Below are positions 1-64,000 of a stretch of 64,000 nt of DNA, piece by piece; position 1 is the first letter of the stretch, and every line of letters starts with the position of its first letter. The notes under the pieces are model-generated. The model did not search any database and had not been told where the DNA came from. It worked only from the letters and a program-made list of their open reading frames with translations. Made by a program: the position numbers and the translations under genes. The DNA comes from Hypanus sabinus (Eukaryota): assembly GCF_030144855.1 (NCBI RefSeq), contig NC_082710.1:154132001-154196000 (forward strand), written 5' to 3'.

Positions 1-1137
1 CCCATCCCTAGTTGTACCAGCATTTATTACCCATCCCCAGTTGTACCAGCATTTATTACCCATCTCTAGTTGTACCAGTATTTATTACCCATCCCTATTG
101 GCACCAGCATTTATTACCCACCCTAGTTGTACCAGTATTTATTACCCACCCTAGTTGTACCAGCATTTATTACCCATCTCTAGTTGTACCAGTATTTATT
201 ACCCATCTCTAGTTGTACCAGCATTTATTACCCATCCCTATTGGCACCAGCATTTATTACCCATCCCTAGTTGTACCAGCATTTATTACCCATCCCTAGT
301 CGTACCAGCATTTATTACCCACCCTAGTTGTACCAGCATTTATTACCCATCCCTATTGGCACCAGCATTTATTACCCATCCCTAGTTGTACCAGTATTTA
401 TTACCCACCCTAGTTGTACCAGCATTTATTACCCATCCCTATTGGCACCAGCATTTATTACCCATCCCTAGTTGTACCAGCATTTATTACCCATCCCTAT
501 TGGCACCAGCATTTATTACCCATCCCTAGTTGTACCAGCATTTATTACCCATCCCTAGTCGTACCAGCATTTATTACCCACCCTAGTTGTACCAGCATTT
601 ATTACCCATCCCTATTGGCACCAGCATTTATTACCCATCCCTAGTTGTACCAGTATTTATTACCCACCCTAGTTGTACCAGCATTTATTACCCATCCCTA
701 TTGGCACCAGCATTTATTACCCATCCCTAGTCGTACCAGCATTTATTACCCATCCCTAGTCGTACCAGCATTTATTACCCATCTCTAGTTGTACCAGCAT
801 TTATTACCCATCCCTAGTTGTACCAGCATTTATTACCCATCCCTAGTTGTACCAGCATTTATTACCCACCCCAGTTGTACCAACATTTATTACCCATCCC
901 TAGTCGTACCAGCAATTATTACCCATCCCTAGTCGTACCAGCAATTATTACCCATCCCTAGTTGTACCAGTATTTATTACCCACCCTAGTTGTACCAGCA
1001 TTTATTACCCACCCCAGTTGTACCAGCATTTATAACCCATCCCTAGTCGTACCAGCATTTATAACCCATCCCTAGTCGTACCAGCATTTATTACCCATCC
1101 CTAGTCGCACCAGCATTTATTACCCATCCCTAGTTGC
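1..1137. repeat. Minisatellite, 29-bp unit CCCATCCCTAGTTGTACCAGCATTTATTA (variants TTGGCACC, TCGTACC), about 39 copies, truncated by the window start; probably intronic in C4
   Basis: Tandem periodicity read directly; the ORFs at 12-644 are translations of the repeat. Confidence 0.95.
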
Positions 1138-1809
1138 CCCTTACAAACCTTTAGTAATGCACCCTAAAAATCCTATGTGGATGCATCATGGCATCTGATA
1201 TGGGAACTACTCTGCCTGCCTCCACAGGAACTATAGGGAGTTCTGGATACAGCTCAACACATCACAGAAACCAGTCACCCCTCCACAGTCCCTGTCCATC
1301 ATTCATACTGCTTTGATAAATCAGTGAACTCACCACCCCCTCAAACAGGTCATTCTTCTCCCCTCTCCCATTCAATTGGAAGATACAAAAGCCTTGATAG
1401 AACATACTACCAGGCTCAAGGACAGCTTCTAGCCTTCTGTTCTAGGACCCCTGAATTCCCCACAGTATGGTGAGATGGACTATTGACCTCGCCATCATGT
1501 GCTGCTAGATGTGCTGCTTCACACTGCGGGGAGCTGGTGTCAATTCCAGCCTCTGCCACTGTCTGTGTGGAGACTGCACATTCTCCCTGTGACTGCATGG
1601 GTTTCTCTTGTCTGCTCCCTTTCCTCCCATCTTCTGGAAGGTCAGGTGGCTGTAAATTTCTTTGAGCGTGTGGATGAAGGGTGGAATCTGGAATTGGTGG
1701 GAATGTAGAGAGAGTAAGTGGGATTGGTGTAAATGGGTGGCTGGTGGTCAACATAGACTCAGTGGGCCGAAGGGCTTGTTACCCTGTTGAATGAAATTGT
1801 CATTCCATT

Positions 1810-2070
1810 CGGTAATGTAGTGGTTAGCACAATGCTTTACATTACCAACAACCCACGTTCAATTTCCACTACTGCTTGTAAGGAGTTTGTGCGTTCTCTC
1901 TGTGCCTGCGTGGGTTTCCTCTGGGTGCTTGTGTTTCCTGCTACAGTCCAAAGACTTACCAGTTGGTAGGTTGGTCATTGTAAATTGTCCTGTGATTAGG
2001 CTAGGATTAAATCGGGCTGGCACGACTCGAAGGGCCAGAGGGCCTTCTCTGTATGTCAATAAATGAATAA
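1810..2070 (+). mobile_element. tRNA-derived SINE (V-SINE/HE1-like)
   Basis: A-box-like TAGTGGTTAGC and B-box-like GTTCAATTTCC followed by the core GGAGTTTGTGCGTTCTC...GGGTTTCCTCTGGGTGC; related copies at about 1540-1780, 6760-7020 (-), 19030-19310 and 47130-47310 (-). Confidence 0.6.
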
Positions 2071-2336
2071 ATTTTGACGTTTATAATCTTGAGTTCCCCA
2101 GTCAGAATTTGAACCGTGTGGCCCATGCAACCTAATCATGATGGTAGGCATTCTGCCTTCTGGATATCATGTTCTTAAGCCCTTGCTCCTTGTGCACAGT
2201 GCATAGGAGGGAAGGGGGAATGGATGTTCGTGACAAGATAATATTCAGAATGAGATGGAATGGAAGGACATGGGGGATCATCCATGTGATATCTGAAGTA
2301 ATTTCCCTGAAGAAAATGCTTTGATTATCTTTTCAG

Positions 2337-2411
2337 CTGAAAAATGGAGTGGAGCAGTACATTAGTAGCTACGAGTACAAGAAAGGAAAACTGTTGCTGT
2401 ACTTGGAATCG
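2337..2411 (+). CDS. C4: Complement C4 coding exon (75 bp, phase 0-0): LKNGVEQYISSYEYKKGKLLLYLES
   Basis: tttcag|CTG ... TCG|gtattt; resembles the C4 segment [25 protein letters not shown] (recalled human sequence). Confidence 0.85.
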
Positions 2412-3084
2412 GTATTTATTTTAATTTTATATTAAATCTATTGGTATTCATTTTGCAATAAGTAGAGACATGGGCGACAGCAGATTTTGGAATCTGGAGA
2501 GAAACACAAAACGTTGGAGCAACTGAGCAGGTCAGGAGATGCAACGGGACTGACAAGAGTAGATGGGGATAAAGTGGTGAGGGGAAGGCGTTGAACAAGA
2601 GCTGCAGGTGATAGGTGGATCCAGGTGAGATGGGGATGATAGGCAAGTGGAGGAGGAGAGAGCAGGAATAGTGATGGGCTGTTTTTCTTTTTCCCATCCA
2701 CCTGCTCACAGTCTTCCACCTCCAGGACAGGCATCCAGCCTCTATTGGACTCGCAGACCTCTGGCCTCTGATTTCCCCATTTGATGTGAACCTCGGGCTT
2801 TACCCATTGGACCTCAACATCTGGACTTAAAATTCACCTTCGAGCTTTGACCTTTGGTATTGACCCAGGTGCACTCTCCAGGCCTTGAACGAACTCAATT
2901 GCTTCCAATCTGTGTCCCCACCTACCAACAGAAACTGGTTCTCTTTATGCAAAACCAAGACTCCGCTTATGGTTTTGTGCAGAGCCGATGGCGTCCATCT
3001 CTCTATCCCCTACCATCTCTCTACACAGCCTTTCCACTAAGGAATTCTCTCCACCTGTCCATTGTCCCATGCCAGTGATCACAA

Positions 3085-5945
3085 ACAAGCTGCAAACATG
3101 AGGAAATCTGCAGATGCTGGAAATTCAAACAACAACACACACAAAATGCTGGTGGAACACAGCTGGCCAGGCAGCATCTATAGGGAGAAGCGCTGTCGAC
3201 GTTTCGGGCCGAGACCCTTAGTCAGGACTAACTGAAAGGAAAGATAGTAAGAGATTTGAAAGTAGTGGGGGGAGTGGGAAATACGAAATTATAGGAAAAG
3301 TCCGGAGGGGTTGGGGTGAAGCTAAGAGCTGGAAAGGTGATTGGTGAAAGTGATAGCGAGCTGGAGAAGGGGAAGGATCATGGGACGGGAGGCCTTGGCA
3401 GAAAGAAAGGTGGGGGGAGGGGGAAGCACCAGAGGGAGATGGAGAACAGGCAAAAACTAAATATGTCAGGGATGGAGTAAGAAGGGGAGGAGGGGCATTA
3501 ACGGAAGTTAGAGAAGTCAATGTTCATGCCATCAGGTTGGAGGCTACTCAGCTGGTATGTAAGGTGTTGTTCCTCCAACCTGAGTTTGGATTCGTTTTGA
3601 CAGTAGAGGAGGCCATGGATAGACATATCAGAATGGGAATGGGACGTGGAATTAAAATGTGTGGCCACTGGGAGATTCTGCTTTCTCTGGCAGTCCAAGC
3701 GTAGGTGTTCAGCGAAACGGTCTCCCAGTCGGTGTCGGGTCTCACCAAGGCCACACCGGGAGCACCGAATGCAGTATACCACACCAGCCGACTCACAGGT
3801 GAAGTGTCGCCTCACCTGGAAAGACTGTCTGGGGCCCTGAATGGTGGTGAGGGAGGAAGTGTAAGGGCAGGTGTAGCACTTGTTCTGTTTACAAGGATAA
3901 GTGCCAGGAGGGAGATCAGTGGGAAGGGATGGGGGGGGGGGGACGAGTGGACAAGGGAGTCATGTAGGGAGCGAACCCTGTGGAAAGCAGAAAGAGGGTG
4001 GGAGGGAAAGCTGTGCTTGGTAGTGGGATCCCGTTGGAGGTGGCGGAAGTTATGGAGAATTATACGTTGGACCTGGAGGCTGGTGGGGTGGTAAGTGAGG
4101 ACAAAAGGAACCCTATCCTGAGTGGGGTGGCGGACAGATGGGGTGAGGGCAGATGTGCGGGAAATGGGAGAGATGCGTTTGAGAGCAGAATTGATGGTGG
4201 AAGAAGGGAAGCCCCTTTGTTTAAAAAAGAAAGACATCTCCTTTGTCCTGGAATGAAAAGCCTCATCCTGAGAGGAGATGCGGCGGAGATGGAGGAATTG
4301 TGAGAAGGGGATAGCATTTTTTCAAGAGACAGGGTGGGAAGAGGAATAGTCCAGGTAGCTGTGAGAGTCCGTAGGCTTAAAGTAGATATCTGTAGATAAG
4401 CCATCTCCAGAGATGGAGACAGAAAGATCAAGAAAGGGGAGGGAGGTGTCGGAAATGGACCAGGTAAATTTGAGGGCAGGGTGAAAGTTGCAGGCAAAGT
4501 TAATGAAGTCAACGAGCTCAGCATGCATGCAGGAGGCAGTGCCAATGCAGTTGTCGATGTAGCAAAGGAAAAGAGGGGGATGGATACCCATAAAGACTTG
4601 GAACATGGACTGTTCCACAAAGCCAACAAAAAGGCAGGCGTAACTGGGATCCATACGGGTGCCCGTGGCTACACCCTTGGTTTGGAGGAAGTGGGAGGAG
4701 CCAAAGGAGAAATTGAGAGTAAGAACTAATTCCGCTCGACAGAGGAGAGTGGTGGTAGAGGGGAATTGGTTAGGTCTGGAATCCAAAAAGAAGCGAAGAG
4801 CTTCGAGACCATCTCGATGGGGGATGGAGGTGTATAGGGACTGGGCATCCATGGTGAAAATAAGGCGGTGCGGGCCAGGGAACTTAAAATAATTGAAAAA
4901 ATTCAAAGCATGAGAAGTGTCACGAACATGGGTGGGAAGAGATGGAACAAGGGGGGATAAGACAGTGTCAAGGTATGCAGAAATGAGTTCAGTGGGGCAG
5001 GAGCAAGCTGAGACAATAGGTCTACCTGAACAGGCAGGTTTGTGGATCTTCGGTAGGAGGTAGAAACGGGAAGTGCGGGGTGTGGGAACTATGAGGTTGG
5101 TGGCAGTGGATGGGAGATCCCCAGAGCTGATAAGGTTGGTGATGGTATTGGAGACAATGGCCTGGCGCTCCTTAGTGTAGTCATGATCAAGGGTTAAATA
5201 AGAGGAGGTATCAGAGAGTTGTCGCTGTGCCTCGGCCAGGTAGAGGTCAGTACGCCAGACAACAACAGCTCCCCACTTATCAGCAGGTTTTATAGCGAGG
5301 TTGGGATTGGTGCAGAGGGAGCGGAGAGCAGAGCGTTCGGAAGGAGTGAGGTTGGAATTGGAACAGGGTGCAGAGAAATCGAGACAGTTGATGTCCCATT
5401 GGCAATTAGCAATAAAGAGATCCAGAGCAGGCAGAAGACCAGAGCGGGGTGTCCATGAAGAGGAGGAGGGTTGATGATGGGAGAAGGGGTCATCGGTGGG
5501 TGTAGGAGAGTCCTTGTCAAAGAAGTAAGCTCGGAGACGGAGCGGGTGTGAGAAGAGTTCAGAGTCATGGCGTACGCGGAACTCGCTGAGGTGTGGGCGA
5601 AGGGGGACAAAGGTGAGGCCCTTACTGAGGACAGAGCGCTCTGCCTCAGAGAGTTGAAGGTCGGAGGGGATGGTAAAGACCCGGCACGGATGAGAGATGG
5701 GATCGGAGGGAGAGGGAGGCTGGTAGTGTCAGTGGAGAAGGAAGGGTTGGGGTGAGAGGAAGATGGAGCCTCTGAGGGCCCAGGAGCTGACGATGGGATC
5801 TGAGAGAGTGGAGATTGCAGAGTGGTGGTGGGGGATGGGGAGACAGGAGTCACAATCACAGCATGTGAAGACCCGGCCTGGAGTTCAAGGCTGGAGTCCA
5901 GTTGCCTCGCACTTCCCATCACCTCGGTAAAGTAGATGGCACATG
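3085..5945 (-). mobile_element. Penelope-like retroelement, degenerate (RT plus GIY-YIG endonuclease, terminal repeat at about 3085-3500)
   Basis: ORF 4322-4906 (FTMDAQSLYTSIP, GVATGTRMDPSYACLFVG, YIDN) and ORF 3498-3815 (HFTCESAGVVYCIRC...GETRHRLGDRFAEH). Confidence 0.9.
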
Positions 5946-6558
5946 TCATCAGAGACCCTACCCAGTGTGGAAGTTCTCATGTCGCCCCACTCCCATCAGG
6001 TAGAAGCTACGGAAGTCTAAAAGCATGTCCCACCAGGCTCAAGGACAGCTTCTGCTCTGCTGTTATTAGACTATTGAACTGTTCCCTAGTACAATAAGAT
6101 GGACCCTTGACCTCACAACCAACCCTGTTATGGCCCTTGAATTATATTGTCTGCCTGCATAGCACTTTCTGTCTAACTGTAGTACTTAACTCCCTATTCT
6201 GTTACTGATTTCCCTTGTACTGCCTCAATGTCGATGTAGTGGTCTGATATCAGTACGTGACAATAATAAACCAACCTTCCACTTTCCTCACTGAGAGAGT
6301 ATTCGCTATGTCAGGTTTCCAGTGTACCTCAGTACGTGACAGTGACAAACTGATTGATGACCTGCCCCACCGACGGTATTCCCTACCTTTGTACTCTGTG
6401 CCACAGGATGCAAGACGAATGTACATGAGAATAATAGACCAATGCAGAAGTCCAGGATTGAATTTACAGATGCGCTCTCCCCATGGGAAATCCAACTTTG
6501 ATTGCCCGAGTCGTGCTTTCACCTGTCTCATTGCTGTGAATCTGCTTCTGTTCTCCAG

Positions 6559-6661
6559 ATCCAAGAAAGCGAAACGTGTATCATCTTTCCAGCCAAGCAG
6601 ATCGTACCTCTGGGCTTGATGCAGCCTGCGCATGCCACGCTATACGACTTTTATGACCCAA
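6559..6661 (+). CDS. C4: Complement C4 coding exon (103 bp): IQESETCIIFPAKQIVPLGLMQPAHATLYDFYDP
   Basis: ttctccag|ATC ... CCA A|gtaagt; GLxQPAxATLYDxYxP motif of C3/C4/C5. Confidence 0.93.
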
Positions 6662-7899
6662 GTAAGTTGGAGCTTTTTTAAAGAGTCTGGTCAGTACACT
6701 TTGTAGGGATTTACTTCCTGCAATACAGTTCAGTGGATACTGGATCTGAACAGAGGAACACCCACCCCCCAGCTTCATACCTTCTCTCCTTATCTCCCTG
6801 CATCTCTGCAGCTTAGCTAACATTCCCATCAACTGAATTATTTTTCCCTTCACTGACACACAAGGGGCAGTTAACCCACCAACCCATACATTGCTGATAT
6901 GCAGGAGGAAACCAGAGCTCCTAAAGGAAACCCATGTTGTCACAAAGAGAACGTGCAAACTCCACACAGACAGCGCTGGAGGACAGAATTGAACCCAGGT
7001 CCCTGGGGCTGCGACATAGCGACTGGATCACAGATGATGAGTATCCTTTGATTCAGGAAGGCCTGCCTCTGTGTCATCAGCTGCCACAGTATATAGTCAG
7101 GCTTCCAATGGTACCGACGGCCAGACCTGCCTTGGGGGAAGGGGGATAGTTGGGCAACTCTGAGTCATGGGTTGGGGTGCGGTCATCCCCTTAAACATGT
7201 CACCACTAAGCCTTGTTTGTGGTATCTTTCTTACCATACATAAGCTGACTTTCCTGCTTTTACACGAGTCAACACAAAGTACAATGAGCTAAGGTGAGGG
7301 TGTGTGAAAGAAGGGTCTCCTTCTGATTGAAATGCTGTCACAGCATGGAAATGGGTTCTTCAGTCTGTTGGCTCTCTTGTTTATTTTCTGATCCTTCGCG
7401 TTCCTCTGGGAGTCAGGAATGACGAGCAGACGCAGTTTATTTTAGAGTTCAAACAAACATGCAAATAGTAAACAGACTAAATAAAGAGCTGAGAAACTAT
7501 GCTAAGGAGTGAATGAATGACAAAATGTGAAGACAAAAGAATAAAGAAGCAAAGATGGCACCTCTGAAAAAGCCATCACATTTATAGATAAGGAAAATTC
7601 CTTAGATAGGAATAAACCACTTAATACGCTACATCATTCAATGTGCAAATACTTAGCCAATGAAGTACGAGGAAGGTAATAAACCGTCAGTTTAGCTGCT
7701 GTATTGCAATCTGCCACTGAATGGGGATGAACCTCTACACACTATAAAAAAAACATGAGGTTTTTAAAAAGTATAAATCTTATAAAAAGAATGATTAAAA
7801 ACACAATGGTTTCCAACTGATCCATGCCAACCAAAGTTCCCATTTACTTGTGTTTGGTCCATGTCTCTCTAAACCTTTCCTATTCATGAAAGGGAGGAG

Positions 7900-8400
7900 T
7901 TCATCTTGTCCTTACTTATCACCTCCTGAGCCTTCACATCTAGCACATCATTCTCCACAACTTCTGCTACGTAAAATAGGTCCAAACACACCTTTACCTC
8001 GCCCCCGGCCTCTGCTTTCAGCAGGGGTCACACTCTCTATGATTCTCGTCCATTTGTCCCTCTGCACTGATCTCCCTCTTGGCAGTTATCTCTGCAAGCA
8101 GAACAAGTGTTACAGCTGCCCATTCACCTCGTCCATCACCTCCATTCAGTGCCCCAAACATTCCTTCCAGTCAACACTTCTACTGAGAGTCTATAGGGGT
8201 CATCTGCTGTACCTCGTTCTCCCAGTGCAGGCTCCTCTACATTAGTAAGATCGACATAGATTGTCGGAATGCTCTGTCTGCAACAAGCGGAATCTCCTGA
8301 TGGCAAACCATTTTATTAACTCCAATTCCCATTCCCATTCCGACATGTTGGTCCATGGCCTCCTCTACTGCCAAGATGAGGCCACTCTCAGATTGGAAGA
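7900..8400 (+). mobile_element. Penelope GIY-YIG 3' fragment
   Basis: Homologous to 3500-4000 in the opposite orientation (SHSHSDMLVHGLLYCQDEATLRLEEQ). Confidence 0.8.
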
Positions 8401-8404
8401 ACAG

Positions 8405-9085
8405 ACAGACAGTCAGAAATACTTTATTGATCCCAGGGGAAATTGGGTTTCGTTACAGCTGCACCAACCAAGAATAGTGAAGAAATATAGCAATATAAAA
8501 CCATAAATAATTAAATAATAATAAGTTAATCATGCTAAGTGGAAATAAGTCCAGGACCAGCCTATTGGCTCAGTGTATCTGACACTCTGAGGAGGAGTTG
8601 TAAAGTTTGATGGCCACAGGCAGGAATGACTTCCTATGACGCTCAGTGTTACATCTCGGTGGAATGAGTCTCTGGCTGAATGTACTCCTCTGCCTAACCA
8701 GTACATCATGGAGTGGATGGAAGTCATTGTCCAAGATGGCATGCAACTTGGACAGCATCCTCTTTTCAGACACCACCGTCAGAGGGTCCAGTTCCACCCC
8801 ACTACATCACTGGCCTTAGGAATGAGCTTGTTGATCCTGTTGCTGTCTGCTACCCTCAGCCTGCTGCCCCAGCACACAACAGCAAACATGATAGCACCGG
8901 CCACCACAGATGCACAGAACATCCTCAGCATCATCCGGCAGATGTTAAAGAACCTCGGTCTCCTCAGGAAATAGAGACGGCTCTGACCCTTCTTGTAGAC
9001 TGCCTCTGTGTTCTTTGACCAGTCCAGTTTATTGTCAATTCATATCCTCAGGTATTTGTAATCCTCCACCATATCCATAATGCCC
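8405..9085 (-). mobile_element. Rex1/Babar-type LINE 3' fragment with (CTGT)n tail
   Basis: ORF 8570-8797 HPLHDVL...SQRLIPPRCNTERHRKSFLPVAIKLYN is typical of the Rex-Babar ORF2 end. Confidence 0.75.
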
Positions 9086-10249
9086 CTTGGATGGAAACAG
9101 GGGTCACCGGTGCCTTAGCCCTCCTCAGGTCCACCACCAGCTCCTTAGTCTTTTTCACATTAAGCTGCAGATGATTCTGCTCGCACCATGTGACAAAGTT
9201 TCCCACTGTAGCCCTGTACTCAGCCTTATCTCCCTTGCTTCCAACCTGAAGGCATGGACATTAATTTCATTAACTTCCGGTAATTCCTCCCAATTCCCCC
9301 TTCTCTCTTTTTCCATTTCATATTCTGGCTTCCCTCTTACCCCTTATCGGTTACTTGCCTATAATTTTCCTCTGGTGCTCATCCTCCTTCCCTTTCTCCC
9401 ATGGTCCATTCTCCTCTCATATCAGATTCCTTATTCTTCAGCCCTTTACCCTTTCCATCTATCACCTCCCAGCTTCTCACTTCAACTCTCTCCCCAGTCA
9501 CCTACCTTCCCCCTCCTTGCCTGGCTTCACCCTTCACCTCCTAGCTTGTGCTGTGCTGCTAAAGGGATCAGAGTAGGGTAGGACATATACACAAATCGGT
9601 AGTGCAATAAGAACATTGAAACTGAGGAATCTATGGCCATTGTTCTCTGAAAGAGTCAACATATATGACAAGCTTGCCTTCATAAGTATTTTACACAGAA
9701 TGTGGTTGATACCTGGAGCATGATACCAGAGGAGCTGGTGAAAATAGATACAGTTGCTCTATTCCAGAGTTATTTCAAAAAGCGCTAACATAGATGAGGC
9801 ATAGAAGGATAATGTGGGCATCAGGGTAGATGGGCATAGTGGGCCTATTCCGGTGCTGTACTACTCTGACTCCATTACTCATCCAGTCCATTTCCATGGT
9901 GCGTTGCTTCAGAAGGGCTAACATTATCGTCAAGTATGGCTGCATGCTGGCCTTTCCCTTTTCTAGGAAAAGATACAGGAGTCTGAGGGCCCAGGAAACC
10001 AGACTCAAGAACAGCTCTTACCCTCTCCTGAACCCAGCCGCACATTTCACATCCCCACCTTGTGGGGCTGCCACGTTCTCCAACTCCTAACTCTACCTCT
10101 CTCTGCTACTTCTCTATTGTCACATCAGCATTTCTTTTTTGTACTGCTTCAGATTTGCAGTAAAATCACCATCAGCTTGAGAACACACCAACCTACAATG
10201 TTGTACCTGTTGCTGTCCTATAGTGTTTCTTATTACTGTGTCCACTGTA

Positions 10250-10490
10250 TGTGACAAGAACAGAAAAGCCTGAGAAAGTGGTAGATACAGCCCAGTCCAT
10301 CACAGGAAAAACCATCCCCAGCACTGAGCACATCTACAAGGAGTGCTGCCACAAGAAAGCAGCATCTATCATTAAGGACCCCCACCATCTAGGCTATGCT
10401 CTCTTCTTGCTGCTGCCATCAGGAAGGACGATTGGGAGCCTTAGGTCACACACCACCAGGTTCAGGAACAGTTACAGGCTCTGGAACCAG
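10250..10490 (+). mobile_element. Rex1-like LINE 3' fragment
   Basis: KKAASIIKDPHHxGYALFLLLPSGR...SHTTRFRNSY; similar relics near 1150-1440, 14700-15400 (-), 18090-18340 and 40700-41360. Confidence 0.65.
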
Positions 10491-11034
10491 CGTGGACTCA
10501 CTAGCAAACTCTTGAAAGCAAGTTAGAACCCCTTAAGCTCAGGTTCATGTCAGCTACAACCCGCTAGCATATACCTTTATGCTGTCGCATATTAGTATTT
10601 CATTTCTTTTGTCAAAATATTGTACTAATAGTACAGGTATTCCTTATCATTACTGATTCCCCAATCCATGGACTCACTTCAAGGACTCTACAACTCATCT
10701 TCTCAGTATTATTTGTTTATTATTTGTTTTATTGGTATTTGCACAGTTTCTCTTCTTATGGACCTTGGATGTTTGTCGTTCTCTGACTGTGTGTCATTTT
10801 TCACTGGTTCTCTAGTACTTCTTTGTTCTACTATGAATACCTGCAAGAAAATGAATCTCAGGGTTGTACATGGTGACATATATGTACTTCGATAATAAAT
10901 TTACTTTGAACGTTGAAGCCGGAAGTACACTAATCTGTGTGTTAATGGTGGATGCAGACTCAATGATTCTGAGCCTGTGCTGGGATATGCTGACTAAGTG
11001 ACAATGATCTGATTCTGCTTTGGTTTGCTTCCAG

Positions 11035-11124
11035 GTACGAAATGCACGATAACTTACAATGCTCCAAAAGAAAACCCTCTGGTCACGAAGCTCTGTAATG
11101 GCCAGGTTTGCACCTGTGCTGAAG
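11035..11124 (+). CDS. C4: Complement C4 coding exon (90 bp): (S)TKCTITYNAPKENPLVTKLCNGQVCTCAE
   Basis: ttccag|GT ... GAA G|gtactg; the LCxxxVCxCAEG motif marks the start of the C345C region. Confidence 0.93.
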
Positions 11125-11409
11125 GTACTGACAGCCCAATAAGTTCCCCTCTCCCTCAGTTTTGTACTTGTCACTGAATTTATTGTTACATTTTGTACTG
11201 TCTCTGAACAGACCCATTGAGTCAGAATACAGCCAGTATCAGAACTGGCTTACTATTGTTACAAACTACCTACCTATTACTGTACTTATCCATTCAACTT
11301 ACCCTACCTATGCACCTACCCAATGTGCCCACCCCCCACCCTACCTACCTACCTAACACGCAGAATGGGACCTTCAAGCCAGGCTTCCCAGCTACCCCCG
11401 ATTCAACTC

Positions 11410-11615
11410 TAGCCTAATCAAGAGACAGTCTACAATGACCAATTAAACTACCAACCGGAACGTCTTTGAACTGCGGGGGGAGTCCTGAGCACCCAGAGGA
11501 AACCCAGGCTGTCACGGGGAGAACATACAAACTCCTCACGGGCAGTGGTGGGAATTGAACCCTGGTCTCTGGTACTGTAAAGTGCTGTGATAACAGCTGC
11601 ACTGTTGTGCTGCCC
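11410..11615 (-). mobile_element. tRNA-derived SINE (V-SINE/HE1-like)
   Basis: Minus strand GGGTTCAATTCCCACCACTGCCCGTGAGGAGTTTGTATGTTCTCCCCGTGAC, same family as 1810-2070. Confidence 0.65.
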
Positions 11616-12091
11616 TTATTGGACTCTTAAACAAACGTCTCATATATTAAAAGATGAGCTCTTAATCTCCCAGTCTACCATGTCGTGGCCCTTGAACTTT
11701 GTCTGTCTACATGCTTTGCACCTTCCGTAACTGTACAGCATATTCTGCATTGTGTTATCCTTTTGCATCTCATTGTTGCACTTACGTACAGAATGATATG
11801 ACCACAGGGCATGCAAACAATAACTTTTCAAAGTATCTTGGTTGCTGACAATAATAAACCAACCCCAATTCCAATTCTGATATCCATGCCATTTCCAACA
11901 CCAGTACCTTGTACTCTTTGTCTTTCTGCTTGTGCATCTCACTGTTCTATTTTTCTATGTTAACAATTATCGGTTTATCATGGACTTTCTAAGTTTACTA
12001 CAAATTTTGACATTCATTGAAAACTTTCTAGAATTAATTAGTATCTTGTGTAAAGATTTTAATAAGAGAGTTTCTTATACACTTCCACCAG

Positions 12092-12184
12092 GTCCCTGTC
12101 CTAAGATCACACGGATTTTGGAAGTAGACTGGAAGGAAAGTCCGCGGAGTAACTTTGCCTGCTACACTCCAATTGTGGATTATG
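12092..12184 (+). CDS. C4: Complement C4 coding exon (93 bp): (G)PCPKITRILEVDWKESPRSNFACYTPIVDY
   Basis: caccag|GT ... TAT G|gtatgt; FACYxPxVxY is the C4-type motif (C3 has KACEPGVDY). Confidence 0.93.
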
Positions 12185-13583
12185 GTATGTGTGAAGATCT
12201 TTCCTGTCCTTCTCTGCTTCCGTTCAGAGGGTTTCAGGGAAAGAGAAGATGCTGGGAACACCTGCCAAGTCAGTCAGTGTCAATGGTATGTAATGGGTGT
12301 GGGTGGGGGGGGTGGAGAGCACAGCACTACCACTTCCTCTGGCAGCTCCTTCCACATACCCACCACCCTCTGGGTGAAAACATTTGATGCTGGAGCTCTG
12401 AAATAAAGCCAGAAAATGCTGGGGACATTCAGCAGGTCAGGCAGTAGCTGTGGAAGGAGAAACAGTAAATGTTTCGGATTGAAGTCGCCCGTTCTGATGA
12501 AAGGTCATCAACCTGTAATGTTAAGTCTCTCTCACTCTCTCCACAGATGCTGCCTGACCTGTTGTGTGTTTCCAGTATTTTCTCCTTTTATCAGCCTTTC
12601 AGACAGTTCAATCGGGCAATGAATCCTGCTACACGTGGTGTTTTCTGTGGATCAGATACCTAGATATGAACACAATATAATCAGACTGTCAAGTTAGAAA
12701 TGGAATCTTCCCCCTAAACACGCAGTTCTCCCAAGTTACACAGGCAATAATGCTGCCGTCTTATCAGATACTGAATAGAACATCGAAAATCAAATACGGA
12801 TACATCCCTCTGGCCCAGGAAGCCAAAACTAATGGAACTAATCCCTTCTGCCTGCACGTGGTCCATGTCCCTCCATTCTCTGCACATGCTTGTACCTGCC
12901 TTCGGAGCCTGGTAACACCTCTACCGTGTCTACCTCCACCACCATTCCAGGCACCCACTTCACTCTGCCCCGCACCCCTCCTGTGCTCTCTCGCCTGAAG
13001 TGCATCCCCTCTAATATTAGACATTTGACCCAGGGAGAAAAAAGATGCTGATTGCCTACTCTGTCTATTCCACCCATAGTTTTAAATGCTTCCATCAGAA
13101 AACCACTCGGCCTCTGCTACTCCAGAAAAAACAACCTTGTCGAACCTGAGCAAGTTTGTCAAACTACTCCTTATAGCACATGCCAGCTAATCCAGCCTTC
13201 ATCCGGTTAACCACTTCTGCACCAAAGCCTCCACATCCTTCCGATAATGGACACAGAAAAATTGAATCCTCCCACTACACAGGCAGTTCTTCAGCAGGAA
13301 AAGAAAAATTAAAGATCCAAAAACAGTTGTACCAGGATGCTCTCAGAATATCATGTTAGAAACGGAATCTCCTCACTGTCATCCATACAAGGAATATGAA
13401 GCTTCATAACAACAGCATTTCCACCTTCCCATCAGACTGTCAGTCCGTCCCACACTAGATCATATAGTTTCTCCATAGGAAGAGAATAGAAGTCAAAATG
13501 TGTCACATGATTGAGAATGATGGGTGAAACGCTATCACCTTGCTGCATTTTTCTGACACACTTTCCTTCCAATTGTCGTTCAG

Positions 13584-13670
13584 TCTACAGGGCACAGCTT
13601 GTGAATCAGACCTCGCTGGGGTACTTTGACAGTTACATCATGTCCATCAATGATGTTTTCAAGACCCACG
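13584..13670 (+). CDS. C4: Complement C4 coding exon (87 bp): (V)YRAQLVNQTSLGYFDSYIMSINDVFKTH
   Basis: gttcag|TC ... CAC G|gtgagt; phase 1-1, fits between the neighbouring exons. Confidence 0.88.
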
Positions 13671-25689: not shown

Positions 25690-28600
25690 TTGCCAGCTGA
25701 GTAGAAAAGGCAGCGACTCGAGGCAGTCTAGTGCTTCGAGCAGCGGCCCATCAGCATTTGGGATTGATTGGCAAGAACAAATTAAATAAAGGCAGGGGCG
25801 AGCGAAGTGGCCACCGTTGGAGCATCTTAGCTCTTCAAGGCTTCATTGCTTCTCTTCAGTCAGAGAAGGCAAAAAAGCTGTAGATTCGAGTTTCCACCCC
25901 ACCCCAACAGTTTATTGTTCTTCCTTCTTTACATTTGTTCGGTCAGGACAGTAGAAATGCCAGGCAGAATGGTGGGATGCTCCTCTTGAGTGATGTGAGA
26001 AAGCAGGGAGACCTCCAGTGATCCTAACGACTGCAACTGTGACAAGTGCATCCTGCTGCAGTTTCTAACAATCCGCATTCAGGAGTTGGAGCTGGAAATG
26101 GATGAACTCCGGATCATTCGAGAGGCTGAGGGGCTGATAGATAGGACTTATAGAGAGCTAGTTACACCCAAGGTGCAGGACACTAGAAACTGGGTGACAG
26201 GAGGGGGAAAGGAGTTAAACAGCCAGTGTAGAGTACCCCCTGTGGCCATCCCCCTCAACAACAGGTATATCACTTTAGATACTGTTCGAGGGGTTGACCT
26301 AGCAGAGGAAAGTCACAGCGGTCAAGTCTCTGGCACTGAAACTCAAATGGGAAAGGTAGGTGGTGGGAGAAGAGGCGAGCTGTGGTGACAGGCAATTCAT
26401 TAGTTAGCAGAACAGAAAGGAAGTTCTGTGGATGAGAATGAGATTCCTGGATGGTATGTAGCCTCCCGGGTGCCAGGGTTTGGGATATCTTGAATTGAGT
26501 CCTCAACGTTCCTAAGTGAGGGGATGAAGAGCCAGAGGTTGTGGTCCATGTAAGTGCCAATGACATGGGTAGGATGAGTGACGAGGTTCTGCAAAGTGAG
26601 TTCAGGGAGTTGGGTGCTAAGTTAAAAGGCAGACCTCTGGGGCTGTGATGTCAGGATTGCTACCCCTACCACGTGCTAGTGAGGCCAGAAATAGGAAGAT
26701 TGTACAGCGTAATACACAGCTGAGGAGTTGGTGAAGGAGGTAGGACATTAGAGCTTTGGATCACTGGGCTCTCTTCCAAGGAAACTGGGTTCAGTTTAGA
26801 AGAGATTGTTTGCAATTGAACTGGACAGGGACTAATATCTTAATGGGAAAGTCTGTCAGTACTGTATGGGGGGGGGGGGGGGTGGTTAAAACTGGAGTTG
26901 TAGGGGGATGGGAACCAGAGTGCTAGAGCAGATAGCGCAGAGATTATGGAGATACATTGTTATAAAGACCTCAGACATAGTCAGGAATCAAAAGGTTGAA
27001 CCTGATGTGACTAATGTTCTGAGCTTGTCTATTTCAATGCAAGAAATTTGTAGGAAAGGCAGATGGCCCCAGGGCTAGGATCAACACAAGGAATTATGAT
27101 ATTCTAGCCATTAATGAGACTTGGTTGCAGGAGAGGCCGGGTTGCCAGCTCAGTATTTTGGGGCTCCATTATTTTAGATGCGATAGAATGGGGGGGGGGG
27201 GTTAAAAAAGGAGGGGTGGCATTATTAGTCAGGGAAAATATCACAGCAGTGCTCAGTCAGGCCAAACTGCAGAACTCAGCTAGTGAGGTGTTGTAGGTGG
27301 TACTGAGTAACAAGACCATATAAATGCAGCTGTATTATATATCACCCAACAGACCCAGGGATTTAGAGGAGCAAGTTTGTAGAGAGATCACAGACTTACA
27401 AGAAATACAAGATTGTTATAGTAGGTGACTTTAACTTTCCAAATATGCCCATACTGTAAAATGACTAGATAGGATAGAATTTGTCCTTAATTGGTACACA
27501 GAAGTCCCAATGAGAGAGTGTGCAACACTTGATCTGCCATTAGGGAATGAGACAGGGCAGGTGGCAGAAGTTAGTGTAGGGAACACTTTGCATCTAGTGA
27601 TCACAATGCCATTTGTTTCAAAGTAAATATTCAAAAAGACAGGTCTAATCCACGGATTGTGATTCTAAATTGAAGAAAGACCAAATTTGATGGTCTCAGA
27701 AAGGATCTGGCAAGTGTGGATTGAGACAGGCTGCTTTCTGGTAAAGGTGTGATGTCTTGAAAAGTGAAACTTAGAGTAGAAAGCTTGTAAGTGCCTGTCA
27801 GAATAAAAGGTAAAGATAACAGGTGTAGGGAAACTTGGCTTTCAAGAGATATTGAGGCCCTGGTTAAGAAAAGAAGCAGGAGCATAGCAGGTATAGACAG
27901 GGGGGAAACAAATGAGGAGCTTATCGAGTACAAGAAATGCAAGAGAACACTTAAGAAATTGGGAAGGCTAAAAGAAGACATAATGTTCCTCTGGCAGAAA
28001 AGGTGAAGGAGAATCCCGAGGAATTCCACAAGTATGTTAAGAGCAAAAGAATTGGGGGAGAATTTAAATGAACTCTTTGCATCTGTTTTTACTCAGGAGA
28101 TGGACACAGAGTCAGCAGAAGTGAGGCAGAGCAGCATCAACTTCATGGACCCTGGATAGATTACAGAGGAAGTTGTGTTTGCTGTCCCTAGGCAAATTAA
28201 AATCCCCTGGCCCTATGAGAGGCAAGTACTGAAATTGCTGGGGCCTAGTTTATATTTTTAAGTCATTCTTAGTAACAAGAGAGGTATCAAAGGAGTGGAG
28301 GATAGCCAATATTGTTCTGCTGTTTAAAAAAAGGCTCTAAACAGAAACCAGGAAATTATAGGCTGGTGAGCCTGACATCAGTAGTGGGAATGTTATTGGA
28401 AAGAATTCCAAGAACTGGATATACAAGTATTTGGATAGATATGGACTTACTAAGGATAGTAAGCATGGTTTTGTGCATGGTAGGTAGTGTCTAATCAATC
28501 TTATAGAGTTTTTTTGAGGATGTTACCAGGAAGGTTGATGAAGGCAAGGCAGTGGATGTTGTCTACATGGACTTTAGTAAGGTATTTGATAAGGTCCCAC

Positions 28601-29680
28601 GTGGGAGGTTGGTCAAGAAGGTTCAGTTGGTTGGCATTCAAGATGAGGTAGTAAATTGGATTGTGTGGGAAAAGCCAGAGTGGGAGTAGATGGTTGCCTC
28701 TCTGACTGATGGCCTGTGACTAGTGGAGTGCTGCAGGGATCGGAGCTGGGTCCAATGTTGTCAACTATATCAATGATCTGGATGATAATGTGGTTAACTC
28801 GATCAGCAAATTTGCAGATGACACCAAGATTGGGGGTGTAGTGGACAGCAAAGAAGACTACTGGAACTTGCAGTAGATTCCGGGCCGTCTGGGAAAATGG
28901 GCTGATAAATGGCAGATGGAATTTAATGCAGACAATTACGAGGTGTTGTACTTTGGTAGGTCCAGCCAGGGTAGGCTTTATAGAGTGAACGTTACGGCAC
29001 TGAGGAGTTCAGTAGAGCAAAAGGATTTGTGAATGCAGACCACAATTCATTGAAAGTGGCATCATAGGTAGATAGGGTCATAAAGAAAGCTTTTGGCACA
29101 TTGGCCTTTGTCAATCAATGTACTGAGTACAGGAGATGGGGTGTTATGTTGAAGTTGTATAGCACGTTGGTGAGGCCTTATTTGGAGCATTATGTGCAGC
29201 TTAGGTCATCTACCTACAGGAAAGATGAACTAAGGTTGAAAAACACAGAAGATTTTCAAGGATGTTGCCATACCTGGAAGACATGAGTTATAAGGAAATG
29301 TTAAATAGGTTAGGACTTTATTCCTTGGAAAGTAACAGATTGAGAGGAGATTTGATAAAGGTATTCCAAAATTATGATGGGTATAGACAGGGCAAATGCA
29401 AGCAGTCCTTTTCCACTGAGATTAGGTCATGGGTTAAGGGTGAAAGGTGAAAAGTTTAAGGGGAACATGAAGAGAAATTCTTTCACTCAGAGGGTCATTA
29501 GAATGTGGAATGAGCTGCCAACACATTTGGTGTACGCAAGCTCGATTTCAAAGTTTGAGAAGTTTGGATAGTAGGGATAAGAAGGGCTATGGTCCTGGTG
29601 AAGGTCAATGGGAGTTGGCAGTTGCAATGGGTCAGCATGGACTAGATGGCCTGAAGGGCCAGTTTCTATGCTGTACTTTT
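25690..29680 (+). mobile_element. Near full-length degenerate CR1 LINE (ORF1 with esterase, ORF2 APE-RT), antisense in the alpha3-TM intron of gene A
   Basis: ORF1 remnant ELELEMDELRIIREAEGLIDR; ORF2 remnants KKGSKQKPGNYRLVSLTSVVG, SKFADDTK, LYSLESNRLRGDLI; the 5' boundary is approximate. Confidence 0.88.
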
Positions 29681-29823
29681 CTATGACTCTACGTGAGTAT
29701 CTGAGGATCTCTCCCAGCACAACGCTGGGACCCTCAGACACCTCGCCCCCACCACAGATAGCCCCACCCATGGGTGTACTTGTGTGCTCTTGGACCCTCC
29801 CTCATGGCAACTGACCAGCTCAC

Positions 29824-30087
29824 CGTAATTCCAGATGATAGGATCCTTCAGTCCACTGTGCTCCACCCGGCAGGAGAACAATGCCGGGTCCGCGGGATCA
29901 ATCTGCACCCACTTCCGGATCTGGTGGGTGCTGTCGTGATTGGGCAGGAGCCCGCTGGAGTGGGCCTCAGGCAAGATGGTCCTGTTCCGCCACAGGGTCA
30001 CCACAATGGATGAGGGGCGGAAGCCGGTGGCCAAGCAGGAGAGGAGGCTGGTGTCGGCTGATATGGTGAAGGTCACCTGGGGAGGGA
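29824..30087 (-). CDS. MHC class I-like gene A, alpha3 (Ig C1) exon (264 bp): VPPQVTFTISADTSLLSCLATGFRPSSIVVTLWRNRTILPEAHSSGLLPNHDSTHQIRKWVQIDPADPALFSCRVEHSGLKDPIIWNY
   Basis: ccccag|TC ... TAC G|gtgagc; LSCLATGFxP, LPNHDxT and SCRVEHSGL motifs. Confidence 0.95.
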
Positions 30088-30413
30088 CTGGGGGAAGGGA
30101 GATGGGTGAGTCTAGGGACAGAGACACCCCCAGCCGGAGACAGAGACATATCACACACACACAGATCAATAAAGACCACCCAATCCTCTCTCTTCAGGAT
30201 ACTGTAACGCACACACAACTGCTCCCAGAACCCACACCCTCACATACCTCTCACTCCCTCCTTGCCCACACCTTCTTCCTAACTGCCCCCAATCACCTCT
30301 TCAACCTCCCCCACCCCCCCACCCCCGTATTCAGTACAACCCACCATCCTCATCAGCAATGTTCAGTTCCCTACCCCAATATCCTGGAATCACGACCTCT
30401 CCCCACCACTCAC

Positions 30414-30686
30414 CCACTCGTAGTTGCCTCTTTCCGTAAGCCAGGAATTTCCTCAGCCACTGGACACAGTCCTCCTTCAGGAAGTACTTCCATTTCTGAA
30501 TGTTGACCTTGTCCTGATCCCAGTGGTGTTTAATCCTCTCTGCCCACATTGCAAATGTGTCCCACTCCATCTGGTCCTCGTCCAGGCTCAGCAGGTCCTC
30601 CCCATCCCAGCTGTACCGGGTGAAGCCTCTCGTGGTCCCATCCGCCCTCAGGTCACAGCCAATCTCCTGCTGGAGTGTGTGGATTT
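30414..30686 (-). CDS. MHC class I-like gene A, alpha2 exon (273 bp): EIHTLQQEIGCDLRADGTTRGFTRYSWDGEDLLSLDEDQMEWDTFAMWAERIKHHWDQDKVNIQKWKYFLKEDCVQWLRKFLAYGKRQLRV
   Basis: tgacag|AA ... GTG G|gtgagt; HTLQxxxGC, DGED and CxxWLxKF motifs; C101 and C164 both present. Confidence 0.95.
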
Positions 30687-32633
30687 CTGTCAACAACATA
30701 AGCAGTCGGCAAATGTTTAACGAAACTCATTCTGTGTTCAAAGAAGCACACCTGTCCAGTCAAAGGACCCTTAAATAAATGAGACCATCTGTATGGAGTC
30801 ACAGAGCAAGAATAAGGCCTTTCAGCCCACATCATCTAAGCTGATGATCAGGTACTCAGCCCGTTTCAGTTCAAGTTTATTTTACCCAGGGTATCAACGC
30901 CATGAAAGGTACTTTGTGCAGCAGGAGCACAGCACATGAAAAACACAACAGGGATAGTTTAACATATACTTGAATTAACATAAATTATGCACGACTTAAA
31001 CACAAGGACGCTAGTACAAGCTGATGGAGTAAAGAAATACAGTCCTCGTGTAGGTGTCCTCAGTGGTGGGGAGGGCCGTACCTGTGACAGAACTGGCCGA
31101 GTTCACCTCTCTCTGCATCCTCTTGTGTTCCTGTGTACCGGAGTTCTTTCATACCAGGCAGTATTGCTTTCCACTGTACGTCTGTGGAGGTTTGTCAGAG
31201 TCTTTGGTGATGTGCAGCATCACCTAAACTTCTAAGACAGGAGGGACACTGGCATGCTTTCATTCACGGTTGCATCTATGTGCTGACGTCAGGATAGACC
31301 CTCTGAGATGTTGCTTCAATGACCCTTCACCGTAAACCTCTCAGTGAGGACTGGTGTGTTCCCAGTACTTGGTCCATGACTGCCTCTGCCTTACAATTCA
31401 AGTGCTCATCCAGAGAATTAATGTTGTGGACAGCTAATTAACCTATAAACTGCATGTCTAAAGTAAATTAATCCCCTCTGCCTTCACAACAACCAAATCC
31501 TCCAATTCCCTGCACAATCACGTACCTATGAAGAGTCTCTTTAGCAGCTCCAATATTTCTGCCTCCATCACCACTGCAGGCGGTGCTTTTCAGGCACCTA
31601 CCCCTCACCATGCACATCGCCTTTCAACTTACCCCTCTCACCTGGTATGCATGCTTTTTGACCCTGAGAGCAAGATGCTGTCTCTCCATTTATACCTCTT
31701 ATACATAATCTTACAAACATACGGTAAATCGGCTTCCCTCTGCCTCTGCTGTCCAGCGAAAACCACCCAAGTTTCTCTCACCTTTCCCTACAGCATGTGC
31801 CCTCTAATCCAGGCGGCATTGTGGCAAACATCTTCAGCACCATCTGCAGAGTCTTCATATCCTTACTACAACAGAGTGACTGCAACTGAATCTCCTGTAA
31901 TTTCCGCTGCCCCAATTTCATACTCTCCTGCAGGGTCTACACTTGTCCTTATCTACAGCCGTCTTAAAACTTAAGGAACAGTGATCTCCATTGCTTAAAC
32001 GTTTTCCCACTGAAAGGTCAGTCACCTGACCAGGCTGATTTTGCAGCTCCGGGTGCCATATATTTGCTCCTTTAGGTGGACTATTTATACACTGACTTAA
32101 GTGTATAAATAGACCAGACTATGCAACAGTTTCGTCCCCCAAGTTATCAGACTCCTCAATACCCGAAGCCTGGACTGACACCTTGCCCTGTTGTCCTGTT
32201 TATTATTTATTGTAATGCCTGCACTGTTTTTGTGCACTTTACACAGTCCAGTGTAAGTCTGTAGTCTAGTGTAGCTTTCTGTGTGTTGTTGTATCTTTTT
32301 TATTACATAGTTCAGTCTAATTTTTTGTACTGTGTCATGTAACACCATGTTCCTGAAAAACGTTGTCTCATTTTTACTATGTACTGTACCAGCAGTTATG
32401 TTCGAAATGACAATAAGAGTTGACTTGACTTGACTTGAACCCATCCCCAGTTGTACCAAACAAATAAACCTCATGCATTGCGGAGGTCCCTGTCTATATA
32501 GAGAAAACTGAAGTAACCCACAACATCAAACCTTTTGTTTTCCCATCTGCCTGCACGCCTGTTTCTCAATAGCTATTGAGGAGTCATCCCATTAGGTTGC
32601 TCGCACTTTCTCATTTTGAGTTTTAATCCTGTA

Positions 32634-33129
32634 CACTCAGCGGTCACTTTATGAGATATGTCTTCTACCCAAGACAGGAGTACTGCAGCTGTAGCCTAAC
32701 CATTTTAGGGTTTGAGGTGCTGTGTGTTCAGAGATGCCCTTCTGTACATCACTACGGTAACACATACTGTATCCTTCCTTTTCTGTTTGAACCTGTCTAG
32801 ACAATCTCCTCTCATTAACAAGGCAACTTCAGTCAAAGAATGCCTCCCACTGGATGCTTTCTGTTTTTCACACCATCCTTGGTAAACTCTAGAGACTGTT
32901 GTGAGTGAAGATCCCAGGAGGTCACTTCCTGAGATCCAGTCTGACAACAACCATCATTCCACGGTCAAGGTCACTTAGATCACATTTCTTCCCCAATCTG
33001 TTGTTTGATCTGAACAACAACTGAGCCTCTGGACCATGCCTGCATGCTTTTATGCATTGAGTTGCTACCACATGATTGGCTGATTAGATAGTTGCATCAT
33101 TAAGCGTACCTAATAAAGTGGCCACTGAG
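32634..33129. mobile_element. Tc1/mariner-derived MITE
   Basis: Imperfect TIRs TACACTCAGCGGTCACTTTATGAG ... CCTAATAAAGTGGCCACTGAG; a tiny internally deleted relative lies at about 46780-46823. Confidence 0.65.
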
Positions 33130-33497
33130 GTTAGACTCAGTGATGCCCCCTCTGAACACTGCTGTGATATTGTCCCCGATTAATATTGCAGTTCTTGGCC
33201 CTCCTTTACCTTTTCATTCTGGCTTCTCGGTCATGATGGGTCTCGCCCCAAAATGTCAACTGTTCATTCCCTTCCACAGATTCTTGCTCTCATTGACTCC
33301 CATTCTGTTATGATACTCACCCAACCATTCCAGCTTCAGACATTTAGACCTCTAATTCTCTGACAAATAGTTAGATGGTGTGGCCCCTTTAGGAGTTCAG
33401 GACCATCCCGCTAATTGGCAATCATGTTTAGGGCACCAAGAATTGAGTACTTAAGGAGACCTGAACTAAGGTTCAGTGCTCAATGGTGAGCCGAGTA

Positions 33498-34525
33498 CAG
33501 CCTTTCTCAACCTCTTTGCCTTGGAGAAGCCCTTGAAATAATTTTCAGGTCTCAGAGAACCCCTATGTAAAAATAATTATATCTACAGCGCACAGTACAT
33601 TAGTGTGATCAGTAATTTGTAGATATAACTATCGAAAAGTAATTGTCAATATTCTTTTGAATAGAGAATCAAATTTTAGCCAAGTTTTCTTAAAAATAAA
33701 ACAGGTAATTAAGCTTGGCTGACCTTTCTTGAAATTAATCTCTTTCTTTCCCTTTCACAAATTTTAAAAACTCATAAGGCAAACATAATAAATAACTGGC
33801 TTAAGACAAAATGGAACTTAATTTTTCCTAAAGGTGGGCTTGGTAAAATGCTGAATGGTAAAAACCACAAGCCAAACCAATATGAATAAAAATATAGCCT
33901 AAGACACAATTTTATACAAGACTTTGTAAAAACATTTTCTTACTAAGTGACATGATCAGGCTCAAATATAGGCCTAGCATGTGAAACCTTGCTTGTTGTT
34001 TGCCACAGACTCGGCACAATGGAATAGGACAACTTTGATCACCAGTCCCTGTAAAACCCATTGATAAGCAGCCTTCATTGTAAAGAGGCATTTTTTTGTG
34101 TCTGCTGTTGAACAAGTGCAGTGAAATGATGCAGAAGATTGTAATTCTTCATCGTTAACCTTATCAGAATTGTTCACAGGCCTACACCTAGAATCCTCCT
34201 CTTCCATCTCACACCTCCCCTTCAAAAATCGGCACATTGGACAGTCTTTAGAATGAAAAGTTCCCTCCAATTTTCTACTACACCTGTAGAGTTTGTTCAC
34301 TCCCATAAGTCAGTCATCGGCGCATAATGGGAAGCTGGGGGGATGTAATTCTGGAGGGAGAGCACTGCCATACTGGGCTGAGAGACCTCTAACGTGTTTG
34401 CTAACAGTGCTGCTTGGTCACTGCCCACATCTCCGAGTGCTAACATCGTGTGAAGTTCAGAAAACTATGTTTAGTTTTTTTTTAAATCACCATCTCTTGC
34501 AGAACCCCTAGTGACCTCTCACAGC
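33498..34525 (-). mobile_element. hAT/Charlie (Buster-like) DNA transposon remnant
   Basis: Terminus CAGCCTTTCTCAACC at 33498; BED-finger remnant KKMPLYNEGCLSMGFTGTGDQSCPIPLCRVCGK (ORF 33912-34115). Confidence 0.7.
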
Positions 34526-37340
34526 ATCCTGTAAAGATTCACGTACTGATGCATGCTCCATAATCTTACCAGTAATATTCCTGGCGCTAAAGTAAACACA
34601 TTTCCACCCATTCATTCCATCGTGTCTATTACCTTGCTCTGGAATTACCCCCCCCACCACCCACAGAGAAACAGTTTAAATCTTCCCGAGTAACAATACC
34701 AAGCTTCCCAGCCAGGCTATTGGCTCCCTTCCAGATAAAATGCAACCTTCCCTCTTGAAAAGATCACCTCTGCCACAGATGCTCCAAGTATCTAGGAACT
34801 TGAAATGGTTGACAAACAGCAGTGGATCCAGAACCAGCGTCCATAGGCCTTCAATCTGAGTAATAATCCTCTATTACCACCCTCTGACTATTTAAACTAA
34901 GCCATTTGTACATTTATTTGGCTTGCTCCCATTGAATCCCATGTGATCTAACCTTCCACAGAAGCCACCATGCAGAGGTGTCAAAGATTCAAATATATAC
35001 AATATACACAGTCACAGGACTTAATAAGCAATAAGCTCTAAAACCTTAGCCTCAATACCTCCTTGGGCAACTAGATCCTCAATTACCTCATTTGCTGACA
35101 CCAGTCTTTTAAAAAAATATATACTTTATTCAAAAATAAAATTATATACAATAAACCATTCAATGACTCTCAATCCTTTACAAATGGTTCCATTACAGTC
35201 TTTACATTTCCCCACTTTTCGCCACCCCTGTGGCAGTCTGTTATTCCATATTTACATACCCTTTTTGAGGGGTATACACCCCGCCCCCCCTACCCCTTAC
35301 ACTCCCACGGGAGAAGGACCCTAGACTGTGGTCCTTCCCCACCGGGCCCTTGCGGTGGCTGCACCGAGTTTGAGTGCGTCCCTCAGCACGTACTCCTGCA
35401 GCCGGGAATGTGCCAGTCGGCAGCATTCCCCCACGGACATCTCCATGTGCTGGTAGACCATCAAGTTTCGGGCCGACCAAAGAGCATCTTTCACCGAGTT
35501 GATGATCTGCCAGCAGCACCGGATGTTGGTCTCGGTGTGCGTCCCTGGGAACAGCCCATAGGTCAGAGAGTCCTCTGTTACGCAGCTGCTGGGGATGAAC
35601 CTCGACACTGTCCCTTCCATCCTCCTCCACACCTTCTCGGTGAACCCACAGTGTGCAAAGAGGTGGGTCACTGACTCCTCCTCACTGCAGTCCTCCCGTG
35701 GGCAGAGGGGTGTGGAGACGACGTTCTGGACGTACAGGAGGGATCGGACTGGGAGGGCCCCTCTCACCACCAGCCAGGCGAGGTCTTGGTGCCTGTTGGT
35801 GAGGTCTGGCGATGAGGTATTTTGCCAGACGAACTGGACAGTCTGCTCAGGGAACCTCCCCACTGTGTCCATCTCATCCTTCTCCTGCAGTGCCTGCAGG
35901 ACCTTACGTGCTGACCACTGCCTGATGGCCCTGTGGTCAAAGGTGTTGACCTGAAAGAACTTCTCTACGAAGGACAGGTATGGCGGCAACGACCATCTGA
36001 CAGGAGGTGTTGCACGGTAAAGGGGCCAGACCCATCCTCCGTAGCCAGGGCGGCAGGTAGAAACTGGGCACGTAGTGGTACTTGGTGCCCACATACCTGG
36101 GATCCACACACAACCTGATGCAGCCACACACGAAGCTGGCCATCAGGGTGAGGGCGACATTGGCGACATTGGGAACGTTTTTGACCCCGTTGTCCAGGGA
36201 CTTGTGCATGGTGGTCCGTCTGACCTGCTCCATCTTGATCCCCAGACGAATCTGAAGATGGCTCGGGTGATTTCCGAGCTGAAGGAGCGGGGGACTGGCC
36301 ACACATGCACCAAGTACAGCAGCCCTGAGAGCACCTCACACCTGTTGACCAGGTTCTTGCCCGCTATCGACAGGGAGCGCCCTTCCCCACAGTCCCAGTA
36401 TCTTTTTGACCTTGGCAGTCCGCTCCTGCCAGTTCTTGTTGCACGCCTCGGCCCCTCCGAACCAGATCCCCAACACCCCCTGGTGATCAGCCCTGATGGT
36501 GAAGGGGACGCTGGATCGGTCGGGCCAGTTGCCGAAGAGCATGGCTTCGCTCTTCGTGTGGTTGACCCTGGCCCCCGACGCCTGCTCGAACTGTTGGCAG
36601 ATGCCGATCAGCCTGCGAACTGACCTCGGATCGGAGCAGAAGACGGTGACATCGTCCATGTACAGGGAGGTTTTGACTTGGGTCCCTCCACTACCTGGCA
36701 GCGTCACCCCTCTTATGCCCCCATCCCTCCTGATGGCTTCGGCAAAGGGTTCTATGCAGCACACGAACAAGACGGGAGAGAGGGCAGCCCTGCCTGGCTC
36801 CAGACCTGATGGGGAAGCTGTCTGTTTCCCACCCGTTGACCTGGACTGCGCTACAGATGTCTGTGTAGAGCAGTTTGATCCAATTCCGGATTCCCTCCCC
36901 AAATCCCATTTTGGAGAGTACATCCGCCATGTACGTGTGCGATATCCCGTCGAAGGCTTTCTCCTGGTCCAAGCTGACCAGGCAGGCGTCCACCCCCGTC
37001 CTGCACGTAGGCGATGGTGTCCCTCAGCAGCGCGAGGCTGTCTGAGATCTTCCTGCCCGGTACAGCACAGGTTTGGTCCGGGTGGATCACCTGCTCCAGT
37101 GCAGACTTGACCCTATTGGCGAGAGCCTTGGACAGGATCTTGTAGTCCACATTCAGGAGTGAGATGGGCCTCCAATTCCTAATGTCTTCCCTCTCCCCCT
37201 TCTGCTTGTAGATGAGGGTGATGATGCCCTTCCTCATGGACTCTGACATGCTGCCTGCCAGGAGCGTAGCGTTGTTCACTTCCAGCAGGTCGGGGCCCAT
37301 CCGGTTCCACAGAGCCAAATACAACCCGACCGGTAAGCCG

Positions 37341-37598
37341 TCGCTTCCGGGAGTCCTACCCGACTCAAAGGAACGGACGGAGCCAGTCAGCCCGCCCAGG
37401 GTCAGTGACTGCTCCAGACTCTCCCATCGCTTCCGGGAGTCCTACCCGACTCAAAGGAACGGACAGAGCCAGTCAGCCCGTCCAGGGTCAGCGGCTGCTC
37501 CAGACTCTCCCGTCGCTTCCGGGAGTCCTACCCGACTCAAAGGAACGGACGGAGCCAGTCAGCCCGTCCAGGGTCAGCGGCTGCTCCAGACTCTCCCG
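37341..37598. repeat. 3 x 86-bp tandem duplication inside Tx1 ORF2
   Basis: TCGCTTCCGGGAGTCCTACCCGACTC recurs at 37341, 37427 and 37513. Confidence 0.92.
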
Positions 37599-39046
37599 CT
37601 TGCCGTCGTCTAAGGCCTGCGTGATAGATGACGGGAAGCTGCGGGAGGCCGTGGTGTCTGTGGCCTTTTCTCCATACAGACCGGCATAGAAGGACCTGCA
37701 GATCCTCAGTATGTCTGTCTGCGAGGAGCGACTGAGCCGTCCTCTTCCTTAAGGTTGTGGATCACAGAGCCCCCCCCTGTGCACCTTTTGGGAGAAGAAT
37801 CGTGAGCACGTCTCGTCCTGCTCCACGGTTTGGACCCTCGATCGGAAGATGATCTTGGGGGATTCGGCGGCAAAGTGCTGGGCCTGCCGGCCCCTCACCT
37901 CCCGCAGTTCCTCCCTGACATCCACCCCCCTCGACTGCAGGAGGAGGAGTTGCTGCAACTCTGTCTGGAGTTTACGCAGTTCCCTCTGCCCCGCCTTGCT
38001 CTCTGGATGCCCTTGTGGATGAAGAACCTCTTGATGTTCTCCTTGGTGGCTTCCCACCAGTGAACCAGGGAATCAAAGAAGGCTTTCAAGGTTCTGCAAC
38101 CCGTGTACTCCTTCTCTAGTTCCTCGATGTTCTCTGGGGTCAGCAGCTTGATGTTCAGCTTCCACGTCCCCCTCCCTGCCTTCCGGTCCTCCCGCAGGTG
38201 ACAGGTGGCTCGCAGGAGGCAGTGGTCAGAGAGGACCACCGGCGTGACGTCGGTGGTTCTGACCGTGAGGGGCTCCGACAGGAAGAGGAAGTCGATCCGG
38301 GAACGGGCTGAGCCGTCCGGTCGTGTCCAGGTGGCTTGCGGCTGAGCTGCCCCTGTGGGGTCGCCAAAGGCGTCGCGCAGCCTGGCCATCTTCACCGTAT
38401 CCATCAGGAGTCTGGACGTACTGTCCAGCCACCGGATCGTCCAGCCGCATCAATGGTGCAGTTGAAGTCTCTGGCCGGGCCGTCACCAGCAGCGGTGGGA
38501 GCCGCTCGCTCCGCACAGGGGAGGCATACACGTTGATCAGCCGGAGCGGAGTGCCCCGGTATTTGACGTCTGTTACCAGGCGGCGCCCCGCAACCACCTC
38601 TTTGACTTGGGTGATTGAGGAGTTGCCTCCCCGTAGCAGAATCCCCAGGCCGGAATCACGACAGTCGTTGCCCCCCGACCACACTGACAAACCCCGGGTC
38701 CACCTCCGGTAGTTGTGGAGGTGTGGCAGTCCGCACTCCTGGAGGAAGGTCACATCGGCCTTTAACGAGTCCAAGTACTGGAGCGTGCTGACGCATCGCC
38801 CGGTACTCTTCAAACCGTGCACATTAACAGATGCCAGTGAAATGTCCACCATGATTTAAAGTTCTTTATTGCAACTGGTCACCGTCCTTACCTTCGCAGT
38901 CCTGAGTCTTCATGCCCACCGCCTTTGTGGCCAGCAGACTTTCTCCACTCTCTCTCCTCTCCGCTGGCTTTGTCCGCTGCTTCCTCTGCTGGGGCTGCTG
39001 CTGGCCTCCTCCAACACATTCCTCCTGAGAAGTGGACAGGTTACCG

Positions 39047-39420
39047 GAGGCCGCGTGGTCCCCTGCCCTTCTCTTCACGTGCTCCTTCCTCGTCTGTTGT
39101 AGACAGGTTGCTGCAGGCCGCATGGTCCCCTGCCTTTCTCTTCCCATGCTCCTCCCTCGTCTGTTGTAGACAGGTTGCTGCAGGCCGCGTGGTCCCCTGC
39201 CTTTCTCTTCCCATGCTCCTCCCTCGTCTGTTGTAGACAGGTTGCTGCAGGCCGCGTGGTCCCCTGCCTTTCTCTTCATGCGCTCCTCCCTCGTCTGTTG
39301 TAGACAGGTTGCTGCAGGCCGCGTGGTCCCCTGCCTTTCTCTTCCCATGCTCCTCCCTCGTCTGTTGTAGACAGGTTGCTGCAGGCCGCGTGGTCCCCTG
39401 CCTTTCTCTTCACGTGCTCC
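39047..39420. repeat. About 5.5 x 67-bp tandem repeat inside Tx1 ORF1
   Basis: CGTCTGTTGTAGACAGG recurs at 39091, 39158, 39225, 39292 and 39359. Confidence 0.92.
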
Positions 39421-40550
39421 TTCTGCTCCGCCCTCTCTCGTTTGGCTGAAGCTTTTTGGGCCTTCTTCCATTTGCCCACGACGCTCCAGCCTTCCTCCCC
39501 CTCGGCTCTCCCCTCCTCCATGGACTCCTCCTCCTTTCCTGTGGCGGGTCCTGGAGGGTCTGCGAGGGGGTGGGGGCCCTCGACGTGGTTGCGCCTTCTT
39601 CCCTGCTGGCGTCTTCCGTCATTTCAGGTGCCGCCTCTGCAGGGTGGCGGGTATATCCGATCCTGCCGGGGCCCTTTCAGTGCCAGCACCTCCCCTGGTC
39701 GCCTGTGTGTAGGTGCCGGCACATCTTGGACAGGCCCTGTACAGGTGGTCTCCCTGTCTGCAGAGATTGCAGGACTTGTCCTGCGTGCAGTCCTTGGTGA
39801 GGTGGCCTTCCACCTTACAGTTCCTGCAGATGACCGCCCTGCACTGGGCCGCGATGTGCCCCGCCTTGCCGCAGTTGCGGCAGACCCTGGGCTGCCCGGC
39901 GTAGAGCAGGTAGCCTCGCTTCCCTCCGATGGCGAAGACTGAGCAGCCATTAGAGTCCACCCTCAGCTTCACCTTGACCTGCCGCTTGCTGGTTCAGAAC
40001 CCCAGGCTGTCCTTCACGTCCAGACAAGCTCCTACGCTCTCCACATACCGCGCGAGGAATGTAAGAACATCGGCCACCGGCACGTACGGGTTGAACATGT
40101 GCACGGTGGCGGTCCGTTCCTGCTGGGCGGCAGCGAAGAGGGGCTGTGCTTGTAGCAGCGACAGTGGCGCCTCTCTCCCCTTCTCCTGGAATTGCTGGAG
40201 CAGTTTCTGCCACCCTGCGGGTCGTCGGAAGGTGACGCCGAAGAACCCAGCAAAGCCCTGGACGCAGTAGATGTCGTCAACTGTAAATCCACAGCAGTCC
40301 ATGAAAACCTTCTGGATGAAGGTCAGTCTCATGAATTCTTTGCCCTCGCTCTGGCGTCGCACTGTCAGCCGGACAGTGTTCTTGATGCCTAGGCCTCGGG
40401 CCGATGCGCTGTTATCTTCAGCCATCCTCTCTACCGCTGTCGTCGTAGCTGGAAAGGGGTCTAAGATTGGGAGCTGATCAGCATCAGGATCCACCCCTGT
40501 GTCAGCGCAAAACCTTCTCTGCCTTCCGATCGTCGTGTGTCCCAAAGGAA

Positions 40551-40575
40551 ACTACACTTGATCTCAGCCAAAAGG
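40551..40575 (-). ncRNA. U2 snRNA fragment (nt 13-37), not a functional gene
   Basis: Minus strand CCTTTTGGCTGAGATCAAGTGTAGT versus recalled vertebrate U2 CCTTTTGGCTAAGATCAAGTGTAGT (24/25). Confidence 0.88.
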
Positions 40576-42338
40576 TGACACCAGTTAGTTTGGAGTGATG
40601 AAAACATCTCTTCCACAATGACCGTCAGCACAGGTGCACCAGGCTGTGTGTGTCGCCCCCGATCTACTCACTTGACACTTATGGTGGGGAGGCTAAACAC
40701 AGCTCCAAAGCCATTATTGAAGTTTGCTGGTGACACCACAGTCACTGGCCAAACCAGAGGAGGTGATGAGTCATCATATAGGATGGAGGCTGAAAATCTG
40801 GCCGGGGTGCCACTAACACCACCTCTCACTCAATGTCAGCAAGACCAAAGAGCTGATTATTGGCTTCAGCAGGAGGAAACCAGAGATCCGTGAGCCAGTC
40901 TTCATTGGGGGATCAGAAGGAGAGGGTCAGCAACTTTTAATCCCTCAGTGTTATCATTTCATAGGATCGGTCTTGGGCCCAGCAGGTAAGTGTAATTATG
41001 AAGAAAGCACACTTCGAAGTTTGTGAAGATTCAGCATGGCATCTAAAACCTTAACCAACTTCCATAAATGTGTGGCGGAGAGTATATTGACTGGTATAGA
41101 AACACCAATGCCCTTGAATGGAAAGCCCTATAGAAAATAGCGGATACAGTCCATCATGGGTAAAGCCCTCCCCGCAAATGAGCACATCTACACAGAGTGT
41201 TCTTGTAGGAAAGCAGCTTCCATCATCAAGAAACCTCCCACACCCCAAATGGCCATGCTCTCTTCTACTGCTGCAATTGGGAAGAAGGGTCTGGAGCCTC
41301 AGGACCCAAAACACTATGTTCTCAAACAGCTATTACCCATCAGCCATCAGGTTCTTTAACAAGAGGGGATAATTTCACTTGACCCATCACTGAACTCTTC
41401 CCACAAACTGTAGACTTACTTTCAAGGACATATGGCAATGTACAGGTACTTTGATAATAAATGGAGTTTAAACTTTGAAATTTAAAGTACATGATGACAA
41501 CATCTACCACCCTGCACTTATCAATCCTCTTCAGAAATTAATATCTGTGAAGCATGATTTTCCACACACACATGTCCATATAAATTACCATTTATCAGTC
41601 TTTATCTTTCCAAATCCTGGTAGAAACCTCATTTGCGTTATGTCTACCGGCACCTTCCTTGTTGTAATGTGGATATGTTACACCATTGCTCTTTTCCCTT
41701 CACTTCTCAACTTCCAAAACCTTCTCCACAAATACAGTTGAAAATTATTCATTTAGCACCTTGTCTGCCTCCTGTGGCACCTCCAAATGGTGACCACACT
41801 GATCCTAAAGGGGACGATACTGTCCTTGGTCGGCCTTTTGCTCTTTTACTTCTGGAATCACAGTAGATTATCTCTACTTGTGGTGTCACTCAGCTGCCGA
41901 AGGAGAACTCGAGACACATTCACTTCCACTCTGAATACTTACACAAGTACACATCTTGATATTCAATATTAGTCACTCTATCATTTTTGGGGGAGGGTAC
42001 ACAATCAATCCAAGGGCCTGTGTCCAATGAAACAGTCCCACAACACTTGGTTCAAGTGGACCACCGTGAGCGGCATTGCACAGTAAATGTGAGCAAGTGA
42101 TGGCATTATGCTCACTCTGAATAATTTTATGAATAAGGTTTAATTTTGAAATTAAAACCAAGGTGTCTGCAGAAATGAGGCATTTGGTGCAAGTTCTTGC
42201 CCATCATTCCTCCACGTTTGAAGCACTGACCACTTAAATCTAATCACTGGGAAACGTGGGTTGACCGATTTGATGAAAGTATTCAACCCCAATTTATACA
42301 AGTCGTACTGAAATGAAATTTGTCAGATAGGGACTCAC

Positions 42339-42593
42339 CACTCAATTGATCGGTCGTAGACATTATGAAGAGAATAAGTTTTTTCTGGGCCCTCTCCCAC
42401 TCCGCAGCAAGTGACTTCTTCTTCAGCCACGTGGCCCCCTCGCTCTTCACCATCCACGGCTCTTGGGGAACCAACCTCCGATGACTGTCGTACACCACAA
42501 ACTGGACACCATCCACGCTGGTGACAGCCACTAACTGTGGGAAGTTGGGAATCTTAGTTGTGGAAGTCAGGCAAATCCGGAGAGAGTGCGATT
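42339..42593 (-). CDS. MHC class I-like gene A, alpha1 exon (255 bp): ESHSLRICLTSTTKIPNFPQLVAVTSVDGVQFVVYDSHRRLVPQEPWMVKSEGATWLKKKSLAAEWERAQKKLILFIMSTTDQLS
   Basis: tttcag|AA ... AGT G|gtgagt; class I motifs SHSLR, VDGxQFxxYDS and PxxPW. Confidence 0.92.
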
Positions 42594-42872
42594 CTGAAAC
42601 AAAGAGAGGGGGGAAGCCAGGGACAAAACAAAGCAACCTGTCGCAGCCGATACGACGCGGAGACCAAGTCACAGGCTGGTTCCTTTATCCCCGTCTGCTG
42701 TTTAACACATGGAAAGTAGTCAGCGATCTCCATGGTCTCGCCAGAAGCCCTGCCCAAAGTGGGGCATAACATCACAATGAGGAACGTGGGTCAGTGGGGC
42801 AATGACACAGCCTTGTCCAACGTTGGTCCTCACAGAGGTTGCTGCTGGTCAGGGATGCACATGCACCCCTCC

Positions 42873-42900
42873 ACACACACACACGCACATGCACCCCCTC

Positions 42901-42938
<38 letters not shown>
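42873..42938. repeat. (CA)n microsatellite in intron 1 of gene A; a shorter one at about 43277-43300
   Basis: Read directly. Confidence 0.9.
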
Positions 42939-42939
<1 letters not shown>

Positions 42940-43469
42940 CGTGAAGGGAATGTAACAAGCTACTGTAACTGATGGGGGGGGGGGGGAGATGGTGTCCAGT
43001 CAGAAGTAGGTTGTGCGTCGCCTGTCTCAGGTGAAACAACAGGAAGGGTGTTGCCAGGATGAAGTTTTGAGGTTGGAATATGTTAATTAGAATGAAACAC
43101 CCAGTCAGGGACAGTTGTCCGCTGATGTTAAAGTGAAAGTTTTCATCCGCACAAGTAGGTGAGAGCCCAGTTGTAATGACAAACTTAGTTTCAGCAACAT
43201 CACGGGACATAGCATCCGAGACGCAATCTTCAAAAGAAAATACATATATACAGATTATGCAAAAAGAACATAATTAAAACACACACACACACACATACAC
43301 ACCCCTTCTCCACTCCCTCTCCACATCTCTTCCCTCCGCGCACGCTCCGGTCCCAAGCTCCGTTCGGAGCCCCTATCATTCACTCTAACATGACAATCCG
43401 AACTCCCGGACTCGCTGTCGGAAGGAAAACTTTTCCCAGCCTTTGAAACCCTCCCACCCCGTCACCCAC

Positions 43470-43518
43470 CTGCGGAGACAGCGTCGCATAGCAAAGTCAA
43501 CACCATCAGCACCATCAT
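43470..43518 (-). CDS. MHC class I-like gene A, leader exon: MMVLMVLTLLCDAVSA
   Basis: ATG at 43518, hydrophobic signal peptide ending in VSA, donor G|gtgggt, phase 1 compatible with alpha1. Confidence 0.88.
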
Positions 43519-43580
43519 TCTCCGGGAACCCGTCCGCTCTGTATCTGGGACCCAGAATTGTCAATTGATGAGGTTTGTGT

Positions 43581-43600
43581 CCAATCAGTCACGTCGCCAA
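43581..43600 (-). promoter_or_regulatory. Class I promoter elements: Y box CTGATTGG (43588-43581) with adjacent CRE/X2-like GACGTGA and RFX half-site-like TGGCGAC, inside a CpG-rich segment (about 43320-43900)
   Basis: Exact Y-box octamer 63 nt upstream of the ATG; X/X2 assignment is by resemblance only. Confidence 0.6.
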
Positions 43601-44079
43601 GTGGCGTGTCACCAGTCTCCGGGTAAAAGCGCCTGAAGAAGTTTGCCAGTCAGCTGTTCCAACACCGAAAGTGTTTCTTGCGAAATATTCACGAACGTTC
43701 ATGCACGGGCGCAATGTAAAACTTACTCGCAGCGATCACCTGTCCTGACGACAGGTTCACCGAATAAACTCCCACCTACATTACCCGTTGAAAGTGTCCT
43801 GTCTGGCTGCATCACGGTCTGGAACAGCGAACGCGCGGGTTACAAAGCAGCTGAAAAGAATACACGGCTCTGCACATCACGGGCACGAAGCTAAAATCGG
43901 AATCATCGGGATCTCAGCTGAGTAAAGATATGAGAGAGGAGCTGGCCAAAGTGGATTGGAAGCGGACACCAACCTGGGTGACGGTAGAGCAACAATGTCT
44001 GGAGATTTCGAGAGCAACTCGGAAGGTACCGCGTCAGTTCATCCCAATGAAGTAGTATTTTAAATGGAGGGTGACTTAT

Positions 44080-45235
44080 TCGCGACTAATGCCTCTGACA
44101 AGGTTCCACACGGAAGGTTAGTTAGGAAGGTTCAATCGTTAGGTATTAATATTGAAGTAGTAAAATGGATTCAACAGTGGCTGGATGGGAGATGCCAGAG
44201 AGTGATGGTGGATAACTGTTTGTCAGGTTGGTGGCCGGTGACTAGTGGTGTGCCTCATGGATCTGTACTGTGTCCAATGTTGTTTGTCAGATACATTAAT
44301 GATCTGGATGGTGGGGTGGTAAATTGGATAAGTACGCAGATGATACTAAGATAGTTGGTGGTGTGGATAATGAAGTAGGTTTTCAAAGCTTGCAGAGATT
44401 TAGGCCAGTTAGAAGAGTGGGCTGAAAGATGGCAGATGGAGTTTAATGCTGATAAGTGTGAGGTGCTACATTTTGGTAGGGATAATCAAAATAGGACATA
44501 CATGGTAAATAACAGGGCATTGAAGAATGTAGTAGAACAGAGTGATCTAGGAATAACGGTGCATTGTTCCCTGAAGGTGGAATCTCATGTGGATAGCATG
44601 GTGAAGAAAGCTTTTGGTATGCTGGCCTTTATAAATCAGAGCATTGAGTATAGGAGTTGGGATGTAATGTTAAAATTGTACAAGGCATTGGTCAGGCCAA
44701 ATTTGGAGTACTGTGTACAGTTCTGGTCACCAAATTATAGGAAAGATGTCAACAAAATAGAGAGTACAGAGAAGATTTACTGGAATGTTACCTGGGTTTC
44801 AGCACCTAAGTTACAGAGAAAGGTTGAACAAGTTAGGTCTTTATTCTTTGGAGCGTAGAAGGTTGAGGGGGGGGGACTTGATAGAGGTATTTAAAATTAT
44901 GAGGGGGATAGATAGAGTTGATGTGGATAGGCTTTTTCCATTGGGTAGGGGAGATTCAAACAAGAGGACATGAGTTGAGAGTTAAGGGGCAAAAGTTTAG
45001 GGGTAACATGAGGGGGAACTTCTTTACTCAGAGAGTGGTAGCTGTGTGGAACGAGCTTCCAGTAGAGGTGGTAGAGGCAGGTTTGGTATTGTCATTTTGT
45101 ATAGGTATATGGACAGGGAAGGAATGGAGGGTTATGGGCTGAGTGCAGGTCAGTGGGACTAGGTGAGAGTAAGCTTTCGGCATGGACTAGAAGGGCCGAG
45201 ATGGCCTGTTTCTGTGCTGTCATTGTTATATGGAC
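44080..45235 (+). mobile_element. CR1 LINE 3' fragment (RT C-terminus plus 3'UTR)
   Basis: FDKVPHGRL, SGVPxGSVL, MEFNADKCEVLHFG, LVRPNLEYCVQFWSP; a same-subfamily tail lies at about 51615-51915; other CR1 relics at about 13880-14420 (-) and 49230-50270 (-). Confidence 0.9.
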
Positions 45236-47599
45236 AAGGGGAAGACACAAAACCAAAAGAGGCCTTGGAAAGCTAGAGTATTCGGAGACTTTTAACAAAG
45301 AATAGGAGGCATCTGAAAAGCGTTTCCATTCTGAAAAGGTGACACACTGCAGATCGACTCCAGCTGGCTTCAGGAGTGTCTCATCCGCTGCAGATTTTCT
45401 CCTGTTAAATTCTGAAGAAGGGAACTGAAGAGATTATGGAGACATTAGTAGTGATAAAACATAGAATATATTGCGTAGAGTTCTGATTGCCCCACTATAG
45501 GCAGGACTTTGAGGCTTTGGAGAGGTTTAGAAGATGTTTACCAGGATGCTGCCTGGATTAGAGGGGAAGTACCATCACCAGAGGCTGGATGAACGTGGGT
45601 TGTTTTCTCTGGAGTGCCTGAGGCTGAGGGGAGATCTGATAGAGGCTTACAAGGCTATGAGAGGCATCGATAAAGTGGACCCAGAGCATCTGTTTCCCAG
45701 GGTTGAAAATGTATAATACCAGAGGGCTTGCATTGAATGTGAGCAGGGGTAGGTTAAAAGGGGAAAAGAGGGCAAGTTCTTTTTTTTTTAAACTCAGAGT
45801 CACGAATGCCTGGAATATTTTCTAAATGGGGAGAACGTAGAACGTTCAGAAATTGGAGATGTAAAAGGATTTGGGAGCTTTAATGCAGGATTGAAGGATG
45901 AGTTGCAGGTTGAGTGATAGGGAGACAATGCAAAGTTAGCATTCATTTTGAGAGGAAAGGAAGCTTTATAAGGCATTGGTCAGACCATACTTGGAGTATT
46001 GTAAGTAATTCTGGGCCCCATATCCAAGGAAGCACATGTTGGCATTGGAGAGGATCCAGAGGAAGTTTAAAAGAATAATCCTCCTTTACCCTGAAATTCC
46101 TTAACATATCAATACGCTCAGCATTGATTTCTCTATCCTTCACACCCTTTTCTTTGGTAAATTCTGATGTAGGTACTCATTAAGGACCTCACCCACATCC
46201 AGACAAGCATTTCCCCTTATTGTTCTGATGTTACTCTCTCCCTGGTTAGCCTCTTTCTTTTGATGTATAGGATGCCTTGGAATTCTCTTTAATCCTACTT
46301 GCCAAGGACTTCTCATGGTCCATCTTGGCTTTCCTACTTAGCTTCTGGAGTTCTTTTCTGGCATCTTTATAATCCTCAAGGACTCCGATTCTAGCTTCCT
46401 CAGCTTTACATACTTTTTTTTCCCCTTCTTTACTCCCTCGACATCCAAGGTTCCTTTATCTTGCCCTCCTTCAGACCGGAACATGTCTGTCCTGTCCTCT
46501 GTCTTTAAACACCCTCCATGTATCAGATGAGGACTTGCCCAGAAATAACTCTTTCCATTTAACTCCAAATCCATCGCAATGCTCTTGTGGTGAGTTCTAA
46601 TGGTGAGAATGCTTTGGCAATGAGAGCTGTCAGGAGAGAATGAACAGGCTGGTTCAAGCTGACAGTAACTCAGATAACCATGCATTACAACAGTGGTGTG
46701 CAGAAAGGCAACCCTGAGCGTACAACAGGTTGAATTTTGAAGCGGATGGGTTGCAGCAACAGAAGACGAGAGACATACCCTCAGTGGCCACTTTCTCAGG
46801 GACTTCCTCTACCTAATAAAGTGTAAATGACCCATTTTATTCCCTGCAAACTAAATCCTCCCCCTCACACTCTCCCTCTCCTACATTCTACATCTTTCAT
46901 ACCCTGCCTTGCTCTCCCACTACCCTCTGTTCTCACACCTCGTTATGACTCGAGGTTCCTCCTCCCCACCCCTGACTAGCACCATGTGATTCAGTGAGAC
47001 CCAATCACAGCGCAGAAGGACCCAGGGTGGGCGAGAGCTGGCAGAGGAAGACAGTGGGACTGGATGGTTGGGGCAAGACCTCTGGTAGCAAGGAGGAAGA
47101 CTTTCCCAACAACTACCTCAGAATCTACCCTTCACTCACACACTGGTGGTAGCTTACCTACAATGTGTGTCGTTGGGATGTGGGAAGAAACCACAGCGAA
47201 AACCCAAGAGGTCACAAGGAAAATGTTCAAACTTCACACGCAGACAGGGCCAGAGGTCAGGATTGAACCCGTGTCCGCACAGCTGTGAGGCAGCAGTCTT
47301 ACTTGCTGAGCCACAGAGCTGTCCTTTGCTCAGGGTGTTCTTCCAAGCCATATCATTCAGCTCAGCAATCCTTGCTGACACTCAGATCAATCGCAACAGT
47401 CATGTCCTGGGTCTTCCCTCTCTGTCAGTGTGGGTGAAGCCGGAGCTGGGATTCTAGGTGTGGAATCCCAGGAATTTGGTTCTTCAAAGTCTTAAAAATT
47501 CCCTTGGTAAAGGTGGACTGGTTTCCAACAGAGGCCAGGCCATTGAAAAACATAGTACCAGGAATGATGTCTCATGTTAAAACAAGTCACCATATTTGC

Positions 47600-48490
47600 A
47601 TATGTTTACAAATAATGCAATAATGTTATGTACATTCTTCTCCATCATCTGCATGTAGTGATTTATCCACCCCAGTATCCATCGGAAAGAAAATATTATT
47701 GATCATAACGTTAAGTAGTAAAGGGCTACAAACTCTGCTTTGTGGGGTCCCATTCTCCATATCATAGACTCAAATATATCTGCATACACTGTTCAAATAA
47801 AAAACTCGAGAAAAAATATACTCGCTCCTAATTTCCATAACTTATTCTATAGTTCTTCCATTCATAACATAGCAGTATTTATTGATATTAAAAGACAGCT
47901 GATATTACAAATTATTTACCTTTGCTTTCCTAATATCTTCTTCCAAACATAAAACTGAATCCAACGTCATTCTACCTTTCTGAAATCCGCTCTGATAAAA
48001 TATTATATCACCTCTCTTTTCAAAAAAATATAATTCAAATGCTTATTATCGTGTGTTCCCCAAGTTTCCACAACTGAGACATTAGTAATATTGGCCTAGA
48101 ACTAAAAGGATCTGACGGGGGTTTCACAGGTTTTAGAACAGGTATGACTACTGCCATTTTCCAGGTGGAAAGAAGGTGGCCTACCCACAAAATATGATTC
48201 AAAAATTTTAATATTATCTTAAGAAAGTTGTTAGTCACATGTTGAATACAATAACACATCATCCTTTCCTGGAGATGTCTGACCTGCATTAATAATAGCC
48301 TTCATTAATTCACACAAATAAAACTCTACTTCATTATTACTATCGTTGCTACAACTGCCTTCCAACACATCAGGGTATTCACCAAGAACCTTATGCCAAC
48401 ATTGTTTAATTTCTTCGCTCAAATTATCTTGATTATGAATTACAGCAGATGACCCAGCCAGTAACTCAACCTTCCCTAGTTCAGTAACAA
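47600..48490 (-). mobile_element. Old AT-rich LINE RT remnant (I/Nimb/Jockey-like)
   Basis: TSPGKDD and WKMAVVIPVLKPVKPPSDPFSSRPILLMS resemble WKxAxVIPIxKPGK...SYRPISLTS; interrupted by the Penelope copy at 48497. Confidence 0.6.
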
Positions 48491-48496
48491 TTATCA

Positions 48497-49220
48497 CACA
48501 GAAAATGCTGGTGGAACGCAGCAGGCCAGGCAGCATCTATAAGGAGAAGCACTGTCGACGTTTCGGGCCGAGACCCTTTGCGTCAGGACTAACTGAAAGG
48601 AGAGACACCAAGAGATTTGAAAGTAGTGGGGGGGGGGGGGAAAGGGGGAAATGCAAAATAATAGAAGACCCGGGGGGGGGGGGCAGGATGAAGCCAAGAG
48701 CTGGAAAGGTGATTGGTGAAAGTGATACAGAGCTGGAGAAGAGAAACGATCGTGGGACGGGAGGCCTCAGGAGAAAGAAAGGGAGAGGGGGAGCACCAGA
48801 GGGAGATGGAGAACAGGCAGAGTGATGGGCAGAGAGAGAGAAAAAAACAACTAAATATGTCAGGGATGGGGTAAGAAGGGAGGAGGGGCATTAACGGAAG
48901 TTAGAGAAGTCAATGTTCATGCCATCAGGTTGGAGGCTACCCAGTTGGTATATAAGGTGTTGTTCCTCCAACCTGAATGTGGCTTCATCTTGACAGTAGA
49001 GGAGGCCATGGATAGACATATCAGAATGGGGATGGGACGTGGAATTAAAATGTGTGGCCACTGGGAGATCCTGCTTTCTCTGGCGGACCGAGTGTAGGTG
49101 TTCAGCAAAACAGTCTCCCAGTCTGTGTCGGGTCTCACCAATATATAAAAAGCCACACCGGGAACACCAGACGCAGTATACCACACCAGCCGACTCACAG
49201 GTGAAGTGTCGCCTCACCTG
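48497..49220 (-). mobile_element. Penelope 3' fragment (GIY-YIG plus terminal repeat)
   Basis: ORF 48891-49274 VVYCVWCSRCGFLYIGETRHRLGDCFAEH; closely similar to 3140-3820. Confidence 0.9.
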
Positions 49221-50721
49221 GGGCCTGAGGACTGTCTGGGGTCCTGAAGCATCCTCTCCACACCACTCTTTCAAGGCCTCTCACCATTTGATAGGTAGCA
49301 ATGAGGCGACTCCTCATTCTTCTGAATTCTAGTGAATGCAAGCCCAGAGCCATCAAACACTCTTCATGTGACAAGCGGTTCAATCCTGGAATCGTTTTCA
49401 TGAACCTGCTTTGATCCTCTCCAGTTTCGGCACGTCCCTTCTAAGATAAGAGGTCCAGTACTGCTCACAATGCTCCAGGAGAGCCCTCACCAATGCCTTA
49501 TTACATCTCAACATTGCATTATATCCATGCTTTTAGATTCTAGTCCTGAGGTGTACCCCATCTGGTTCAGGTGATTAATTTGCTCTCAGACCTTTCAGTT
49601 TCCCAAGAAACTTCTCCGTAGTAATGGCAACTTTACGCACTTCTGACCCCTTACATCTAGAAATTCCACCACACTGCTGGTGTCATCTACAATGAAGACT
49701 GATGCAAAATGTTTAGTCTGTTTGTCCAGCATGTCCTTGTCCCCCATTACTACCTCACCAGCATCATTTTCCAGTGGTCCAATATCCACTCTTGCCTTCC
49801 TTTTACATGTTATAGATCTGAGGAAACTTCTGTTATCCTCTTTCATCTTATTGGCTAACTTACTTTCATATTCCATCTTTACCTTCTTAATTAATGACTT
49901 TAAGTTGCCTTCTGTTGGTCTTTGAAAACATCCCAACCCGAACTTCCCACAGGTTTTTCACTATTATAGCCCCTTTTTAGATTTTATATTGATTTTTACT
50001 TCTCTTGTTAGCTACGGTTATGTCATCTTGCCTTCAGAATACTTCTTTCTCTTTGGGATGTAGGAATCCTGTGCCTTCCAAGTTGCTTCCAGAAACTCCA
50101 GCCATTGCTGCTCTGCTGTCATCCCTGCCAGTGTTCTTTTCCAATCAGTTCTGGCCAACTCCTCTCTCGTGCTTCTGTAATTCTCTTTACTCCACTGTAA
50201 TACTGATACATCTGACTTCAGCTTCTCCTTCTCAGATTTGAGGGTGATTTCGATCATCTTTCCTTAGCCACGACTCAGTGATGCCTTCAACATCACACAC
50301 GCCAACCTGTACCTGTGCTGTAGGCTTATTTACCTTATTCTGTATACTGCGCACAATCACATATAACACCTTCAGTCCTGTATTCATTCTTTTCAATTTT
50401 GTCTGCTTTTACATTGCAACTCATCCTGTTGACTACAATTTTGCCCTATCATCAGTCTCCCCTTCCGAGGAGTCTCACTACACATGGCCTCTTTTGTAAA
50501 CTCATCCTCAGCACTATCACTCCAGTTCCCATCCCCCTGCCAAATTATTTTAAACCCGGCTGAACAAATCTAGCAAAAATACCCAAAGGATATCAATCCA
50601 AACCCAAGCTTGTTAATATAGGACACCTGTGATCCCAATTTCCCATGGTTCCTCTTGACACAGAAAAGGCCATTCAGCCCATCAAACCTACACCAGCTGT
50701 TTTTAAAATTGTATCGCTATG

Positions 50722-51382
50722 TTTATTCAAATAGATACAATATCACAGCAATACTCTATTCACATTTAAATATTTCATAAATAACACTATTTACAGTTAC
50801 AATCATCACTGTCCACAGCACACTCTAGCCCTTGAGGGTCCTACCTTGAAAGATGTGCTGGTTTTAAATTGTTGACAGTTTAGTGGACCAACATAACAGC
50901 AGGAATACGAGACACACCAAAACACACTTGGGTCATATGTACTATCTGGCTCAGAGAGTTTACAAATGGCAGGCTAAGGTTCCAGTTGAGAGTGCAGAAG
51001 CCAGGCATTAGGGGGAGGAATTGATCATCATTTTAAACTAATGACTCTCCCTTAGAATTGGGGAAGATTTGAAAACAAAAGCTGTGGCAATGTGGAAAGG
51101 AGGGGGTGGAGACGGAGGGTGCTGAAGGTGGACAAATCCCATCTGGTTCTGCACAGAACCAGATACACAGGTTTGGACAGGTGGCATGATTTTTAAGTAA
51201 GCGCCACACATCTGGCATGTTATGTACAGTAACGGAGGCGTGCGGGAGCTGATGGGACCACCACAGATCCATGGAGACCCAATCCAGAATCAAGCAGCCT
51301 TGACTTGAAGCGATGAGCTGAGAAGTTCTCTCAGTCCTCTCCCCAGTCAACCTCTCGTCCTCACTGACTGCCAGAGAGATCA
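50722..51382 (-). other. Gene B terminal 3'UTR exon with AATAAA at 50727-50722
   Basis: Acceptor ctcttccgcag|TGAT; homologous to the gene A terminal exon. Confidence 0.6.
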
Positions 51383-52356
51383 CTGCGGAAGAGAGATCAG
51401 TCACATGAGAGTTAAGCAAACTGTTGGGCCCAGGGTCAACTGGACTTCCTGTGCACCACCCCATTCCCCACCCCTCCCTCTCCCCTTCCACCATCCCTCT
51501 CCTTCCATCACTAGCACCCCATCAGTGGCAACCCCTACCCCTACACCCCTAATCCCAGTGAAGCCCATCAGACCCGGGAAAAGGGAATCAAAAACCAGAG
51601 GGCAGAGTTTAAAGGTGAGAGAGAAAACAAGAGGACATGAGTTGAGAGTTAGGGGGCAAAAGTTTAAGGGTAACACGAGGGGGAATTTCTTTACTCAGCG
51701 AGTGGTAGCTGTGTGGAATGAGATTCCAGCAGAAATGGTAGAGGCAGGTTCGGTATTGTCATTTAAAGTAAAACTGGATAGGTACATGGACAGGAAAGGA
51801 ATGGAGGGTTATGGGCTGAGTGCGGGCCAGTGGGACTAGGTGAGAGTAAGCATCGGCACGGACTAGAAGGGCCAAGATGGCCTGTTTCTGTGCTGTAATT
51901 GTTATATGGTTAATTAAAAGGGAGCAGAGGGGCAACGTCAAGACACAGAGCTGCCAGAGGAAATGGTTGAGGCAGGTACTATAACATTTGGAAGACATTT
52001 GGCCAGGTACATGGATAGGAAAAGTTTACTGGGATGTTGGTCAAGACTGTGAATGCTAAGGACAGGCTTCCTTGCTGTCAGGGTCTACACCAGTTGTAGA
52101 CATGACTGGGTTCAATAGATCATTGGATTTTAGAGGAATTAAAGAAATTGAAGATATTTTATATAGTTCAATATTTCCTTACACTATTGAAGGAGACTAT
52201 TTGGCCCATTTAGTGCATACCAGCTGATGAAGTAATCTCATTGCCTCACTAGCCCCACATTCCAATTTTCTACCCCTTACCCACACAACGGAGGCAAAGA
52301 AGGGGCACCTGGAATGAGCCAGTTGGGCGCCGAGTGTCAATCAACACCATTCCTAC

Positions 52357-52404
52357 CTCAAGTATTGCCGAGGGAACTGGCCGAGGATCCTGCATCTTCT
52401 GTGG
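52357..52404 (-). CDS. MHC class I-like gene B, cytoplasmic exon 7 (48 bp): (T)TEDAGSSASSLGNT*
   Basis: Branch point ctaac, polypyrimidine tract, cacag|CC ... TGA G|gtagga; Ser-rich tail. Confidence 0.8.
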
Positions 52405-53111
52405 CTGTGAATGGAGGGGCAAGAGTTAGAATCTGTTCACCGTCAGGGATGGAGGGACAGAGAGGGGGTAGGAGAGAGGGATTCAGGTAGGGAGACACTG
52501 TCTGTGGACTGGGAAAGAATCAGTGAGAGGCATTTGGAAATAGAGAGAGCACCACAGTAGATGCTCAATGATAAGAGACCATTACGCACACTAATCCCTT
52601 TCTGTATGTCCCCAGCCCTAGCGGCTGGGTGTCCGCTCTGCTCCCCGTGCCCTGCGGGGGGGGGGGGGGGGAGGGAGTGGGCGCTCAGCTCCACATCTCC
52701 TAGGGTCGGTATTCCCCAACTCTGACAACTTACTTGCATGCCTATTTCCCCAGACCACACTTGATTCTTTGGCTGATCAGAAACATTCTCTGACCCCAAG
52801 TTCCTGACCACCCCTGCAGTGGGAACAGTCCCTCCCCATGTGCCCCACACACTTCATCTTTAATCCATGTCTCACCCTTCTCTGTTCCCTAAACAGCAAC
52901 CTGGCTTCTCTATTCAACCCTCAGCAGCAACATTCCCCATTCTGGGACCACTGAGATGAACTGCTCTGATCTTCCCTGAGTTGGGAATCCCACCCCCTAT
53001 GGTAACATCTCACGGCTCCACCGAGAGAGGGAGAGACGGACACACAGACCCACGAGGAGCTTATCGTCGCATAATCAAGGGTTAGGAGAGGAGCATCGAT
53101 ATTGAGCTTAC

Positions 53112-53144
53112 TCTGTGTGGCAACGTAGGTCCTCTTCACTCCCT
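53112..53144 (-). CDS. MHC class I-like gene B, cytoplasmic exon 6 (33 bp): (E)GVKRTYVATQ
   Basis: tttttgcag|AG ... CAG A|gtaagc; carries the Tyr typical of class I tails. Confidence 0.82.
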
Positions 53145-53231
53145 CTGCAAAAACAAGGAGACGGTGAGTGGGGCTGATGGATTGGGTTAGACAAAACTGA
53201 CCCCACAGAAAACCCCCCTTTAAAATCCTCA

Positions 53232-56200
53232 CACTCCCATCCCCAACTCTCCGACCCTCCTCCGAGAACCCTCACTCTCCCCTCAACACATCCTCCCCAT
53301 CTCTCCAACCCTCCTCTGAGAACCCTCACTCCCCCGTCAACACATCCTCCCCATCTCTCCAACCCTCCTCCGAGAACCCTCACTCCCCGTCAACACATCC
53401 TCCCCATCTCTCCAACCCTCCACTGAGAACCCTCACTCCCCCCCAACACATCCTCCCCATCTCTCCAACCCTCCACTGAGAACCCTCACTCCCCCCCAAC
53501 ACATCCTCCCCATCTCTCCAACCCTCCTCTGAGAACCCTCACTCCCCCGTCAACACATCCTCCCCATCTCTCCAACCCTCCTCTGAGAACCCTCACTCTC
53601 CCAACACATCCTCCCCATCTCCACAACCCTGCTCTGAGAACTCTCACTCTCCCCCCAACACATCCTCCACATCTCTCCAATCCTCCACTGAGAACCCTCA
53701 CTCCCCCGTCAACATATCCTCCCCATCTCTCCAACCCTCCTCTGAGAACCCTCACTCCCCCAACACATCCTCCCCATCTCTCCAACCCTCCTCCGAGAAC
53801 CCTCACTCCCCCGTCAACACATCCTCCCCATCTCTCCAACCCTCCACTGAGAACCCTCACTCCCCCCCAACACATCCTCCCCATCTCTCCAACCCTCCAA
53901 TGAGAACCCTCACTCTCCCAACACATCCTCCCCATCTCCACAACCCTGCTCTGAGAACTCTCACTCTCCCCCCAACACATCCTCCACATCTCTCCAATCT
54001 TCCTGAGAACCCTCACTCTCCCTCAACACATCGTCCCCATCTCTCCCAACCCATTCTCCCCAACTCTCCCAAACCTCCTCAGAGAACCCACACTCTCCCC
54101 CAACACATCCTCCCCTTCTCTGCAACCCTCCTCGGAGAACCCTCACTCTCCCCCCACATCCTCCCCATCTCCCCAACCCTCCTCTGAGAACCGTCACTCT
54201 CCCCCAACACATCCTCCCCTTCTCTGCAACCCTCCTCGGAGAACCCTCACTCCCCCCACAACACACCCTCCCCATCTCCCCAACCCTCCTCTGAGAACCG
54301 TCACTCTCCCCCAACACATCCTCCCCATCTCTCCCAACCCTCCTCTGAGAACCGTCACTCTCCCCCAACACATCCTCCCCTTCTCTGCAACCCTCCTCTG
54401 AGAACCCTCACTCTCCAACACATCCTCCCCTTCTCTGCAACCCTCCTCCGAGAACCCTCACTCTCCCAACACATCCTCCCCATCTCTCCCAACCCTCCTC
54501 TGAGAACCCTCACTCCCCCCACAACACACCCTCCCCATCTCTGCAACCCTCCTCTGAGAACCCTCACTCCCCCCTCAACACATCCTCCCCCATCTCTCCA
54601 ACCCTCCTCCGAGAACCCTCACTCTCCCCTCAACACACCCTCCCCATCTCTCCAACCCTCCTCTGAGAACCCTCACTCTCCCCTCAACACATCCTCCCCA
54701 TCTCTGCAACCCTCCTCTGAGAACCCTCACTCTCCCACAACACATTCTCCCCATCTCCCCAACCCTCCTCTGAGAACCCTCACTCTCCCCCCACATCCTC
54801 CCCATCTCTCCAACCCTCCTCTGAGAACCCTCACTCCCCCCACAACACATCCTCCCCATCTCTCCAACCCTCCTCTGAGAATCCTCACTCCCCCCACAAC
54901 ACATCCTCCCCATCTCTCCAACCCTCCTCTGAGAACCCTCACTCCCCCCACAACACATCCTCCCCATCTCTCCAACCCTCCGCTGAGAACCCTCACTCTC
55001 CCCCAACACATCCTCCCCATCTCACCAACCCTCCTCTGAGAACTCACTCCCCCAACAACACATCCTCCACATCTCTCCAATCCTCCTGAGAACCCTCACT
55101 TTCCCTCAACACATCATCCCCATCTCTCCCAACCCATTTTCCCAACTCTCCCAAACCTCCTCGGAGAACCCACACTCTCCCCTAACACATCTTACCCATC
55201 TCTCCAACCCTCCTCTGAGAACCCTCACTCTCCCCTCAACACATCCTCCCCATCTCTCCAACCCTCCTCGGAGTACCCTCACTTTCCCTCAACATATCCT
55301 CCCCATCTCTCCCAACCCATTTTCCCAACTCTCCCAAACCTCCTCGGAGAACCCACACTCTCCCACAACACATCCTCCCCTTCTCTGCAACCCTCCTCTG
55401 AGAACCCTCACTCTCCCAACACATCCTCCCCATCTCTCCAACCCTCCTCTGAGAACCCTCACTTCCCCCACAACACACCCTCCCCATCTCTCCAACCCTT
55501 CTCGGAGAACCCTCACTCCCCCCACAACATATCCTCCCCATCTCTCCAACCCTCCTCTGAGAACCCTCACTCCCCCAACACATCCTCCCCATCTCCCCAA
55601 CCCTCCTCTGAGAACCCTCACTCTCCCCTCAACACATCCTCCCCATCTCCCCAACCCTACTCTGAGAACCCTCTCTCTCCCCCAACACACCCTCCCCATC
55701 TCTCCAACCCTTCACTGAGAACCCCCACTCTCCCCTCAACACATCCTCCCCATCTCTGCAACCCTCCACTGAGAACCCTCACTCCCCCCACAACACACCC
55801 TCCCCATCTCTCCCACCCTCCTCGGAGAACCCTCACTCTCCCCCAACACATCCTCCCCATCTCTCCAACCCTCCTCTGAGAACCCTCACTCCCCCCACAA
55901 CACATCCTCCCCATCTCTGAAACCCTTCACTGAGAACCCTCACTCTCCCCTCAACACATCCTCCCCATCTCTCCAACCCTCCTCTGAGAACCCTCACTCT
56001 CCCCTCAACACATCCTCCCCATCTCTCTCAACCCTCCTCTGGGAACCCTCACTTTCCCCTCCCTCCCCATCTCTCCAACCCTCCTCTGAGAACCCTCACT
56101 CTCCCAACACATCCTCCCCATCTCTCCAACCCTCCTCTGAAAACCCTCACTCTCCCCTCAACACATCCTCCCCATCTCTCCAACCCTCCTCTGAGAACCC

Positions 56201-59200
56201 TCACTCCCCCCACAACACACCCTCCCCATCTCTCCAACCCTCCTCCGAGAACCCTCACTCTCCCCTCAACACATCCTCCCCATCTCTCCAACCCTTCACT
56301 GAGAACCCTCACTCTCCCCCAACAAATCCTCCCCATCTCTCCAACCCTCCTCTGAGAACCCTCACTCTCCCCTCAACACATCCTCCCCATCTCTCCAACC
56401 CTCCTCTGAGAACCCTCACTCTCCCCCAACACATCCTCCCCATCTCTCCAACCCTCCTCTGAGAACCCTCACTCCCCCCACAACACATCCTCCCCATCTC
56501 TGAAACCCTTCACTGAGAACCCTCACTCTCCCCTCAACACATCCTCCCCATCTCTCCAACCCTCCTCTGAGAACCCTCACTCTCCCCTCAACACATCCTC
56601 CCCATCTCTCTCAACCCTCCTCTGGGAACCCTCACTTTCCCCTCCCTCCCCATCTCTCCAACCCTCCTCTGAGAACCCTCACTCTCCCAACACATCCTCC
56701 CCATCTCTCCAACCCTCCTCTGAGAACCCTCACTCCCCCAACACATCCTCCCCATCTCTCCAACCCTCCTCCGAGAACCCTCACTCCCCCGTCAACACAT
56801 CCTCCCCATCTCTCCAACCCTCCACTGAGAACCCTCACTCCCCCCCAACACATCCTCCCCATCTCTCCAACCCTCCAATGAGAACCCTCACTCTCCCAAC
56901 ACATCCTCCCCATCTCCACAACCCTGCTCTGAGAACTCTCACTCTCCCCCCAACACATCCTCCACATCTCTCCAATCTTCCTGAGAACCCTCACTCTCCC
57001 TCAACACATCGTCCCCATCTCTCCCAACCCATTCTCCCCAACTCTCCCAAACCTCCTCAGAGAACCCACACTCTCCCCCAACACATCCTCCCCTTCTCTG
57101 CAACCCTCCTCGGAGAACCCTCACTCTCCCCCCACATCCTCCCCATCTCCCCAACCCTCCTCTGAGAACCGTCACTCTCCCCCAACACATCCTCCCCTTC
57201 TCTGCAACCCTCCTCGGAGAACCCTCACTCCCCCCACAACACACCCTCCCCATCTCCCCAACCCTCCTCTGAGAACCGTCACTCTCCCCCAACACATCCT
57301 CCCCATCTCTCCCAACCCTCCTCTGAGAACCGTCACTCTCCCCCAACACATCCTCCCCTTCTCTGCAACCCTCCTCTGAGAACCCTCACTCTCCAACACA
57401 TCCTCCCCTTCTCTGCAACCCTCCTCCGAGAACCCTCACTCTCCCAACACATCCTCCCCATCTCTCCCAACCCTCCTCTGAGAACCCTCACTCCCCCCAC
57501 AACACACCCTCCCCATCTCTGCAACCCTCCTCTGAGAACCCTCACTCCCCCCTCAACACATCCTCCCCCATCTCTCCAACCCTCCTCCGAGAACCCTCAC
57601 TCTCCCCTCAACACACCCTCCCCATCTCTCCAACCCTCCTCTGAGAACCCTCACTCTCCCCTCAACACATCCTCCCCATCTCTGCAACCCTCCTCTGAGA
57701 ACCCTCACTCTCCCACAACACATTCTCCCCATCTCCCCAACCCTCCTCTGAGAACCCTCACTCTCCCCCCACATCCTCCCCATCTCTCCAACCCTCCTCT
57801 GAGAACCCTCACTCCCCCCACAACACATCCTCCCCATCTCTCCAACCCTCCTCTGAGAATCCTCACTCCCCCCACAACACATCCTCCCCATCTCTCCAAC
57901 CCTCCTCTGAGAACCCTCACTCCCCCCACAACACATCCTCCCCATCTCTCCAACCCTCCGCTGAGAACCCTCACTCTCCCCCAACACATCCTCCCCATCT
58001 CACCAACCCTCCTCTGAGAACTCACTCCCCCAACAACACATCCTCCACATCTCTCCAATCCTCCTGAGAACCCTCACTTTCCCTCAACACATCATCCCCA
58101 TCTCTCCCAACCCATTTTCCCAACTCTCCCAAACCTCCTCGGAGAACCCACACTCTCCCCTAACACATCTTACCCATCTCTCCAACCCTCCTCTGAGAAC
58201 CCTCACTCTCCCCTCAACACATCCTCCCCATCTCTCCAACCCTCCTCGGAGTACCCTCACTTTCCCTCAACATATCCTCCCCATCTCTCCCAACCCATTT
58301 TCCCAACTCTCCCAAACCTCCTCGGAGAACCCACACTCTCCCACAACACATCCTCCCCTTCTCTGCAACCCTCCTCTGAGAACCCTCACTCTCCCAACAC
58401 ATCCTCCCCATCTCTCCAACCCTCCTCTGAGAACCCTCACTTCCCCCACAACACACCCTCCCCATCTCTCCAACCCTTCTCGGAGAACCCTCACTCCCCC
58501 CACAACATATCCTCCCCATCTCTCCAACCCTCCTCTGAGAACCCTCACTCCCCCAACACATCCTCCCCATCTCCCCAACCCTCCTCTGAGAACCCTCACT
58601 CTCCCCTCAACACATCCTCCCCATCTCCCCAACCCTACTCTGAGAACCCTCTCTCTCCCCCAACACACCCTCCCCATCTCTCCAACCCTTCACTGAGAAC
58701 CCCCACTCTCCCCTCAACACATCCTCCCCATCTCTGCAACCCTCCACTGAGAACCCTCACTCCCCCCACAACACACCCTCCCCATCTCTCCCACCCTCCT
58801 CGGAGAACCCTCACTCTCCCCCAACACATCCTCCCCATCTCTCCAACCCTCCTCTGAGAACCCTCACTCCCCCCACAACACATCCTCCCCATCTCTGAAA
58901 CCCTTCACTGAGAACCCTCACTCTCCCCTCAACACATCCTCCCCATCTCTCCAACCCTCCTCTGAGAACCCTCACTCTCCCCTCAACACATCCTCCCCAT
59001 CTCTCTCAACCCTCCTCTGGGAACCCTCACTTTCCCCTCCCTCCCCATCTCTCCAACCCTCCTCTGAGAACCCTCACTCTCCCAACACATCCTCCCCATC
59101 TCTCCAACCCTCCTCTGAAAACCCTCACTCTCCCCTCAACACATCCTCCCCATCTCTCCAACCCTCCTCTGAGAACCCTCACTCCCCCCACAACACACCC

Positions 59201-59900
59201 TCCCCATCTCTCCAACCCTCCTCCGAGAACCCTCACTCTCCCCTCAACACATCCTCCCCATCTCTCCAACCCTTCACTGAGAACCCTCACTCTCCCCCAA
59301 CAAATCCTCCCCATCTCTCCAACCCTCCTCTGAGAACCCTCACTCTCCCCTCAACACATCCTCCCCATCTCTCCAACCCTCCTCTGAGAACCCTCACTCT
59401 CCCCCAACACATCCTCCCCATCTCTCCAACCCTCCTCTGAGAACCCTCACTCCCCCCACAACACATCCTCCCCATCTCTGAAACCCTTCACTGAGAACCC
59501 TCACTCTCCCCTCAACACATCCTCCCCATCTCTCCAACCCTCCTCTGAGAACCCTCACTCTCCCCTCAACACATCCTCCCCATCTCTCTCAACCCTCCTC
59601 TGGGAACCCTCACTTTCCCCTCCCTCCCCATCTCTCCAACCCTCCTCTGAGAACCCTCACTCTCCCAACACATCCTCCCCATCTCTCCAACCCTCCTCTG
59701 AAAACCCTCACTCTCCCCTCAACACATCCTCCCCATCTCTCCAACCCTCCTCCGAGAACCCTCACTCTCCCCTCAACTCATCCTCCCCATCTCTCCAACC
59801 CTCCACTGAGAACCCTCACTCTCCCCTCAACACATCCTCCTCATCGCTCCAACCCTCCTCTGAGAACCCTCACACTCCCAACACATCCTCCTCATCTCCC
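53232..59900. repeat. C/T-rich minisatellite, about 54-bp unit CCCTCACTCTCCCCTCAACACATCCTCCCCATCTCTCCAACCCTCCTCTGAGAA, with a 2978-bp higher-order duplication; in the TM-exon 6 intron of gene B
   Basis: Periodicity read directly; identical ORFs recur exactly 2978 bp apart (e.g. 53900/56878, 55289/58267, 56309/59287). Confidence 0.95.
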
Positions 59901-59932
59901 CCACCCCCATGCTCAGTTCTCTCAAGCCCTAC

Positions 59933-60028
59933 CTCGCCACCTGTACACAGCACCAATGATGATGGTGAGAACCAGGATGGTGACCAGGAGCCCCACCATT
60001 AATGGGATCCAGGGTTGAGCTTCACGGT
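59933..60028 (-). CDS. MHC class I-like gene B, TM exon (96 bp): (D)REAQPWIPLMVGLLVTILVLTIIIGAVYRWR
   Basis: ctccccag|AC ... CGA G|gtaggg; hydrophobic span followed by basic stop-transfer residues. Confidence 0.9.
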
Positions 60029-60394
60029 CTGGGGAGAGGACTGGAGATGGAACAGGAGGTTCACAGTTACACAGAGGCCACAATCACCAGGGGAACACCA
60101 CACTGGCTACACCTCCCCATTAAGTAATGTGCCCAGAAGCACTGGCTACTACTCTAATAACACAGGACACTTGACTGTAATGACCAAGATCTGGCCACAT
60201 GTCAGAATACAGAATGCACCAACCCGCTCTGGAATAACCCACCGATCTTTAGCAGCTCTGCTCTGCCCTGTCACAGGGCAGCCTGGTCTCCACCTCCCTT
60301 TGGAAAGTGTCGGTGCACCGCTGTGGGCACCTTCAGACCCCTCCCCACCTGTGAGTGCACTCAGACCCTCCCTCAAGCTGACTGATCAACTCAC

Positions 60395-60658
60395 CGTAAA
60401 TCAGGGTGAGGGCATCCTCCAGTCCGCCGTGCTCCACCCGGCAGGAGAACGGGCCCGGGTCTGCAGGATCGACCTGCACCCACTTCCGGATCTGGTGGGT
60501 GCCGTCGTGATTGAGCAGCAGCCCGCTGGAGTAGGCCTCGTGTAAGATGGTCCCGTTCCGCCACAGAGTCACCTCGATGGATGGGGGGTGGAAGCCGGTG
60601 GCCAAGCAGGAGAGGTGCTGGCTGTGGTCCAAAGGCGTGAACGTCACCTGGGGAGCCA
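60395..60658 (-). CDS. MHC class I-like gene B, alpha3 exon (264 bp): VAPQVTFTPLDHSQHLSCLATGFHPPSIEVTLWRNGTILHEAYSSGLLLNHDGTHQIRKWVQVDPADPGPFSCRVEHGGLEDALTLIY
   Basis: ttccccag|TG ... TAC G|gtgagt; 62/88 aa identical to gene A alpha3 by hand count. Confidence 0.95.
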
Positions 60659-60699
60659 CTGGGGAAAGGAAGATGAGTGAGAGCAGGATCTGGGGTCAG

Positions 60700-63600
60700 G
60701 GAGAGCTCCGCACCCGGACAGAGGGAGAGGGAGAGCCCGCACCCGGACGGGGGGACAGGGAGAGGGAGAGCCCGCACCCGGACGGGGGGACAGGGAGAGG
60801 GAGAGCCCGCACCCGGACGGGGGGACAGGGAGAGGGAGAGCCCGCACCCGGACGGGGGGACAGGGAGAGGGACGGGGAGAGCCCGCACCCGGACGGGGGG
60901 ACAGGGAGAGGGACGGGGAGAGCCCGCACCCGGACGGGGGGACAGGGAGAGGGACGGGGAGAGCCCGCACCCGGACGGGGGGACAGGGAGAGGGACGGGG
61001 AGAGCCCGCACCCGGACGGGGGGACAGGGAGAGGGACGGGGAGAGCCCGCACCCGGACGGGGGGACAGGGAGAGGGAGAGCCCGCACCCGGACGGGGGGA
61101 CAGGGAGAGGGAGAGCCCGCACCCGGACGGGGGGGACAGGGAGAGGGAGAGCCCGCACCCGGACGGGGGGGACAGGGAGAGGGAGAGCCCGCACCCGGAC
61201 GGGGGGACAGGGAGAGGGACGGGGAGAGCCCGCACCCGGACGGGGGGACAGGGAGAGGGACGGGGAGAGCCCGCACCCGGACGGGGGGACTGGTACAGGG
61301 ACGGGGAGAGCTCCGCACCCGGACGGGGGGACTGGTACAGGGACGGGGAGAGCTCCGCACCCGGACGGGGGGACTGGTACAGGGACGGGGAGAGCTCCGC
61401 ACCCGGACGGGGGGACTGGTACAGGGACGGGGAGAGCTCCGCACCCGGACGGGGGGACTGGTACAGGGACGGGGAGAGCTCCGCACCCGGACGGGGGGAC
61501 TGGTACAGGGACGGGGAGAGCTCCGCACCCGGACGGGGGGACTGGTACAGGGACGGGGAGAGCTCCGCACCCGGACGGGGGGACTGGTACAGGGACGGGG
61601 AGAGCTCCGCACCCGGACGGGGGGACTGGTACAGGGACGGGGAGAGCTCCGCACCCGGACGGGGGGACTGGTACAGGGACGGGGAGAGCTCCGCACCCGG
61701 ACGGGGGGACTGGTACAGGGACGGGGAGAGCTCCGCACCCGGACGGGGGGACTGGTACAGGGACGGGGAGAGCTCCGCACCCGGACGGGGGGACTGGTAC
61801 AGGGACGGGGAGAGCTCCGCACCCGGACGGGGGGACTGGTACAGGGACGGGGAGAGCTCCGCACCCGGACGGGGGGACTGGTACAGGGACGGGGAGAGCT
61901 CCGCACCCGGACGGGGGGACTGGTACAGGGACGGGGAGAGCTCCGCACCCGGACGGGGGGACTGGTACAGGGACGGGGAGAGCTCCGCACCCGGACGGGG
62001 GGACTGGTACAGGGACGGGGAGAGCTCCGCACCCGGACGGGGGGACTGGTACAGGGACGGGGAGAGCTCCGCACCCGGACGGGGGGACTGGTACAGGGAC
62101 GGGGAGAGCTCCGCACCCGGACGGGGGGACTGGTACAGGGACGGGGAGAGCTCCGCACCCGGACGGGGGGACTGGTACAGGGACGGGGAGAGCTCCGCAC
62201 CCGGACGGGGGGACTGGTACAGGGACGGGGAGAGCTCCGCACCCGGACGGGGGGACTGGTACAGGGACGGGGAGAGCTCCGCACCCGGACGGGGGGACTG
62301 GTACAGGGACGGGGAGAGCTCCGCACCCGGACGGGGGGACTGGTACAGGGACGGGGAGAGCTCCGCACCCGGACGGGGGGACTGGTACAGGGACGGGGAG
62401 AGCTCCGCACCCGGACGGGGGGACTGGTACAGGGACGGGGAGAGCTCCGCACCCGGACGGGGGGACTGGTACAGGGACGGGGAGAGCTCCGCACCCGGAC
62501 GGGGGGACTGGTACAGGGACGGGGAGAGCTCCGCACCCGGACGGGGGGACTGGTACAGGGACGGGGAGAGCTCCGCACCCGGACGGGGGGACTGGTACAG
62601 GGACGGGGAGAGCTCCGCACCCGGACGGGGGGACTGGTACAGGGACGGGGAGAGCTCCGCACCCGGACGGGGGGACTGGTACAGGGACGGGGAGAGCTCC
62701 GCACCCGGACGGGGGGACTGGTACAGGGACGGGGAGAGCTCCGCACCCGGACGGGGGGACTGGTACAGGGACGGGGAGAGCTCCGCACCCGGACGGGGGG
62801 ACTGGTACAGGGACGGGGAGAGCTCCGCACCCGGACGGGGGGACTGGTACAGGGACGGGGAGAGCTCCGCACCCGGACGGGGGGACTGGTACAGGGACGG
62901 GGAGAGCTCCGCACCCGGACGGGGGGACTGGTACAGGGACGGGGAGAGCTCCGCACCCGGACGGGGGGACTGGTACAGGGACGGGGAGAGCTCCGCACCC
63001 GGACGGGGGGACTGGTACAGGGACGGGGAGAGCTCCGCACCCGGACGGGGGGACTGGTACAGGGACGGGGAGAGCTCCGCACCCGGACGGGGGGACTGGT
63101 ACAGGGACGGGGAGAGCTCCGCACCCGGACGGGGGGACTGGTACAGGGACGGGGAGAGCTCCGCACCCGGACGGGGGGACTGGTACAGGGACGGGGAGAG
63201 CTCCGCACCCGGACGGGGGGACTGGTACAGGGACGGGGAGAGCTCCGCACCCGGACGGGGGGACTGGTACAGGGACGGGGAGAGCTCCGCACCCGGACGG
63301 GGGGACTGGTACAGGGACGGGGAGAGCTCCGCACCCGGACGGGGGGACTGGTACAGGGACGGGGAGAGCTCCGCACCCGGACGGGGGGACTGGTACAGGG
63401 ACGGGGAGAGCTCCGCACCCGGACGGGGGGACTGGTACAGGGACGGGGAGAGCTCCGCACCCGGACGGGGGGGACTGGTACAGGGACGGGGAGAGCTCCG
63501 CACCCGGACGGGGGGACTGGTACAGGGACGGGGAGAGCTCCGCACCCGGACGGGGGGGACTGGTACAGGGACGGGGAGAGCTCCGCACCCGGACGGGGGG

Positions 63601-64000
63601 ACTGGTACAGGGACGGGGAGAGCTCCGCACCCGGACGGGGGGACTGGTACAGGGACGGGGAGAGCTCCGCACCCGGACGGGGGGACTGGTACAGGGACGG
63701 GGAGAGCTCCGCACCCGGACGGGGGGACTGGTACAGGGACGGGGAGAGCTCCGCACCCGGACGGGGGGACTGGTACAGGGACGGGGAGAGCTCCGCACCC
63801 GGACGGGGGGACTGGTACAGGGACGGGGAGAGCTCCGCACCCGGACGGGGGGACTGGTACAGGGACGGGGAGAGCTCCGCACCCGGACGGGGGGACTGGT
63901 ACAGGGACGGGGAGAGCTCCGCACCCGGACGGGGGGACTGGTACAGGGACGGGGAGAGCTCCGCACCCGGACGGGGGGACTGGTACAGGGACGGGGAGAG
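60700..64000. repeat. G-rich minisatellite, 42-bp unit CTCCGCACCCGGACGGGGGGACTGGTACAGGGACGGGGAGAG (about 65 near-perfect copies from about 61280; 36-42-bp variants at 60700-61280); in the alpha2-alpha3 intron of gene B
   Basis: Periodicity read directly. Confidence 0.96.

What the first reader, a model, noticed from the sequence alone, without database searches (positions are those of the whole stretch)
35096..40585. Keno-like Tx1 retrotransposon carrying a U2 snRNA head, inserted outside any U2 gene
Seen: a 5470-bp ORF1/ORF2 element flanked by a perfect 10-bp TSD (TGACACCAGT, 35096-35105 and 40576-40585). Its very first 25 nt inside the TSD are U2 snRNA nt 13-37 (24/25), ending at GTGTAGT within the branch-point recognition sequence; no downstream U2 sequence follows the 3' end. 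Known: Keno elements of the Tx1 clade insert site-specifically into U2 genes at about this position. Inference: a master copy inside a U2 gene was transcribed from the U2 promoter and retrotransposed as a U2-LINE chimera to a non-target site. This would represent escape from target specificity, or a family with a permanently captured snRNA head and a possible route to snRNA-headed SINEs.
Basis: partly seen in the sequence, partly recalled or inferred. Interest (0 to 1): 0.8.

Follow-up and report, generated by a model that had tools for sequence, protein, structure and literature searches.

The report
U2-headed Keno-like LINE family copy
This is an old, dead copy of a common stingray jumping gene (a LINE) whose RNA always starts with the first ~40 letters of the splicing RNA U2; the same arrangement was already described in crocodiles, so it is a new example rather than a new kind.

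Summary
A 5,470-bp non-LTR retrotransposon lies on the minus strand at 35106-40575. It is flanked by a perfect 10-bp duplication and begins with U2 snRNA nt 13-37 (24/25), extending to nt 40 (26/28).

It is not a one-off chimera:
- The genome is a 4.04-Gb batoid. It holds at least 1,800 candidate 3' ends and dozens of 5' ends of this family.
- 29 of the 32 other 5' ends read carry the same U2 head joined to the same body. 22 of the 30 headed copies start at U2 nt 1-5, with unrelated upstream flanks.
- The window copy is a decayed member that has lost 12 nt at its 5' end.

The head ends at nt 40, or nt 52 in a variant. That is where the 5' side of a Keno insertion in a U2 gene would end. Two related copies show the exact Keno 3' junction (polyA then U2 nt 39), one of them inside a real U2 gene.

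The head is therefore most likely a 5' transduction from a U2-gene-resident ancestor. It was then inherited, and re-acquired at least once (double heads exist). The family now inserts away from U2 with no detectable target preference.

U1- and U2-headed Tx1 LINEs were described in crocodilians (Kojima 2015), so this is a new member of a known kind. Other notes of this scan on this genome report the same family. No copy behind a U2 promoter and no SINE derivative were found.

The parts
35096..35105 (.). Target-site duplication, copy next to the element's 3' end (TGACACCAGT)
   Evidence: the 10-mer occurs only here and at 40576-40585
35106..40575 (-). Whole retrotransposon copy, 5,470 bp, decayed
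   Evidence: Relatives in the same genome are 81-90% identical over the first 300 nt and 90-93% over the last 300 nt
40548..40575 (-). U2 snRNA-derived head, U2 nt 13-40 (26/28). The family's full head is nt 1-40
40531..40547 (-). 17-nt linker (CTTTGGGACACACGACG) between the U2 head and the shared core, which starts ATCGGAAGG. Other subfamilies carry a different linker or U2 nt 41-52 here
39619..40545 (-). ORF1 remnants: ZCCHC3-type RNA-binding domains 1 and 2, then three CCHC zinc knuckles, in two frames
   Evidence: PF23057 E=7.8e-13, PF23058 E=2.1e-7, PF00098 E=3.2e-11
39035..39421 (.). Internal tandem repeat, 67 bp x 5.8, between ORF1 and the endonuclease region
37895..38852 (-). Endonuclease region (APE type), split by a frameshift
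   Evidence: PF03372, E=3e-4, 21.1 bits, below the Pfam cut-off of 24.5. The N-terminal piece has no hit
37338..37598 (.). Internal tandem repeat, 86 bp x 3
36336..37324 (-). Reverse transcriptase domain in two overlapping frames
   Evidence: PF00078, E=8.8e-9 and 3.2e-10
35321..36127 (-). ORF2 C-terminal region with the zf-RVT zinc-binding domain
   Evidence: PF13966, E=1e-8. Homologues across elasmobranchs
35106..35320 (-). 3' UTR with AATAAA (35125-35130 on the + strand) and a short A/T tail
40576..40585 (.). Target-site duplication, copy next to the element's 5' end

Best explanation
Window 35106-40575 (minus strand) is an old, inactive copy of an abundant elasmobranch LINE family, and it has lost 12 nt at its 5' end. 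The family has the L1/Tx1-type layout: ORF1 with RNA-binding domains plus CCHC knuckles, and ORF2 with an APE endonuclease, RT and zf-RVT. Its full-length RNA begins with nt 1-40 of U2 snRNA.

Shown: the head belongs to the family, not to this locus or to its target site.

Inferred origin:
1. An ancestor of Keno type sat in a U2 gene. Keno's 3' junction lies before U2 nt 39, and the 5' junction of such an insertion falls after nt 40 or nt 52, depending on the size of the target duplication.
2. It was transcribed from the external U2 promoter, starting at U2 +1.
3. The chimeric RNA was copied by target-primed reverse transcription into non-U2 sites, with ~10-bp duplications.
4. The headed form was then inherited, and was re-headed at least once.
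5. It spread to more than a thousand dispersed sites with no detectable target preference.

Whether today's source copies sit behind a U2 promoter or use an internal promoter is not known.
For: Anatomy and TSD.

The head is a family feature:
- The first 300 nt find at least 40 copies out of 66 candidates.
- Of 33 distinct 5' ends read, the window copy included, 30 carry the head on the same body. 22 of those start at U2 nt 1-5 with unrelated upstream flanks. 6 start at nt 13-15, as this copy does.

The family is dispersed and not U2-targeted:
- There are 1,817 first-look 3' ends. All 30 that were read end in a short polyA followed by unrelated, non-U2 DNA.
- The flanks share no common target repeat and show no likeness to U2 nt 39-52.

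Link to Keno:
- The Keno 3' flank is TCTGTTCTTATCAG..., that is U2 nt 39 onward (PMC4640811; PMC6136364).
- L084 is a real U2 gene with a homologous promoter-side flank. Its nt 39-187 are preceded by an A-rich tail and by an ORF1 fragment 76% identical to this element.
- L015/L064 lie 61 kb from the U2 tandem array, in the same orientation. They read: copy A tail, polyA, U2 nt 39-52, core of copy B. This is the structure expected from a tandem Keno insertion with a 14-bp TSD.

Recurrent, non-random head boundaries:
- nt 40 occurs with two different linkers (main type and L018).
- nt 52 occurs in L030 and in the outer head of L082.
- L082 has a second head joined exactly to nt 1 of the first.
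- Copies with U2 1-52 heads group with ordinary nt-40-headed copies in a tree of the element body (SH-aLRT 99 and 94).

Age:
- Contigs of three other coded organisms bridge the 5' junction, and one of them also bridges the 3' junction.
- No long ORF2 was seen among the 150 best RT matches.
Against: - None of the 30 sampled headed copies has a U2 promoter or spacer upstream.
- No exact canonical interrupted U2 unit was found in the two arrays. The proposed U2-resident source is therefore inferred, not seen.
- Copy A of the L015 tandem is not preceded by U2 sequence.
- Derived subfamilies share mutated heads (T34G, A38T, T39C). Either one master lived for a long time, or dispersed copies act as sources. 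The second case needs a promoter that U2 nt 1-40 is not known to supply.
- Membership of the Keno/Tx1 clade was not tested by RT phylogeny.
Confidence: 0.65

Rival explanations
1. The head arose by template switching. At the end of reverse transcription the enzyme jumped from the 5' end of the LINE RNA onto a U2 snRNA molecule, once or several times, and the product became a new source copy. This is the route Kojima (2015) favoured for the U1/U2 additions in crocodilian SINEU and Tx1-Mar.
For: - Heads were added repeatedly: double heads in L082 and L081, and U2 1-52 heads on bodies that group with ordinary nt-40-headed copies.
- No copy behind a U2 promoter was found.
- Within-head 5' ends cluster just 3' of the positions that are 2'-O-methylated in mature U2.
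- There is a precedent in PMC4494074.
Against: - The U2 part is always a 5' fragment ending at nt 40 or nt 52. It never reaches the snRNA 3' end, where jumps normally land.
- The same two boundaries recur in separate events.
- Those boundaries match the Keno target site, and real Keno-type 3' junctions exist in this genome.
Confidence: 0.25
2. A one-off chimera at this locus only: a single U2-LINE read-through or template-switch product, with no other copy carrying a U2 head.
Against: 29 other copies carry the same head on the same body, most of them longer (from nt 1).
Confidence: 0.01
3. The 25-mer belongs to the target, not to the element. On this view the LINE landed in a U2 pseudogene fragment.
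For: Keno-type elements do land in U2 sequence at about this position.
Against: - The U2 stretch lies inside the 10-bp TSD.
- No U2 sequence lies outside either end of the element.
- The same stretch is joined to the same body at dozens of unrelated loci.
Confidence: 0.01

Closest known systems
Keno (KenoDr1, KenoFr1, Keno-1_SSa): U2 snRNA gene-specific LINEs of the Tx1 clade (Kojima & Fujiwara 2004, as cited in PMC4494074, PMC4640811, PMC6136364)
   Same: - APE-type LINE with a CCHC ORF1.
- The head ends where the upstream part of a Keno-interrupted U2 gene ends.
- Related copies in this genome show the Keno 3' junction, polyA then TCTGTTCTTAT (L015, L084).
   Different: This copy, and all 30 sampled 3' ends of the family, are outside U2 genes and show no U2-like target. 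The U2 piece is carried inside the element instead of flanking it. RT-tree placement was not tested.
Tx1-Mar LINEs with snRNA heads (Tx1-11_Crp with a U2 head; Tx1-2_Crp and Tx1-4_AMi with U1 heads) and the SINEU elements of crocodilians (Kojima 2015, PMC4494074)
   Same: - A Keno-related LINE whose 5' terminus is U2-derived.
- Repeated 5' addition of snRNA pieces.
- Insertion outside snRNA genes.
- Old, inactive copies with ~10-bp TSDs.
   Different: - The host is an elasmobranch, not a crocodilian. The paper states that no SINEU was detected outside crocodilians.
- There is no preference for a Mariner-type target.
- No short SINE partner was seen.
- The head boundaries here coincide with the Keno target site, which favours read-through over the template switch proposed there.
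U6-L1 and other snRNA-L1 chimeric retrocopies of mammals (Buzdin 2002; Garcia-Perez 2007, as cited in PMC4494074)
   Same: An snRNA sequence fused 5' of LINE sequence within one TSD-flanked insert.
   Different: Those are independent dead-end events. They have a full-length snRNA and variable junctions to 5'-truncated L1. Here a fixed 5' fragment of U2 is joined at one point to the full-length element and is inherited by a whole family.
5' transduction by upstream promoters (MAST2-SVA; SINEU-2B from Mariner-N4) and co-transcription of R2 with 28S rRNA (as discussed in PMC4494074)
   Same: The proposed mechanism is the same. The element is transcribed from a host promoter upstream of its insertion site, and the upstream host sequence travels with it.
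   Different: Here the donor is a Pol II snRNA gene, and the transduced piece starts exactly at the snRNA +1. The source locus has not been found.

Membership tests
Keno (U2-specific Tx1-clade LINE) | Two-ORF LINE: ORF1 with CCHC knuckles; ORF2 with an APE-type endonuclease and RT | tested here: met
   PF23057, PF23058, PF00098, PF00078, PF13966. The endonuclease hit (PF03372) is weak: E=3e-4, below the Pfam cut-off. All reading frames are broken.
Keno (U2-specific Tx1-clade LINE) | RT domain groups with Keno inside the Tx1 clade | not testable with these tools
   No Repbase reference sequences could be reached. Named homologues are only 'uncharacterized protein' entries of elasmobranchs. A structure route failed, with pLDDT 43.5.
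Keno (U2-specific Tx1-clade LINE) | 3' end abuts U2 nt 39 (TCTGTTCTTATCAG...) | tested here: not met
   The 3' flank of the window copy is the TSD followed by unrelated DNA. 30 of 30 sampled family 3' ends are non-U2. The feature is met only by the related copies L015/L064 and L084.
Keno (U2-specific Tx1-clade LINE) | U2 nt 1 to ~38-52 lies directly upstream of the element's 5' end | tested here: met
   Present, but as an internal head inside the TSD. It is nt 13-40 in this copy, and nt 1-40 or 1-52 in relatives.
snRNA-headed Tx1 LINEs (Tx1-Mar type, Kojima 2015) | Full-length family members start with a U1- or U2-derived sequence | tested here: met
   30 of 33 distinct 5' ends carry U2 nt 1-40/52. 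22 of them start at nt 1-5.
snRNA-headed Tx1 LINEs (Tx1-Mar type, Kojima 2015) | Preferential insertion into one DNA-transposon family (Mariner-N4_AMi) | tested here: not met
   All-against-all comparison of 60 flanks shows no shared sequence at the junctions.
snRNA-headed Tx1 LINEs (Tx1-Mar type, Kojima 2015) | Companion short elements (SINEU) with the same head | tested here: inconclusive
   No further U2 heads were found in about 330 kb of held sequence. This only bounds the copy number to roughly below a few tens of thousands.
snRNA-LINE template-switch chimeras (U6-L1 type) | Independent events with variable junctions, the snRNA copied from its 3' end | tested here: not met
   One fixed junction is shared by at least 27 copies. 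The U2 part is a 5' fragment ending at nt 40 or nt 52.

The most novel reading that the evidence does not exclude
The U2 head makes the LINE RNA a substrate of the snRNA modification machinery, and the genome records this.

The eight copies (nine heads) that are truncated inside the head start at:
- nt 13-15: six copies, plus the outer head of L082 at nt 12-13;
- about nt 20: one copy;
- about nt 26: one copy.

These positions lie immediately 3' of Gm11/Gm12, Gm19 and Gm25 of vertebrate U2 (PMC7960923). That is where a reverse transcriptase stalls on 2'-O-methylated templates.

If this is real, the chimeric transcripts pass through the U2 maturation pathway. The head would then be functional, for example in nuclear routing or stability, rather than a passive passenger.

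The pattern was seen post hoc, on nine ends.
Probability: 0.15. Interest if true: 0.75.

Novelty: new member of a known kind. Interest (0 to 1): 0.45.

Why it matters
- It extends snRNA-headed LINEs from crocodilians to cartilaginous fish. The trait is therefore either ancient in the Keno lineage or arises readily.
- This genome holds the intermediate states side by side: real U2 arrays, Keno-type junctions in U2 sequence, single and double heads, and more than a thousand dispersed copies. That makes it a good place to settle how a site-specific LINE loses its target and how snRNA heads are acquired (read-through or template switch).
- For annotation, short U2-like hits in this genome are mostly LINE heads, not U2 pseudogenes.

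Tried and rejected
- **U2 promoter upstream of headed copies:** none among 30 loci. The flank of L018 is a dispersed repeat, not U2 spacer.
- **Exact canonical U2 heads with a non-U2 continuation:** only 3 + 2 hits, none in the arrays.
- **polyA + U2 nt 39-66:** one hit, L084. One pattern was mis-specified and found nothing; it carries no information.
- **Relaxed U2-like target preference:** the 3' flanks match U2 nt 39-52 no better than control positions (mean 5.4 against 5.47 of 14). A resemblance seen by eye was rejected.
- **Shared target repeat, as with Mariner in crocodiles:** none.
- **Head type against body tree:** poorly resolved, 17 changes against 20.8 when shuffled. It does not order the subfamilies.
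- **TSD of a second full-length copy (L017/L048):** not convincing.
- **Cross-species DNA:** The look-up of encoding contigs returned no DNA for the shark and ray genomes.
- **Fold of the C-terminal piece, for comparison with Xenopus Tx1:** pLDDT 43.5, unusable.
- **Expression:** only assembled contigs were available and no RNA holder, so transcript starts could not be read.
- **Other snRNA heads (U1 and others):** Rfam found none on ten loci with atypical heads or U2 junctions.
- **Sequence limits:** Both ends of other full-length copies therefore could not be paired.
Full report
**1. The observation**

The 10-mer TGACACCAGT occurs exactly twice in the window, at 35096-35105 and 40576-40585. 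The 5,470 bp between the two copies is a retrotransposon on the minus strand.

Read from 40575 downwards, it begins CCTTTTGGCTGAGATCAAGTGTAGT. This matches U2 nt 13-37 with one mismatch. It is the only such match in the window, and none of 100 shuffles gave one even with three mismatches allowed. Compared with this genome's own U2 genes, the similarity continues to nt 40 (26/28).

At the other end the element has AATAAA and a short A/T tail that abuts the TSD. No U2 sequence follows.

**2. Coding remnants**

Pfam on the open pieces gives:
- ORF1: two ZCCHC3-type RNA-binding domains and three CCHC knuckles.
- ORF2: a weak APE endonuclease hit (below the Pfam cut-off), RVT_1 in two frames, and a zf-RVT C-terminal domain.

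The frames are broken many times, and the longest open piece is 268 aa. Two internal tandem repeats are present, 67 bp x 5.8 and 86 bp x 3.

**3. The head belongs to a family**

The genome is 4.04 Gb. The best named homologue of the C-terminal piece is from Hypanus sabinus (89%). Mobula scores 80% and sharks 58-64%.

The first 300 nt of the element find at least 40 copies at 81-90% identity. The last 300 nt find 1,817 first-look candidates at 90-93% for the best ones.

I read 33 distinct 5' ends, the window copy included:
- 30 carry the U2 head on the same body.
- 22 of those start at U2 nt 1-5, many with the exact ATCGCTTCTCGG. Their upstream flanks are unrelated to each other.
- 6, the window copy among them, start at nt 13-15.
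- 2 start deeper in the head, at about nt 20 and about nt 26.
- 3 lack the head and begin at the shared core motif ATCGGAAGG.

The window copy is therefore an ordinary member that has lost 12 nt at its 5' end.

**4. The family no longer targets U2**

- All 30 sampled 3' ends finish with a short polyA followed by unrelated DNA.
- The flanks share no common target repeat.
- The first bases after the tail match U2 nt 39-52 no better than control positions.

**5. Link to Keno**

Published work places the 3' flank of Keno, and of the unrelated element Utopia, at U2 nt 39, TCTGTTCTTATCAG... (PMC4640811; PMC6136364).

This genome has two U2 tandem arrays on contig C79, at 20.21-20.26 Mb and 20.71-20.78 Mb, with a period of about 3.63 kb. 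It also has dispersed single U2 genes.

Two related copies show the Keno junction:
- **L084.** This is a dispersed-type U2 gene whose promoter-side flank is still recognisable. Its nt 39-187 are preceded by an A-rich tail and by an ORF1 fragment 76% identical to the window element.
- **L015/L064.** These lie 61 kb from the minus-strand array and in the same orientation. They read: tail of copy A, polyA, U2 nt 39-52, core of copy B. A second Keno insertion into a site with a 14-bp duplication (nt 39-52) would produce exactly this.

**6. Head variants**

- The main type is U2 1-40, then a 16-17-nt linker, then the core.
- L018 has U2 1-40 with a different 15-nt linker.
- L030 has U2 4-52 joined directly to the core.
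- L082 has an outer U2 13-52 joined exactly to nt 1 of an inner U2 head.
- In a tree of the element body, the two nt-52-headed copies group with ordinary nt-40-headed copies (SH-aLRT 99 and 94). The head was therefore replaced within the family.

The boundaries recur at nt 40 and nt 52. These are the expected 5' junctions of a Keno insertion with a 2-bp or a 14-bp target duplication.

**7. Mechanism**

This pattern favours a 5' transduction. An element sitting in a U2 gene is transcribed from the U2 promoter starting at +1. The RNA then carries the upstream U2 piece to wherever it next integrates.

Template switching onto U2 snRNA is the route preferred by Kojima (2015) for crocodilian SINEU. 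It is not excluded, but it does not explain why the U2 piece always ends at the Keno site.

**8. What is missing**

- No sampled headed copy has U2 promoter or spacer DNA upstream.
- No exact canonical interrupted U2 unit was found in the arrays.
- A 16-mer for polyA+U2(39-49) gives 21 hits against 4 for the control. Ten of them are on small unplaced scaffolds.
- Derived subfamilies share head mutations (T34G, A38T, T39C). Either one master lived for a long time, or dispersed headed copies act as sources. The data do not decide between these.

**9. Age**

- Contigs from three other coded organisms bridge the 5' junction, and one of them also bridges the 3' junction. No empty-site joint appeared. 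The insertion is therefore shared among related organisms.
- Among the 150 best genomic matches to the RT piece, the longest open frame is 807 aa. No intact ORF2 was seen.

**10. Comparison with known systems**

Kojima 2015 (PMC4494074) described crocodilian Tx1-Mar LINEs that cluster with Keno and carry U1 or U2 heads, for example Tx1-11_Crp. The same paper described SINEU elements with repeated 5' additions, and states that no SINEU was found outside crocodilians.

The present family has the same architecture in an elasmobranch. It differs in having no Mariner-type target preference and no SINE partner detected. It is a new member of a known kind.

**11. An unexplained detail**

Within-head 5' ends fall at nt 13-15 (six copies, plus the outer head of L082), about nt 20, and about nt 26. 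These positions lie just 3' of Gm11/Gm12, Gm19 and Gm25 of vertebrate U2 (PMC7960923). This could record reverse-transcriptase stalling on a modified head. It is a post hoc pattern on nine ends and needs a genome-wide census.

Noticed in passing
window 30331-30699 (-) and 42283-42672 (-): MHC class I alpha2 and alpha1 exons (PF00129, E=1.8e-21 and 5e-7). The LINE lies in the same orientation as the gene, inside the ~11.6-kb intron between them. Earlier notes of the scan treat this gene (s1-146641).
   Followed up: partly
G000 C79:20209519-20260563 (-) and C79:20710456-20779760 (+): Two inverted tandem arrays of U2 snRNA genes, at least 15 and 20 units, period ~3.63 kb. There are also dispersed single U2 genes with a different, shared promoter-side flank.
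   Followed up: partly
L084 (G000 C24:123119837-123122869), junction at locus position ~1505: A dispersed-type U2 gene has lost about 450 bp of upstream flank plus U2 nt 1-38. In their place it carries a 242-bp ORF1 fragment of a related LINE and an A-rich tail, joined exactly before U2 nt 39.
   Followed up: partly
L082 (G000 C37:37184962-37187986) and L081 (G000 C31:110655723-110658749): Copies with two U2 heads in series. In L081 a 26-bp, extremely 5'-truncated copy of the same family, with an 8-bp TSD (GTGGAGCA), sits between the outer and inner head.
   Followed up: partly
L080 (G000 C31:48003089-48006115), locus 1487-1526: An isolated U2 nt 1-40 fragment with no LINE body. It is flanked by similar short C/T-rich sequence, possibly a TSD. 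It ends at the same nt 40 boundary as the family head.
   Followed up: no
L001, L007, L010, L021, L022, L028, L082 (nt 13-15); L024 (~nt 20); L025 (~nt 26): 5' ends that fall inside the U2 head cluster just 3' of the 2'-O-methylated positions of vertebrate U2: Gm11/12, Gm19 and Gm25.
   Followed up: partly
G000 unplaced scaffolds C314, C663, C1327 (x2), C1714, C2395, C2399, C2464, C2633, C2747: Ten of the 21 exact matches to polyA+U2(39-49) lie on small unplaced scaffolds (control: 4 matches). These may be Keno-interrupted U2 units that were not assembled into chromosomes.
   Followed up: no
L002 (G000 C19:149608888-149612181): This is the closest relative of the window copy: 96% over 927 aligned columns of the body, and 92% in the RT piece. 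It lies 4.5 Mb away on the same contig. It is about 30 kb from the 49-kb satellite that note s1-195636 describes as built from pieces of this LINE with a U1-U2 head.
   Followed up: no
window 40625-41092: The DNA just upstream of the element's 5' end is itself a dispersed repeat. It is 74% identical to sequence upstream of L030 and matches several other loci. The LINE therefore landed in an older repeat.
   Followed up: no
L015B, L026, L029, L030, inner head of L082: Five copies have their non-U2, or alternative, 5' boundary at the same core motif, (G)ATCGGAAGG. This suggests that the head-less element starts there, or that a second transcription start or truncation hot spot exists.
   Followed up: no
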